A stretch of 64,000 nucleotides of DNA, taken from assembly GCA_025594325.1 (NCBI GenBank), contig JANHCV010000011.1, forward strand, positions 806,001-870,000, in the 5' to 3' direction. This DNA is from Blastocladiella emersonii ATCC 22665. Taxonomy: Eukaryota; Fungi; Blastocladiomycota. The translations under genes were made by a program, and so were the position numbers. The notes beneath the pieces were generated by a model, which was not told the origin of the DNA, did no database searches, and saw only the letters and a list, made by a program, of their open reading frames with translations. Shown in pieces: positions 1 through 64,000 of this stretch. How positions within the stretch are numbered: the first letter of the stretch is position 1; each line of letters starts with the position of its first letter.

Positions 1-1023
1 GCGAGCGGGCGCCACGGACCGCGCGGGAACGAGATGGCGTGGACGGGCGTGCACGGCACAGCGACGACGGTTTCGCTGGCCGAGGACGAGTGGAGGTGGA
101 TCACGACAGCCGCCGGCGCGGCCTGCCGCCCGACCGCGTCGAGCTCGGCGCGCAGGGTCGGCGCGTGGACCGCGGCCGGGAACATACCGCCGAGGGAGAT
201 CTCAAGCGGGACCTGCAGGTCGGCCTCGTCGGTCGCGACCAGGGCGCCGCCCATGCACCGGAACAGGCGGTGCAGGGCATCGCGGTCCGCGTCGGCGGGC
301 AGCCGTCCCGGGTGGATCCAAGAGAGCCCCGTGTTGTTCCCGAGCAGCGACGACCAGACGAGTCCGTCAGCAAGCGACTGCGCGACGTCGCCAAGCCCGC
401 CCCCACCGGCTTCCGCCGAGCCCAGAAACTCGCGGGCCGCGGCCTCCGACGTCGGAAACTTGCCGACGACGAGCACGTACTGGCGCAGGCGGACGGTCCC
501 GCGCAGCTTATCCTGCGGCGCGCGCGCGGGCGACACGGTGCCCGGGTGCGCGTTGCCGAGGGTCACGGTCTGGCCGAGCACGGCACCGAGCCACCGCAGC
601 GTGTCGGCGAGGTCGGCGAAGGACGAGCGGGGCGCGCCCCACGCGGGGACGGCGCGGCGTGGCAAGGCCTGGTCGATGGCGTCGATGCAGTCGAGGACGA
701 ACGCCGACGAGACGGGTTGCAGCGTCGGCACGATCCGCGATGACGAGTTGAGGACATGCAGGCCGCTACACGGGAGGTGGGACGGGCGTGAATTCGGACG
801 CGGTGCCGCGGATCGGCGACGCGTACCACTGCGCCTTGGGCGTCAGGCGGGCGTGCACAAATGCGAGGATGTGCTCGAGGACGTGGCGCAGCGAGTCGAG
901 GGCCGCGGCGAGGTCCGGGTGGTCCGCGAACGCCGACGGGTCGACCACGACGAGCACGCTGGCGGCGGCGCGCGCGGCCGGCAACGTCACCGCTGCTGGC
1001 GGTGGTGGTGGGGGTGCATTCAT
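1..1023 (-). CDS. Hypothetical protein, runs off the left edge; N-terminus possibly vWA/Treslin_N-like
   Basis: ATG at 1023 (MNAPPP...SVLVVVDPSAF...LRHVLEHILAFVHARL). Intron 826-766 (GTACGC...GTGTAG). Exon 2 reads CGLHVLNSSSRIVPTLQ... and stays open to position 1. The family identity is a weak recollection-based resemblance only. Confidence 0.6.
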
Positions 1024-1216
1024 GAGCTTTTCGTTGCGGTTTGCTGGTGCGTCGTGGGAGGGAGGCGGGGCGGACGCCGCGACGAGCGACGCGACGACCG
1101 GGCCCGTCTGAGGATCATCACGTGGGCCGACCTCGCGCTTGCCCTGTGAGTCAGGGCGGGTCGCTCGTCCTCCCCTCCCATCGTTTGAGGGCCGCATTGG
1201 AGGTCGACTACACACC

Positions 1217-2040
1217 ATGCAACGGAGATCGCACCGCTCGAGGCACCCGTCGCGGTCGGCCTCGCCGCTCGACCCGCCAACGCTCGTCGCTGACGCTGCT
1301 GCGACCGTTACTGAGCCACCGGCGCCTGCCGCTGCTGCGCCACCAGCACCCGTGGTTGCTGCTGAGCCACCCTTAGTGCCCGGAACGGCAACCGGGGTTG
1401 GACACGGCGTGGAAGGGCCGGCCGGCGACGAGTTGTCCGAGCTGGACCTGTACGAGGGACTCGAGGCTTTGGCGCTCAGTGACCCGTTTGCCGAGAGCAA
1501 CCGGGTGTATCAGGATCGTATACGTGAGCTTGCAGAGGTGGGTACTGAGGCGAGTCTGAGAGCGAGCGGGTCGCGACGCTGACGTTTGGGTTGTAGGAGA
1601 ACAGGCGGCTCGGCGAGGAGAACCGACGACTGCGCAAGGCGTTCCAAGTCGCCAAAGCACAGGTACGACTGCTACTAGTCCGCATTGAACGAGATATCTC
1701 ACACAGCCGACCGGTAGACGGAAGACCTGCGCCGCGAGAACAAGGTGCTTGCGACCAACCTGTGCTCGCTGTACCAGACGGCCAAGCACGAGATTGCCCG
1801 GAGGTCTGCTTCTTGATTCCAATACATTCGCTTCACTCGCACCCCAGAGCAGCGAGGATCAATGCCTGCGAGAGGAGACATAACGCAAAACGCGTCGAAA
1901 CGCGTCCGTGTCTCCCCACTCCTGATCTCACGTGCCTGGCGCGACGCGTCTGTCTCGCATCCCGCGGACGCGACTCGCGCCTGCTCCGGTCCCCGGTCCC
2001 CGGTCCCCGCGTCCTCACCTCCTCTCCTTCTCTCTCTTGA
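1217..2040 (+). CDS. Small coiled-coil protein resembling the FLASH/CASP8AP2 N-terminal domain (spliced; 3' end approximate)
   Basis: Exons give LDLYEGLEAL...YQDRIRELAE / ENRRLGEENRRLRKAFQVAKAQ / TEDLRRENKVLATNLCSLYQTAKHEIAR. This resembles the FLASH LDLYEE and ENxxLxxNISxLxxTAxxEIxR motifs. Short GT-AG introns lie near 1538-1597, 1663-1726 and 1804-1847. Confidence 0.55.
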
Positions 2041-2126
2041 TCTCCTTAGTAGACGCTACCCCATAGACGAGCACTCCATAGACTGGACTATATAGACGGG
2101 ACGACGCGACTACCATCACCACCACC

Positions 2127-4674
2127 ATGCAGCAGCGAACGCTCCTCAACACCCTCTGGCTCGGCACCTGTGTCGCCCTGCTGCTGTCCACAGCCAACAA
2201 CGCGATTGCGTCGGCCGAACCCGATGCTCAGCCGGCCGCCGTCGCCAAGCCGCCCGCGAAGAAGCTTCTGACGAAGCGAGGTAAGTCGCGCCGGTCGGTT
2301 GTGGACTCGGATCGGAGCTGACCACGTCACCTCCGTGTAGGCCTCGCCGTCAACGAGCGCTCCGAGCACTACGTCGTCGACATCCTGCCCATCCACCCGC
2401 GCAGCGGCCTTCCGCTCCGCTCGCTGCGCAAGCGCTCGGTCGACGATGACGGCGGCCGCGTCGAGTACGAGAACCACGTCGTGTTCGAGGTCGCCGGGTA
2501 CCGCGATCCGCTGGCTCTCGAGCTCAAGGTACGCACTTCGCGGTGGAACGCGGTATACGCTGGATCTGACCGGGTACTCGTGTATAGCGCAACGACGACT
2601 TTATCAGCCCCAACTACCAGCACATCAGCGGGTCCGCCGACTCCTCGGTCCACGAGATCCGCCACGAGCCACCGCCCAACTGTTACTACCATGTACGGCT
2701 CTCGACTTGTGACCGCGTTCTCGAAGCTCGCTGACACGCTTTTGACACGCGATAGGGCTCGGTCAAGGGCGTCCCGACCTCGCTCGTCGCCATCAGCACC
2801 TGCCAGGGCCTGGTACGCTCGCTCAACCCCTCACACACACGCGCACCCACTGACCGCCACGCCCGCTCCCTTTGTAGCACGGCGTGATCCACGTCAACGA
2901 CTCGGAGCGGTTCGTGATCCACGCGCTGGACGCGGACGAGCCGCTTCCCGCCGACGCGACCGACGACGACCACCACGTCAGCTCGCTGCACCGGCGGCAC
3001 GTTCTGGTGCGCGACACGGGGTACGACGACGATGACGACGTGGACGGGACCGGCGCCAAGCGCGCGTACTGCGGGCAGACGGCGCCCGCGTCGCACACTT
3101 CGCGGCTGCACGGGTGGTCGGACGGGCACGAGTGGATCAGCGCCGAGTCGCTGCTCAAGGAGTTTGGCCGCGAGTCCGAGTCTTCGTCTACGTCGCCGGC
3201 CGTGTCGTCGCTCGACAAGCGCCAGACGCTGTTCCGGGTGAAGCAGAACAAGACGATAGAGCTCATGGTTGCGAGCGACTACCAGCGGTTCCAGGCGTGG
3301 GGCGACGAGACTGAGACGAGCGTGTTCGAGATGGTCAACTACGTGAACGCGCTGTACGCGGCGGGCGGCCTGCTCCCCTCGCCGCACACGATCGTGGTGA
3401 CGCTCGCCGGCACGTACACGGCGCGGGCGCCCATGTGGATCCCCGAGAACACCAAGACGATCGACGCGGACGCGATCCTCAACACGTTCTGCGAGTGGCG
3501 CGAGGCGCAGCTGCAGAACAAGACGAACCTCGGCAACTTTCTGTCGTCCAACGACGTCGGCCACCTGCTCACGGGCCGCACCATGACGTCCGGGGCGTCG
3601 GCGGTCGCGGACGCGGCGTCGATCGAGGGGTACGCGAACGTCGGGGCGCTGTGCACGTCCGACAAGTCGTGCGGCGTGGTGCGCGGGATCCGCGTGATCC
3701 AGGTCGCGACGCAGGCCACGGTGCTCGCGCACGAGATGGGCCACAACCTCGGGTCCGGCCACGACGGCGCCAACAACGACTGCCCGAACCGCGGGTACAT
3801 CATGGAGCCCAGCAGCTGCAAGGACTGCGGGTTCCTCGCGTCGCAGTGGTCCAACTGCACCCGCGAGGCCGTCGCGTCCTTCTTTGCCACCAGCGACACG
3901 ACGTGCATGGATGTCGCGCCGACGCTCTGCGGGTACGCTTGACGGGCTCGATTTCCTCGTAACATGACGCTGACCTCGATCCCGCCACGCTGTAGCAACG
4001 GCGTCGTCGACCCCGGAGAGCAGTGCGACTCGGGCGACCGCGTGAACGGCAGCGCGTGCTGCACGCGGACCTGCAAGCTGCGCTCGGGCGCGGCGTGCGA
4101 CGACCGCAACGGCAAGTGCTGCAACAAGTGCCAGTTCGTCGCCGCGGGGACCGTGTGCCGCTCGGCGCTGCGCGACGGGGGCGACCGGGAGTCGTGCGAC
4201 GTGGCGGACGTGTGCACGGGCAACTCGACGACGTGCCCGGACGTGAAGCGGGCGAACGGCGCGACGTGCCTGATCGACGTCAAGAACAACGCGACGGTCG
4301 GCACGTGCAACCGCGGGTACTGCCAGTCGCGCACGGCGAGCTGCGCGCGCGTTGGGTACCGGTACGACCCGGCGTGCGACGCCGGCCGCGAGCAGACGTG
4401 TCTCCTGTACTGCCGCGGCGACAACGGGTGCATTCGGCTGTCGTACCAGGCCACCACGCAGCTGTCGGTCGTCGCGCCCGACTTCTCGGCGTGCCGCAAC
4501 CCGAACGGCGACGACGGGTACTGCGACGCCGGCAAGTGCATCACCAACTCTCTCACCGAGCAGTCGCCCACGGGCACGACCGCGCGGAGCGACGCGGGCG
4601 GCCGCGCGAGTGGGCCGTCGGGGCCGGTCCTCGTGGCCGCGGCGCTTGCCGTGCTGGCGTTTTCTTTGATCTAA
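2127..4674 (+). CDS. ADAM-family metalloprotease (signal peptide, prodomain, M12B reprolysin, disintegrin, Cys-rich, C-terminal hydrophobic anchor), multi-exon
   Basis: Signal peptide MQQRTLLNTLWLGTCVALLLS. Zn motif HEMGHNLGSGHD with Met-turn GYIMEP. Disintegrin CSNGVVDPGEQCD...CCTRTCKLRSGAACDDRNGKCC. Hydrophobic tail VLVAAALAVLAFSLI. Confidence 0.92.
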
Positions 4675-4778
4675 ACCCGAACATTATTATCACTCCACCC
4701 AAATAAACTCTGCAGTTGTTTCTCCGCCTGCCTGTTCCGAGCGAGAGTGCGAGACACGGTGCGAGACATCCGGGCGCA

Positions 4779-4794
4779 ACGCGTCGCGACGCGT
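4779..4794. promoter_or_regulatory. 16-bp palindrome ACGCGTCGCGACGCGT, an instance of the recurrent intergenic motif ACGCGTCGCG
   Basis: Perfect palindrome upstream of the phosphatase gene. The same 10-mer recurs in other intergenic regions (see findings). Function is inferred. Confidence 0.45.
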
Positions 4795-5065
4795 CGCTCA
4801 CGTGCGCTCGCTGTACCGCTGCACGACAGGGAGAGCTCGCGCGGAAATTTGGCTCGCGGGAGACGGCTCTCCCGCCGCATCGGCACGCAATATCGGGCTC
4901 GCGTCCAGCCAGACTATGCAGCAGGCCGCGCGCGCGGAGTCGTAGATTTCGCCTGGACCACCAGCAACCGGGCATCACGGATCATCCCGATCACACGCAG
5001 CAAACGCACTAGTATCCTGGCAGGACGGCTCGGCGCACGCATCGTCGTCCCCGACCCGGCACCCC

Positions 5066-7322
5066 ATGTCCTCCTCGACCTCGCTCCCCCAGTCCCTGTC
5101 GCTGCGCGCCCTCAATACCCTCCTCGGTGGCAGCGGCAGCAGCGACGCCAACAACGCATCCGACCCTTCGCAGTCGCAGGACCAGCTCAAGGCCGCGGCC
5201 CTCGAGTCCTCGCTCGCCGCGCCGTCCGCGGCCAAGATCCTCAAGTCGAGCGTCGTCTCGCCGACGACGCCTGAGGCCCGCGACGAGCTCGCCGAAGTGG
5301 CGCCGCCGCACCCCATCTCGTCCTCGTCGCGGTCGGCGAGCAGCGAGAATCTCAAAGGTACGGGTAGCGCTCGGGGGAGACACGCGTGGTCGCTCACGAC
5401 TGCAAGAGTGTGTAGACGCCGCGACCAAGAAGCAGAACGGGGCCATCTCCACCATTTCGAGCGCGTTCAAGAACCTCAAGTTCAAGCGGTCGGGCGACGC
5501 GCTGAACGCGCGCGGCGGGTCGGCCGACGAGCTCGCCGGCACCGGCGGCGGGTCCGCGTCTGCGTCGACCCACGCGTCGCACGATGACCTTCGCGATGAC
5601 GCGGTGAAGCCGCCGCCGGCGCCGCTCCAGGCCGCCGCTGTCGCTCAACCTGCTGCGGCGGCCCCGGCGCCAGTGCTCCCCGCCGGCCTGCAGCGCACGA
5701 CGGCCGCGCACCTCGCCGCGCAGCTGACCACCTCGCCGTCGTCGGTCCTTGTCATCGACACACGGGCTCCCGACGAGTACGTCGTGTGCCACGCCGTCGG
5801 GAGCTTCAACGTGTTTGTCCCGCCGCTCCTGACGCGCCGGTGGGCCAAGAACGGCGGGTCGATGTCGGCCTCATCCCTGAGCGCCGCGACGGGCGCCGGC
5901 GGCGTGCTCGGCGGCGGCGCTGCCCCGCGCCGCATGTCGGCCAAGAGCATCAACCTCGAGGCGCTGGTCCTGCCCGAGTCGGAGCGCGACGCGTTCCGCA
6001 CGCGGCTCGCGGACGCGCCGAGCGTCGTGGTCCTCGACGCGTGCGACGCGGACCGCGCGGCACCGGGGACTGTCGTGTGGACCATCGCCAACGAGCTCGT
6101 CCATCCGGGCCGATCCGTCGCGACGCTCGAGGGCGGGTGGGCCGCGCTCGCCGCCGCGTGTCCCGCTGCGCTACTGTCAGACCCTGCCGCGGCCGCCGCG
6201 GACGCTGCTGCTGCGGTGACGAGCGACGCGCCTGCCGCGAACGGCGGTTTCGGCACGTCGTCGGCCACCTCGACGGCGCCGGGCACCCCTGGCGCGTCCG
6301 AGGACCCGGGCTCGGCGGGCCCGTTCAAACGCACCACGTCATTCACGCTCAAGACGACCAACCTGCGCGCGTCGATCTCGCGCCGCCCGCAGTTTGCCGC
6401 GGCGCTCGCTGTCTCGAGCGCGGGCGCCACGGGCGCGCCGGGCGGCGCTGACTCTGCTACCGCGTCGCCGGGTCTCGCGTCAACGCCCGCGAGTGCGCCG
6501 AGCGCGCTGCCCGCGGTGCCGATGGGCGGCGGCGGGCGCCGCGCGACGGTCGGGAACACGGCGCGGCCCGCGCCCAGCCTGCTCGCGGCGAACCAGCTCC
6601 AGGAGGAGGACGAGTCGCTCGCGTCGCCGCTGCCGCGGTCCGGGTCGCAGGCGCAGCAGGCGCAGCACACGTTCGCCGCGTCTCCGGCCGCTGCCCAAGC
6701 GCCGGCCGGCGAGACGCTCGACGAGGGCGAGCAGACGCCGCTGACGGACGACCCGACGACGCCCGCGTCGCTTGACCCGTCGCATATCATCGACGGTCTG
6801 TGGCTCGGCCCGGACCTGTTCGGGCACAACCCGGAGGCGGCGCGGGCGACGCTGGCGGCGATCGGGGTGGGCGCGGTGCTCAACATGGCGTTCGAGTGCG
6901 TGCCGCCGGCCGCCGCGGACCGGCCCGCGGTGTACAAGCAGATTGCGACGCAGGACTCGGCCGACGAGAAGATCGAGCTGGTGCTCAAGGAGGCCACGGC
7001 GTTCATCGACGAGGCACGGGAACAGAACCTCACCGTGTACGTGCACTGCAAGGCGGGCAAGTCGCGGTCCGCGACCGTCGTCATGGCGTACCTGATGATT
7101 TACCACGGGTTCTCGTTCGACCAGGCGTGGTCGCACGTCCGCACCCAGCGGCCGGCCGTTGCGCCGAACATTGGGTTCTTCTCGGTCCTCAAGGAGCTCG
7201 GCCAGAAGCCTCTGTCGGCCGTGGCCGCGGGGCTCGCGACGCCGTCCACGGCGGGCAGCAGCGGGTCCGGTTCGGCGGGCCCGGCTGCGAGTCCTGGCCG
7301 CCTTTCGCTGCGGATGCCGTAG
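5066..7322 (+). CDS. Dual-specificity (MAP kinase) phosphatase with rhodanese-like domain
   Basis: Rhodanese VLVIDTRAPDEYVVCHAVGSFNV...VATLEGGW. DSP signature VYVHCKAGKSRSATVVMAYLM...RPAVAPNIGF. Intron about 5359-5415. Confidence 0.92.
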
Positions 7323-7574
7323 GGGGAGAAACGTGGGTTGAGACTGACGGGACTGAGAGGCGAGGAAGCCGTTGACAATAGCAAAGTGATACAGTAATGA
7401 ACGTGACTGGTAAGATAACGACAAAGGAGACAATGACGGTGCGGCGGGCGGACAGATGAGCAAAGAGTGCGAGGGCATTGTGGGAGTGATGGTGGGTCAG
7501 ATGGAGGGAGAGAGAGGAAGGAGAGCAGAAACGGGTTCAACAACAAGGCCAAGGTGCGGAGCGGCAGCAGCATC

Positions 7575-9881
7575 TCACGCGAGGCCGTGGGCCTCCTTGT
7601 ACTCGCGGACGCGCAGTCGGTTCATGGTGTGGACGTACCACTTGCCAGGCTGGTCGGTCCAGGACACGAACCCTGACGGGTACGTGTTCGCGTCGACCTC
7701 GAACAGGGCCTCGATGCTGTCAGCGTTGCGCGCCGTGATGCGGTTGTCGACGGGCGCAAACTCGCGCAGCGACACGACGCGGGCGCCGTCCTTGAGGTCG
7801 AGGAACAGCTCGAGGAGCGCGCGGTTGAGTTTGGGCTGGAACACGTAGTTGTTGACGAAGACGACGTCCGCTTTCCGCACCAGCGCCGGAATCGACGGGT
7901 GAAGGAGCATGTCGCCCTCGTACAGCTCGACGTGCCCGATGCGCCGGTTCAGGTACTTGAGCCGCGCGCGGAACTCGTCCAGCTGCTGCTGCGCGAGCTC
8001 GGCGGCTGCCGGCTGGATCTCGATCCCGTACGACGAGCACTCGGTGCGCGCGGCTACTTGCAGGACCACGTTGCCGATTCCGCTACATTCGTACGCCCGG
8101 GGTGAGTTGTCGTCGCACGCGGGATCGAGCGCGCAAGCGTGACGTACCTGCCGAGGTCGATAAAAGTGTGGTTGGACCGGATCCCGAGGTTGTCGATGAG
8201 CATCTCGACAAAGTTGGGGTTGATCTCGCCGTAGACGGTGTTGGAGAAGGCCTCGTACTTGACGAGCACGTCCGCGCGGGGCGCGACGGCACGAGCATAC
8301 GCCTGGTACAGAGCGTGGGCGACGAGGTCGGCGGGCGTGTACTCGGCGAGCCGCGCCTGGATCGCGCGGCGCACGTCGTCCGAGGTCGACGACGCGGCCT
8401 GGCGCTTCTTGGTGTAACCCAGCACGTACCCGTCCTTTTTGCACTTGGCGTACTCGCGGTTGAAGTCGTTGACGGCCGAGACGAAATCGTTCAGGCTGCG
8501 GTAGTTGCGTGCGCGCTCGAGCCGGCGCAGCAGGCCGTTGCTCATGGACGCGTCCGAAAAGGTCTCCATGACGGCGGGGCTCGGGCACACGAGCGTGTGC
8601 TGGACCAGGATCCGGATCGTCTCGCACAGGTCGGCGACCGGGTCGTACTCGCCGACCTCGCGGCGCGCGGCCGCCAGGCTGATGGACGACGACCCGGACC
8701 CGGCCGCGGAGCCCGGCGGGCCGGCGGCGGCGACAAGCTCTCTTGGCCGGAGGAGGGAGAAGCTGGGAACGGAGCAGGGGTGAGTCGCGAGTGGGTCGAG
8801 GGTAATGGCAAAATCGTACCTCTCGCGGTAGTTCTTGGTGAGGTAGACGAGCTCGACGGTGGGGAGCGAGTCGGCGGGCTCACGGCCGTCGGCATCGAGG
8901 AACCCTAAAGAACGCGAGCAAGGGGAGCAGACGCAGGCGGGCGGGTAAGAAATACAATCTTTTCACTCACCAAATCACTCGGGTACGGCGACGAGAGCGG
9001 GGCGAGGACGCGAGGGAGGGCGGGATATCGAGCAGAAGGGTCGGCACGCAGGGGAGGGTCGGGAACTATACACAAACGTCACGGCGAGGGGAGGGGGATG
9101 GAGTGGGACGCGAACAAAGGAGGTATGCGGGCGGAGCCAGCGAGGTATGTAGGGAAGGGAGAGGAGAGTGGAGGAGGAAGGGTGCGCACTACGCACATTG
9201 CTTGTAGTTCTTCACGCTGCTATGGACAATGTCGGCCGAGTGGATGATGTGGACGCCGCCGGCGGTCGGGGTACCGAGCCCCTGGGGCGGCGGGGTCATC
9301 TCGGCGGCCGAGCTGGTACCGCCCGCGACGGGCGACGACTGGGCCTTGACGCGGTCCGCACGGCGCAGCGAGTCCGTGGACGGCTTGCGCGCGTGCTTGG
9401 ACGTCGTTTCGGGCGAGCCGCGCGACGCCGAGGCCGACGCCGACGCGGACGCGGGCCGTTTCCGGTTCTCCTGCGCCGCGTCGTTGCTGGGCAGCGGCGG
9501 GTGCACGCGCGGGCGTTTCGCGGCCGAGCCCTCACCCGTGCGCGACGGCGGCGCAACCGTGTCGCTGCTGCTCCGCTTCACGGCGCCGCCGCCCGACCCA
9601 GCCGCGGACGCCGACGACGCACGCTTCTCGGTCGACCCAGACCCGGGCCCGTTGGACGAGGCGGGGTCGAGGATGACGGGGTGCGGGCGCGGGTTCGGGA
9701 ACAGGAAGGCGAACGGGTCCTCGGGCGGGGCGTCGCGCGAGCGGATGCGGACGTGCTCGCGCACGGGGACGGAGCCGGTGCCGGCGCTGCCGGAGCGGGC
9801 GGACGGCGGCGGCGGCGAGGTCAGGGTGGTCGCCGACGGCGGGTTGGACATGGTCATAGTGGGAAGCAAGTCGGTGTTCAC
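7575..9881 (-). CDS. DOT1: Histone H3K79 methyltransferase Dot1 (multi-exon; start approximate)
   Basis: YEAFSNTVYGEINPNF; FIDLG / GIGNVVLQVAARTEC-SYGIE; VVFVNNYVF; LKDGARVVSLREF. Confidence 0.93.
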
Positions 9882-10243
9882 GCGGCAGCGGCAGCAGCTG
9901 GAGGCAGACGACGACTACGCGGGAGCGGCAGGCGCAGCAGCCGTCAGCACATGGCCGGGACCCGCATGTCGGTTGTGTCGATGCATGGACGCGGGAGCGC
10001 GAGAGAGGGATACACACGGGTGCAGTTGCATGGAGAGCGCGGCGTGCGGGGGGCCTGAGGCGAGGGCCGGGTCGACAAGGGGAGGAGGAGGGCCGACAGG
10101 GGCAGCGAAGCCCGTCCAACGACCATGGAGGGGGTCAAGTCACCTGCCGTCACACAGCTGTTCTCTGTTCTCGCCGCCATCCTTCTCCTCCCCTCCCCCT
10201 TTATCGCTCCCTACAACCCATCCACGAAGCCCATGCAACGACC

Positions 10244-13200
10244 ATGAAGCGCTCGCACCCGCCGCCGTCCGCCGGGGACGTGACGCCGCGCGGCAAGTCG
10301 GCCCGCACCCGCCCGCCCGTGCCCCCGTCGCCGCTGCGCCTGCCGCCCCTCTCCGGCCCCGGCGCCGGCGCCCGCCACGCGACCAGTCCGCTCCAGGAGC
10401 CCGCCTTATCGGCTGCCGCCGGATCCGCCGCCGCCTCGGCCTCGGGTGCCGGCGCCACCGCGGACGACGAGGACGACGACGAGTCCAACAACGTCGCGGG
10501 CAGCCAGTCGGCGCTCCCGCCGTCGCAGTCGACGCCCGGTGGTGGCATTCTTCGGTACCGGACACGCGCTTTGATTGTGATCTGGCCCAGTCTGACCCGT
10601 CCGTGCATACATACACGTAGTCGCGCAAGCGGCATCCCGCACGACGACCGCCGCCGCTCGCTCGGCCGCCGCGTCAGCTTCGCCCCGCACGCCAGCATCC
10701 GCAACTTCCAGATCGTCCCCGCCGTCGAGTCGCCCGAGTCCGATCGGAGCTCGGAGGACGCATTCGACTTTGCGTTTGGTTCGAACGGCGACGAGTCGGG
10801 CGACGCGGCCGCTGCTGCCGATGATGATGATGACGACGACGATAGTGAGAGCGATGGCGAGATCCTGGCCGTGCTGCTCGGCAAGAACGCGCAGCAAGCG
10901 TATGTATCTCATCGGGCTCTCAATCGCGTCGTCCCTTTTCTGACCTCGATATCCCCGTCGCTGTCTAGTCCGGCGCCCTCGTTCCCGTGGAGCGACGACG
11001 ACGACTCCACCCTCACCGTCGCCAACCCGGAGCAGGACGCCGAACCAGAGTCGCCCGCGGCGGAGCCCGACGACGAGCCCGCTCCCGAGGACGGCGGCGA
11101 CGGCGACGGCGAGCAGTACTACCACGGCGACAACGACGAGGACCGCCACTACGACAACGACCACTACGATGCCGCGCCCGACGCCAGCAACAGCGCCGAG
11201 CACGACGAGTACGAGCACGAGTACGAGGTGCCCATCCCATCCGCGTCGCCCTCCTCGGTCAAGGAGGTGCCCGCGCACGACGCCGACGAGCAAAACTACG
11301 ACGCCGATACCAGCCACTACGACGAGCTGCCCGAGCGCGAGCCCGCGCCCGAGCACGCACACCCCCTCGTCGACCCGTACGCGCCCGACGACGGCCTCGA
11401 GTTCGAGCCCATCGACCCGTTCGACACCCCGGGCCGCCGCTACTCGTGGGGCAACTCGACCGTCGGCAACCGCACCCCGTCGTCCGCCGCGCGGGGCACC
11501 CAGGAGTTCACCATGAGCCTCTCCGCCCTGCGCAACGACGGCAACGGCGGCGACGACGACGAGGACACGTTCGGCTACCGCCGCGCGCCCTCGATCAGCT
11601 CGCGCGCCCGCGAAAGCCTCGCTCCCTCGCTTCCGGACCTCGAGCGGGACGCGCCGTACGAGACCGAGACCGAGCCCGAATACGCGGCTGAGCCGGGATA
11701 CGACCAGGGTGCCGCCGCCGGCACGCCTCCGCCCCCGCGCTCACCCTTCCCCGAAGACGACGACGCTGCGCCGACCCCGCGTGCGTCCCAGTACGATGCC
11801 GAGCCCACGCCGCGCCCAGCTGCTCCCTCCGCCTCCGCCGCTGCCGCGTCCTACGGCGATTACGGCTACGACGAGGCCGCTGCCGAACGCGTCCGACGCA
11901 GCCTGTCCACGGTGACCGAGCGCACCGAGCCCGACACGTCGCGCAGCACGGCCGTCTCGCCGGCCTCGGACCGCTCGCCCGGCGCGCTCGACACGCCCGC
12001 CGCGCCCGCCGCGTCGACCGCTCGGTCCTCGCCGCCCAAGAGCGAGATTTCGACGTGGCTCAGCCGCCGCCTTCTCGCTGCCGCCTCCTCCGCGGCGGCA
12101 CCGCCCATGTCGCCGCCCGTCCCCGCGGTCGCCGCACGCATGCACGCCGACCTGTTCGCCAACATCGTCACGCCGCGCGCCGACCGCACGGCACCTGCGC
12201 CCGCCCCCGCGACCCGCCCCATCTCGCCGGTCGTCGCCGCTGCACTCGCCTCTGCGGAATCCCTGCGCGCCCGCGGTCTCTCCCCGCGCACCTCGCCCGA
12301 GGCGGCGCAGCTGACGCAGGACCTGCGCGCCGCGCTCGAAAAGTCGCGGGCGCAACCGACCCGCGTCCCGCGCACCGCCAGCCCCGCGCCCGCGACGCCC
12401 GAGTCGCAGCGCATGGCCGATATCCGCGCGTCGCTCGCTGCGTCTCCGCGCCGCGGCAGCAGCAGCGGGAGCGGCGGCGGTGGCACACCCGGCTCGGCGG
12501 CCGCCGACCGCGAGCGCCAGCTCGACGCCGAGGCTAGGGCCCGCATCGAGCGCCTGCAGAACTCGCTCGGCGAGCTATCCGCGACCGTTGACTCGTCCAG
12601 GCTACAGCAGATGCGGATTGCGACCGAGGCATCGGCGATCGCTCAGTACGCGGCGTCGCCGCGGCGAGCGAGTGGTGCGGGCGCATCGGCGAATTGGCTC
12701 GCGACGCCTAGAGGGGGTAGCAGCGCCGCTGCCGCGCGTGTACCGGAGCCCGAGCTCGGAAACGCCGGGTCGCCGCAGTGGCGCTCCAACTCGGGTTCGG
12801 CGTCGGCCTCGGGCGCGTCACCGTCGTCGTCATCGGCAACCGCGGCATCGGCAACCGCGGCGGCCGCTGCTGCGCGGGCACCGGAGCCCGGGATCGCGGA
12901 CATCGAGCCGCCGCCGCAGTGGAGCTCCAACTCGGCGTCGTTGTCAGCCTCGGGCGCCTCGTCATCGGCAACCGCCACGGCCGCTGCTGCAGCATCGGCC
13001 GCTTCATCCACCACCGCGGACTCGCCCTTCACGGCGAGCGTGAACCGCTTCCTCGACGAGACCGCCGAGCGCCAGCGTGCGCTCGTGGCCGAGTTCGCCT
13101 CCATCTCCTCGTCATCCTCGTCGTCCGCCATGGGCCCGCCGCGCCTGCTCACCCCGGCGCACCGCCGCGTACTCGAGTCGAGTGCGGGCGGCGGCGGCAG

Positions 13201-15094
13201 CGACTTTGACAGCCCGCTGCGCCGCCTGACGGCCGAGAGCGACGACGTCATGGACCTCATGCAGGAGACGATCCCCGAGGGCGCGTTTGATCTCGACGAC
13301 GCCATGGAGCTCGAGGGCGGCAGCGACGTCGAAGAGGCGGACGCGGACATTGACGTGGACGCGGTACCGCGGCACGTTCCGGGCGGCGAGCTCGTCAAGC
13401 GCGCGCAAAAGGCGGGCAAGCGGCTCGGGTTCGACGAGCACGGGCGGGTGACGGCCGAGTCGCTGCTCCGCGCGGCGGGGGTCGTGTTCCCGCCGACGGC
13501 GGCGCACGACCGCCCCATGACCCTGCGCGTGCCCGTGTCGCTGCACCACGCGGTGGCGCTGTCGTGGCCGCAGCTCGAGCTGCTGCACCAACTGTGCGGC
13601 AACATGCTGCGCGAGATTGAGGCGCTGGCGCCGGAACTCGACCGGCTCGAGGCGCGCGCGCGCACCGAGGCGGGCAACCTGGCGGCACGGTGGCGCGAGG
13701 TCCAGGACCGCCCGCAGCTGCAGGCCTTCTACCTCGAGCAGCTGCAGCAGTACCACGCGGCCGCGGTGCTCGTCGCGCAGCGCACCCGCATGCACGCGCA
13801 CAACGAGTACCTGCAGCAGCTCATGGAGCACCTCGAGGCCACGCGCAAGTCGCTCGAGGCCGACGACCAGAGTCTCGAGCACCGCGTCCAGGTCATGGGC
13901 ACCATCGAGCGCGACCTCGCCGAGCTCGTCGAGAACAAGGCCGAGCAGCGGCTTATCGAGCAGACGCGCTTTGAGGAGTCGCGCCGCGGGTTCGAGGAGC
14001 GCATCCACGCCGCGCGTGTCCGCGTCGAGGAGCTCCGCCGTCGCCGCACGTCCGTGCTCGACGACGTCGCCGCCACCCGCACGCGGCTCGAGTCGCTCAA
14101 GGCCGAGGTCGCCGGGAAGCGCACCGCCAACGACGCCGGCCGCGTCCGCATCGCCGCGCTCGACCGCCGCATTGCCGAGGCACGCAACATGCCCACCGTC
14201 GACGACTACCGCGGGCAGCGTGACATGTACAAGTTCATCGTGGCCGTCACCGGGTGGGAGATTGACGAGGAACAGTCGACGTGGGGGCCTGATACTGTCA
14301 CCGACGCCGACGACGCTTCGTGCAGCCCCGGCGCCACAATCACGCGCCGCGTCGCCCTCGATGAGCAGCGCAAGGACCTCGTGCTCGTGTACCGCAAGGG
14401 CCTGCAGCTCCTGCTGCGGTACAACCCGGATACCGCGTGGGAGCTGATCTCGGCGTCGCTCACGCCGCTCCGCAAACGGTTCGGCCCGCACGTCGTGCAC
14501 CAGCTCGCGCCCGGGATCCCTGCGCGCGCCGGCGCCGTCAACAAGATCGCCGAGGCCGAAGCCGCGGCTGCCATGGGTTCCGACTCCGCCGACCCATCGA
14601 CAACCACTTCGGCCGCCGCCGCCGCCGCCTCGGCCGCGGGATGGTCCGAAGTCGACGGCGCGGTGCGCTGGATCGCGCGACGGTGGGACGCATGGACGGC
14701 TTTGGTCCCGCACTGGTCGCACGCGCTGGCGGCGCACGCGGGCACGCTGACGGTGCAGGACGGCGACGTGGATCCTGCGTCGGGCCTGCCGCGGCAGCTC
14801 GTCGTGCTCAAGGTGCGCCTGACGGGCCGCGGCACGCGGTACTGGGTCGACCTGCACCTGTCGGTCGACCCGTGGACGTGGCGGCCCGGCGTGCCCGTGT
14901 CGGTCGACGTCACCTGGCGGTACGGCACGCTGCCGATTGCGCAGTGCAACGCGGCCGCGCGCGACGCGGTTCTCGCGGAGGACGCGCGCGGGGAGAAGAG
15001 TCGCGGGCATTGGGTCGCGATCGCGGACGCGTACAAGCGCGTGCTCGAGGACGCGAACCCGACGGCGGCCACGGCCGCGTCGCTCGCGCAGTGA
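10244..15094 (+). CDS. SPC105: Kinetochore scaffold Spc105/Spc7/KNL1 homolog (two short introns near 10557-10620 and 10899-10968)
   Basis: After splicing, the N-terminus has GGILR (SILK-like) then RRVSFAPHASIRNF (RVSF PP1 motif). A long disordered middle is followed by a coiled coil and a C-terminal RWD-like region (YKFIVAVTGWEI...). Confidence 0.8.
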   Translation: MKRSHPPPSAGDVTPRGKSARTRPPVPPSPLRLPPLSGPGAGARHATSPLQEPALSAAAGSAAASASGAGATADDEDDDESNNVAGSQSALPPSQSTPGGGILRYRTRALIVIWPSLTRPCIHTRSRASGIPHDDRRRSLGRRVSFAPHASIRNFQIVPAVESPESDRSSEDAFDFAFGSNGDESGDAAAAADDDDDDDDSESDGEILAVLLGKNAQQAYVSHRALNRVVPFLTSISPSLSSPAPSFPWSDDDDSTLTVANPEQDAEPESPAAEPDDEPAPEDGGDGDGEQYYHGDNDEDRHYDNDHYDAAPDASNSAEHDEYEHEYEVPIPSASPSSVKEVPAHDADEQNYDADTSHYDELPEREPAPEHAHPLVDPYAPDDGLEFEPIDPFDTPGRRYSWGNSTVGNRTPSSAARGTQEFTMSLSALRNDGNGGDDDEDTFGYRRAPSISSRARESLAPSLPDLERDAPYETETEPEYAAEPGYDQGAAAGTPPPPRSPFPEDDDAAPTPRASQYDAEPTPRPAAPSASAAAASYGDYGYDEAAAERVRRSLSTVTERTEPDTSRSTAVSPASDRSPGALDTPAAPAASTARSSPPKSEISTWLSRRLLAAASSAAAPPMSPPVPAVAARMHADLFANIVTPRADRTAPAPAPATRPISPVVAAALASAESLRARGLSPRTSPEAAQLTQDLRAALEKSRAQPTRVPRTASPAPATPESQRMADIRASLAASPRRGSSSGSGGGGTPGSAAADRERQLDAEARARIERLQNSLGELSATVDSSRLQQMRIATEASAIAQYAASPRRASGAGASANWLATPRGGSSAAAARVPEPELGNAGSPQWRSNSGSASASGASPSSSSATAASATAAAAAARAPEPGIADIEPPPQWSSNSASLSASGASSSATATAAAAASAASSTTADSPFTASVNRFLDETAERQRALVAEFASISSSSSSSAMGPPRLLTPAHRRVLESSAGGGGSDFDSPLRRLTAESDDVMDLMQETIPEGAFDLDDAMELEGGSDVEEADADIDVDAVPRHVPGGELVKRAQKAGKRLGFDEHGRVTAESLLRAAGVVFPPTAAHDRPMTLRVPVSLHHAVALSWPQLELLHQLCGNMLREIEALAPELDRLEARARTEAGNLAARWREVQDRPQLQAFYLEQLQQYHAAAVLVAQRTRMHAHNEYLQQLMEHLEATRKSLEADDQSLEHRVQVMGTIERDLAELVENKAEQRLIEQTRFEESRRGFEERIHAARVRVEELRRRRTSVLDDVAATRTRLESLKAEVAGKRTANDAGRVRIAALDRRIAEARNMPTVDDYRGQRDMYKFIVAVTGWEIDEEQSTWGPDTVTDADDASCSPGATITRRVALDEQRKDLVLVYRKGLQLLLRYNPDTAWELISASLTPLRKRFGPHVVHQLAPGIPARAGAVNKIAEAEAAAAMGSDSADPSTTTSAAAAAASAAGWSEVDGAVRWIARRWDAWTALVPHWSHALAAHAGTLTVQDGDVDPASGLPRQLVVLKVRLTGRGTRYWVDLHLSVDPWTWRPGVPVSVDVTWRYGTLPIAQCNAAARDAVLAEDARGEKSRGHWVAIADAYKRVLEDANPTAATAASLAQ

Positions 15095-15174
15095 GAAGAA
15101 CGCAGAGTGGCACAATAGGTAGTGTAATAAATGCGTTTTTATACAGGCTAAGAAGGGGTTTCCACCGAGCGCGA

Positions 15175-15292
15175 CTACTCCTTGCGTGGGCGCTTGTTGC
15201 GGCGACCCATACCCGACTCGGGCTTGGCGGCGGCCTTGCGCTTGACCGAGTCGACGAGCGCCGAGAGCGACTTGGTGGCGGCTTCCGGCGCC

Positions 15293-15339
<47 letters not shown>

Positions 15340-17529
15340 CGAGGGAGCCGCAGCCGCACCCGCCTTGGGCGCGGGCGCGTTGGTGGCAATCGCGCGCTGG
15401 CGGCGCTTGGCCTTGAGCAGCTCCTTCATGCCGTCGGTCTCGCGGAAGTGCGGGTTGGTTGGGTCGATGGCGAACTCGGACTCGTTGAACACGGACCGGA
15501 ACCGGTCGTCGGCAATGTCGACCTTGAAGTTGGCGACGCCGTCCTCCTCGTCCTCGCGCCGGGCCTCGTCCTCGCGCTGCTTGCGCTTCGACTTTTTCTT
15601 CTCCTTCTTGGTCAGCGGCTTGATCTCCTCGTCGTCGCCGTCGTCGCGCGCGACAGCGGGCTTGGCCGGCTTCTTCTTGTCCTTCTTGCCGGCCACGACC
15701 ACCGTGTCGGCCGACTTGCCGCTGCGCTCGGCGCGCTCGACGGCGTCCATGTCGACCTCGGCCGCGAAGAAGGGGTCGTTGAACCCGAGATCCTCGTCGC
15801 CGTCGTCGCCCATGAAGAACCCGTCCGCGCCCTCGCCGTCCGAGCCCGAGTGCTCGTCGACCGCCGCGGCACCGCGCCCGCCGCGGCCAGCCTTGCGGGC
15901 CTCGCGCTTCTCGCGCTGCTTGCGCTGGTACTTTTCGATGGTGGTCTCGTTCTCGAGGCGCTTGCGCTCCTCGCGCTCCTTGATGAGCATCTCGGCCTTC
16001 TCGGAGAGGCCGGGCGCGAACGAGATCTCCATGTCGCCCGTCACCTCCTCGTCGCTGTCGCTGCCGTCGACGCCGCGGCGCGCCTTCTTGCTGTTGCTGC
16101 CGCCAGCGCCGGGGTTCTTGGACTTGTCGAGGCCGAGGAGCGCGAGGTACTTGGCGCGCTGCGCCTCGGGGTCCTCGCCGTCGCCGCCACCGTCCTCAGC
16201 GTCGTCGTCCGAGTCCGAGGCAATGTACGCCGAAAAGTCCATCTTGTCGAGCTCGTCCTTGCCGAGCTTCTTGCGGGTGACGAGGGCGCGATCCGGGTCG
16301 TCCTCGTCCCAGGTGAGCTTGACGTTGGTGTGCTGGAGCGCCTTGGTCTCGAACTTGATGGGCTTGTACGAGAAGTCGGCGGCGGCGGCGGACGTGGCGA
16401 CATCGCGCGGCTCGTCGTCGTCGAACGAGGTGTCGTCGGGGATGAACCGCAGGTCAAAGAAGTTACTGGTCGCCTCGAACTCGGTGCCGTCGACGGCGCG
16501 GAACACGGTGGCGGCCGTCTCGACGGCGTCGCACTCGACCACCGCGTAGTAGTACCGCAGCCGCTCGAGCTGGTACCGGCGCAGCGCGATCGGGTCAAAG
16601 TCGGCGTCGTCCTCCTCCATCTCGCCCGTCCGCACGTTGCGCTTGAACCGCGGCTTCTCGGGCGACGCGAGCGTCGTCGGGTGCTCCTCCTCCATCGGCT
16701 CGTCGCCCTCCTCGTCACTCGACTCCTCCTCGTCAGCCGACTGGTCAACGGGCACCGCGACAGCGCCGCCGATCATGGGCCCGAACCGGGCCTCGTGGGC
16801 CATGCGCTCCTTGCCGAACTCGGACGGGTACACGGTCACGGAGACGATGGCGGCGCCCTGCGGCTTGAGCGAGTCGAACACCTTGTACAGGTCGGCGGCC
16901 TTGATGTGGTCCCAGTCCATGTTGACGACGGCGAACCGGCGCGTCGCGTCGCCCAGCGGGATCTCCTTGCGGTCCAGCACCTCGTCGAACACGGCCTCCT
17001 CGTCGTCGGCGTCGTCGCCGAGATCGAGCGCGTCCACGTCCGAGTCCGAGTCGTCGGACCCGTGCGCGGAGCCCGCGGCGTCGTCGTCGCTGTCGCTCGC
17101 CTCGCCGCGGAGAAGTGCGGCCATGCGCGCCGCGCGGGCGTCCTCGTCCTCCTCGTCCTCGTCATCCGACGACGACTCCGAGTCGGCATCCGACGCCTCC
17201 TTCTCCTTGTCGCCCTCCTCCTTCTCGTCCTCGTCGTCGGACGAGTCAAAGTCGTAGAAGCGGTGGAGCTCGTCGGTCTTGGCGGACTCGGCGACGCGGC
17301 GGCCGTACTTGTCGACGGGCGGGGCGGTCTTGAAGTCGTCGTCGGCGTTGAGCAGGTCCTTGAACCGGCGGTCGACCTTGACCTTGGCGTTCTTCTTCTT
17401 GATGGGCGCGAACCGCGGGTCCTTGTGGACCGACGCGAACCGCGAGTCGTCGATCACGGGCAGCGGCGCGAGCTTCTCCTTGCCGGCAGCAGCGGCGGAG
17501 GGCAGCGGCGTCTTGCGTTTGCGGGCCAT
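15175..17529 (-). CDS. ESF1: Pre-rRNA processing protein Esf1 (NUC153 domain)
   Basis: DSRFASVHKDPRF; VDKYGR; TRRFAVVNMDWDHIKAADL; RRYQLERLRYYYAVVECD; DDRFRSVFNESEFAIDPTNPHFRET. Confidence 0.95.
15291..15338 (+). repeat. (GCG)n trinucleotide run encoding poly-Ala in Esf1
   Basis: Directly visible gcggcggcg... run. Confidence 0.9.
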
Positions 17530-17711
17530 GGTGTTGATGCGTAGCGGGTGCCGGTTTAACTGTGGCGCAGCTCAAGGAGTCGAGAGCGTGAGGACAAGGA
17601 GGTCGGAAAACGCGTCGCAAGCAAAAGTGCGTTTGCGTCACGTGGCGGCGCCTGACGCGTCGCGAGGGCGAGCGGGGTGGTATTCACAGTTTATACATTT
17701 AACGACTACCG

Positions 17712-18404
17712 CTACCGGGACCCGTACGCGGACCGGTACAGGAGCTGGAGCGCGTACTGCTTCGTTTCGGGGTCCCAGAACGTGAAGAACTTGCCCTCGG
17801 ACAGATCAATCTCGCGGGCGGGGACCTTGAATGCGACCGTCTCGTACGGCTCAGCGGCGACGACCACGTACTGCCAGTTGCGGTCGGGCACCTCGATGCG
17901 CTGCTCGAAGGCGCCCATGAACCGGTGGCGGGGCTTCTCGCCCTTGGCGATCTCCGGGTACGCGATGCGGAACAGGAACCCGTGCTGCTTCGTCTCCGGG
18001 TCGCGCACCTTGAGCACCTCGTACCCGGGCCGCCCGATCTTGATGAACTGCTTCTTGGGCACGCCGAGCGCGTCGGCCACGGGCTGCGCCGCGAGCTGTG
18101 CGGGCGTCGGGCCCTGCGCCGCGGCGCCGATCCGCGCCTCGCGCGCGTGGCGGCGCGCCAGGTTCGCCTGGTGCTTCTTGCCCTGCGTGTGCGCGAGGTA
18201 GCTGCCCTCGTTGGTGTGCAGCGTCAGGCACAGCTTGCACTCGTACGAGCCCAGGTGGTTCTTGAGGATGTACGGGTCCTTGGAGATGTCAATCGTCTCG
18301 AGCGCCAGCTTGCGCAGCCGCTCGCGGCGGTCCACGTTGCTCTCGCTCGAACCCGCCACGCCGCCGGAACCGGGCTTCGAGCCGACGCGGTTCTGGAAAT
18401 CCAT
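17712..18404 (-). CDS. SF3A2: Splicing factor 3A subunit 2 (SF3a66/Sap62/Prp11)
   Basis: MDFQNRVGSKPGSGG...RRERLRKLALETIDISKDPY...YECKLCLTLHTNEGSYLAHTQGKKHQ; AAEPYETVAFK. Confidence 0.97.
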   Translation of the reverse strand: MDFQNRVGSKPGSGGVAGSSESNVDRRERLRKLALETIDISKDPYILKNHLGSYECKLCLTLHTNEGSYLAHTQGKKHQANLARRHAREARIGAAAQGPTPAQLAAQPVADALGVPKKQFIKIGRPGYEVLKVRDPETKQHGFLFRIAYPEIAKGEKPRHRFMGAFEQRIEVPDRNWQYVVVAAEPYETVAFKVPAREIDLSEGKFFTFWDPETKQYALQLLYRSAYGSR

Positions 18405-18661
18405 TGCAGTAAGCTGGGTGGTTGGGTATTGGTTTGATTCGTTCGGTGTGTGCGAGGGGGGTGAAGGGGGAGCGCGTCGTTTGCGACCACTCCGACCGCG
18501 TCAGCCCGCGACCATGGCCACTGACCACCGACCACCAACCTCCTCAGTCCTCCGCGGCCAACAGATTGTTGGTAGACCGACCACGGCCGCCAGTCACCGA
18601 GGAGGAAGTAGCACATAACTGCTGGTTTATGATCATGTACACCCACAACCTCCTCCACCCG

Positions 18662-21187
18662 CTACTCGCCGCTGACACACTCGCCCGCGCGTCCGCGGCA
18701 CCACGTCGGCTGGAGCGGGGCCGACGGCACGCCGCGCCACGAGAGGAGCCGCTCGCGCGCGTCGTGCAGGCGCTCCGTGACGTCGACCCAGCGGTTGCCG
18801 TCGGTGCCGGGGTCGACGCCCGGGTGGCTCCACGCGCGCTCGGCGAAGGCGACGGCGCGAGGGAAGATGCGCTGCATCACGTTGCCCGCGTCGGCCTGCT
18901 CGGTCCACATACACACTTCTCCCCCGATCACGGCGTCTTTCGCGACAGGGAGAGCGGGTGCGGACCACGAGGGGCCGTCCGCGGGAGCCGTGTCGCCGGG
19001 GAACGGGTCGTAGTCGTACACGGCGCCCCAGGGGCGCTTTTTGCACCACCCTAGTGCCTCGACAGGAGCCCCAGTTGTCCAAGCCCCATGGCCGCAGTCA
19101 AGGTACCAGGCGTTGGCGTTGGACACGATAGCCTGTTTGCCGGCCTTCTTGACGAGCGCGAGCGTGTCCGGGTCCGACTTGGTCCACAGCTGGACCGCCT
19201 GGAACACGCCACCATCTTCACCGCCGTCGCGCTCGAGCCCCTGGTTGAGGAACGGCTCCTCCCACACGATACTGCGGCGGTTCGGGAGCGAGGCCTTGAG
19301 CGCGGGGCGGAGGCGGCGGTGGAACTCCTTGAGCGTGACGGCCGTGTTGCCGCCGTTGAGCGAGGCCCAGCACTCGGCGTTGATCTCGTCGTGGCCGAGG
19401 TGCACGTACGTGTCCGGGAACAGGCGCGCCATGGCGGCGAGGATCTTGCCGACGACCGCGTACGTCGCGTCCTTGGTCGGGTCCAGCTGCCCCGTCGGCG
19501 GCGCCGCACCAAACTTGTTGTACGGCTGCCGGTTCGCGCACATGATGATGTCCGGGTAGCTGTGGATGAATGAGTACGTGTGCCCCGGCACGTCGAACTC
19601 GGGGATCACGCGCACGCCGCGCTGGCGACTATTGGACGGTAGCTCGTTAGTGGTGCGACGCCATGCGGCCGAGTCGAGAACGCGTACCAGTACTCGAGGA
19701 ACGCAACCACGTCCTCCTCCGAATACGTCTCGCGGGGCGAGTAGGCGCCCTTTTCCGCCAACTCGGGGATCTCGCGGAGCCGCATCGGGAACGACTGCGC
19801 GTCGGAGATGTGCCAGTGGAACACGTTCATCTTGGCCGCCGCGATCCCGTCGACGATGCGCCGCAGCGTCGCCATGGGGATGAAATGGCGCGCCGTGTCG
19901 ACGAGCAGGCCGCGGTGCGGGACACGCGGCCAGTCGGTGATCGTCAGCGGCGCCGCCTGCACCGTGTACCCGGCGGCCGCACACGCCGCAACGGCCGCGG
20001 CCGGGAGCGCGCCGGTCTCGCCGGGGACAAACAGCGCGTCGGCACGCTGCGCGAGAACCCCCGGCTGCGCCGGCTGCACGAGCTGCGCGACCGTGTCGAG
20101 CGCGCGCATCGCGCCGTACAAGGTCACGGCCTGCACGGTGATGGCCATGCCGGCGGCCGCGGCGGTCTCGGCGACATCGACCGAGTACTTTTCGTTGGTC
20201 TCGAGCCGCAGGTCCTCGTTGGCCGACGTCACCTGGATCCGGAGCACCGCAGTCCCAGCTGCAGGGGCGGCGGCGTCCCCGGCGCCAGCGACTGTGACGG
20301 GGATCGCGGTGGGGTCCGAGCACCCGAAGATGATGGGCACGTAGCGTGCGACCGTGGAGCGGAACAGCGGCGACGGGGCGGCGGCGCCCGTGGGCGGGAC
20401 GAGCACGACGGCGACCGACTTGGGCAGCGGGACCTTGAGTTTGGCCGTGGCGGGGCTCGAGATGCGGCGCGGCAGCGGCCACAGCGACACGGGCGCCGAC
20501 CGGCCCGCGCTCGCCGTCGCGTTGGCCCCGCCCGCCGTACCAGTGCCGGCGCCGCCCGCGGTCGGCGAGGTGCCCGAGTGTGTGGTGCTCCCGTCGAGGC
20601 CTAGAAGCGGACGAGATGCGGGTCAGAAGGTGTGGCGTGCATGCACCAGTAAACCCGAGGCGCGCGTGCGTACCGGCAGCGAGCTTGGCGTTGGCGTTGA
20701 TGAACAGCGTGGTCATGACGGCGGCGTAGACGGCAGCCGCGAGCAGGAGCAGCGTCGCGATGCTGGTGCGGCACGGGCCGAGGAACAGGCGGCGGTGCAG
20801 CCACGACTCGCTCTGGCCGCTGCCGTTGGGCGAAGGCGCGGAACCGCGCGGCGCGTCGGACGGGTGCGGCTTGAGGGCGGCCATGCCGAACGTCTCGGAC
20901 GACGAGGGGAGCGTCGCGGCCGAGTCCTTGGTCGAGCGCGGGAGCCGCGGCTCGTCGCGGTTGTCGGCGCCCACGGCGTTCTGGTGTCGGCGCAAGTTCA
21001 TGCGGGTCGAGGAGGAGGAGGAGGCGTCGCTGTCGGAACCCGCAGGATCGGTGTCGCTGTCGGTGTCGCTGCCGCTATCGGATGCAGATGATGCTGGAGA
21101 AGAGAAGAGGAGCGGCGCCTGCTCGCGATCAGCGTCGAGCGGGGCGTCGTCGTTTGCCGCCGCCACAGGTCGCTGCGGCGTCGCCAT
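18662..21187 (-). CDS. GH20 beta-N-acetylhexosaminidase, type II membrane-anchored (introns near 20650-20600 and 19690-19620)
   Basis: TM segment IATLLLLAAAVYAAVMTTLF. HRGLLVDTARHF; MNVFHWHISDAQSFP; VIPEFDVPGH; catalytic HLGHDE; YLDCGHG; VIGGEVCMWTE; RIFPRAVAFAERAWS. Confidence 0.93.
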   Translation of the reverse strand: MATPQRPVAAANDDAPLDADREQAPLLFSSPASSASDSGSDTDSDTDPAGSDSDASSSSSTRMNLRRHQNAVGADNRDEPRLPRSTKDSAATLPSSSETFGMAALKPHPSDAPRGSAPSPNGSGQSESWLHRRLFLGPCRTSIATLLLLAAAVYAAVMTTLFINANAKLAAGTHARLGFTGACTPHLLTRISSASRPRREHHTLGHLADRGRRRHWYGGRGQRDGERGPVGARVAVAAAAPHLEPRHGQTQGPAAQVGRRRARPAHGRRRPVAAVPLHGRTLRAHHLRVLGPHRDPRHSRWRRGRRRPCSWDCGAPDPGDVGQRGPAARDQRKVLGRCRRDRRGRRHGHHRAGRDLVRRDARARHGRAARAAGAAGGSRAACRRAVCPRRDRRAPGRGRCGVCGRRVHGAGGAADDHRLAACPAPRPARRHGAPFHPHGDAAAHRRRDRGGQDERVPLAHLRRAVVPDAAPRDPRVGGKGRLLAPRDVFGGGRGCVPRVLVRVLDSAAWRRTTNELPSNSRQRGVRVIPEFDVPGHTYSFIHSYPDIIMCANRQPYNKFGAAPPTGQLDPTKDATYAVVGKILAAMARLFPDTYVHLGHDEINAECWASLNGGNTAVTLKEFHRRLRPALKASLPNRRSIVWEEPFLNQGLERDGGEDGGVFQAVQLWTKSDPDTLALVKKAGKQAIVSNANAWYLDCGHGAWTTGAPVEALGWCKKRPWGAVYDYDPFPGDTAPADGPSWSAPALPVAKDAVIGGEVCMWTEQADAGNVMQRIFPRAVAFAERAWSHPGVDPGTDGNRWVDVTERLHDARERLLSWRGVPSAPLQPTWCRGRAGECVSGE

Positions 21188-22112
21188 GCTTGGGGGAGCG
21201 AACGCAGGCAGTCCGCCGACACGAGACGGGGGACAAACCGCAGCATCGTTGTTGCCGACGCCCACGCACGCCCACCCTGCGGCGTCGGCGTAGTGGCGGC
21301 GAATCAGCTGACGCCGTGGCGCAACACGCCTGGTGGCAGCGACGGCGGCCGCCGCCGATGATGACCACGGTGGCCGACCTCAAGCTGCATGAGGAGGCGG
21401 GATTGCTCGAATTGCTGGCGAAATCATGGCGGTGAAGCTTGTGCTGTTCTCGAATGAAATCTGTGGTTGAGAGACCTCGACGACCTCAACGACGATCCGT
21501 CCCGCTTCATGCACGACAGCCGGCCGTCCCGCTCTCTCCCGCTCCATCGCGCGCATCGTTGTCTCCACCCTCGCGCATGGATCAGGGCCAGAAACAGACG
21601 CGAGGCGGCGACAAAAACGCGTCGCGAGCCGTGCGCACGTGATATCGCGACGCGTCTCCCGTGTCTCGCGCCATCGCGCGCGCTTGTCCGCCGAATGCAT
21701 GGCCCCCGCGCGCGCTCGCGCGCCCGATATCTCTCGCCCGCTGTGTTGTCCGCCAAATATGTGGCGCCCCGCGTCCTCACGCACTCGACATCTCTCGCCC
21801 GCTGTGCGCTCCTCACTCTCGGCGCGCTCGTACCCCCTCCCCATGCAATGCAATCGGAGCCCGCACCTGTGAACAACTGCACACACCGAGACTAGCGGCA
21901 ACTCGATACCCCCGCACCGAACCGTCGATATCGACGACGAAGCAGACGAAGCAGAAGCACTAGCCGCGACGCACGCTCGACGCGACACAAGCTCGACTCG
22001 TCGCGCTACCCCTCCTCCCTCCACCAACTCGCGCGCGCGCTCGTTCGGCGAACCCCGCACACAAACAACACCCGAATCTGCGTCCCCAGTGGACCGAACA
22101 TCCGCCGCCATC

Positions 22113-23014
22113 ATGCCTGCGACAGAAGACAAGTTCGAGCTGGTACTCTCGGCCCGCTCGGCCTCTCGGCCCACTCGACATCCCCAACGACGCATCGCAC
22201 TTATTCGGCCCGCAATGTGTAGGTTGTAGTGGGGTCAGGCGGCGTGGGAAAGTCCTGCCTCACGGTTCGTTTCCTCAAGGACGATTTCACGTCCGACTAC
22301 GACCCAACAGTCGGTGCGTGACCCTCCCTCCCTCCCGACTCGAACCGGCCACCGCTCACCCCCACCGATCGCGCACGCGTAGAGGAAAACTATCGCAAGA
22401 ACGTGGTCGTCGACTCGCTGCCGTGCCAGCTGAGCATCATCGACACGGCCGGCCAGGTACTGGGACACCCGCACGATCCCTCGCGCCGCCCAGCGACTGA
22501 CCCACACCAACCGTGTAGCACGAGTACGAGGCGCTGCGCGACCAGCACTTGTCGTCGGGCAACGGATTCCTGCTCGTGTTCGCCCTCAACAAGGCCGACA
22601 CGCTCGAGGAGATCAAGCAGCTGCGCGAGCGCATCGTCATGGCCCGCAACAAGAAGCGGCTGCCCATGGTCGCCGTCGGGAACAAATGCGTACGCTCGCT
22701 CTTCACCCTTCTCCCGCCCCGCCTTCGGCACTCATACCTCCGCCGCACCCGTGTAGGATCTGCCCGACTCGGAGCGGCAGATCGACGCAAATACCGCGCA
22801 GGCGTACTTTGCGTCCTTCAAGATCCCGTACTTTGAGACCTCGGCCAAGGTCAACATCAACGTAACCGAGGCGTTCCAGGAGCTCGTGCGCCAGTGCCGC
22901 AAGGACGTGGCCAAGGCCGCCGGCTCGTCGGGCGCCGCCGTGAGCCCCGAGAAGTCGGCCGCGGGCGGCGCCGGGCCCGCCGAGAAGAAGAGCGGGTGTT
23001 GTCTCATCATGTAG
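22113..23014 (+). CDS. Ras-family small GTPase (5 exons) with CAAX
   Basis: [14 protein letters not shown]; YDPTVEENYRK; [13 protein letters not shown]; VGNK-DL; ETSAK; C-terminus SGCCLIM. Confidence 0.95.
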
Positions 23015-23080
23015 CCGCGGCCGACGGCGGCCTTCTCCCCCTCCCTCTCGCTTTGATGATTTTCAACACGTCTAGTTCAT

Positions 23081-26000
23081 TCACATGATCACATAGTCCT
23101 GCTGCGATATCGGCGTCCCGTCGAGCCACTTGATCAGGTCTGGTGCCCGCAGCAGCGACCACTCGTTGCCCGCGGCCACCGCGTACCACGCGTGCTCGAG
23201 GTCGCCGACAAAGATCTTGCGCCGCTCCACGCCGCCGCCGCCCGTCGCTGCGCCGCGCGACGAGGCTCCGGTACCGCCGCCGCCGCCGCTGTTGAGATTG
23301 CTGCTGCCCGGCACGCCGCGCGACCCGGGCGGCGCGAGCGTCGACGCACCGCCCCCGCTCGCCCCACCACCGCCGCTACCGTCCGCGGCCGAGCTGACGT
23401 TCGGGTTACTCCCCGCGAGCGCGCCGTTACTCACGGCGCCGGCGCCGCGGAGCATGCCGGACCCGACGACGGCGGCGGCGGACGCGAGCGATCTTGACGT
23501 GCCGCGGGACGTGAGGAGGCGGTGTTCGTTGAGGAGCACGCGGCGGTCGATACTGAGCACGCTCATCGTCCCGTCGGCGCACGTCGTGAGCGCGAGCTGG
23601 GCGTCGCGCGACGGGCACAGCGCCGTGACGGTCATAGCGGCGCGCGCGGCTTTCGCCGCAATGTCCGAGTTGTAGTAGAAGATCTCCTCGGTCGGGTCGT
23701 TGGCCGAGAGGCACCGGACCGAGGCGTCGTAGCATCCGATGAGGACGTACGGGCGAAACGTGAAGGGCGACGTGATCGGGCAGATGGACGAGACTTCGAT
23801 CAGGTCCTCGCCGAACGCGCCGACGCCCGCCTTGAGGTCGCGGCGCAGCGAGCTGGTCGAACCGCCCGCGGAACTCGCCGCGTCGTTGTCGGCGTCCTCG
23901 TCGTCGTCGTCCGTTTCGTGCGCGCGCAGCGAGTGCGCGGCCGCGACCACGAGCTCGGGCGGGTCCTCGTGCACGACGACCGCGGGCATGCCGTCGGCGC
24001 CGCCGCCGTTCACGTCCGCGTCGGCGTTGAAGAAGGTGGCCTCGGTGATGAGCGGGAGCGAGTCGAAGACGCACTGGATGAACAGGTCGCCCACCCCCAA
24101 GTACAGCCGCAGCTGCACGTTGTCGGCGGCGAGCGTCGACAGCGCGATGGCCGAGTCGGTCGCGGACGCGGCGGGCCCGCCGCCGGCCATGTCGCGGGCC
24201 TCGGCGACCAGCGCGCCGAGCGACGACCGGAACGCGGGTTTCAGCGTCGGCACCGTGAACCCGACGAGCTCGGGCTGCAGGCGGCCCATGGCGTCGCGCG
24301 TGGTGACGCCGACGACGGCGTGGTGGCCGGGCGCAAAGTAGGTCGCGTGGACGATGGGCCCGACCGAGACCATGGCGCGGTCGAGGATGCGGTGGCGGAC
24401 GGACCGCTCGCCCGAGACCTGGTCCTCGGCGACCGTGAGCTCCACGAGACTCACCTCGCCGTTGCCGCACCCGACGAGGAACAACGGGCGCTCCACGAGA
24501 CACCCGCCGACGGACGACGCGCGCGTGCCCGCCCACGACACGACGAACGAGTAGTAGTTGCTGCGGCGCACGGCCTGCTCGTCCGACACGGCCACGTTGC
24601 CGCCCATGTCGTACGTCGTCGACGTCAGCTGCAGCACCAGGTCGTCGGCCGTCTTGCTCGGCCGGCTGCTCGGCGGGAGCGAGTGCGAGGGCGTCGTCGC
24701 CTTGCTCGCGGCGGGGGCCGCGGGCATGGCGGACGGTTTCGGGGCGAGCGTCGCGGGGACCGCGTCGCCGGCCTCGCTGGCCAGATCGGCCTCGCTCTCG
24801 CTCGTCTGGCTCTCGCCGTACTCGTCGCCCTCGTCCTCATCGTCGGCGTCGTTGGCCGCGGCCATGGGCGCCGACGCGTCGTCGGGCGGCTTGAGGTAGT
24901 GCATGCGGTTCTGCACGAGATGCGCCTGCTCGTTGCGCGACAGGAACAGCGGCGTGACCACGGTGACGCGCGGGTAGTGCGGGCCCAGCTGCCAGTGATC
25001 GGCGAGCCGCCACTGGTTCGGCACGTCGACTTTCCACACCTCTACGGTGAGCGCGCGGGTGAGTCCTGTACAGGGTGTGTATCGGTGCGGGCGAAGTGTG
25101 TACCGATGAAGCCGCGCGAGGTGAAGACGATGGCCATGACGACGCTGACGAGCTCGACGTGCATCACGTCGCCGAAGAACGAGACGAAGTTGTACACGTA
25201 CTTGGGTCCCGCTACACGGCTCAAAGTGTGAGATACCCTGTCGTGTATCAAGCACGAAGACAGCCGTACCAGCAATGAGCGAGGCATTCTCCTGGAACCG
25301 GTGCCGCGTCGCCTGGATCTGCTCCTCGACGCGGCGTGCGTGGGCTTCCCTCGCGCGTCCCTATGCTTAACGGCTGCATTAGTGCGCTCTCACGCACAGT
25401 ACGATCGTGACGCACTCGCTCCTCCTCCTCGTTCGCCATGCGGTCGCGGTGCCGCATCAGCTCGGCCTTGGCGCGCAGGACCACGTCCTCGCCGCTCCCC
25501 AGCGTCGCGTCCCCCGCCGCCGCGTTTCCACCACCGCCACCAAACGCCGCTGGCGGTGGCACGACAGGCACCGCCCCACCCGGCCCCGCCGCCGCCGCGG
25601 CGGGCGCGTCGGGAAAGTACGCGGTACTGGACGTGACGACGCGCCGCGTGGTGAACGTATCCCGGATCTCGCGCTCGAGCCGGCCGATCGTCGCGCGGAC
25701 CGCGGCCATATCGGCGTCGAGCGCGGCCGACTCGGCGCGCGCGTCGACGCGCGTGTCGGACATGTCGTAGGTCGGGCGCTCGAGCATCTCCATGATGTGC
25801 GGCGCGAGAGAGTTGCGGCGTCCGCCGCCACCTTCTCCGCCGCCGCTGTTGCCGCTTGAGTTCGGGTTGCCGGAGGAAAAGGATGGGGAGAGCGCGAGCG
25901 AGCCGCGCTTGCTGAATGAGCCCGCGCGCGCGATCGCCGTCGCGTTCGGGTTCTGCGTCACCATGGACGAGCGCCGGTTGCGCACCACGGGGGCGGCGGT

Positions 26001-26081
26001 CGGGCCGTTGCCCGCTGCGGCGCCCGAGCCGCGTTTGCCGGTTCCGGCGGCGGGCGGTTTCGTCGTTGCAGCAGCTGGCAT
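23081..26081 (-). CDS. Hypothetical protein with N-terminal coiled coil and C-terminal WD40-like beta-propeller (multi-exon)
   Basis: ATG MPAAATTKPP. Spliced junctions give NEEEER/GRAREAH...ENASLIA/AGPKYVYNF. WD-like segments include LIGCYDASVRCLS and VTALCPSRDAQLALTTCADGTMSVLSID. Confidence 0.65.
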
Positions 26082-26292
26082 GGTTGTGTTACATGGGTGT
26101 GAAGGCTTGCGGATACGATAAGTGAGTGGCGGGCGAGCCTGAGAACCGACCAGCACGGAGCGTGTCGTTCCGCTGCGTGACCGCGTTGCGCCACACAAGT
26201 TGCTCTCCCCTTTGCAGCGATCGCTGAGCTCATACAGACAGAAGGTTGACGGTACACACTCGTGTTTTGAATAGTGCATCCCACTCGCGGCC

Positions 26293-27872
26293 CTAGTGGT
26301 ACATTCCGGGGCCCGCACCGACCATCCCGCCGTAAACCGGCCTCGCGCCAGGCCCGCCGCCGCCGCCGTTGACCTGCTGCTGGTGCTGCTGGTGCTGCTG
26401 CGGAACACCGACCCCCGACCCCGCGGCCCCACCCATCTTGCCCACAAGCACGCCGTTCGCGATCGCGCGCCTGGCCTTAATCGACGCCTCCGCGAGCGCG
26501 ACGGCGAGACACTCGTGCCGTTCCTTGGCGACCCACTGGTTGTCGACCTGGATGTTGACCTGGCAGAAGGTGACGAGACTGCCACCGGGCCCCGTGGGCT
26601 CGTCGACCATCTGCGTCGTCTGCACGACGAATTTGCGGTGCCGCGCCGCCTCCGCGAGCAGCGCCAGGTACTCCTGCGCGGCGACCTGCTGCGCGTCGTC
26701 GAGGTGCGGCGACGCGGCGGAGCGCGACGGGCGGTCGAGCGAGGGGTCGAACGAGGTGACGGAGGAAGGTGCCGAGGTCGTCGGCGCGCGGAACGACGAG
26801 GACGAGGAGGCGGACGGCTCGTCTTGCCACATGCTGCCGCCGCGCTGGATCGGGGCCTGCTGCTGCTGCTGCGCGGACGTGGGCGCGGGAGCGGGTGCAG
26901 GCTGCGACAGTGGCGCGCGTTGGTCGAACGCTGCGGCGGACGAAGCAGGGAGGTACGACGCGCGGCCGGGCGCGCCGGAGCCGATGACGCCGGGCGGCGG
27001 GTGGACCGGCCGGCTCGGCGCGCCGAGGCCCGGAATCTTGCCGAACAGCCCCATCGCCACGGGCGTCTCGGGGACCGCGTTGTCGAGACCGCCCTGCAGC
27101 GGCGCGCGCGGCGGTGGCGGCTGCTGGTACTGCTGCTGCTGCTGCTGCTGGTCCTGGTAGTGCTGCTGCTGCTGCTGAGACGGCGGGTGCTGCGAGTGCG
27201 ACGGCGACTGCTGCTGGTGCGGCAGGTACGGCGCCTGCGACTGCGACTGCGACTGCGGCTGCGGGGCCTGGTACTGCTGCTGCGGGGCCTGGTACTGCGA
27301 CGCGTTCGCCTCCATGGACGAGTGGCGCGACGAGGCCGGCGACGCGGTGAACGACGGCTGCTGCGGCTGGACGTAGGCGGTACCAGCGGCCATAGTAGCC
27401 GGAGCCGAAGCCGAAGCGACCACAGGCGCGGCCTGCTGCTGCGCGACGACCGACGATGAAGTCGACGCGACACCCGCACTCGGCGTCGAAGTCCCCAATG
27501 CGTGCTGCTGCACGTCGGCGCCCGTGACCTGGACGATGAACTCCCAGCACTGCTTGAAGGCCTCGCGCTTGGCCGTCTTCTTGTTGGCGGTTAAGGCGTT
27601 GAAGTCGCGGCCGAACATGGAGACCCGGTGGCCGAAGTTGGTGCCGTCGCCCTTGACCTCGGCGTCGTCGAACACGACCTTGTACTTGGTCGAGTACTCG
27701 TTGAGGGCGCCAATGTGGTTGGCGCCCGCCGAGTCGGCGCGCAGCACGATGCCGTCGGGCCGCGGGATCTCGACGCCCTCGTAGTCGACCGTGACGACGG
27801 CGGCAGCGGAGGCGGGAGCGGAACCTGCGGCGGTGGTGGTGGGTGCAGCTGTAGCGGTAGCCGGCCGAGCGA

Positions 27873-27935
<63 letters not shown>

Positions 27936-29151
27936 GCAGCGGAGCCGACGCGCCGTCGGGATCAAAGTAGGCCCAAATCTCAGCGCCGCCCTTGGGGTCC
28001 ATCATAACGTGCTCGGGCAGGGCCTCGCGCACGCGGCGGGTGATGGCGAGCCACTCCTGGGCCGAGCTGGCGAGGGCGGCCGCGATGAGGAGGAAGGCGA
28101 GGTCGCGCTTGGCGCGGTCCTTGTTGGGGTACATGGCCTGGGTGCGGTACACCTTGCCGAGCAGCTCGAGGCGCGCAAGGAAGGCGCCGCGCGAGGTGTC
28201 GGCTCCAATGACCACGTTGAGGAGCTTGTGCTTGCCGACGATGTTCATGAGGATCGAGACCGGGTTGGGCGACACGTTCAAGGGCGCGACCTTGTCCAGG
28301 ATCATGCGCCGGACGAGCTCGAGGTAGTCCTGCGCGTCCTTGTAGTGCGTCGCGCCCTCGGGGACGCGCGGGAACAGCAGGTCGTCGAGGTTGTCGAGCG
28401 GCGACCCGTCCGCCTTGGTCACGAAGCAATGGACCGCTTGCGCGTCCGCGCTGGCGGCACCAGCGACGGGACCCGGACTCGGAGCCGCTGCCGGGTAGCT
28501 GTTGCCGTTGGCGCCGTAGCCGCCCGCGGCCGCGAAGCCCGCGTTGCCGTTGGCGCTGTAGCCGCCCGCACCGGCGCCAGCGCCGTAGTCGTACGCGGAC
28601 GACGCAGCCGACACGGGGCGCCCGTAGCTCGCCTGCGGCTGCTGCGGCGGCGGGATCGGGTGGGCTACAAACGTCCCGCCCGGGGTCATGAGTTGTGGTG
28701 CCTCGGCGAACTGAGGAGCGTCGGCAGGCGCACCCGGGCCCATGCGCAGGTCTACTTGAGGGTATGGGTGAGCGGTCTAGTCTCCACCAATACATCGAGC
28801 GCGGTGCGTACCGGCGAGCTGGCCCGAGACCGCGTTCATGTTGACGGGCGGGCGCGAGCGCGGCATGTACGGCCCAGCGGCGTGCGCCGCCGTGTTGTAG
28901 CCCGACGAGCCCGAGTGGTAGCTGGGCGACTGCTGGTGCTGCTGCTGGTACATGAGGTGCTCGGACGACGGCCCCGTCGCGGGCGTCGCGGGCGCGCTGC
29001 CGGCCGAGCTGCACGCCCACGGGTCGACGTCGTGGTTGTTGGCCTGGGTATGGTGGTACTGCTGCTGCTGCTGCTGCTGCGCGTAGCCGTGCGCGTTGGC
29101 GCTGCCGCCGTACGCGTTGCCGCTGCCGTTGCGGTAGCCGTTGGTATACAT
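26293..29151 (-). CDS. Protein with three dsRNA-binding-domain-like units separated by low-complexity linkers
   Basis: NPVSILMNIV...NKDRAKRDLAFLLI; NHIGALNEYSTKY...ANKKTAKREAFKQCW; QEYLALLAEAARH...LAVALAEASIKARRAI. Intron about 28811-28751. Confidence 0.7.
27874..27932 (+). repeat. (GCGGGC)n hexamer tandem repeat encoding Pro-Ala on the minus strand
   Basis: Directly visible run of about 10 units. Confidence 0.9.
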
Positions 29152-29602
29152 GATGATGGCGGCGGCGGCCGTCGGTCGAAGATGGGCGATCCGTTGCGCC
29201 GAGAGGCGTGGGGACAGGTTGCACACGGTAGCGCCGCGGGAGAGCTGTCGATACATGCGCGGGTAGAGAGGGAGGATAGGGTGTAGTGATGGGAGCGAAG
29301 GCGAGTGAGTCGTGCGATGCGCAGCGCGACGCGGCGACGGCAGGACTGTACCTCGTCGAGTCGAGTCCAGTACGCGTCGGGCGACCTAATCTATCAGGCC
29401 AAGGTTGAGAGCGAGGGCGGGAAGAGCGAGAACGACGTGCGGCGCACGCCGACCGACGGGCCTTGGTCGTGTGAGCCTGTCTGAGCCCTGTCCATGCTCG
29501 CTCCCTTTCCGCTTTCGGCATGGGTTCCAGCTAATCATTCGGGCTATATTACTCTCCTGGGCACGATCCCGACCGGATCGCGAGCGGCGACGGGACGACT
29601 CC

Positions 29603-30198
29603 TTAGGACGGTGGTGCGGACGAGGGCGGCAGCGCGCCGACCGACGTTGGCAGCGAGCGCTGCTTCTTGAGCTGGTACCGGCACACCTCCCTAGTGGACC
29701 GTGCGCGTGCGCGTTAGCGTGCGACCCAGATTATCGCGGCGCGCGCGGGAGGAGTGGGGCGGCGTACCACGACACGAGCGAGACGGCGCAGAACGAAGCG
29801 ACGGCGTAGTTGGAGGCAGACAGGACCTGGCCTAGATGTAGTGTAGAGTTACATGAGCAACATTCTCGCGTTCAGCGACACGCAAACGAGGCGACCGCAC
29901 CCTTGTACGCGAACCGGAGCACACCGGCGCCGAACCCGGTCCCGATGCCGTACAGCAGCGACGACCGCGCGCATGGGTACTGCCCGACGTTCTTGAAGTC
30001 GTCGACCGTGAGCTTCTACACTCGTGTTCGTGGTTCCGTGTTCGTGTCGCTGTCGTGAGCCGGTTGGCCTTGCGCACGATCATCGAGGTCCCGCGCGTGC
30101 ATGCGACAAACCTTCACAATGTCGACCACGCCGGGCTGCGGCGGCGCGACGCTGGCGCCGGCGTCCTGGGCCGGAGATTCATTTGCACGGTCTGTCAT
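29603..30198 (-). CDS. COX20: Cytochrome c oxidase assembly factor Cox20 (4 small exons; not captured by the ORF track)
   Basis: Spliced: MTDRAN...IVK / KLTVDDFKNVGQYPCARSSLLYGIGTGFGAGVLRFAYK / GQVLSASNYAVASFCAVSLVS / WEVCRYQLKKQR...TAA. PCARxSLLxGIG, NxAVxSF and SWExC are Cox20 motifs. Confidence 0.85.
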
Positions 30199-30402
30199 GG
30201 TCGTTTGATGCGTTGATTCGTTGCACAGAGCGTGCCTGACGGAGAGCAAGAGCGCGCGATCGGCGGCGGCAGCAAACTCGCTGCGCGGCGAGCCTCACGT
30301 GTGCCGCTCTGACCACCGCGAACGCGTCTCGCGTCTCGCGCGTCGTGCGAGACATTTGCGGGAGGGCGACAAAATGGTGGGTGCGGAATGTATCAAACGC
30401 TG

Positions 30403-33274
30403 CTACTTGGTCGGCGACGTCCTCCCGGACGCGGGCCCGGCCTCGGCGAGCTCCTTCTTGAGCGCGGCCAGGACCGTCTCGTACCCCTTGCGCCGGTTCT
30501 TGTCCGTCTTGTGCGCGAACAGGCCCGCCGCGTTGTTGAGCCTACACTCACGCAGTCAGTCACCGCGATCCTGCTCACCACCACCATGTCGCGAGTGCAC
30601 GTACTTTTCCAGCAGCGTGACGACGACCTGCTTCTTGAGCCGGTTGTACCGCTTGTTGATGATCCCGGCGTCGAGGTAGTCGGTCGGGTTCTCGGCGCGG
30701 ACGAGGTTGACGGCCTGGCGCAGCACGAGGAACGTGTCCTGGACGTTGGCGTCGCCGAGCCCGTTGACAAACCGCTCGAGGAACTCGACGTCGACGGCGA
30801 ACTGGTCGACGAACGCCATGTTGATGCGGCGCACCGTGGGCGCGAGCACCAGGTCGAGCATCCCCGTGGCCAGGTGGTCGAACGCCTCAAAGTAGATGAA
30901 CGACTTGATCTCGCTCGGCAGGTTGTCGAGCGTCGAGTACATGACCGTCGTGAGGAAGTTGACCAGGTCTACACTCGCAAACGGGGGTCAGCGGGACTCG
31001 GGACGACGGCGTGCGAAGCGTACCGCGCAAGTACGGCGAGGGCATCTGCTTCTTGGCGCCCGCGGCCGACGACGGCGGCATGAAATCGTACTCGGCCATG
31101 CCGAGAAACTCGGAGATCTTGCGGTTGAGCAGGTCGAAGATGCGCTTTTCGGCCGCCTTGCGCGACTGCGCGAAGCTCTCGGTCGCCTGCAGCACGACGC
31201 GGCCCGTGCCCGCCGCGAGCCTACACGGATCGGTCAGCACGAACGCAAACCCGCACGAGACCCGCAACCCGCGTACCGCTTCTCGGCCAGACTCCGCTCG
31301 ACCTCGCCGGCAGCGCGCTCAAAGCACTCGAGGTTGAGGAACACCTGCAAGATCTGGGCGAGGTTCGTGGACCCCTCGACCAGCGTGATGAGTGGCTGGT
31401 GGATGTACCGGACGAGCAGGTTGTCAACGGCGCGGCGTGCGACGTCGTCGAGATCGGCGCGGCCGACCGGGTGGTGCGCCGCGAACCCTTCTGCGAACTG
31501 GTAGTAGGCGGCAATGTACGCGTACAGCTTGACGCACGCGTCGGGGACCATGCGCGAGAAGGCGAGGGTGCGCGGGAACCCGCCCTTGGTCCGGCTCACC
31601 ACGCCGTCCATGTTCGTGAACCGCACCGTCTGACGGTACCGGTCGTACTCGGCCGCGTCTTTGGCGACCACGGGGCTGTAGTCGTCCACGTCGACGAGCT
31701 AGACTCGGCGCTGGCGGCGTCAGTGGGGCGCCTTTCGAGCAGCGAGCGCATCCGCGTCCCGTACCTGGTGGAAGTGCTCGGAGCAATCCTGCTTGAGGAG
31801 GTCGCAGTACCGCTCGAACACGGTGGAGAGGAGCTCGATGAGGCGGGCGACCGAGTACCCGTGGGCCTGCATGGTCTCGGCGAAGGGGACCACGATCAGC
31901 TCGAGCGACAGGTAGACGGCGGGATCCGTGAGCTCCGAGAGGCACGTCTGGATGAGCGCCGTGATGTTGACGACGGTCTGGTCCCAGAGGAGGTCGACCG
32001 AGGCGCGGCTGCGGAACTGGACCGTGGTCGACAGGATGGTGCTCTCGATGAGGAAGAAGCCGACCACGTCGTGCAGGTAGTTGGTGAAGGGCGCCACGTC
32101 CTCCTTTTTCGTCAGCGTGAACTTGGGCGTCAGGAACAGGTTGGCTTGGAGCTACGCGTCGCGGGAGGTGAGTGCCGCCGTGGAGGTCGAGTATCGCGAG
32201 GCGCGACACGCACCCGCCGCTGCTCCTCGAAATCAGTGAGCAGGTCGGGCAGCGACCCGAGCACGTCGTAGATGTGGATGGCCTGGTACAGCGGCTTGAA
32301 GTCGACCTGGACCTGCTCGTTCTCCTCGATGACGACTAGCGTGTCTACGCGTCAGACTCGTCATAAAGAAGTACCCCGCGGTAAGCGTACATCGTCCGTC
32401 GTCGGTATCCGCCAGTGCGAGCATCGAGCTCGACCCGCCGTGTGCGCGGGTACGGTCGGCGGCGATGCGCTGCTCGTTGCGGTATGAGGCGGCCTCGACG
32501 GCGAGCTGGCCAACGCGGCGCGAGTGCTCGCGCACACTGACGAACCAGTCGCGGAGCTCGCCGTGAACCGCGGTGCGGATCGCGTCCTGTAGCCGTGGGA
32601 GGCCGTCGTCTGTTGGGGGGATGTGAGCGCGCGGCGCCGACAGGAAGAGGCAAGAAAGGCATACTCATGTACTTGGCAAACTCGAACTGCATGATGGGCA
32701 GGAGCTTGGACCGGATCGAGTCGAGGCAGCGAAGCGCCGAGTAGTACTTTTTCGACTCGTAGAGTGTGCGCGCGCGCAGGGCGAGGTCGAGGACGGCCTG
32801 GCACTGGGCGACGGCCTCGATGGTGTTCTCGAGGTTGGCGTACATTTTGCGGCGCTGGATGAGCTCGCGCTTCTTGTCGAGCGAGGATTTCACGGCCGAG
32901 TTGAACTGGTGCGAGAGCTCGGCGAGCTGGGCCTTGAGGTCAACGGTCTCGACGCGCACCTTGAGCAGCTGGTCGACGGACGCGATGAACTCCTGGTAGT
33001 GGAAGTTGCACAGCCGCTCGATCTCGGTCTCCTGCTTGGTGATGTACGACGAGATCTGCTCGAGGTACCGCTCCTCGCGCCCGCCGCGCACCAGCGACTT
33101 GATGAGCGGGCCGAGCTGGTCGAGGTCGTCGATGTTGATCGGGTCGGCCGGCGCCGCCGTGACCGAGGGCGGCGCGGGCGCGGCCGCCGGCGCCGCATCG
33201 TGCGACCCGCCCAGCGGGATCTCGGCGGGCGTGCCGGGCAGCATCCCGCCGCCGGGCCGGCGCGGGGGTGGCAT
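30403..33274 (-). CDS. SEC15: Exocyst component Sec15/EXOC6 (multi-exon)
   Basis: DLDQLGPLIKS...KQETEIERLCNFHYQEFIASVDQLLKVR; KKYYSALRCL; LHDVVGFFLIE; DLLNRKISEFLGMAEYDF; INKRYNRL. Confidence 0.93.
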
Positions 33275-33986
33275 TTGCGGTGGGATAAAGTGTGCGATGC
33301 GGCAAGTCGCAGCGGCTAGAGCTCCATGGGGACGGCGTGGGTGGCGAGGGGCGGGGAGGGGAAGGGATGGAGCGACGCGTGCGCATGAGCGGCGCGTGGC
33401 GCAACGCCCAACGGCGAACGATTGCACCGCCGCCACGTGCTGCCTGGGAGGCACTTTTGGCTCGCCCTCGCGCGCGATTCCTCGTTTGGGAGACGCTTTT
33501 CGGCCCCGCCTCGCTCGCCCGGTCTCCGCTTCCTCCTTTTGGCGGCGACCTGACTCTCGCGCCGTCCCCCGACTGCCATCCCCGCGCTGCGGATCGCTCG
33601 CGACACTCGCCGGCCCCAGCGTTGCTCCGACGAGGAACGCGACCCGTCCCGCACCTTGGCGCGTGAGTGGCTGAGGTCGCGCTCCCGCCGCGGCGGCGTG
33701 CCTCCCTCCTTGCCCTCGCCCTCGCTCACACGCACGCTGTCTGCGCCGCGCGCGCAACTCTGACAAGCACGGCGATCGCACCCCGTGCACCCGACTGTTG
33801 CTCGAGCACGAAGCGTGATAAGAGATCTTCGGCTTCTCCTCTCCGACTTGATGCAGCTGAGCCCGCGCTTCGCCGTCTTCTACCTGATCCCGCAGTGACG
33901 CGGACACGGACCCGACCTTCTTTCGGCCCGTGAGCAACCTCCCCTCTCGCCCTCTACCGCGCGCGCGCCTTCCGCCCCGCCCCGCT

Positions 33987-34505
33987 ATGCTCGACTCGCT
34001 CCTGGCCCTGTTGCAGTCGTCGCCCACGTCTCTGAGTATGACCAAGCCCGCCTCTGCCGACCCCGACGCTCTGGTACGGCTTTTCACTCACGCCGGGTTC
34101 CGTGAGCGTGATCTGACCTCCGATCTTTCCCAACAGGCGTCGCAGCTCGCGTACTACGGCAAGCTGCGCCCGACCATCAACCGCGTCGCCGACCAGCTGC
34201 AGCGCCACACGCAGGCCCGCCGCGCTGGCACCGGCGCAAGCGGCGGGTTCGGCAGTCCCGGCGCCGCCGCGACGGGGTTCGCGTACGCCGCGGCCACCGA
34301 GCACCGCCGGTCGTCGCTCTCGAGCACCGCGGCCGCGGCCGTGCCGATGTCGCGCCGGTCGACGGCCGGGAGCACCGCCACGACGGCCACCACGGCCACG
34401 AACGACGACGACGCCGTCTCGTCGGTCGGCGGGTCCGTCGAGTTCGAGGAGGTGCACGGCGGCGACGGCATGGTGTTTGCCATGAGCATGGCCGACATGA
34501 AGTGA
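33987..34505 (+). CDS. Small hypothetical protein (intron about 34074-34137)
   Basis: ATG MLDSLLALLQS. GTACGG...CAACAG intron. Coding-like codon usage through ...GDGMVFAMSMADMK stop. Confidence 0.55.
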   Translation: MLDSLLALLQSSPTSLSMTKPASADPDALVRLFTHAGFRERDLTSDLSQQASQLAYYGKLRPTINRVADQLQRHTQARRAGTGASGGFGSPGAAATGFAYAAATEHRRSSLSSTAAAAVPMSRRSTAGSTATTATTATNDDDAVSSVGGSVEFEEVHGGDGMVFAMSMADMK

Positions 34506-34586
34506 AGTGAGTCGGAATAAGGAGTCGACGAGCTGTACAGTAATGCAAAACTAATAGTGTGTATCACGCAGTCGCGGCCGTCGTCG

Positions 34587-35382
<796 letters not shown>

Positions 35383-37334
35383 TTAAACAGTGACGATGGC
35401 GATGGCGATGGCGGTCGTTCGGGCAGGTAGAGCCGAGCCGACGGCGATCGCGCGGAGCGCGCCGCGTGCGGGGTGCGCCACACCGGGGTGCGTCGGGCCC
35501 ACGTGATGCATCGCCAGGGCGCCACTACGCCTCGCGCAACGCGTCGCGCCCCGTCGCTGCGATGCCGCGGGCGCGCGGCGTTGAGAGCAAAAATAACGAG
35601 GCCGGGAGTGGCTTGGGCTGCCTTTGTCGTGATGGATGCATGAAGCGACGCGTCGCGACCGACTTGCCCGTTCGGACCGGGGATCAGGAGCTCCATCACG
35701 AAGCCGTCGGACCGCAGGGAAGCGTCGTTCATCACCACGTACGGCTCGCTCAAGACCTCGCCCCCGCTCGTGGATCGTGAGGCTCGACGCACGTCAACTC
35801 CTCGCTGTCGATGGCACTGGGGCCGCTGGACGCGATGCGCGCTCAACGAAACGATCGAATCCGCGGCCCCGGTCGCCGTCGGGCTTTGTCACGGCCGGCA
35901 GTGTTCGCTTATCCGGGAGCGGCCGCGGATATTATCCCCGGGGAAGGCCCGCGTCGCAACGGAAACTCGGCCGAGGGCTGAGCTTTGACATCACGACGCG
36001 CGACGACGCGATGTCGACACAGCGACGCGTCGCAAGACATTGAGCGTGATCCAGAGCATGATGGAGGTTATATTACGCGTCGTGGGAGAGGAATTCAGTC
36101 CAATCTCCACGGATCCGGTCTAGCGGCAGCAGGAGGAGCGGCTAAGAATAGAGTGCGGGGATCCGCAGTGGAGGGAGGTCCCGGTCGCGGTCGCGGTCGC
36201 CGCGAAGAACGCCTCCCCACAGCCGCCGTATCCGGACATCCGGAAGGGCTTGGACGGCCTCGCCGGCCGCGACGATGGGCAGAGCCGGCCCAGCGTAGTG
36301 GCGGCGCACTCATCTCAGCGTCGTCGAGGCGGCGGGGGCGGCGGCGCCGCGGGTGCGGAGAGAGGGCGAGGTTGAGCCGACTGCGCGCGCGCTCGTGGCG
36401 GCGGCGAGGAGGCGCGCTCTAAAGCCCCGCAAGCCACAGCGGTTTACAAAACGTTCGTGCGGGCTTCGCGGCCGGCCGTGCTTACCTCGGTCGGCCCTCT
36501 TCCCCCTTGGCATCGACCACTTCGTCCCGCACGGCCTCTCTCTCGTCGCTCGACCCGATCCTCCCCGTCTGCCAGTGCGCCGAACAGTACCGGCCATCCA
36601 AGAACCCGTAGATCGAGGTGCGTTCGTCCTACTCGCCGCCACGACCCCGAGGGCAAGCATGCGCGTGGCCCGACTCGGCGAGTGACGTCCCGGACGCACC
36701 GCGGCCGATGGCGGCCACGGTGGTGGTCGCAGGTCGCCGGGCGAGCGCAGTGGCGCCGGTCCGCGTGGCCCACGCTGGGCAGGCAGCAGCCGCAGACGCA
36801 GGGAGGGGCCGCCACAGCGTGCTCGTCGGGCGCCGCCTCTCGCCCGCGGCGCAACACGGCGGTGGGCAGCGGGCGCCGCCATGACCAGCGCGTGCGCGCG
36901 CGCCCTCGCTCGCTCGTCCGCGCCGACCAGCGCTCGCTGGACGCCGGTGGTGGTGCACCAGTGGTGCACCTCGGACCAGCGAGCGATACGGCGGCAGCCC
37001 GTCGTTATCCGGCTCATCTCGAGTACCACCCACCCGCGAGTCGGCCAGCGCGCGCGCGTTGGGATCATGCTGCCCGTCATGTCCGCTGTCGGCCGTGATG
37101 TCGGCGGAGATCTCCTGTCGGCGGCCGTCGACTCATCCATTGCGGGCAGCGAGCCGGCGGCACTTTGGACGGGGCTCTCTCTCGGAAGGCAGCGTACTAA
37201 CCGGCCGCTCGTCTCGTTTCGCTTCCTCTCTCTCCCCGCCTGCCCCTCGGCCCCGATCTGCGCGCTCGTTCGCTCCCCGCCCCCAACGCGCACCGTCCAA
37301 ATCACCCCGCCCAACACTGCACACCCACTCCGCC

Positions 37335-40300
37335 ATGTCGCCCAGCAGCAGCGACAGCAGCCCCGCCTCCGCCGTCGACTCCAAACCGACCGTCACCGAC
37401 GACTGTGCATCCGCAGCGTCCCCTCCTTCGCCGGTACGTCGTCATCGTCTCTACGTCTCTCGCTTCCCTCTGCTCCGAGTTCCCCCGCCGCCGCTACCGC
37501 CGCCACAGCGACCCGGGCACCACGCACGCGACCGACGTCGGTCTTGTGCTCGGTCGCTCGGGCGCTTGTGGCGGTGCCCACTTGATGAAGAGGGGGCGGC
37601 GCCGCCGCACGCCGTGCAGTGCGCTGGCCCGACCGACCACACACCCGTCGTCCCGATCCAGCCCTACCTTCTTCCCCTCTGCCCTGTCCCCATCGGCCTT
37701 GTGGGTCGTCGGCATCGAACGGCCGAGTGGCCCGCAGCGAGCGAGCGAGCGTTGATGGGCCGCTTGCTTGCTTGGCAGGTCACGCCACTCGTCGCCGCCA
37801 CTCAGCCTCGCGGCCGTCCGCGTTCGCTCGCTCGCTCGGGCCGGCCGCGTCTCCCCGCCGAGTGTCTCCCCCGGCCCTCGCTCCCGCATTCCCGCTCCCC
37901 CCGCCATATTATCACCCCCCGCTTTATGCACCCATCCGCCAGCATGTCGTCGTCCGACCAGCCATTGGTATGGCGCCGCCTGCACTTACCAAGCAGCATC
38001 ACGCTGGATCACGGATTCTGTGCCCGCCTCGCTCGCTCGCCGGCCTCGATCCGTCTCCCTGCCCTTCGCTCTCCTTCCTTCCCCCGTCCCCTCGTTCCTC
38101 GAGCAGCGCGAACGGCCCCGACCCGCCTGCGGACGCGGTGCGCCCCCGACCGGGTATCGAGGGGCCACCTGCAGCTCGCCGCCGCCACCTCTCCCTTCCG
38201 TGCGCCTGGTCCGCCCGCCGCCGCTCGCCGCCGCCACTCATCTTCTCGCAACAACGTGCACTCGTGCCGTGCGATGCGCCACGCGCTCGTTCATCACGAC
38301 CGGGCGCGGGTCGGCTGCGCCGCGGGCTGACTGGCGCAGCCACCACCACACGGCCGCCGCCGCCATCGGGTCGGCGCCGCCGCAGTTGCCGTTGCTGCGC
38401 ACCCCCTGCTTCTCTCCCCTCACTCCCCGCTCTCTTGTCCATCAGAGCCCTTTGACTGACTCGTTTGCCACCGCTCACCAACAGACCTCCTCCACCACGG
38501 ACGCTCCCGCTACCGCCCCCGCCGCGCCGGCCCCGCCCACCAGCTCCGCCATGCGCATCAACGACCTGCTCAACGCCTCGGCCGCACCGGCCTACGTCGA
38601 CGGCGAGGTGCCGACCCCGACCACCTCCACCTTCCCCGCCCAGCAGCACTATAACAACCAGCAGCAGCAGCAGCACACGCCCGCCGCCACGGCCGCCCCG
38701 TCGCCGCAGCTGCCAGAACCCGCCGCCGCCGCCAGCGACGCCGCCCCCGCGCCCGGCTCGGATGCGCCCATGGCGACCGACGACATGTCCGTCGACGCCG
38801 CCTCGGCCGAGGGTTACGCGCGCACGGACCTGCCCAACGCCTCGCCCGCGCTGACCGCGACGGCCCCCGCCGGCGCCGAGTCGCCCGCGCACCAGCAGCA
38901 GGCTCGTCCTTCCTCGGCTCACGGCACCGCCAGTCCCGCGCCTTCACCCGTCGTCGCTGCTGCGGCCCCTGCCGGCTCGCCCGCGCCGTCGTCGGCCCAG
39001 CAGATGCAGCGGTCCGTGTTCCCGGCGCCGCCCCAGTACTCGCTCGCCGAGCGCCGCGGGTCCGTCCCCAACTCGCTCCTGTACCGCTCGAGCCCCGTCG
39101 CCGGCAGCCCCAGCGCCGCCCAGCAGCAGCATGCGCCATCGGGCCTCCGCCACGCCCACGCCGGCCCGCATTCGGTCGCCTCGTCGCCCTACGTCCAGAT
39201 GCCCACGCCCCGCAGCACCCCGCCCACCCACCAGGTCGCCCAGCACCGCTCCGGATCCGCGGCCGCGCCCGCGGTCTCGGGCCCGCCGCCCGCGTCTGGA
39301 TCGCCCGCCGTTCCCGGCCACCCCGCGCCCTCGACGACCGTCGCCCCGCCGCCGTCGACCTGGGGCCCGCCGCCCACCGAGACCCCCGGCGACCGCGACC
39401 GCGATCGGCCCGCGCCGCCCGCCCAGGCTGCCGGTGCCGAGTCGGAGGCCGCGGCGAACGCTGAGCAGTACCCACCAACCTCGGCGGCGCCCGCCGTCAA
39501 GCAGGAGCAGCCGGCGCAGCCGCCGCAGATGCAGATGCAGATGCAGCCGCCGCACCCGCACTACATGCACCCGCAGTACCCGGGCGTCGCGCCCGACGGC
39601 TCGGCCATGCCGCCACCCCCGCCGCACCCGATGCACGCGTACGCGTACGCGCCCCACCCGCACCCGATGCACATGCACCCGCACCCCATGTACGCCCAGC
39701 ACCCGGGCGCCGCACCCGCCTTTGTCCCGCCCCCGCCCCCGCCCCCGCACCAGCAGCAGCAGTACGCCGCTGCCGCCAACAACAACAACGGCTCGAGCGC
39801 TGGCGAGTGGACCGAGGACTCGCCCCGCCTCCCCGTGCGCGCCGGTAGTGCGCCTCCGCCCGGCGGTCGTCGCGGCCCGCACTCGGGTCCCGCGCCGCTC
39901 CTCGACCTGCCCCGCCCGCGCGACGGCGCCGCGCCCGCCACGTCCGAGGCCGCTGCCGCCGCCGCCGGCCAGTCCACCCAGGGCTACGTGATGCCGCCGC
40001 AGCCCAACGAGCAGTACGCCCAGCAGCAGGCCCAGCAGCAGCAGCAGCCGGGTGCGATGGGCCCGCCCGCGATCCCGTCTGCGCAGCACCACTACCCGGG
40101 CGCGCTGCAGCACCCGCACGCCGAGCAGTACGCGCAGCAGCAGCAGGCGGCGGCGGCGGCTGCCGCGGCCGCGGGGCAGCAGCACCACCCGTACGGCTAC
40201 CCGCCGCAGATGCAGCCGCACCACGTGGTGCCGTCACACTACCCGCAGTACCACGCGATCGCGCCCGCGCCGCACGGCCACCCGCACTCGCAGCAGCAGG

Positions 40301-41058
40301 CGGCGGCGGCCCACGCGGCTGCGGCAGCTGCCGCCGCGGCGGCCGTCGCGACGCGCCACCACCCGCAGCAACACCACCAGTACTTCCGCGCGACGCCCGG
40401 TGCGCAGATGCCCGTATCGCCCCGCCTCGTCGCGCAGGGCGGCGTGCCCCTGCTCAACCCGGCGGGCGCCGGCGCGCCGCGGCGCGCGTCCAACTCGGGG
40501 TCGTCGGACGCGGACGGCGACAGCGACCGCGGCGTCGCCGTCAACGCCGAGGCCACGCAGCGGCCGTTCGCGTGCATCCACTGCGGCCGCACCTTCTGGC
40601 GTAGATACGACTGCAAGCGCCACATGCGCGTCCACACGCACGAGCGCCCGTTCGGGTGCCCCGGGTGCGACCGGACTTTTGCGCGCAAGGACGCGCTGAA
40701 CCGCCACGTTCTCGCGGCCGGGTGTGTCCCCGCGAGCGCGATTGGGGGCGAGGAGGGCGCCGGGACCGAGGCTACGGCCGACGCGAATGCCGCGGCGGCG
40801 GCCGCGGATGCCCAGCAGCAGCAGCACCACCACCACGCGGCCCAGCAGCATCAGCAGTACCAACAGCTCCCCACCCAGCCGCAGTACCACCACCAGCCGA
40901 TGCAGCACCCGCACCAGCAGCACCAGCAGCAGCACTACCACGGCCAGCTCCCGCAGCAGCACGCGGCCGCCATGCACCACCCCGGCCACAACAACGGCGC
41001 CGAGGCCCCGCGGCCCGAGTCGGCGGGCAACGGGTCCAACGTGTCGCCGATCCGGTAA
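37335..41058 (+). CDS. C2H2 zinc-finger transcription factor (two fingers) with Q/P/H-rich regions; probable 33-codon first exon plus 1,051-nt intron
   Basis: RPFACIHCGRTFWRRYDCKRHMRVHTHERPFGCPGCDRTFARKDALNRHV. Exon 1 (37335-37433; ccgccATG, GTACGT donor) joins in phase to the CAACAG acceptor at 38484. An alternative start is MRINDLLN at 38551. Confidence 0.88.
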
Positions 41059-41407
41059 TCCGTCTTCGTCGCCCTCTCTCGCACGGCGCACGCGCTGCTC
41101 GCTCGCTCCTCCTCCCCATACCCTCGACCCGGGTCCAGCCTCTTTTGATCGGTCAGTCCTGGGCCGCAGCATCCATCCATGTAATGTCTCCCCTCCCCCC
41201 GTAGTCTAGTTTCGTTTGTACCTTTGCCGTTCTTATTTATCAATGTCAATCATCGACCCATTTTTTCTGACTGGAAGCGGTGCTGGGAGTGCCGGAGGCG
41301 CGGCCGCGCGACCGACTTGGCCGTGGTGGCGACGACCACCGACCATCACCAGCCATCACGTCGAGAGAGTACGCAAGAAACTAATTGTGTAAGGGGTCCA
41401 CTACGGC

Positions 41408-42329
41408 CTACTCGGCCTCCTTTTTGCTCTTCTTCTTCTCCTTCTTCTCCTTGGGCGCCTTTTCGGACTTGGCGCGCTTCTCCTTCTTCGCGCACGACGC
41501 GTCCTTGTCCTTGGCCTCCTTCTTGGCCTTCTTGGCCGCCTTCTTCGCGCGCTTCTTCATCTCCTCCTCATCCCCCTCGTCACCCGCACCCTCCGCCTCC
41601 TCGCGCTCGCGCTTCGCCGCGGGCGCCAGCGTGAGCAGCGACGCGAGCTCGGCGTCGGCGCGCTGGATCTTGCCCTGGGCCGCGTCGAACCGGGACGTCG
41701 GGTGGCCCGTGCGGCCCTCGCAGATCGCCACGAGCTCCGCGTCCGTCAGTGGGCGCGAGTAGTTGTCGTCAGCGCCGAACGGGCGCGACCGCCGCGCGTA
41801 CGCGTTCTGGGGCTGTTGGAGGTCGGCGGCCGAGTGTTTGTTCTCGGCGGCCTCTTTCTCCATCTCCAGCGTCGCCGAAGTCGACTTGACGAACATGAGC
41901 GCCAGGCCGCCCGTCAGCGTCGGCTGCTTCGGGCGTGGTGGCGATGCGACGGCGGGGGCGGGGGCCGGGGCGGCGTTCTTCTCGGCATCGCTGCTGCTCG
42001 ATTCAGCAGCCTTCTTCTCGTCGGCCTCGGTCACGACCTTGAAGTCGAATGACGTCGACTTGTTGTAGATGTGGTCCCACCACTGGAACCCGTGGTCGTC
42101 CGTCTTGCCGATCCCCTTGGTGTCGGCCTTGCGCGACACGCGCACGTGCGTCTTGATCCCCTGCTTGTTCTTGCCCAGACCCTGGCCCCTAAGGAGGCAC
42201 GCGGCAGAGTGGGTGTGAGGAAGAGATCGAGGGGGGCGGGGAGGGAGGGAAGGCGAGCACTCACTTCTGCCAGCCCATCTTCTGTAGCTGCTGGGCGCCC
42301 AGCCCGGCGTGTAGCGTCGGCGTGCTCAT
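41408..42329 (-). CDS. G-patch domain protein, GPATCH4-like, with Lys-rich tail
   Basis: QLQKMGWQK/GQGLGKNKQGIKTHVRV...FQWWDHIYNK; LTDAELVAICEGRTGH; KKEKKEKKKSKK tail. Confidence 0.85.
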
Positions 42330-42972
42330 TTCGATAGGTTCCGTCGTGTTTACAAGTTACATGCGGCCGTGGATACGGCGCCGTGGTGGGGTCGCTCGGC
42401 GATCGCTCGGCGATGGCCGCGGTCAGCGTGGCGCAAAAGTGAAGAACTGGCAAACGCGTCGGGCCCACGTGACGCGTTGCTATCATGATCGCCATCACGG
42501 CCGCGTCGAGCTCTCGCGATGGACCACCGCCGCCACCACCGTGCACGCCCGAACCACCGTCGGGTCGGATGAGCCATCGCCGCCGCGCGCCCCGACCACT
42601 GAGAGTAAAACCACCGCGAGCGCGACCCTGCGACCGCCGCCACGGCTCACGCCCTCGCTTCGGACGCACCCGGCGTGGCGCGCTCGACTCGGTGAAGAAG
42701 GTATCAGGTTCAGCACGCTGGCCCCAGACAGCGACGGTGACGGTGTGTGCAATGAAGTGAGGTCAAACAGAAGCCACGCGCGTGGTCGGCGGGCCGGTGG
42801 CCGGTGGCGTCCCTCCTCCCGACCACGCAATCGGTGCGCTTGATGGACGCGAAGGCGGCGAGGCGGCGATGGATTTAAATATGAGCGGCCGCCCGCCACC
42901 CTCGAGCTGCTCAGCACACCTCTACTCTAGAAGAGTATCCAACACCATCATCAGCAAGTCGCAGGTTTCGAC

Positions 42973-44675
42973 TTACTACCACGTAGACGCTGGTCGCCTT
43001 TCGCACCCTACACACACACTCTCTCTCCACCAAACCATCAACATGCCCCGCACCACCTCCACCTCGTACACCCCTCGTCGCCGCTGGTCGGTGGTCGCGC
43101 TGGTCGCGCTGCTCGCGTTCGCGCTCCTCGGTTCCGCGCACGCCGCGCCGGCGTCGTCGGGCGAGTGGATCATCGAGTTCAAGAGCGACGCCGACATGGC
43201 GGCCGCCAAGAAGCTCGTGCTCGACTTTTACGCGTCCAAGGGCGTGGCGTCGATTGCGGCCGACCAGGCCGACGTCATCTCGATTGGCGACGGCTACCGC
43301 GCCATGACCATGCCCGCGGCGGACCCGGCGCTCAAGGCCGAGCTCACCAAGCTCGCCAACGTGTCGGCCGTCGAAAAGGAGGCCGAGTACAAGATCATGG
43401 GCACGCAGCGCAACGCGCCCGTCGGGCTTGATCGGATTGACGGCCGCCGCGGCACCGACGGCGCGTTCTCGTTCCCCGACAATGCCGGCCAGGGCGTCAC
43501 GGTCTACGTGATCGACACGGGCATCAACACGCAGCACCCGGACTTCCAGGGCCGCGCGCGGTTCCTGCAGGATTTCACGGGCGAGGGCAACAGCGACCAG
43601 CAGGGCCACGGGTCGCACTGCGCGGGCACCATCGGCGGCGCCACGTTTGGTGTCGCGAAAAAGGCGGACCTCGTCGCGCTCAAGGTGTTTGACCGGTCGG
43701 GCCGCGGGTCCAACACGGCGATCCTGCGCGCGCTGCAGGCCGTGTCGCAGGACGTGCAGCGCACGCGCAAGCCGTCGGTCGTGTCCATGTCGCTCGGCGG
43801 GCCGCGCGCGGGCGGCAACGGCGACAGCACCATGGCGCGCGCGATCCAGTCGCTGGTCCAGCAGGGCGTCAACGTGGTCGTGGCCGCGGGCAACGAGTCG
43901 CAGGACGCGTGCCGCGTGTCGCCGGCGTTCATCCCCGAGGCCATCACGGTCGGCGCGTCCGACCCGCGCAACGACCAGATCGCGTCCTTCTCCAACGTCG
44001 GCCGGTGCGTCGATATCGTCGCGCCCGGCGTCAACATCCAGTCGGTCGACGCCAAGTCGCGCGGGTCCAAGTCGCTCTCGGGCACGTCCATGGCCACGCC
44101 GCACGTCGCGGGCGTCGTCGCCGCGCTCCGGTCCATGGGCATGAGCGCGCAGCAGGCCCAGCAGAAGCTCCTCGCCGACGCCACGCCCAACGTCGTCAAG
44201 GGCAACCTGCGCGGCACCCCCAACAAGTTCCTGTTCATGGACCCCGCGCTCGCCAATGGCGGCGGGAACGGGAACGGCAACGGCGCGGGCCGCGGTGGCC
44301 AGCAGCCGGGTCGCGGTAACGGTAACGGCGGCAACGGCAACGGCGCCAACGACCCGCGCCAGGGCCAGCCCGGTCAGGGTCAGCCCGGCCAGGGCAACGG
44401 CGGGAACGGTGCTGGCCGCGGTGGAAACCAGAACGGCGGTGGCAACGGCGGCCGTGGTCAGCGCGACGGGAACCAGAACGGTGGGAGCGGGAACGGGAAC
44501 CAGCGCGGCGGCAACACCGGTAACGGTAACAACAACAACGGGTCGTGCGGCGCGCCGGCTCGCGCTCGCGCGCGCGGCGGCGTCACGTCCGTGACCAGCT
44601 TTGGCGACGAGGAGTAAGTCAGCAAAGTGTTTGCGCAGCAGGTCCTGCGCGATCACACCTCATAGTATCAATACA
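42973..44675 (+). repeat. Left arm of a 1,703-bp inverted repeat (partner 47827-49529)
   Basis: End points read by eye: the arm starts ttactaccacgtag and ends catagtatcaataca. ORF-track translations in several frames on both strands are identical between the two arms. Confidence 0.93.
43043..44617 (+). CDS. Secreted subtilisin-like serine protease (S8A/proteinase K type) with I9 propeptide and Gly/Asn/Gln-rich tail; copy 1
   Basis: Signal peptide WSVVALVALLAFALLGSAHA. Catalytic triad VIDTG / HGSHCAGT / GTSMATPHVAG; oxyanion AAGN. Intronless. Confidence 0.96.
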   Translation: MPRTTSTSYTPRRRWSVVALVALLAFALLGSAHAAPASSGEWIIEFKSDADMAAAKKLVLDFYASKGVASIAADQADVISIGDGYRAMTMPAADPALKAELTKLANVSAVEKEAEYKIMGTQRNAPVGLDRIDGRRGTDGAFSFPDNAGQGVTVYVIDTGINTQHPDFQGRARFLQDFTGEGNSDQQGHGSHCAGTIGGATFGVAKKADLVALKVFDRSGRGSNTAILRALQAVSQDVQRTRKPSVVSMSLGGPRAGGNGDSTMARAIQSLVQQGVNVVVAAGNESQDACRVSPAFIPEAITVGASDPRNDQIASFSNVGRCVDIVAPGVNIQSVDAKSRGSKSLSGTSMATPHVAGVVAALRSMGMSAQQAQQKLLADATPNVVKGNLRGTPNKFLFMDPALANGGGNGNGNGAGRGGQQPGRGNGNGGNGNGANDPRQGQPGQGQPGQGNGGNGAGRGGNQNGGGNGGRGQRDGNQNGGSGNGNQRGGNTGNGNNNNGSCGAPARARARGGVTSVTSFGDEE

Positions 44676-44735
44676 TCACATAATTAGTATCAATGCAATG
44701 TACATGGCGTCGTAACAGTTGGTTTTCCCCTTTGA

Positions 44736-46972
44736 ATTCACGCGAACAGTGCAGTATTCGATGAATGCGCACTTGCACTACACCGAGTTCGCGACGCCGT
44801 GCGGCGCGAGTCCGAGATCCTGGCCGAGACCGTGGCCATGGCGCCCTTCTACCTCGACCTCATCAAGGACGAGCCCGACCTCGAGTTCGACCAGGGCGTG
44901 ATCCGCATCATGTTCAACGCCGTGAGCCACTCCAACTCGGTAAGGGCCGGGCGGCCGTCCACGGGTCGCGAGGCCGAGTTCGTCAAGCGCGCCTACGAGA
45001 TCTACCCGGCGTCGGCTCGCCCAGCCGGTCGGCCCAAGCCGTCGCGCGACCGCCTCGGTCCTGCCCTTGATTTCGCTGCTGCGTCGTACTGGAACTCGGT
45101 CCGCCACACAGGCAAGAAGAAGGTGATGAAGTTCATCGGTGACCTGGCCGAGGCGCGCGTCCAGCGCAAGGAGGCGCTGTCTCGGACGCGCGCCTTGAAG
45201 GGCATGTCGCAGTCTTCGGTCTCGGGTCTCGGCCGCGGGTTCAAGAAGAAGTCGGCGCGCAACCGCGACTGGTACATGGAGCTGCGGCAGGTCAAGGCCG
45301 ACGCCAACGTGTACCGCGACCGCAACGAGCAGCCGTTTAGGCGCATGCAGCGGCTCGTCGACCTGGCCAAGCGCGACTTCGAGAACGGCCGCACCCTCCA
45401 CCTCATTGAGCCGCCGTCGCTCATCCCCATGCTCGGTGTCCGCCGCCGCACCATCGGCCTCGACATGAAGTCGCTGCGCAGCGTCATCCACCTGCCCGCG
45501 GTTAAGGCGCCGCCCGAGGAGAAGGCGCGCAAGGGCGAGACGCCCGAGGAGAAGGCCGCGCGCAGCGCCCGCATGAGCGCTGCGCACTGGGACCATCTCA
45601 TCGAGGCCCTCGACGGCGTGCTCAAGCCCAAGATCCTGCGCGACGCCGACGACAAGAACAAGTACCACGGCCTCATGTACACGGACGGCTACCTCGCCCG
45701 CGTCGTCTAGGTCAAGGGTGGTGTGCGCGTCAAGAAGGGCCATGGCAACAAGGCGTCGGCCAACGACGGGTCCAACAACGGGGAGGTGTCGGCGGCGACC
45801 TCGGCCAAGGACACCTTCCTGCGCTACAACAACTCGGGCAAGGCCATCTACTCGGAGCCGCGGTGCAAGCATTCGTCCGACGCGTCGGCCACCACGTTGG
45901 CCTCGTCGTTGCCGCCGGCACCGCCCAGCCCGCGCGCCGAGCTCAAGGTCCACTCGCTCAAGACGATCCACATCCCCGAGGGCAAGTACACGGTCTGGAT
46001 GGACCCCGGCGAGAACGACAACTTCACGGCGCTCAGCGTCGACCCCGAGCTGTTTGAGGCCCACGCTGAGCTCATGCGCCTCGTGCTCCGGGCCGCCGAG
46101 CTCGAGCGGGAGGCCGAGTTGCTCAAGGCCAAGCTCGCCGACCCCAAGCTCAAGCGCAAGTCCAGGTCGTTGGTGTCGTCGTCGTCGGTCGAGTCGCCCA
46201 ACGTCGAGATCATGCCCGAGGTCGCCAAGATTGCCCGCGAGGTCGTGTTGTTGGTCGTCCTCGAGAAGTTGCTGTCCCACTCGGTCTCGTCCAAGACGTA
46301 CCACCACCAGACGCTGCACGACAAGATGATCAAGCGTCGCGCCATGTGGCGCGAGGAGGCGGGCATGCCCGAGGAGGACCTCAAGCAGTCGCTCGCCGCT
46401 CGTGGAGACCTCAAGAAGTCGGCTGGTCGTGACTACGTCGCCCAGGCCAAGGCACTCTTTGAGAGCCTCGACAAGCGTTTCGCCGAGGAGTTCCACGACC
46501 GCCCGCCGCGCATGCGGTTCATGGTCGAGGCCCGCGGGCGCAGGTGGTGGTCCGAGCTCGCGTACTCGCTGCGCGACGCAGTCGTCATGGTCGGGTGCAA
46601 CCTACACGGTTTCGGCATGTCTCGTCCAAGCTGAAAGCGCCCGTCACGACCATCATCCGCGAGCTGCGCGCCGCCGGCATCCCCGTGTATCTGGTCGAGG
46701 AGAACTACTCGTCCAAGTGGTGCGCGGCGTGCTTCTTCGCTGGCTCTACGGCCGACAACGAGACCTTCAACCTCACGGGCAAGTCGTAAAAGACGCGGAC
46801 GTGCCACACGTGCGGCGTTCGGGTCCAGCGGGACCGCAACGCCGCGGTCAACATCTTCGGGTTCGCGCTCGGCCACTACCTCTTTGTCCGCGTCGCGCCT
46901 CAGCCTAAGTCCACGTCGTTGTCGTCGTCGTCGCCGCAGGTCTCGCCCTCCTCACTGTCGACTTCGTCCTGA
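44736..46972 (+). pseudogene. Fanzor1 (eukaryotic TnpB-family RNA-guided endonuclease), about 745 codons, disrupted by TAG 45708-45710, a 1-nt frameshift near 46620 and TAA 46787-46789
   Basis: WED-type motif YHGLMYTDG (45681). RuvC-I WMDPG (Asp 46002). VVMVG...SSKLKAP. RuvC-II VYLVEENYSSKWCAAC (Glu 46700). CHTC Zn pair. RuvC-III QRDRNAAVNIF (Asp 46832). Confidence 0.88.
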
Positions 46973-47019
46973 TCTGCCGCCGCCACCACCATCACCACCG
47001 TCTCTACGGTTTCTTCACG

Positions 47020-47180
47020 CGCACGTATCCGAAAGCGATGCAGCGCGTACGGTCCCGGGCGCGCCAAGTCCGCCGTGTGTGGAAAGCGCCCGCGACGCAA
47101 GGGCCTTTTGAGGCCGCGCGTCCTGACCACCGCGTGTGGTCGCCTCGCACCCAACGCGGTGTCTGGCGTCCACTCGTCTG
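47020..47180 (+). ncRNA. Candidate Fanzor omegaRNA scaffold / element right-end region
   Basis: Lies directly 3' of the Fanzor stop and contains several stems. GTATCC-GAAA-G(C)GATGC 47025-47041; GCGCGT...GCGCGC 47043-47064; GGCCT-TTTG-AGGCC 47102-47115; GACCAC-CGCGT-GTGGTC 47125-47141. The sequence becomes more AT-rich after about 47175. Boundaries are unknown. Confidence 0.45.
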
Positions 47181-47826
47181 TTCATTTCTTTGAGGAGTTG
47201 AGAATTGTGTTCTGCGTGTTGTTCATACTTAGAGTACAATGTCGGGTCTCCCTTTCGTTTTTGCGCTCCAACATGGCCATGGCACGCACTCATCCCTCCC
47301 CCACAACAAACGTAATACTCGTTATGGCTCTCTGCCACCGCAAATAACCTCCAACCTCAAAACCACATCGACTTCCTGTGATGAATGGGGAACGTCGTTC
47401 CGAGCACCAACGCGCTCAGGACGCGCTGGATCAGTTGCACGTGACCGCGTTGCGCCACACCTTTTCCCCACCGCTGCGCTGTGAGCAAGCGAAGGCTCAA
47501 TCGCCGTGCATTGTCCGCTCCCGCACCACTCAACGAGCCTCGCCGCGCATAACCATCGAGTGTTAGATTGATTCCAACAATCAGAATCCCATCACAGCGC
47601 GGCACCAGCTCCGCGGCTAGCCTACTTGCCGCTGCGGCGGCCACTACGCAGTCCACCACGAGCATCGATAAGAGGCGAGGGCGAGGGCGAGGCCTTCTTT
47701 TGACCAGCCGCGACCGACCGCGACTCGACTGACGGTGCATGTCTCATCTCCCCGGTTCACCTGACGGCCAAGCCCGTATTTGCAAATGAATCGCGTGCGG
47801 AGCTCGTGTCACATTACTATGATGGC

Positions 47827-49529
47827 TGTATTGATACTATGAGGTGTGATCGCGCAGGACCTGCTGCGCAAACACTTTGCTGACTTACTCCTCGTCGCCA
47901 AAGCTGGTCACGGACGTGACGCCGCCGCGCGCGCGAGCGCGAGCCGGCGCGCCGCACGACCCGTTGTTGTTGTTACCGTTACCGGTGTTGCCGCCGCGCT
48001 GGTTCCCGTTCCCGCTCCCACCGTTCTGGTTCCCGTCGCGCTGACCACGGCCGCCGTTGCCACCGCCGTTCTGGTTTCCACCGCGGCCAGCACCGTTCCC
48101 GCCGTTGCCCTGGCCGGGCTGACCCTGACCGGGCTGGCCCTGGCGCGGGTCGTTGGCGCCGTTGCCGTTGCCGCCGTTACCGTTACCGCGACCCGGCTGC
48201 TGGCCACCGCGGCCCGCGCCGTTGCCGTTCCCGTTCCCGCCGCCATTGGCGAGCGCGGGGTCCATGAACAGGAACTTGTTGGGGGTGCCGCGCAGGTTGC
48301 CCTTGACGACGTTGGGCGTGGCGTCGGCGAGGAGCTTCTGCTGGGCCTGCTGCGCGCTCATGCCCATGGACCGGAGCGCGGCGACGACGCCCGCGACGTG
48401 CGGCGTGGCCATGGACGTGCCCGAGAGCGACTTGGACCCGCGCGACTTGGCGTCGACCGACTGGATGTTGACGCCGGGCGCGACGATATCGACGCACCGG
48501 CCGACGTTGGAGAAGGACGCGATCTGGTCGTTGCGCGGGTCGGACGCGCCGACCGTGATGGCCTCGGGGATGAACGCCGGCGACACGCGGCACGCGTCCT
48601 GCGACTCGTTGCCCGCGGCCACGACCACGTTGACGCCCTGCTGGACCAGCGACTGGATCGCGCGCGCCATGGTGCTGTCGCCGTTGCCGCCCGCGCGCGG
48701 CCCGCCGAGCGACATGGACACGACCGACGGCTTGCGCGTGCGCTGCACGTCCTGCGACACGGCCTGCAGCGCGCGCAGGATCGCCGTGTTGGACCCGCGG
48801 CCCGACCGGTCAAACACCTTGAGCGCGACGAGGTCCGCCTTTTTCGCGACACCAAACGTGGCGCCGCCGATGGTGCCCGCGCAGTGCGACCCGTGGCCCT
48901 GCTGGTCGCTGTTGCCCTCGCCCGTGAAATCCTGCAGGAACCGCGCGCGGCCCTGGAAGTCCGGGTGCTGCGTGTTGATGCCCGTGTCGATCACGTAGAC
49001 CGTGACGCCCTGGCCGGCATTGTCGGGGAACGAGAACGCGCCGTCGGTGCCGCGGCGGCCGTCAATCCGATCAAGCCCGACGGGCGCGTTGCGCTGCGTG
49101 CCCATGATCTTGTACTCGGCCTCCTTTTCGACGGCCGACACGTTGGCGAGCTTGGTGAGCTCGGCCTTGAGCGCCGGGTCCGCCGCGGGCATGGTCATGG
49201 CGCGGTAGCCGTCGCCAATCGAGATGACGTCGGCCTGGTCGGCCGCAATCGACGCCACGCCCTTGGACGCGTAAAAGTCGAGCACGAGCTTCTTGGCGGC
49301 CGCCATGTCGGCGTCGCTCTTGAACTCGATGATCCACTCGCCCGACGACGCCGGCGCGGCGTGCGCGGAACCGAGGAGCGCGAACGCGAGCAGCGCGACC
49401 AGCGCGACCACCGACCAGCGGCGACGAGGGGTGTACGAGGTGGAGGTGGTGCGGGGCATGTTGATGGTTTGGTGGAGAGAGAGTGTGTGTGTAGGGTGCG
49501 AAAGGCGACCAGCGTCTACGTGGTAGTAA
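47827..49529 (-). repeat. Right arm of the 1,703-bp inverted repeat (partner 42973-44675)
   Basis: Reverse complement of the left arm, with the same end sequences and the same length. Confidence 0.93.
47885..49459 (-). CDS. Subtilisin-like serine protease, copy 2 (same 524-aa translation as copy 1)
   Basis: The ORF translation matches 43043-44617 residue for residue. Confidence 0.96.
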   Translation of the reverse strand: MPRTTSTSYTPRRRWSVVALVALLAFALLGSAHAAPASSGEWIIEFKSDADMAAAKKLVLDFYASKGVASIAADQADVISIGDGYRAMTMPAADPALKAELTKLANVSAVEKEAEYKIMGTQRNAPVGLDRIDGRRGTDGAFSFPDNAGQGVTVYVIDTGINTQHPDFQGRARFLQDFTGEGNSDQQGHGSHCAGTIGGATFGVAKKADLVALKVFDRSGRGSNTAILRALQAVSQDVQRTRKPSVVSMSLGGPRAGGNGDSTMARAIQSLVQQGVNVVVAAGNESQDACRVSPAFIPEAITVGASDPRNDQIASFSNVGRCVDIVAPGVNIQSVDAKSRGSKSLSGTSMATPHVAGVVAALRSMGMSAQQAQQKLLADATPNVVKGNLRGTPNKFLFMDPALANGGGNGNGNGAGRGGQQPGRGNGNGGNGNGANDPRQGQPGQGQPGQGNGGNGAGRGGNQNGGGNGGRGQRDGNQNGGSGNGNQRGGNTGNGNNNNGSCGAPARARARGGVTSVTSFGDEE

Positions 49530-50268
49530 TGGAGCGGAGAGTCGAAGCCTGCGACTTTGGATGCGTGTACTCGTCTAGAGTAGTTGAGGTGCTGAACCGA
49601 GTTGAGGGTGGCGGGCGGGTCCCGCTATTTAACTCCCCCGCCTCCCGCGCTCCCGTCGCGAGCAACGCCCAGGCTTCGCGGTACACCGAGCCCGATGTGC
49701 AAGCAACGCAAGAATAGCGTGACCCGCGCCGCGAGGCGCCTGCGTCTCGACTTCAGTGCGCCACCGGACCGCCGATCGGGCGCAAGTGGCTGAGCCCCGC
49801 GACGCGTCGGCGCGCGCCGGCGCGACCATCACTTTGAAACGAGGCGCGTGCGTCGTGAGTGGCTCAGCCACTACCCCCGCCGTGCACCGCGGTGCAGGGA
49901 CAAGGCGGTCGTGCCACGCTCGTGTCGCGGCGTGATGTTTCGTGGGTGACACGGCGCGCGTGAAACGGTCGGGCTCGCAACGGCGAGCCACGACCAGCAT
50001 GCTGGAACAAGGGTTCGCGTGTTGCGGGGCGCGAGAACCTCGTCAATGTGTACGTTCGAGCGAGTTTCGGGTGGATCGTGACTCCGCTGCTGCTGCTGAT
50101 GGTGATGGCCAGTGATTGATCAAGTCTGATCTCGGCCACGTGCCTCGTTGACGCGTCGCGCGTCGCGTTTCACTCTCGCCACCACGCTCGTCGCCTCAGT
50201 GAAGGTACAGCCGGGTCTACTCGATTGCAAAGACAAAATTTCAGCTAGTTTATGACTACGCGCGCGGC

Positions 50269-52358
50269 TCACTCGTCGTCGCTCTCCTCCTCGCTCTCCT
50301 CCTCGTCCTCGTCGTCCTCCTCGAGCCACTCGACGAACGCCTTCATCGCCTTCTTAACGGCAGGCATGCCAGGCTCGCCGTTATCGGCGTCCGAGTGGTA
50401 CCACGCGAGGAAGGCGTCCTCCTCGACGACGTCGGCCTCGTACATGACCATAGCGACGGTGCTCATGTACTTGGCCTTCTCCGCAGCGTGGGCGGCGAAC
50501 CATGCGGCGGTCGACGTGACGAGGTCGACCTGGTCGTCGTGGGCGTGGACGAGGCCGGCCCAGACGCCGACCCAGCGCTCGAGGAGGGCCTTGAAGTTGC
50601 GGTTGTTGGCGACGAAGACGTGGTGCAGGATACACGGGCCGACCTCGTCGCGGAGATCCTTGAACGTGAGGTTGCACGCGAACTTGAGCGTGTTGAGCTC
50701 GAGCAGGGCGTTGTCGAGGGTGTGCCCCTGCGCGAGCGCGCGGTTGATGGTGGCGCGGATCTCCTCGGCGTTATCCTCGGCGTCGGACCCGGCGTCCGAC
50801 CCGTCCTCGTCGTCCGACTCGTCGGCCTGGCGCAGCGCGACCGCGTCGAGGTGCCGGCGCAGGTCGTCGGCCGAGAACCCGAGGTCGTGGATCATGGCGC
50901 GCAGGACCGGGTCCTCGGCCTCGTCGTCGTCCTCGTCGTAGTCGTCGGCCTCCGACTTGACGCCGACGCCGTCGGCGCCCACGAGCTCCGCGTCACTCGG
51001 CTCGCCGGCTGCGGGCCGCTCGATGCGCGTGTGCGGCGGGACCGCGGTGTCGGCGCCGACGACGACGCCCTGGCCGAGGATGCACCCGCGGGCGAGGGTG
51101 ACGCGGTCGCGGACGGCCGCGTTGCGTGCGAGGATCGCGTGCTCGACGACGACGCCGTCGCCGACCGAACACCCGTCCCACAGGTACGCGTTGGCGAGGC
51201 GCACGTTGCGGCCGATCTTGCAGTCGCGGCCGACGACGCAGTTGGTGAGCACGGTGCCCTGGCCGACGGCCGAGTTGCGGCCGAGGACGACGTTGCCGAC
51301 GAGCGAGGTGGTGCGCGACAGGAACACGGGTTTCTCGCGGTAGATGTTGCCGCGCGAGTGCGTGAAATTGGCGAGGTCGCCGGGGGTGCCGAGCGCGTTG
51401 GCGTCGGGGACGAGCGGGTACGTCCAGCGGCGCATCATGTCGAGAGAGATGCGGTCGTACAGCTGGGTGTTGCGGACGCGCACCGCGTACTCGTCGTGGA
51501 TGACGTGGCCGTAGATGGACTTGACGAACAGGTCGCTCTCGAGGATCCCGCGCACAAAGTCGCGGCGGATGTCCTGGTAGTCAAAGTTTTCGCTGAACAG
51601 GGCGAGCACCTCGATGGAGCAGATGTCGATGCCGCAGTCGATCAGGTCGTTGCGCAGCATCAGGTCCTTGTGGGCGTCGAGCACCTCGGGGTTGATGTGC
51701 AGCTCGCGCGCGTCGGCGCGGTCGAGGTGCACGTACTGCAGGCACTTGGTGGTGCCCGGCTCGAGGCAGAAGACGGCGTGCGGGCCGCGCGCCCCGTGGT
51801 ACGCCGACCCTTCCTTGAGGACCATGGTCATGATCGTGTTCTTGTCGGTCGCCTTGCGCTCGCGGTGCGCGGCGAGCACCGAGTCGAGCTTGAGGTTGCT
51901 GATCACGTCGCCGTTGACCAGCACAAAGTCGGACTTGATGAGCGACTTGGTGTCGAGCTCGCGCAGCACGTCGCCCATGGACATGGACGACCGCGACACA
52001 ATGACGTGCACGCGCATCGGGCTCGTCTCCTCGCTCCACTGCGAAGCGAGGATGTACTCCTTGATCTTCTGGCTGTGCGCGCAGCACACGATGAACACCT
52101 CCTTGACGTCGGCCACCGCCAGGAACTCGAGCGTGTACTCGATCAGCGGCACGTTGCATAGTGGGAGCAGGCACTACACATCCGGCAAGCGTTGGTGATT
52201 GAGCGCTCAAGGCTGTCGCGAGAGCAGCAGCGGCGTACGCGCGGCAGGTCGGCCGTCAGCGGCATGAACTGCTGGTCGAACGAGTCGGCGACGACCACGG
52301 CCTGGAGGATCTCCTCGGGCTCAATGTTCTGCTGCTGCTGCTTGTTGGTGGGCGCCAT
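50269..52358 (-). CDS. GCD6: Translation initiation factor eIF2B epsilon subunit
   Basis: LQAVVVADSFDQQFMPLT...PR/CLLPLCNVPLIEYTLEFL; LIDCGIDICS; FDYQDIRRDFVRGIL; LbH repeats; W2 tail YEADVVEEDAFLAWY...FVEWLEE. Confidence 0.96.
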
Positions 52359-52593
52359 GGTAGCTACGTGATCGCGTCGAGCGTCGCGGAGGGGACAACG
52401 AACGCTCGTCAAGTCGCGCCAGACAGCGAGCCGCGGGCCGGTTTTCCTCGCTCGAAATCCCATCACGCGGGATCAGGTGCGCGAAACCCACAGCTCCCTC
52501 GAAGGCGCGCGTGAGCGGCGCGACGATCGACTCCCTCCAAGGCCACGCGTCCCCGCTCCTCTCGCCCGCCCGCAACCACCGAACGTAAAGCGA

Positions 52594-53579
52594 ATGAACA
52601 TGTCCGCAACGTCGTCGGCCCCCGCAAAGCTCGTGCCGTTCCTGCTCCTCGCCAAGTCGTCGCGCGGCGCGGCCTCGGCCGACCTCGTCGCCAAGGTGCT
52701 CGAGGCGCCCGGCGTCTACGTGTTCGCCGAGCTCATGGAGCTGGCGCCGATCCAGCAGGTTGCTTATGCCTACTCACGGCTGTAAATTGAGCGCTGGCTG
52801 ACCCCATCTCGGCGGAGTAGCTCGCCACCACGCACCCCAAGGTCGCCGCGACGCTGCGCGTGTTCGCGTACGGCACGCTGGCCGACTACAAGGGTACCCG
52901 CCCTTCCCTCTCTCTCTCTCCATCACCCGCAAGCTCACCCTAACCCCTCTTCCCCCTTCCAGCCCAGCAGGCGGACCTGCTCCCCCTGACGCCCGCGATG
53001 CACCACAAGATGCGGCTCCTCACCCTGATCTCGCTGGCGCACGCGACGCGGGTGCTGCCGTACGACACGGTGCTGGCGGCGCTCGACCTCGACTCGCCGA
53101 CGGCGGTGCGCGACCTCGAGGACCTCGCCATCGAGGCCATCTACGAGAACCTCCTGGGCGCCGTGCTCGACCAGAAGGCCCGCGCCCTGCACATCGAGTG
53201 GGCCGTCGGCCGCGACGTCGACGCGGCGCAGCTCGAGGGGATGGCGGCGGTGCTGGCTAACTGGTACGCTTCCACGACACGGTGCTCGCCCCGCGTGTCT
53301 CACACGATCCCCCGAAACCCGTGCAGGACGCAGACGACGGACGCGGTGCTCGCCACCATCGACCGCCAGATCGACCACGCCAAGACGCTGGCCCGCGCCA
53401 AGCGCGACGCCGACGCCAAGCACGACGCGGCCGTCGAGCGCAAGCGCGCCCAGCAGCAGGCCGACTTGGAGCGCGCCCGCCGCGAGTCGGCCGGCGCCAG
53501 CGGGCCGCGCGGCGGCGGGAACAAGGGCGGTGCCAGTGCCGCCATGATCGAGCAGATGATGGGCTTTGGTCCCCGCTAA
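52594..53579 (+). CDS. CSN7: COP9 signalosome subunit 7 (PCI domain), multi-exon
   Basis: FLLLAKSSRGAA...VLEAPGVYVFAELME; LRVFAYGT; KMRLLTLISLA; VRDLEDLAIEAIY; AVGRDV. Confidence 0.9.
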
Positions 53580-53712
53580 CGCTCGGAGTGAGCGACTGAG
53601 AGAGAGAGTGTGTAAATACAGATGTGATTTGGAAAACAGACTGACTGTGGGGATATGAGACATCCTCGACCTCAACTCGATCTTGACTCGTGCTGCGCCG
53701 CGAAGCAGCAGC

Positions 53713-55563
53713 TTAGTGCCCGTTGGGCACCACGTCGTTGACGCACGGGAACCCGACCCACGGGCGCGGGTACTGGAGGCGCGCGACGTCGACCCCGCCG
53801 GCGGCCCCGCCCGCCTCGGCCACCGACGCCAGCGGCGGCGACTCGACACGCGTCGCCGCGGGCGTCACGGCGATCAGGTCGGCGATCAGCCACGCGAGCC
53901 CGCCGAACCCCTCCCAGACGCCGAACGGGTGGTCGCTGTGCCCGCCGTCCCACTGCGCGGCCACCAGGGCGAAGGCGAGCGCGCGCTGGTACCACCGGCG
54001 CTCGCCCGTGACGCTCCACAGCGACAGGAACAGGTACGCGTTGCCCGCGACGCCGTGGCACAGGCCCACGTGCTTGTTGGTGATGCCGCGGTGCCACGTC
54101 ACGTCGCCGCACGCCTCGGCGCGCGCCAGCATCGCCGCGTCGCCCAGCGTCCGGTGCGCCTGCAGGTACATGTGGCCGAGCCCAACGACGCCGTGGCACC
54201 ACTGCACCACCACGTGCGTGTCGTCGTCGCCGCGCGTGCCGTAGACCGGCGACAGCAGCTCGTCGGGCGTCAGCGACACCGGGTACCCGTCGATCGCGGC
54301 GAGGAACTCGAGCGTCGCGCCAATATCGGCGAGGTACGGCGCGACGACGGGCGCGGGCAGCGCCATGAGCACCGTGAGGATCCCCGCCATGCCGTGCGCC
54401 GCGCCCACGTACACCTTGTCGTGCCACATCCACACGAGCGGGACGCGGTTGGTCACGCCGAGCGTGCGCGCGGTACGGCGGCCGTCCTCGATCACCGCCT
54501 CGACCACCTCGGGCAGCAGCGCGTGCAGCGTGGCGCCGGGCCCCGCCGGGTCCGTGTCGGGCAGCTGCGCGGCCAGCCACCACAGCGCGTACAGGAGGCC
54601 CGCGCGCCCGTACAGGATCTCGGACGGCTCCGACACCGAGAAGGCGTGCAGCCGGACGTGCTCGGCCATGGCGTCCACGAGCGCGCCGACCTGCGCGTCG
54701 CTGGCGCCCTCGCCCGACCCGGCCGACCCGGACTGGCGGCGGACCGGGTGCCCGTGGAAGCTCGTGGACGACGCGCTCGGGTCGGGCGCGCTCGCCGTGA
54801 GGAAGGCGGGCGGGGCCGGCGGGTCACGCTCGCCGCCGTACGCGCGCACCTCGGCGGGCCGCACGTGGTGGGCGACGGCGGCGCCAATGGCGAGGGCGCC
54901 GACGGGGCTACCGAGCACGCCGACGGGCGCGTGCGGCGGGTGGTGGCGCACGAAGTACAGGGCGCGCGTCGCGGCGATCTGCGCGTACTCCTCGGCGAGC
55001 GACAGCGTCGAGCGGGTCCCCGCGACCATGGACCCAGGGTCGACGCGGTGCAGCTTGAACAGCAGCCACGCGACGCCGGCCGTGCCCGTGTACACCGAGT
55101 GGTCGTGCGTCGGCTCGGCGGCCGCGCTCGACGCGTGCACCGGGTGCGCCTCGACGACGCGGTCCACGACGCGCGCCAGCAGCGACCCCGTCGCCGTCGG
55201 GTCCGCGACGGCCGCGCCCGTGCGCAGCGCCGACGACCGCGGCGGCGACGACAGCACGAAATCGAGCGTCAGGGCCGCCGTGACCGCGGCGCCGTCGGCC
55301 GCGTCGCAGAACGGGTTGTGGCGGAACCGCGCGCCCGGGTGGTTGCCCGGGTCCGTGCCGCCGCCCGCAACGTGCGCGTACGCCAGCGCGCGCGCGTGCA
55401 GGTCGGCGCGGTTCGCCGGGTGGTACAGCGACGGGTCCTCGAGCGTCACCGTGCGGCTGCGCGGGCTGCCGGGGCCCTTAGTCGGCGGCGCGCGGCGCTG
55501 CGAGCCGGGTGCCGTCGTAGTCGAGCCGGCCGGCGCGTCGTCGGGCGTCGGGCGGCTGAGCAT
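53713..55563 (-). CDS. LanC-like protein (eukaryotic LanCL)
   Basis: VYTGTAG; EILYGRAGLLY; YVGAAHGMAGI; VQWCHGVVG; GLCHGVAGNAYLFL. The Zn ligands are intact. Confidence 0.92.
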   Translation of the reverse strand: MLSRPTPDDAPAGSTTTAPGSQRRAPPTKGPGSPRSRTVTLEDPSLYHPANRADLHARALAYAHVAGGGTDPGNHPGARFRHNPFCDAADGAAVTAALTLDFVLSSPPRSSALRTGAAVADPTATGSLLARVVDRVVEAHPVHASSAAAEPTHDHSVYTGTAGVAWLLFKLHRVDPGSMVAGTRSTLSLAEEYAQIAATRALYFVRHHPPHAPVGVLGSPVGALAIGAAVAHHVRPAEVRAYGGERDPPAPPAFLTASAPDPSASSTSFHGHPVRRQSGSAGSGEGASDAQVGALVDAMAEHVRLHAFSVSEPSEILYGRAGLLYALWWLAAQLPDTDPAGPGATLHALLPEVVEAVIEDGRRTARTLGVTNRVPLVWMWHDKVYVGAAHGMAGILTVLMALPAPVVAPYLADIGATLEFLAAIDGYPVSLTPDELLSPVYGTRGDDDTHVVVQWCHGVVGLGHMYLQAHRTLGDAAMLARAEACGDVTWHRGITNKHVGLCHGVAGNAYLFLSLWSVTGERRWYQRALAFALVAAQWDGGHSDHPFGVWEGFGGLAWLIADLIAVTPAATRVESPPLASVAEAGGAAGGVDVARLQYPRPWVGFPCVNDVVPNGH

Positions 55564-56263
55564 GCTGGGCGGTGGAGGGGGAGGGAGGGAGGGCGCGCGG
55601 CTGCGGGTGGGCCTGCGTGAGTAGGCGAGTCGTGTGCGTGTGCGTGCGTCGTAGCAAAGACGCGTACTGGCTGATGACAAGTTTGATGATGGGGATGGGT
55701 CGCGTCGGTGGATGCGTCGCTGGGAGAGGGGGAGCGGCGGCGCGCAGCGTCCAGCTGGAGCGTTTTATACGGGCCACGATCAGCGGGTCACGGCTCGCTT
55801 CTCACGGTCGGCGGCAGCAGCGGAGGGAGGCGGGCGAGCGCGCGGGCGACCGATCGAAGCCGAACGGCCAACGCGAACGCGAGTCGAACGCGTCGGCTGA
55901 GCAGCGCGTCGCGGGTGCAGCCGCCTTCATCGCTGCTTGCGAGTCGTCCGATCCGACCTCGCTCGATTCATTTCTGCATCACCCGAAGTCCATTCTGCCA
56001 CTCGAACGATCCATTTCGCGCAGTGCAGCGCAATCCGCTCCATCGCGAGAAGCTGCAGGGCGCACGTGCGGGGGCAACACGCGTCGCGTTTCACCTCTCT
56101 CCCCGCGCGTGTCTCGCGGCCTCGTCGTCGTCGAGCGGGAGGCATTCGAAGCTTGATCACCCACCGCTCCGCCAATGAATCACTCTGCTCTGTATCAACT
56201 CTATGCATCGTGGCCCTGTGTCCCTAAACCACCGAACTTGGCGACGCTGCGTTCCACGCAACC

Positions 56264-58548
56264 ATGAACGCCACCGACCTGCCCCCGTTCGAGCAGTCGC
56301 CCGACCTCTTGACCGACGATGACGTCTCAAAGTGGCAGGCCCGCTTCCTCGAGGACTCGAGTATGGTCTTTGTTCACATGGCCTGACTCAGCGTGCTGAC
56401 CTCGCCCGCCCGCTTTCAGAACTCGACTCGCGCGCCCTCTCGGCCCTCCGCGACTCGGTCAAGCAGCTCTCCAAGCAGCTTCGTTTCGACACCAACGTCA
56501 TCGACTCGGCCCCGACCTCGCCAAGCAAGGGCGCCGCGAGCGACGCAAGTTTGAGCCGGCGCGGGTCGCAGGCTGGCCGCAGTCTTGCCGGTGACGAGTC
56601 GGACGTGAACGGTACGTCTCCATGAACGCTCCTCCGTCACCTCGATCTAACAAGGTCGAGTAGGCGACACGTTCATCACCGCTACGGGCCTGACCGAGTC
56701 GCAGTCACGCACCGGGCCTGTCGGGCTGCACCAGTCGCTGAGCGAGCTCGAGGTGCGTCCACACTGATCCCGCGCAGCGACAAGCGCCGACGCGGACCAT
56801 CCGTGTAGGCCACCGAGTTCCCCGGCTACGTCCACGGCAACACGGTCCCGCTGCCGACCGGCATCGACTTATCCCTCGTCGCCCAGACCACGCTCGACCA
56901 CCACGAGCTGCCGGTCCGCGTCTACCCATCGCCGCCCGCCCGCCGGACCGTTCTCACCGCTCCCTCGCTTCGTAGGTGTCAACACGAACCCGGTTCCTCG
57001 CCTACATGAAGAACAAAAACACGCAGTTCATCGCCAACGACCTGTTCTGGTGGTTCTTCCTCGACCGATTCAAGAAACCGCGCGATGGCACCGCGGCCGC
57101 CGCCGACCACGACGCGCAGAAGAAGCAGCTCTTCACCCGCGTCGCACGCAAGTACGTCGACCTGTTTCTGCACATCAAGCCGCACGACCGCGACGAGTTT
57201 ACCAAGGTTCGCTTCCCGTCCTCATCCGCGACGGTCTCTCGCTGACAGCGGACGGTGTAGGTCTTCCCGGACGTGATCTCCGAGACCATTTACCACGCCT
57301 TCGCCATGGCCTTCCCCGACTCGCACGACCTGATCATGACCACCGAGCTGCAGACCGCGCTCACCGACATGGTCCACGAGTGGATGACCGGCGTCCGGCC
57401 CTATGAGCGCAAGTGGACCAAGTGGGAGTACCAGGGTGCGTGCGCTCATTCCTCGCTGCGGTGGCCGCCGACGCTCACGCACGGGCCGCTATCGCCGCGT
57501 GTAGCTAAACCCGCTCGACGTACCGCGCTCGGCGTGCTCGACGACAGTGCCAGCAGTCCCGGGAAGCGGAAATCTACGACGCACACGGAGGCTACGGCGA
57601 GTTCGAGTACCCTCAGCTCGAGCAGGCGGCCGAGCAAGGATTCGAGCGATCGTACGCTTTGCCTTCGCGTTTCTCTCGTGCGTTACCACCGCTGACCCGA
57701 TCGCGCGAATGATGTAGAGATGGCCGAGACCCTCGGCAAGCTCGAGGCCAACCAGCTCGAAACCGGCACCGAGTCGTCGAGCAAGGGCAGCACGCAGCGC
57801 CTGGTACGCCGGCCATTGCGACCCCCGTCCCGCGACACCTCGCTGACCACGCTCGCACTCGCTCAGTCGCACTACATTGGCCCGCTGCCGCCCGTCACCC
57901 GGATCCCGTTCGATATGTACAGCAACAGCCCGATCGTGCAGCACTACCTGACGACGTCCGGGTGCCACGCGCAGAACCGCAAGATCTCGGTCATCCACTT
58001 CCACCGCGTTGCGCGCGAGTCGGACGAGCAAACGTGTACGCCCTCCCTCCCCTCCCCTCTCTCACTTGACTGCGTCATGCTCATCTCCCGCCCATCTAGC
58101 CCGCCCGACGTACCACGACCTAGTCCACGACTCCGCGCGCACGGCTCGCCGCGGCCTGCGCAAGTACCACGCGGCGGCGGACGCCCACGCGCGCGAGCGG
58201 GCCAAGCTGACGACGGACATGGTGGCGGCGGTGCGCGCCGAGGAGCGCGACATGCAGCGCACGCTGCAGCGGCCCGACGACGTCAAGGAGGCGTGCACCG
58301 CGTTCCTCGGGTGGGACCGCGCTATGCGCGACCTCGAATCGCTCCCCGCGATCCCCGTCCCGACGAGCCGGCGGAAAGTGGGTGCGGCGACCGCGGGCGC
58401 TGGAGGTGGGCGCACCGGTGGTGGGTCGAACCGCAGGTACACGGAGCCCGCGCGTGTGTACCGCCGCGTCCAGGTCGTGGATATCGACGAGGATAAGATT
58501 AATCGGTCCGCGGTCAAGCCCGCCGCGCTGGACCGGATCATTAGCTAG
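56264..58548 (+). CDS. FAM227-like (FWWh domain) protein, many small exons; start approximate
   Basis: FIANDLFWWFFLDRFK...LFTRVARKYVDLFL...KVFPDVISETIYHAFAMAFPDS...MVHEWMTG. Confidence 0.75.
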
Positions 58549-58635
58549 GAGTGGATAGAGGAAGGAGTGTTATTGATTTCACGTCTATAGAGGGTCCGCG
58601 GCCCGTGTGCGCGCTATGTACAACTTGCGCCAGGC

Positions 58636-61225
58636 TCACGCGCGCCGCGACACGGTGCTGTTGGGCCCGTACATGCCGCCCTCCGCCGCGGCCGCGACGG
58701 CGCGCGCGACGGACGTCGACGGGAACAGCGACACGGACTGGGCCTCGGGGCTCGACACGTGGCGGATGCCCAGCGCCGACAGCGTCGGGAGCTGCGGGAC
58801 CGCCGCGGGCATGGCGACGGCGCTCGGCGCCGCGTCCTCGGGGTACACGGATTCGGGGAACACCGAGGGCTCAGGGTACACTGACGCCGCCTCGGGGTAC
58901 ACGGACGAGTCGTCGGACCCGGACCGCGCCATGGTGCTCGGCGGCATCCCGGCGGCCGCCGTCGTGCTGCGCGCCATCGTCGTGGTGGCCCCGCGCGCCA
59001 TGGTCGTCGCCCCCGCGTCGACCTCGGATGCCGCGCCGCCGACCTCGGACGCAGGCAGCCGCAGCGCGCCCGCCGCCGCGAGCGCCGCGGGCTCCGTCAG
59101 GGCGCCGTACACGGACATGGCGCGGTACGGCGCGAGCGGTTTGGGCGCGAGCGGGTCGACGAACGGGGCGCCCGTTCCGGGGTCGACCGCCAGCGCCGCG
59201 TGCATGTCACGCCCGAGGGAGCTCGGCAGCGAGCTGTCGGGCGGCGGGAGCCCGAACGCGCCGTCGGGCCCGAGCGGCTGCACGGTCATGGCGAAGGCGG
59301 GCGGCGGCGGCGGCGCGATGAACACGGGCGCGGGTTTCGTGGTCGACCCGCCGCTGATGGACGAGGTCACGGGCGACGCCGAGTAGTGCACCGGCATCGC
59401 GTGCCCGACGCCGCTCGTGTAGCTCATAACGCGCTGGTGCTGTGAGAGAGCCGGCTGCGGCGCGGGCGTCGTCGACATGCCGCCCGACGCCCCGCTGCGC
59501 GCGAACTTGATGGTCGCGATCCGCATGCTGATCTGCCGCGACAGGCCTGACGCGAAGGTCGGCGAAGGGGGGACCGAGTCAGGGCCTTTGCGCGCGACCG
59601 TGCGGCGGCGGAAGATGAGGAACGCGAAGAGGGCCTGGATCGCGACGAGGGATAAGTTTCGAGCTTAAGTGATGGCGACGCACGGTTCAAGCGTACCACG
59701 AGACCGACGGCGACCGAGATGCCGAAGATGACGAAGCCCGACAGGCTCAGCGAGGTCGTCTCGGGGACTGGTGTGGGCCCAATGATGCCCGAGTGGCCCG
59801 GCGGAATGTACGTGTTCAGCCTGCGCACGGGGACGTTAGCCGCAGGCCATGGGCAGCAGAGTGCAGGAGATGACGTACCACTTGAACGCGAGCGAGCCGG
59901 GCGCCGTCTCGGTGATCTGGAGCACGTTGAGCGGGTTCGCTTGGCGGCCGTTTGGAAGCGTTCCCTACAGCGGCGGCGATGTCCAGTGAGCGAAGGCCGA
60001 CAGCACGAGGTGACGATGAGCACGACGTACGTTGGCAAGCACAAAGAGGTTGTCCTTGTTGAGGAACACGAGGTGCTCGTTCACGCTCGTCGGGCCGGGC
60101 ACTGACCCGTCGACCAGGACGGGTCCCGAGGTGCCGCCCTGCTCGAGGTCCATGACCTCGATGAGCGGGTTAGCGCCGACGTTGATGACGTAGCGGCGGC
60201 CCGATGGCGCCAGGTACGAGGCCGACTGGTGGAAGGTCTGCGGGCTCGAGAGGGGCTTGGGGAACTATGGCGCGGTCGCATCAGTGATCCCATCACGAGA
60301 AATGCGAGGTAGCCCGACGAACGAACCTTCGACCAGGTGTTCTTGGGAATGTTGAAGAGCCAAATGTCCGACAACGGCGAGGCGCCGGTCCCGCCCGACA
60401 GGACGAGGTGCGTCTGGTTGTACCGGATGAGCGACCCGCCGTACCGTGCCGACGGCGCCGGGCCGCTGCTCGGGTTGACCGTGTTGATGTTGCCCGACTA
60501 GACGGACCGCGGCGGTCAGAACCATGGTTCGCACCGCATCCCGAGGTAGACGATCACCGTACCTTGTCGATAACCCGAAGCGCCTGCGTCAGGTTATTGC
60601 CCTGCTTGGGGAGGAACCCGCCAAAGCAGTACGCGGCGGGGTCCGACGGCAGCGGGTTCTCGGTGAAGATGCTGCTGAGCGGGACGGCCGCGGCGCTGCG
60701 TGCCGGGCTGCGGAAGTCGGCCGTCGACTTCTTGAGCTCCACCACCGATCCGGCCGGTAGGCTGTACGCCCACACGTTGGTGTTGGGCGGGAACTCGGAG
60801 TTGGTGCCGCCGCCGCCCGAGTTGTCGTTGACCCAGCCCGACGCCAGCACCGTGCTCCACTCGGTCCCGCCGGGTTGGTCCGGGTACAGGTTCGGGATGA
60901 GCCACGACGCCGCGAGCGGGAGCGACGCAATCGTCTGCACGTTCGGGGCGTCGACGGGGAACGGCTGCGACAGGTCGAGCACGACGCTCGACGCGATGGG
61001 CCCGCGGCTGTCGAACCCGCCGAACAGGTAGAGCCGCTGCTGCGACGGAATGAACGAGGCCGCGGCCGTCACGACACCGCGCGCGTACGGCTCCATCCAC
61101 CCGGCGCGGGTCGGAGCTACGGCGGTCGCCAGGATGACCAGCATGGCCATGGTGACGGCGGGGACGGCGGGGGCGCGGGCGGGACGGCGGCCGTCGCTGC
61201 CCACCATGGTCGGTCGGTAACGCAT
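58636..61225 (-). CDS. Kelch-repeat single-pass membrane protein (signal peptide, beta-propeller, TM, disordered tail), multi-exon; start approximate
   Basis: MAMLVILATAVAPTRAG; RLYLFGGFD; YCFGGFL; DIWLFNIPKNTWSKV; TM ...LAILALFAFLIFRRR. Confidence 0.75.
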
Positions 61226-61714
61226 TTCGCGACGTGATGGGAAGATGGTTGACGAGAGTTTTGACGAAGGAGAGCAGAAGGTCGACGACCCGCGAACGAA
61301 GCGACGGCCCAGTCAAAGTCGCGGTGAAGAGGAAATGCAATTCATCCGTTCATATCGAGAGTGGCTGAGGTGGCGTTGCGCGCTAAGCCACCACCTCGCT
61401 GTTGCCTTGGGCGGCGCGTAGACCGCAGCACAGCGTGTGCGGCGCGTTTTTCATTAGAGGTACGCTGTGGGCGTGGTCGACGCCAGAGACCACGGTGGAC
61501 TCAAAGGTGGCGCGCCGGGACTACGTCTAGGCTCTCGTCCGCCGCTTCTCGGAGTTCTCGGTGCGCGAACCCGTGTTGCCTGCGGTAGCAACGGTGGCCG
61601 AGCACCAAGGAAAATCGTTTGGCAACACGGACTTGACGTCCTACTCTCGCGCGGTGGGATTCTATATGCCCGGACATGAAGCGGCCCTTGACGCCAAATC
61701 CGAGCACGGCGACT

Positions 61715-61764
61715 CAATGCCGTCGTTCACATCTGCAATGCCGTCGTTCACATCTGCAATGCCG
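61715..61764 (+). repeat. 21-bp tandem repeat CAATGCCGTCGTTCACATCTG x2.4
   Basis: Two exact units plus CAATGCCG. Confidence 0.9.
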
Positions 61765-64000
61765 AAGGGCGAGTGGTCGGCGCGAGCCAGCCTGAGCTTG
61801 CAGAGCGTCATGAACCCGGCCGCGCGCTGCCGAACTTTCAGCACGTCGTCGCACCCGCAGCGACGCTTTGCTTCGGCGGCGACGATTCGATCGACCCAGG
61901 GTGTGGCGAGCCGTCAGAGGACTCCGCTGAGGTTCACAGGGATGCGCAGAGCGACGCGTTGAAACACGGCGAGGGAAAGCGCGTCGCGCCTCACGTGAGT
62001 GCTCACGCGATTTCGCGACGCGTCTCCTCGACGTCTCCACCCTTCGTGACTCCCGCGGTCGAGCCCGAACGCGCGCGCAGTCAAGAACGTCTGTCGAAAG
62101 GAGGAAAAATGTCACCAAAATGCCGGCGAAAATAGCAAAAGGTCAGCAGGCGTTTGCATCTCTGCGGGCAGGTGGGCTTTCCCACGAGATACACGGGTCG
62201 GTCACAGGGGCACGCTGCCAAATGATAGATTCTCCTCGTTCGACCGAAGTCGACCTGGCCCGAACAACTCCGTGCACGTATCGTAGTACTAACCCCTCCC
62301 GCCGGCTCCGCTCACACCTCGCCGAATGTGGGTGCAAGACTCGCACAAAGTCGACCAGATCTCAACCGCTTTCAGGTTCAGTACTCCCGCTTCGCGCATG
62401 AATAACTACCGAAAAGGCTTAAATGGGCTTTGTGCACAATCATCCCGGCCAGCTTCCTCACAAGGAGGCATAGTTGCACGGCAATCAGGTACGACTGCCG
62501 CGATCGCTCTTGGCCAAACGGGCTGGTACCGCGGTGACGGGCGCCTTGAGCGTTGGGGATCCGAGATCCCCGAGAGCTCGAGGTTGGTCGCGTACGCCAG
62601 GTGCTCAAAGCGTTACACGAGGCGCGTGTGGGTCGCAGCCACGAACGCGACGAACCAGCAAGTTGTGGCACAACGCGCAGATCTCGAGTTACACGACGGC
62701 GAGCCACAGTCGCGCGTTGCCGAGCTGCACGCCGCGCGTCGCGAGCTGAAACACAGCCCACGTCTCGAGCTTGACGTGCGAGGCGACCGTGCCGAGCGGA
62801 ATGTAAATACTCGATCGGCGGACGCCGCGAGTGCCGCGACAGCGCGACTGATCCCCTGCACACGATGCTTGCCGTTGCCTTGGGTTAAATGCCTGTCAAT
62901 ACCGCGGATGGCGCGGAGCATGATATGACACTCGAATCAGTGTGAATTTCCGGTGCTGGGCGCCGCCGCGACGTTGGAGTTTGGATCAACTTTCTTCGTC
63001 AGAAGCGTTTCCAGAGGTTGCGAGACGACACCTTCACCATCAACACCAAGGTGCAACGCGGACGCTTCGCAGACAATCTCGGAGCAAGACGGTACGGCCC
63101 TGCTTGATCGCGCGGAATCAGTGCCTAAGCTGCGCGACAACTTGGACGTTGACCTCATTGACTGCGCTCAGCACGGATCATTGACGCAGGACGCCATCCA
63201 CGCGCGTAACTTCGATTACATGCAAGTATGACTCCCAGAGACATGTTGTTGGGGAGTAGAGGCGCGTGAAAGGCGTCCGTGAGGCTGAGCGTAGGTCGCG
63301 GCTGGGTTGACTTCAGCGTCGCAGGACCGCAAGAATGCGCCCACGCGCCATTTAATCCCACGTGAAACCCGGCAGAGGGCAATTGTTCGCGTCCTGTGAC
63401 GCTGATCTCGCGCCTAGATTCGCGCTTGATGAAAGACTCGGCACGCGTCGCGTCGCGTCGCGCGTCGCGCCTTTGATGGGGGCGGTGATTTGGCCCACGT
63501 GCGGACAGCCAATGGGCGGCGCGCAGTTATGCCGGCAAGCCACAGCCACAGGCGGCCGGGTGGCGCAAGGCCCCAGGCGCCTGTGCGCCCGCTCGCCGTC
63601 GATGCGCATCTCAGCCTCGGCTTGGAGCACAGCGAGGAGCCCGCCTGACGCTCTCCTCCAACTCGAACGTTCCTCGAGCTGATATAGAGTCAGCGTCTCC
63701 GCATCCCCGCAGCAGCAGCACGCACAGCTACAGCGACCGCACCGAAGCGCCCATCAAGAACCCCGCACGGGCGACCCGAGGAGGCCCCGTTCCGTCCACC
63801 ACCCGCTTGCTCCGCCCGCTTGCTCCGCCGCCCCGAGTGCCCGCGTGGGCCCACAGTCTGGGTCCTGCCACTCGTTTGACCTCGTTCCTGGGTCCTTGGC
63901 CGTTGAAATCACGCAAGCGTGCATCCGCTTTCGCCACAGCCGCCGCCCCGCAACCCCCTCCCCCGTCCTCGCCATGGATCGCCTCTCCTCTCCCCACCCG

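What the first reader, a model, noticed from the sequence alone, without database searches (positions are those of the whole stretch)
42861..49643. Fanzor enclosed by two identical inverted subtilisin genes (6.6-kb quasi-palindrome)
Seen: arms 42973-44675 and 47827-49529 (1,703 bp each) are reverse complements. Each holds a complete secreted protease gene, arranged tail-to-tail around a 3,151-bp spacer that is mostly Fanzor plus its putative omegaRNA. Inference, with three alternatives: (a) a composite element whose long inverted arms are cargo genes; (b) Fanzor insertion into a pre-existing inverted gene pair; (c) a duplication or homogenisation triggered by Fanzor-made double-strand breaks. 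I do not know of a described Fanzor-protease inverted-arm unit. It may also be an inversion-prone switch, since recombination between the arms would flip the Fanzor.
Basis: partly seen in the sequence, partly recalled or inferred. Interest (0 to 1): 0.85.

Follow-up and report, generated by a model that had tools for sequence, protein, structure and literature searches.

The report
Protease gene palindrome around dead Fanzor
Two mirror-image, letter-for-letter identical copies of a secreted protease gene really do flank a Fanzor gene in the water fungus Blastocladiella emersonii, but the Fanzor is a decayed transposon copy that sits between an older gene pair kept identical by gene conversion, so the arrangement is a familiar kind of palindrome, not a new mobile unit.

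Summary
Arms 42973-44675 and 47827-49529 are 1,703 nt and 100% complementary, 3,151 nt apart. Each arm carries an intact 524-aa S8 subtilase, and the two genes are convergent. The genome is Blastocladiella emersonii ATCC 22665, a PacBio HiFi assembly. In the HiFi-derived k-mer contigs the arms have about twice the depth of the flanks, and both outer junctions are seen, so an assembly artefact is unlikely.

The spacer holds one copy of a multi-copy Fanzor/TnpB-like element (about 44790-47239). This copy is dead: it has two in-frame stops and a 1-nt deletion, all private to it, plus about 2.7% private substitutions. Two other close copies have no protease and no long inverted flanks. The protease occurs only at this locus. 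The composite-element reading is therefore rejected.

Just outside the arms, about 115-127 bp of real but only 74%-identical homology continues. This marks an older inverted paralog pair whose core was homogenised recently, with the tract ending at an 11-bp indel.

Fanzor-triggered conversion and spacer flipping could not be tested here. First-stage notes of this scan, one of them followed up, report similar palindromes or identical-core inverted repeats elsewhere in this genome.

The parts
42846..42972 (.). Left outer flank: diverged homology to the right outer flank (promoter region with a TTTAAATA box).
   Evidence: Local alignment with 49541-49657: 99/134 columns identical, score 81 against a shuffle maximum of 34. 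Alignments.
42973..44675 (.). Left arm of the perfect inverted repeat.
   Evidence: 1,703 nt, 100% complementary to 47827-49529. Arm contigs have depth about 289 against 130-147 for single-copy flanks in run X1.
43043..44617 (+). Subtilase gene, left copy: 524 aa, intronless, intact, with a Gly/Asn/Gln-rich C-terminal tail.
   Evidence: annotated gene, PF00082.
44676..44789 (.). Short spacer segment between the left arm and the inferred left end of the Fanzor element. It has no homology to the other inner flank.
   Evidence: The contig break at 44790 in three runs is the only evidence for the element's left limit, which is therefore inferred.
44790..47239 (+). Fanzor/TnpB-like transposable element copy. 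The right end is defined by comparison with another copy; the left end is inferred. No terminal inverted repeats were found.
   Evidence: BLAST to L006 (92.2%, 45304-47094) and L007 (94.9%, 46185-47239). Homology with L007 ends at 47239. No TIR.
44838..46972 (+). Fanzor reading frame, broken at three places: TAG 45708-45710, a 1-nt deletion after 46618, and TAA 46787-46789. The RuvC D/E/D residues and the CxxC...CxxC zinc ribbon are still readable.
   Evidence: Paralogs P0121/P0122 and other genomic copies read through at all three sites. Pfam Cas12f1-like_TNB. Family profile against PDB TnpB/Cas12f chains.
46973..47239 (+). Conserved non-coding 3' tail of the element, a candidate omegaRNA scaffold. 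The guide would start at 47240.
   Evidence: Conserved with L007 up to 47239 and with L006 up to 47094. The fold is only weakly better than shuffles (z -1.77). No Rfam match. A functional RNA is not shown.
47240..47826 (.). Single-copy spacer DNA between the element's right end and the right arm.
   Evidence: Contig 47157-47840 has depth 147 in X1. No BLAST hit to other loci. No internal palindrome.
47827..49529 (.). Right arm of the perfect inverted repeat.
   Evidence: The loose end at 42973 in runs X2 and X3 spells the right copy's own outer flank, so both outer junctions exist in the reads.
47885..49459 (-). Subtilase gene, right copy, identical to the left copy.
49530..49657 (.). Right outer flank. 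An 11-nt insertion lies directly at the arm edge, followed by diverged homology to the left flank. This flank is closer to the upstream region of paralog P0002 than the left flank is.
   Evidence: right against L003 upstream 49/53, left against L003 upstream 45/57.

Best explanation
This is a small gene-bearing palindrome. An older inverted pair of paralogous secreted-subtilase genes sits between a G-patch gene and the eIF2B-epsilon (GCD6) gene in Blastocladiella emersonii. Its 1.7-kb core (70 bp of 5' leader, the ORF and 58 bp of 3' sequence) was recently overwritten by arm-to-arm gene conversion and is now identical. The outer edge of the conversion tract stopped at an 11-bp insertion/deletion heterology, beyond which the old, roughly 26%-diverged promoter sequences survive. 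One copy of a multi-copy, TIR-less Fanzor/TnpB-type element inserted into the roughly 700-bp intergenic spacer between the two convergent genes and has since decayed into a pseudogene. The Fanzor and the arms are neighbours by insertion, not parts of one mobile unit.

Shown here: the structure, the copy number, the diverged outer homology, the private lesions, and the absence of protease arms at two other Fanzor copies.

Inferred: gene conversion as the homogenising mechanism, the order of insertion and last conversion, and the element's left end.
For: - **Repeat:** the inverted repeat is exact.
- **Copy number and junctions:** arm contigs have depth 286-290, against 130 for the left flank and 147 for the right spacer, in the HiFi-derived run X1. 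Contigs or loose ends carry both distinct outer junctions.
- **Assembly:** it was made from HiFi reads of mean length 10.5 kb, longer than the whole 6.6-kb structure (PMC9730499).
- **Outer flanks:** they are homologous at 74% identity, score 81 against a shuffle maximum of 34. The switch to 100% falls exactly at an 11-nt indel. The right flank matches the paralog L003 upstream region better (49/53) than the left flank does (45/57), so the two copies had separate histories.
- **Protease distribution:** the protease protein is encoded only at these two places. Paralogs at 86% and 73% identity are single genes with no Fanzor beside them.
- **Fanzor family:** close copies exist elsewhere (L006 at 92%, L007 at 95%). 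They are 5'-truncated and have no inverted repeat of 60 nt or more within 6 kb.
- **Decay of this copy:** it has 24 private substitutions and a private 1-nt deletion in 905 aligned nt, and 14 of the 24 are C:G>T:A. Both stops are private. The arms show 0 differences in 1,703 nt.
- **Family membership:** a profile of the family matches TnpB/Cas12f structures at E 3.5e-7 to 1e-4.
Against: - **Inner edges:** they go from 100% identity to no detectable homology. Repeated conversion alone would predict an eroded zone like the outer one. A duplication breakpoint, a deletion or an end-joining junction must lie there.
- **Order of events:** a copy that was already damaged could have been mobilised in trans, so the 2.7% private divergence does not strictly date the insertion before the last homogenisation.
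- **Promoter divergence as a clock:** exchange with the third paralog could inflate it.
- **Depth ratios:** they are clean only in run X1. Runs X2 and X3 are noisy, and all runs come from the sample used for the assembly.
- **Polishing:** Pilon polishing with 65-nt reads could have erased a few real differences between the arms.
- **Left end of the element:** it rests on a contig break only.
Confidence: 0.7

Rival explanations
1. Fanzor-driven homogenisation. Double-strand breaks at or beside the element, made by an active Fanzor copy acting in trans with an RNA guide from this locus or during the element's own transposition, were repaired from the inverted paralog. This overwrote one protease copy and left one homologous edge (outer) and one end-joined edge (inner).
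For: The inner edge of the left arm lies at most 114 bp from the inferred left end of the element, and it is abrupt where the outer edge is graded. This fits one-ended homologous repair plus end joining. Other copies of the family read through at the three lesion sites, so trans-acting protein is conceivable. In bacteria, TnpB cuts the empty donor site and promotes homologous repair (established knowledge of IS200/IS605, cited from memory).
Against: This copy is dead. No expression data are available: no RNA run was listed. No activity has been shown for any B. emersonii Fanzor. First-stage notes report palindromes with identical cores elsewhere in this genome without mention of a Fanzor (unchecked), so a general recombination process suffices. 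Two other Fanzor copies have no duplicated flanks.
Confidence: 0.1
2. A single recent inverted duplication. One protease gene was copied in one step (fold-back or template-switch replication) to the other side of a resident dead Fanzor, with no older pair.
For: There are zero differences in 1,703 nt, the inner breakpoints are abrupt, and the duplicated unit is gene-sized.
Against: A one-step recent duplication does not explain the 115-127 bp of significant but 74%-identical homology directly outside both arms. It also does not explain why the right flank is closer to a third paralog than to the left flank.
Confidence: 0.1
3. A composite mobile element. The two protease genes act as long terminal inverted repeats or cargo of a Fanzor-bearing transposon.
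For: Only the geometry supports this. Fanzors are known to be captured by many transposon superfamilies (PMC3627910).
Against: The arms occur once in the assembly. Other copies of the same Fanzor family end at 47239, well inside the spacer, and carry no arms. Described Fanzor elements have TIRs of 18-33 bp or none. Arm homology fades outward into promoter sequence shared with a solitary paralog.
Confidence: 0.02
4. An assembly or polishing artefact. Only one protease copy exists, or the arms are not truly identical.
For: Short-read Pilon polishing can homogenise repeats. Depth ratios in runs X2 and X3 are noisy.
Against: Depth is twofold in the HiFi-derived contigs. Two different outer junctions and the right inner junction are present as contigs. 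Mean HiFi read length exceeds the whole structure. The 3.15-kb unique spacer and the unique flanks cannot be threaded through a single arm copy.
Confidence: 0.03
5. An invertible genetic switch. Recombination between the arms flips the spacer and changes expression.
For: Perfect 1.7-kb inverted repeats are good substrates for inversion, so both isomers may well exist in a culture (inference).
Against: Both protease promoters lie outside the invertible segment and the arms are identical, so a flip changes neither protease gene. The only gene inside is a pseudogene. No site-specific recombinase gene lies in or beside the unit. Flipping could not be observed with 31-mer contigs.
Confidence: 0.03

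Closest known systems
Gene-conversion palindromes (such as the arm-to-arm converting palindromes of primate sex chromosomes) and inverted segmental duplications in fungi
   Same: Gene-bearing inverted arms surround a unique spacer. The arms are identical or nearly so, while sequence at the edge is much more diverged. There are no transposition hallmarks.
   Different: This one is very small (1.7-kb arms, one gene per arm). It lies in an autosome-like contig of a blastocladiomycete. The inner edges are abrupt and a transposon pseudogene fills most of the spacer.
Fanzor1 elements such as SPu-1 / SpuFz1 of Spizellomyces punctatus
   Same: It is a single-ORF element of about 2.1-2.5 kb in an early-diverging fungus. 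The protein has the D...[ST][ST]xx-C4 zinc ribbon...RD motif set. A conserved non-coding tail follows the ORF and ends at the element's right end. The family is multi-copy, with many partial copies.
   Different: SPu-1 has 33-bp TIRs and TA duplications, and none were found here. Sequence similarity to characterised Fanzors is marginal (Parasitella Fanzor1, E 0.025). This copy is broken, and no omegaRNA or activity is shown.
Composite transposons with long inverted arms (bacterial Tn5/Tn10 type)
   Same: Two inverted identical modules flank a central segment.
   Different: In composite transposons the arms are the mobile modules and encode the transposase. Here the arms are a host protease gene found nowhere else, and the mobile sequence is in the middle.

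Membership tests
Fanzor / TnpB superfamily (the gene in the spacer) | RuvC-like split catalytic triad D...E...D in the C-terminal half | tested here: met
   In the alignment of 12 family members, D236, E448 and D492 (P0121 numbering) are invariant or nearly so. The window copy keeps the matching motifs WMDPGEND, YLVEENYSSK and QRDRNAAVNI.
Fanzor / TnpB superfamily (the gene in the spacer) | Bao and Jurka motif [TS][TS]-x-x-C4 zinc finger-x(5,50)-RD, i.e. the OrfB_Zn_ribbon / Cas12f1-like_TNB domain | tested here: met
   The sequence SSKWCAAC...TCHTCG...RDRN is present. Pfam PF07282 scores E 1.1e-10 and 6.9e-9 on paralogs P0122 and P0121, above the curated cut-off. The window's broken pieces score only below the cut-off, E 1.5e-3 and 1.8e-4. 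The motif definition comes from PMC3627910.
Fanzor / TnpB superfamily (the gene in the spacer) | Significant similarity to experimentally solved TnpB/Cas12f/Fanzor proteins | tested here: met
   The family profile hits TnpB, Cas12f and Cas14a chains at E 3.5e-7 to 2.5e-4. Parasitella Fanzor1 (9cf0) reaches only 0.025 and mimivirus TnpB-like L79 0.0021. Single pieces of the window copy gave no PDB hit. Assignment to Fanzor1 or Fanzor2 was not resolved.
Fanzor / TnpB superfamily (the gene in the spacer) | Intact reading frame and a functional omegaRNA with a guide at the right end | tested here: not met
   There are two in-frame stops and a 1-nt deletion. The 3' tail is conserved up to 47239, but its fold z-score is only -1.77. 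No Rfam family matched and no RNA run was listed. It is a pseudogene copy of the family, not a working system.
Composite or long-TIR transposon (the whole 6.6-kb unit) | The whole unit, arms included, occurs in more than one genomic place or has target-site duplications | tested here: not met
   The protease protein is found only at this locus. Two other Fanzor copies lack arms. Arm homology continues outward as diverged promoter sequence instead of ending at a target site.
Gene-conversion palindrome | Two physical copies in inverted orientation around a unique spacer | tested here: met
   Searches show twofold depth and both outer junctions.
Gene-conversion palindrome | Identity of the arms far higher than that of adjoining homologous sequence, i.e. 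concerted evolution rather than recent origin | tested here: met
   There are 0 differences in 1,703 nt, against 74% identity in the adjoining 115-127 bp. The switch falls at an 11-nt indel. This holds on the outer side only; the inner side shows no homology at all.
Gene-conversion palindrome | Direct evidence of conversion events (polymorphism or outgroup comparison) | not testable with these tools
   No second strain or close species with this locus was available. The B. britannica and Catenaria subtilase loci are not syntenic.
Subtilase S8 (the arm gene) | Peptidase_S8 domain with Asp/His/Ser catalytic motifs | tested here: met
   PF00082 scores E 1.6e-43 over residues 149-383. The motifs VIDTGI, HGSHCAG and GTSMATPH are visible in the translation. 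The nearest relatives are fungal subtilisin/oryzin-like proteases.

The most novel reading that the evidence does not exclude
Breaks made at this locus by the Fanzor family, with active copies elsewhere supplying protein and this element's right end supplying the guide, provoked the repair event that overwrote one protease paralog with the other. This would be a natural case of an RNA-guided eukaryotic nuclease driving gene conversion of neighbouring host genes. The graded outer edge, the abrupt inner edge, and the at most 114-bp gap between the left arm and the element are compatible with this, but they do not require it.
Probability: 0.07. Interest if true: 0.8.

Novelty: new member of a known kind. 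Interest (0 to 1): 0.27.

Why it matters
The biological role of Fanzors in eukaryotes is still open. A Fanzor that travelled with host genes as long inverted arms, or that homogenised its neighbours, would have been a first clue. The evidence points to a coincidence of two ordinary processes: a transposon pseudogene lying in the spacer of a small gene-conversion palindrome.

The locus is still useful in three ways. It documents concerted evolution of a duplicated secreted protease in a blastocladiomycete. It adds a case to what looks like a recurrent pattern of identical-core inverted repeats in this genome. It also carries the longest copy compared here of a Fanzor family that HMMER finds almost only in B. 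emersonii.

Tried and rejected
- **RNA evidence.** No RNA run was listed, so expression of the proteases, the Fanzor and the tail RNA is unknown.
- **Spacer orientation.** The runs are kept only as 31-mer contigs, which cannot span 1.7-kb arms. The flip question is untouched.
- **Head-bearing Fanzor copies.** A word-index search with the N-terminal 290 aa found nothing in the allowed length range. The left end of the element is therefore only inferred, from a contig break at 44790.
- **Terminal inverted repeats of the element.** None were found.
- **Rfam and tRNA scans of the locus.** Nothing relevant came up.
- **Diverged homology on the inner sides of the arms, or to the 3' regions of paralogs.** Scores were at shuffle level. 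By eye, about 25-30 nt just inside each arm share short motifs such as TAGTA..ATGT.ACA, but this is not statistically supported.
- **Synteny in relatives via the protease.** The Catenaria and B. britannica subtilase loci have different neighbours.
- **Direct PDB hits with single pieces of the window's Fanzor.** There were none. Only the family profile worked.
Full report
**1. Observation**

The repeat finder on 40-52 kb and on the whole window returns one long repeat only. Its inverted arms are 42973-44675 and 47827-49529, 1,703 nt, 100% complementary, with 3,151 nt between them.

Each arm holds an uninterrupted 524-codon ORF, at 43043-44617 on + and 47885-49459 on -. The two genes are convergent. 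The protein has Pfam Peptidase_S8 at E 1.6e-43. The translation shows a signal-peptide-like N-terminus, the Asp/His/Ser motifs and a Gly/Asn/Gln-rich tail. The stated coordinates are exact.

**2. Where it is, and whether it is real**

The protease protein is encoded at exactly two places in public assemblies, both at this locus. The locus is on contig JANHCV010000011.1 (1.5 Mb) of GCA_025594325.1. A G-patch gene lies on the left and an eIF2B-epsilon/GCD6-type gene (NTP_transferase, LbH_EIF2B, W2) on the right. Source names of its paralogs identify Blastocladiella emersonii ATCC 22665.

The assembly was built from PacBio HiFi reads of mean length 10.5 kb and polished with Pilon using 65-nt Illumina reads (PMC9730499). 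The reads are therefore longer than the whole 6.6-kb structure.

Four DNA runs of one sample hold the locus as Logan contigs. In run X1, which by its 73-kb contigs and depth I take to be the HiFi run, depths are as follows:

| Region | Depth |
|---|---|
| Left flank contig | 130 |
| Arm contigs | 286-290 |
| Single-copy right part of the spacer | 147 |

Contigs cross from the left flank into the arm. Loose ends at 42973 in runs X2 and X3 spell the right copy's own outer flank, so both outer junctions exist in the data. A contig also crosses the right inner junction. Depths in X2 and X3 are noisy, and all runs come from the assembled sample.

A missing-adapter fold-back artefact would not leave a 3.15-kb unique spacer. 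I put an artefact at about 3%. Pilon may have erased a few true differences between the arms.

**3. The gene in the spacer**

The reading frame from ATG 44838 to the stop at 46970-46972 on the + strand is a TnpB/Fanzor-type protein. It carries these motifs:

- WMDPGEND (RuvC-I Asp)
- YLVEENYSSKWCAAC (RuvC-II Glu, the [ST][ST] pair and the first CxxC)
- TCHTCG (second CxxC)
- QRDRNAAVNI (RuvC-III Asp)

The frame is broken three times: an in-frame TAG at 45708-45710, a 1-nt deletion after 46618, and an in-frame TAA at 46787-46789. Paralogous proteins P0121 and P0122 read Tyr, an unshifted GFGMVSSK and Tyr at these sites. The other genomic copies seen as variant contigs also lack all three lesions.

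The deposited annotation calls a 625-aa product over 44838-46789. That leaves only 74 nt for introns and ends at the second premature stop. I read this as a gene-model artefact.

Pfam Cas12f1-like_TNB is above its cut-off on P0121 and P0122 and below it on the window's fragments.

An exhaustive HMMER search with P0121 found only 16 relatives among 1.84 billion representatives. All 11 whose source was named (P0121, P0122 and nine of the ten looked up; the tenth is an unnamed ENA protein) are from B. emersonii. A profile of 12 of them matches solved TnpB, Cas12f and Cas14 chains at E 3.5e-7 to 2.5e-4, and Parasitella Fanzor1 only at 0.025.

It is therefore a member of the TnpB superfamily in a fungal nuclear genome, which makes it a Fanzor by definition. 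It belongs to a divergent, lineage-restricted branch, and Fanzor1 versus Fanzor2 was not resolved.

**4. The element and its edges**

BLAST of the spacer against two other loci of the family gives these matches:

| Locus | Identity | Window span |
|---|---|---|
| L006 | 92.2% | 45304-47094 |
| L007 | 94.9% | 46185-47239 |

Both copies are 5'-truncated.

Homology with L007 ends sharply at 47239, 267 nt past the stop codon. I take that as the right end of the element. The conserved 46973-47239 tail is the place where an omegaRNA scaffold would lie. Its fold is only marginally better than shuffles (z -1.77), and nothing in Rfam matches it.

The left end is not defined by a second copy. Contigs of three runs all break at 44790, and a near-identical variant of 44790-45109 exists elsewhere. 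I therefore infer a left end near 44790. No terminal inverted repeats were found.

Without the element, the spacer would be about 700 bp: 114 bp on the left and 587 bp on the right. That remainder is single-copy.

**5. Are the arms part of the element? No**

- The protease occurs only at this locus.
- Its nearest paralogs, P0002 (86%, another contig) and P0003 (73%, 530 kb away on the same contig), are solitary genes with no Fanzor sequence beside them.
- L006 and L007 have no inverted repeat of 60 nt or more within 6 kb on either side.
- The family's right end lies 587 bp inside the spacer.
- Described Fanzor elements have TIRs of 18-33 bp or none (PMC3627910 and PMC10432273).

**6. History of the arms**

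Directly outside the arms, the two sides remain homologous for about 115-127 bp, at only 74% identity (99 of 134 alignment columns). The local score is 81, against a maximum of 34 in 300 shuffles.

The switch from 74% to 100% falls exactly at an 11-nt insertion in the right copy. A heterology of that kind is expected to stop a conversion tract; that is my inference. This agrees with first-reader note s1-276265.

The same promoter blocks occur upstream of the solitary paralog P0002. There, the right copy matches 49 of 53 positions and the left copy 45 of 57. The two copies were therefore distinct, well-diverged paralogs before their cores became identical.

On the inner side there is no detectable homology beyond the arms. 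An original duplication breakpoint, a deletion or an end-joining junction must lie there.

**7. Relative timing**

In the 905 nt shared by the window copy, L006 and L007, the window copy has 24 private substitutions and the private deletion, about 2.7%. Fourteen of the 24 are C:G>T:A.

If the arms had evolved independently for that long, some 650 weakly constrained sites (third codon positions and untranslated parts) would be expected to show about 35 differences. None is seen.

The last homogenisation is therefore probably younger than most of the decay of this Fanzor copy. The caveat is that a copy that was already damaged could have been mobilised in trans.

The 26% divergence of the outer flank exceeds the 5-8% divergence between the Fanzor copies compared. 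This suggests the gene pair is older than the insertion. Here too there is a caveat: exchange with the third paralog could inflate the promoter divergence.

**8. Mechanism**

Most likely (about 0.7) this is an old inverted paralog pair. A Fanzor element inserted into the intergenic spacer and decayed, and the 1.7-kb core was homogenised recently by gene conversion between the inverted copies.

The rivals are:

- Fanzor-provoked breaks as the trigger (0.1). This is compatible with the asymmetric edges, but this copy is dead and two other copies have no duplicated flanks.
- A one-step recent duplication (0.1). The diverged outer homology contradicts it.
- A composite element (0.02).
- An artefact (0.03).
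- A regulatory switch (0.03). Both promoters lie outside the invertible part, the arms are identical, and the only enclosed gene is a pseudogene, so a flip would change nothing obvious. Physical flipping is plausible but could not be tested.

**9. Context from the scan**

Notes of this scan report other palindromes in the same genome:

- a 30-kb palindrome with 9.5-kb arms, judged real by a follow-up (s1-076272);
- a 4.19-kb identical core inside diverged arms (s1-292508);
- a 162-bp near-identical core inside diverged inverted arms (s1-256532).

I did not check these. If they hold, identical-core inverted repeats are a general property of this genome and need no Fanzor.

**10. Verdict**

The eye-catching association is best explained by coincidence of a transposon pseudogene with a small gene-conversion palindrome. 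It is a new instance of a known kind and of modest interest.

Noticed in passing
window 44838-46789: The deposited annotation calls a 625-aa protein here. Only 74 nt are left for introns, which bridge the in-frame stop and the frameshift, and the model ends at the second premature stop. The model looks like an artefact that hides a pseudogene and cuts off the RuvC-III motif.
   Followed up: partly
window 46185-47094 compared with L006 and L007: Fourteen of the 24 substitutions private to this Fanzor copy are C:G>T:A transitions. This could reflect deamination-type decay of repeats, such as methylation-linked or RIP-like mutation, in this fungus.
   Followed up: no
L006:6173-7947 and L007:5974-7038: Other copies of the same Fanzor family are truncated at different 5' points (window equivalents 45304 and 46185). 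L007 keeps the 3' end, while L006 loses homology 145 nt earlier. The mode of transposition that gives such 5'-truncated copies is unexplained.
   Followed up: partly
(proteins P0123-P0136): HMMER finds only 16 relatives of this Fanzor among 1.84 billion representative proteins. All 11 whose source was named are B. emersonii proteins of 250-1,055 aa at 23-44% identity. This looks like a large, divergent expansion restricted to one lineage.
   Followed up: partly
window 49541-49616 and L003:9872-9927: A block of about 34 nt upstream of the right protease copy is identical to the upstream region of the solitary paralog P0002, although the coding regions differ by about 14%. It may be a conserved promoter element or a small ectopic conversion.
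   Followed up: partly
window 43022 and 46970 (loose ends in run X4): Contigs of run X4 end in loxP-like letters (ATAACTTCGTATA...). This suggests a Cre-lox mate-pair type library; the letters are library junctions and not genome sequence.
   Followed up: no
window 44257-44617 and 47885-48245: The subtilase ends in a tail of about 120 residues rich in Gly/Asn/Gln (GNGNG repeats). Paralog P0002 has a shorter version. The k-mer depth here is inflated, probably by low complexity and by paralogs.
   Followed up: no
window 43043-44617 / 47885-49459 with spacer 44676-47826: Convergent identical genes 3 kb apart would give a long hairpin RNA if transcription reads through. Whether this feeds RNA silencing of the protease or of the Fanzor was not examined, because no RNA run was listed.
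   Followed up: no

Follow-up and report, generated by a model that had tools for sequence, protein, structure and literature searches.

Whether a broken reading frame in the genome of the fungus Blastocladiella emersonii ATCC 22665 is the remnant of a Fanzor1 nuclease, and whether a working enzyme is still made from it, is the question raised by a 64,000-nt stretch of DNA (hereafter the window; 68.6% GC) from contig JANHCV010000011.1 of assembly GCA_025594325.1. Within the TnpB/Cas12 group of RNA-guided RuvC endonucleases, the eukaryotic branch is called Fanzor1; its compact, RNA-guided enzymes are of interest both for genome editing and for the move of TnpB into eukaryotes. An initial annotation, made from the letters of the window, had proposed a hidden and divergent Fanzor1. 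We put at roughly 90% the probability that positions 44838-46972 of the forward strand are a recently inactivated Fanzor1 copy, which we call the relic. The evidence from family and fold agrees with the proposed identity; the relic is, however, not a working gene, nor was it absent from the databases, where GenBank lists it as the hypothetical protein H9P43_008291 (here P0010; 625 amino acids). The two loci around P0010 (L007 and L008) match parts of the window letter for letter. Reports of Fanzor1 from fungi date back to 2013, so the relic adds to a known family; our literature search found no paper naming Fanzor together with Blastocladiella.

The frame runs from an ATG at 44838 to a TGA ending at 46972 and is broken by a TAG, a 1-nt deletion and a TAA; read through these breaks, its product has ∼711 amino acids. 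The likely start is this ATG and not the GTG at 44799. The way in which the protein had been stitched together in the initial annotation held up at each step. Only the TAG at 45708-45710 separates the open reading frames 44799-45710 and 45723-46634, which have a common frame; the 1-nt shift into the frame of 46544-46789 is evident from the other copies, every one of which has a further G behind 46618 that brings back ...GFGMVSSKLKAP; and the latter frame runs beyond the TAA at 46787-46789 to the TGA at 46970-46972. All of the motifs that had been listed were also found, namely PSLIPML..IGLD, YHGLMYTDG, WMDPG, VVMVG, SSKLKAP, VEENYSSKWCAAC, CHTC and RDRNAAVNIF. The three breaks divide the frame into four segments, listed here with the evidence for each in brackets:

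44838-45707, + strand: segment 1, with a variable N-terminus followed by the WED/REC region, which bears the TDG motif (list of open reading frames; GenBank start)
45711-46618, + strand: segment 2, the KGGVR strand, RuvC-I WMDPG, long REC2 helices and VVMVGCNLHGFG (phmmer, alignments)
46620-46786, + strand: segment 3, in the shifted frame, with SSKLKAP, the alternative RuvC-II glutamate and CAAC (PF07282)
46790-46972, + strand: segment 4, CHTC, RuvC-III QRDRNAAVNI, a Ser-rich tail and the TGA (PF07282, guided_TnpB)

These pieces belong to a family confined, in our searches, to a single organism. Run exhaustively against 1.84 billion representative proteins, phmmer with the relic's central 307 amino acids as query returned six relatives, all from B. 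emersonii, and for this central region no relative from any other organism. Further searches added four, and all ten are hypothetical proteins of GCA_025594325.1; word-indexed homologue searches likewise returned B. emersonii proteins only. The four relic pieces keep their order when aligned with nine paralogues, the proteins P0001 to P0009 (respectively H9P43_003446, _002144, _007593, _004874, _004653, _002944, _001850, _000824 and _007589). In TBLASTN comparisons piece B matched locus L004 with an E value of 7e-24, piece C matched L003 (E 6e-17) and piece D matched L006 (E 7e-13), while residues 164-303 of segment 1 align with L003, L004 and L006 (E 3e-14 to 1e-5). Such an ordered match indicates a likeness far above chance. 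The relic is one of ∼10 divergent Fanzor1 copies in the B. emersonii genome. The family is very divergent and adds a Blastocladiomycota lineage to Fanzor1. The basic patches that had been suggested as nuclear localisation signals fall in non-conserved insertions.

The closest relatives, P0001 and P0002, share 84-89% protein identity and 92-95% DNA identity with the relic. Locus L001 matches it at 92% identity from 45304 to about 47094-47097, and L002 at 95% from 46185 to about 47230-47239. Both loci are truncated at the 5′ end, and the relic is the only copy seen to retain the first 470 nt of its subfamily's gene; part of its value lies in being the sole copy seen with the full N-terminus of that subfamily. 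For experiments, intact paralogues are the useful targets, for example P0004 (H9P43_004874), an uninterrupted open reading frame of 639 amino acids with all catalytic residues.

Contigs of three public DNA runs (X1 to X3) from B. emersonii revealed copies beyond L001 and L002. Comparison with the other copies characterised the three breaks as follows:

45708-45710, + strand: lesion 1, an in-frame TAG where paralogues have TAC (Tyr); C at 45710 in L001 and in contigs of the DNA runs X2 and X3
46618-46619, + strand: lesion 2, a 1-nt deletion in which one G of CATGGTC is lost and the frame shifts (comparison with copies)
46787-46789, + strand: lesion 3, an in-frame TAA where paralogues have TAC (Tyr); C at 46789 in L001, L002 and read contigs

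P0001 reads ARVVYVKGG over the site of lesion 1. The G missing at lesion 2 is present in L001, in L002 and in read contigs of all three DNA runs. Lesion 3 lies between the two CxxC pairs and interrupts the zinc ribbon, at a place where P0001 and P0002 read GKSYKTRTC. Since the other copies are intact at all three sites, the comparison indicates that the lesions are derived and private to the relic. The region shared by the three copies has 24 sites at which the relic departs from a state common to L001 and L002, and 14 of these are C→T or G→A changes in the relic. Values of dN/dS were 0.89 for the relic against L001, 0.73 against L002 and 0.51 between L001 and L002. In place of an uninterrupted frame under purifying selection the relic thus has two in-frame stops, one frameshift and dN/dS of 0.73-0.89; values of 0.7-0.9 against its nearest copies indicate a decaying pseudogene that is drifting near-neutrally.

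Two other accounts of the broken frame leave the gene alive. According to the GenBank model, P0010 starts at 44838, is spliced at introns 45702-45734 (33 nt) and 46590-46630 (41 nt) and ends at the TAA at 46789, so that the gene would be live, have two very short introns and encode the 625-residue protein. Each intron opens with GT and closes with AG, and the product of the model is indeed open. However, the first intron contains the TAG and the second the frameshift, and the residues that they delete (VVYVKGGVRVK, and VGCNLHGFGMVSS with the consensus VGxNxxGFGxxS) are kept in all paralogues, which read straight through both stretches. Because the excised residues are conserved in every paralogue, we regard the introns as gene-prediction artefacts laid over a broken frame. 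The stop codon of P0010 is moreover TAC in the other copies and dN/dS is near 1, and we give the spliced model next to no credence. The two implausibly short introns conceal the lesions, and the relic is a clear example of automatic annotation inventing introns that mask a pseudogene. Because the model stops at the TAA, P0010 is left without the second CxxC and the RuvC-III aspartate, and as annotated it therefore has no Pfam match. It might also be supposed that the organism itself has an undamaged gene and that the lesions are errors of a long-read assembly. The deletion falls in a GG dinucleotide, and the Logan contigs that cover 46507-46837 in the three DNA runs are of the paralogue type only and carry neither the deletion nor the TAA, so that for these two lesions the assembly is the sole witness. 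The TAG (G at 45710), on the other hand, is carried by a contig of single-copy depth from run X1. Lesions 1 and 3 are substitutions, a kind of change that would be unusual as an assembly error. The relic also differs from the other copies at many sites of its own, for the most part by G/C to A/T changes, and has dN/dS of 0.7-0.9. Assembly error is accordingly a very unlikely explanation, and recent inactivation of a genuine copy is the reading that we prefer.

What kind of protein was inactivated is indicated by its catalytic motifs. Yoon et al. (2023, PMC10711439) recognise a Fanzor by two traits: its RuvC-I motif reads DPG, and its RuvC-II glutamate has shifted to a site six residues ahead of the zinc finger. 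For Fanzor1 they add a TDG motif in WED, insertions in REC and a protein of 600-800 amino acids. The general Fanzor motif has been given as D-X(125,275)-[TS][TS]-X-X-C4-X(5,50)-RD (Bao and Jurka 2013, PMC3627910). The D-E-D RuvC triad and CxxC...CxxC architecture first proposed for the relic was borne out, with one correction: it is WMDPG (D at 46002-46004), the source of the DPG, and not IGLD that contributes the RuvC-I aspartate. The relocated RuvC-II glutamate (46700-46702) is followed by NYSSKW and then CAAC (46721-46732), which places it six residues before the first CxxC; it is invariant in the family alignment. In the relic the canonical position (VVMVGCN) is occupied by glycine. The second CxxC is CHTC (46802-46813), and RuvC-III reads CHTC-GVRVQ-RD with its aspartate at 46832-46834. 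The relic therefore shows the general motif as SS-KW-CAAC...CHTC-GVRVQ-RD, with ∼235 residues from the D to the SS. The claim that the TDG motif and the large size fit Fanzor1 also stands, given YTDGY at 45678-45692 (T-D-G at 45681-45689) and the length of the read-through product. The TDG site is kept as TDG or TNG in P0001 and in P0003-P0008.

Sequence profiles gave a similar picture. Pfam PF07282, the Cas12f1-like TNB zinc ribbon, matched piece 3 over profile positions 10-35 (E 1.5e-3, 19.1 bits) and piece 4 over positions 42-60 (E 1.8e-4, 22.1 bits), each piece when scored alone being below the gathering cut-off of 26.3 bits. The six relatives that we scored (P0001-P0006) gave 28.6-41.9 bits, all above this cut-off, and the ESM Atlas neighbours carry PF07282 as well. 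The NCBIfam model guided_TnpB matched the last relic piece (E 1e-3), and in an alignment with ISDra2 TnpB (8bf8) the D of QRDRNAAVNI stands opposite D361, a catalytic residue. Searched against PDB sequences, the family profile found the C-termini of TnpB, TranC, Cas12f and mimivirus Fanzor2, with E values of 1e-4 to 0.05 for TnpB, TranC and the mimivirus protein. The Fanzor1 protein SpuFz was not matched by the family sequence profile in these PDB sequences and was found by fold only. Single-piece searches of PDB sequences with pieces B and C gave nothing useful.

The initial annotation had named the absence of a RuvC fold in a predicted structure as grounds for abandoning the identification. 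We examined the fold in the intact paralogue P0004, which is 30-38% identical to the relic, using residues 340-639. The AlphaFold model of full-length P0004 had a pLDDT of 49.7, with a low-confidence N-terminal half, and gave weak matches, almost only to Fanzor, Cas12 and TnpB structures. Modelled alone, the C-terminal 300 amino acids reached a pLDDT of 77 and a pTM of 0.70, and a RuvC fold is present in the model. Its matches to known structures were as follows:

SpuFz (Fanzor1): Foldseek E 6.6e-6 to 3.6e-5, ranks 1-3; VIA-align Z 12.5
PpFz (Fanzor1): Foldseek E 5.5e-4; VIA-align Z 10.6
CasPhi: Foldseek E 1.9e-2 to 5.1e-2; VIA-align Z 10.2
TnpB: Foldseek E 2.1e-3; VIA-align Z 9.7
GtFz (Fanzor1): Foldseek E 3.1e-3; VIA-align Z 8.6
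mimivirus Fanzor2: Foldseek E 4.4e-3, rank 27; VIA-align, absent from the top 50

VIA-align ranks 1-5 are held by SpuFz and PpFz, with Z falling from 12.5 to 10.6, and outside Fanzor the best Foldseek match had an E value of 2.4e-4 and the best VIA-align match a Z of 10.2. Matches in AlphaFold DB clusters were TNB-domain proteins. The predicted fold of the P0004 C-terminal half is thus closest to that of the fungal Fanzor1 SpuFz.

These results also bear on the possibility that the relic comes from the TnpB superfamily but not from Fanzor1, being either a Fanzor2 or part of a separate eukaryotic or giant-virus lineage that resembles Fanzor1. The reach of the PDB profile searches to TnpB, TranC and mimivirus Fanzor2 but not to SpuFz would suit such an origin, as would the presence of DAG or DPS instead of DPG in some paralogues and the nearest ESM Atlas clusters, which are mostly from Nucleocytoviricota and have DUF8286. 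DUF8286 itself, however, matched neither the relic pieces nor the relatives tested, and a scan of IMG/VR viral contigs with family patterns revealed no relative. TDG, size, long REC2 helices and the best structural matches all indicate Fanzor1, and the poor placing of mimivirus Fanzor2 in both structure searches contrasts with the SpuFz and PpFz structures that fill the top five VIA-align ranks. We judge an origin outside Fanzor1 to be highly improbable and retain the assignment of the relic to Fanzor1.

The closest known system is SpuFz1 of Spizellomyces punctatus (PDB 8GKH, 9CEU and 9CEY), which has the same RuvC-REC2-TNB architecture as the B. emersonii family and is the best structural match to its C-terminal half, the Z score given above for the P0004 model extending over ∼225 residues, at 14-17% identity in the structural alignment. 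SpuFz1 and the relic share DPG, the alternative glutamate, TDG and the C4 zinc ribbon, and both hosts are zoosporic fungi. Unlike SpuFz1, the relic is a pseudogene for which we found no terminal inverted repeats or transposon context. Allomyces and Blastocladiella belong to the same phylum, Blastocladiomycota. Three Fanzor1 families (AMa elements) were described from Allomyces macrogynus (Bao and Jurka 2013, PMC3627910); likened by description, these and the relic share the general Fanzor motif and a variable N-terminus. Any kinship between them is distant at best, since phmmer with the central 307 amino acids gave B. emersonii proteins only. Prokaryotic TnpB (ISDra2, PDB 8BF8/8EXA) and Cas12f share with the family the RuvC fold, the zinc ribbon and CxxCG...RDxNAAxNI. 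TnpB differs from the relic, however, in its canonical glutamate ∼50 residues before the zinc finger and its D-hydrophobic-G at RuvC-I, and from Fanzor1 in its lack of a TDG motif and its length of ∼400 amino acids (PMC10711439).

Homology among the copies extends beyond the coding frame and suggests two further features:

44790-44837, + strand: upstream 48 nt, possible left edge of the repeat (read contigs)
46973-47230, + strand: conserved non-coding 3′ region, candidate ωRNA scaffold (copy homology), ending in ...GTGTTGTTCATACTT

Read depth over 46756-47251 was 4-5 times that of a single copy, whereas 44842-45306 was at single-copy depth (at ≥88% likeness), and the copies are therefore biased towards the 3′ end. 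One read contig carries the homology of the 3′ region to 47176. In a second subfamily, comprising P0006, P0007 and P0008 (loci L006, L010 and L009, respectively), all members share a sharply defined right end; it lies 262 nt past the stop codon and finishes in a T-rich run similar to that of the relic. Because this subfamily ends in a similar way at that distance from the stop, the right end of the relic element is probably near 47230. By analogy with known systems, the ∼258 nt after the stop together with the 3′ end of the gene would be a candidate ωRNA. RNA folding of several spans of the 3′ region gave z-scores of -1.0 to -1.5, which are not significant and no better than those of shuffled sequence, and the region had no match in Rfam. 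On the left, a 52-nt piece that includes the ATG (44790-44841) is also present at another locus; the read contigs part from the relic at 44790, beyond which their left flank is foreign, and one contig diverges after 44841. The upstream 48 nt may therefore be the left edge of the repeat.

We found no terminal inverted repeats in 44640-47860. No transposase occurs among the annotated genes within 10 kb, in keeping with the earlier remark that the window holds no partner transposase. Fanzor1 commonly occurs without terminal inverted repeats or a transposase, which are not a strict criterion for the group (PMC3627910). Several other candidates were considered and rejected. A gene downstream of both L002 and L004 was examined as a possible transposase and encodes a low-complexity protein rich in Q, A and P. 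Likeness between the upstream flank of L002 and the right end of the element did not extend and was taken as chance. Four apparent copies beginning near 46914 are unreliable, there being a GTC microsatellite at that place. A retroposed (processed) origin of the 5′-truncated copies was rejected, as their 3′ ends have no poly(A).

If the ancestral protein of ∼711 amino acids worked as SpuFz1 does, it would have bound an ωRNA comprising the gene's 3′ end and the ∼258 nt beyond. Double-stranded DNA that matched the guide would have been its substrate, cleaved by means of the triad of D (WMDPG), relocated E (EENYSSKWC) and D (QRDRNAAVNI) along with the C4 zinc ribbon. In the relic the frame is broken by TAC→TAG, the loss of one G and TAC→TAA, and it makes no working nuclease. 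We also considered a broader scheme in which Fanzor1 in B. emersonii is a lineage-restricted clade that multiplies without a transposase by way of its 3′ end, and in which the palindrome that surrounds the relic is the scar of a break repair. The shared T-rich right end ∼260 nt after the stop, the 3′ read depth and the ragged 5′ breakpoints fit such a mode, in which copying would begin at the ωRNA end of the element. As a whole, we think this scheme unlikely.

The palindrome is a perfect inverted repeat of 1703 nt whose loop of 3151 nt contains the relic:

42973-44675, + strand: left arm, a Peptidase_S8 (subtilisin) gene (repeat search, 100% complementary; PF00082)
47827-49529, - strand: right arm, a second, convergent Peptidase_S8 gene (repeat search; PF00082)

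We found no causal tie between this structure and the Fanzor relic. The GC3 of the relic's open reading frame (0.92-0.93) equals that of the neighbouring subtilisin gene, a host gene, and from this we infer that the relic is a long-term resident of the genome.

The Fanzor1 pseudogene of the window, locus tag H9P43_008291, is modelled in GenBank with two introns bounded by GT and AG:

45702-45734: intron of 33 nt
46590-46630: intron of 41 nt

These exactly mask one in-frame stop and one frameshift, and both remove residues that are conserved across the family. The intron structure of this gene model is an annotation artefact. At the 5′ end of the gene, the presumed start codon is held within a 52-nt piece (window 44790-44841) that was found again in the read contigs at another genome locus, with both flanks different. 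Contigs of X2, a public DNA run of the same organism, differ from the window at positions 45006, 45014, 45286, 45306 and 45324 with single-copy depth, while a further run, X1, matches the window at these sites. The X2 differences could represent allelic or strain variation inside one sample, or noise.

The Fanzor copy is surrounded by a perfect inverted repeat (100% complementary), whose arms enclose a unique loop of 3151 nt:

42973-44675: inverted repeat arm, 1703 nt
47827-49529: inverted repeat arm, 1703 nt

The arms hold two identical, convergent Peptidase_S8 (subtilisin-like) genes, the tails of which are rich in Gly/Asn/Gln. Outside the arms the homology goes on at a weaker level (76%).

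Three other paralogue proteins (P0006, P0007 and P0008; 88-96% alike) form a second B. emersonii Fanzor1 subfamily with a common, sharply defined right end 262 nt 3′ of the stop, terminating in ...CCAATTTTTGTTGTTTGATT. Past this end the flanks of the three loci are unrelated to one another, and the right end is a spot where a search for an omega RNA, and also for a target motif, looks promising.

Right-end regions of the second subfamily (locus coordinates)
L006: 5960-6222
L009: about 6677-6935
L010: about 5342-5605

Across P0003 and P0006-P0009 (loci L003, L006, L009 and L010), we observed that RuvC-I is not uniformly DPG, the motif described as near-universal in Fanzors at this position; it reads DPS in P0003 and DAG in the P0006 subfamily.

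Several genes neighbour the paralogues:

L002 6906-8060 (-): Q/A/P-rich low-complexity repeat gene
L004 8109-9329 (-): Q/A/P-rich low-complexity repeat gene
L003 301-1527: gene 2.5 kb upstream of P0003, weakly matching the Plavaka transposase domain

The Q/A/P-rich genes, about 84% alike in DNA and each downstream of a different Fanzor paralogue, are probably a repeat-protein family rather than a partner gene. Judged by locus tag, another Fanzor fragment, P0009 (H9P43_007589), is on the same contig as P0003 (H9P43_007593), four tag numbers apart.
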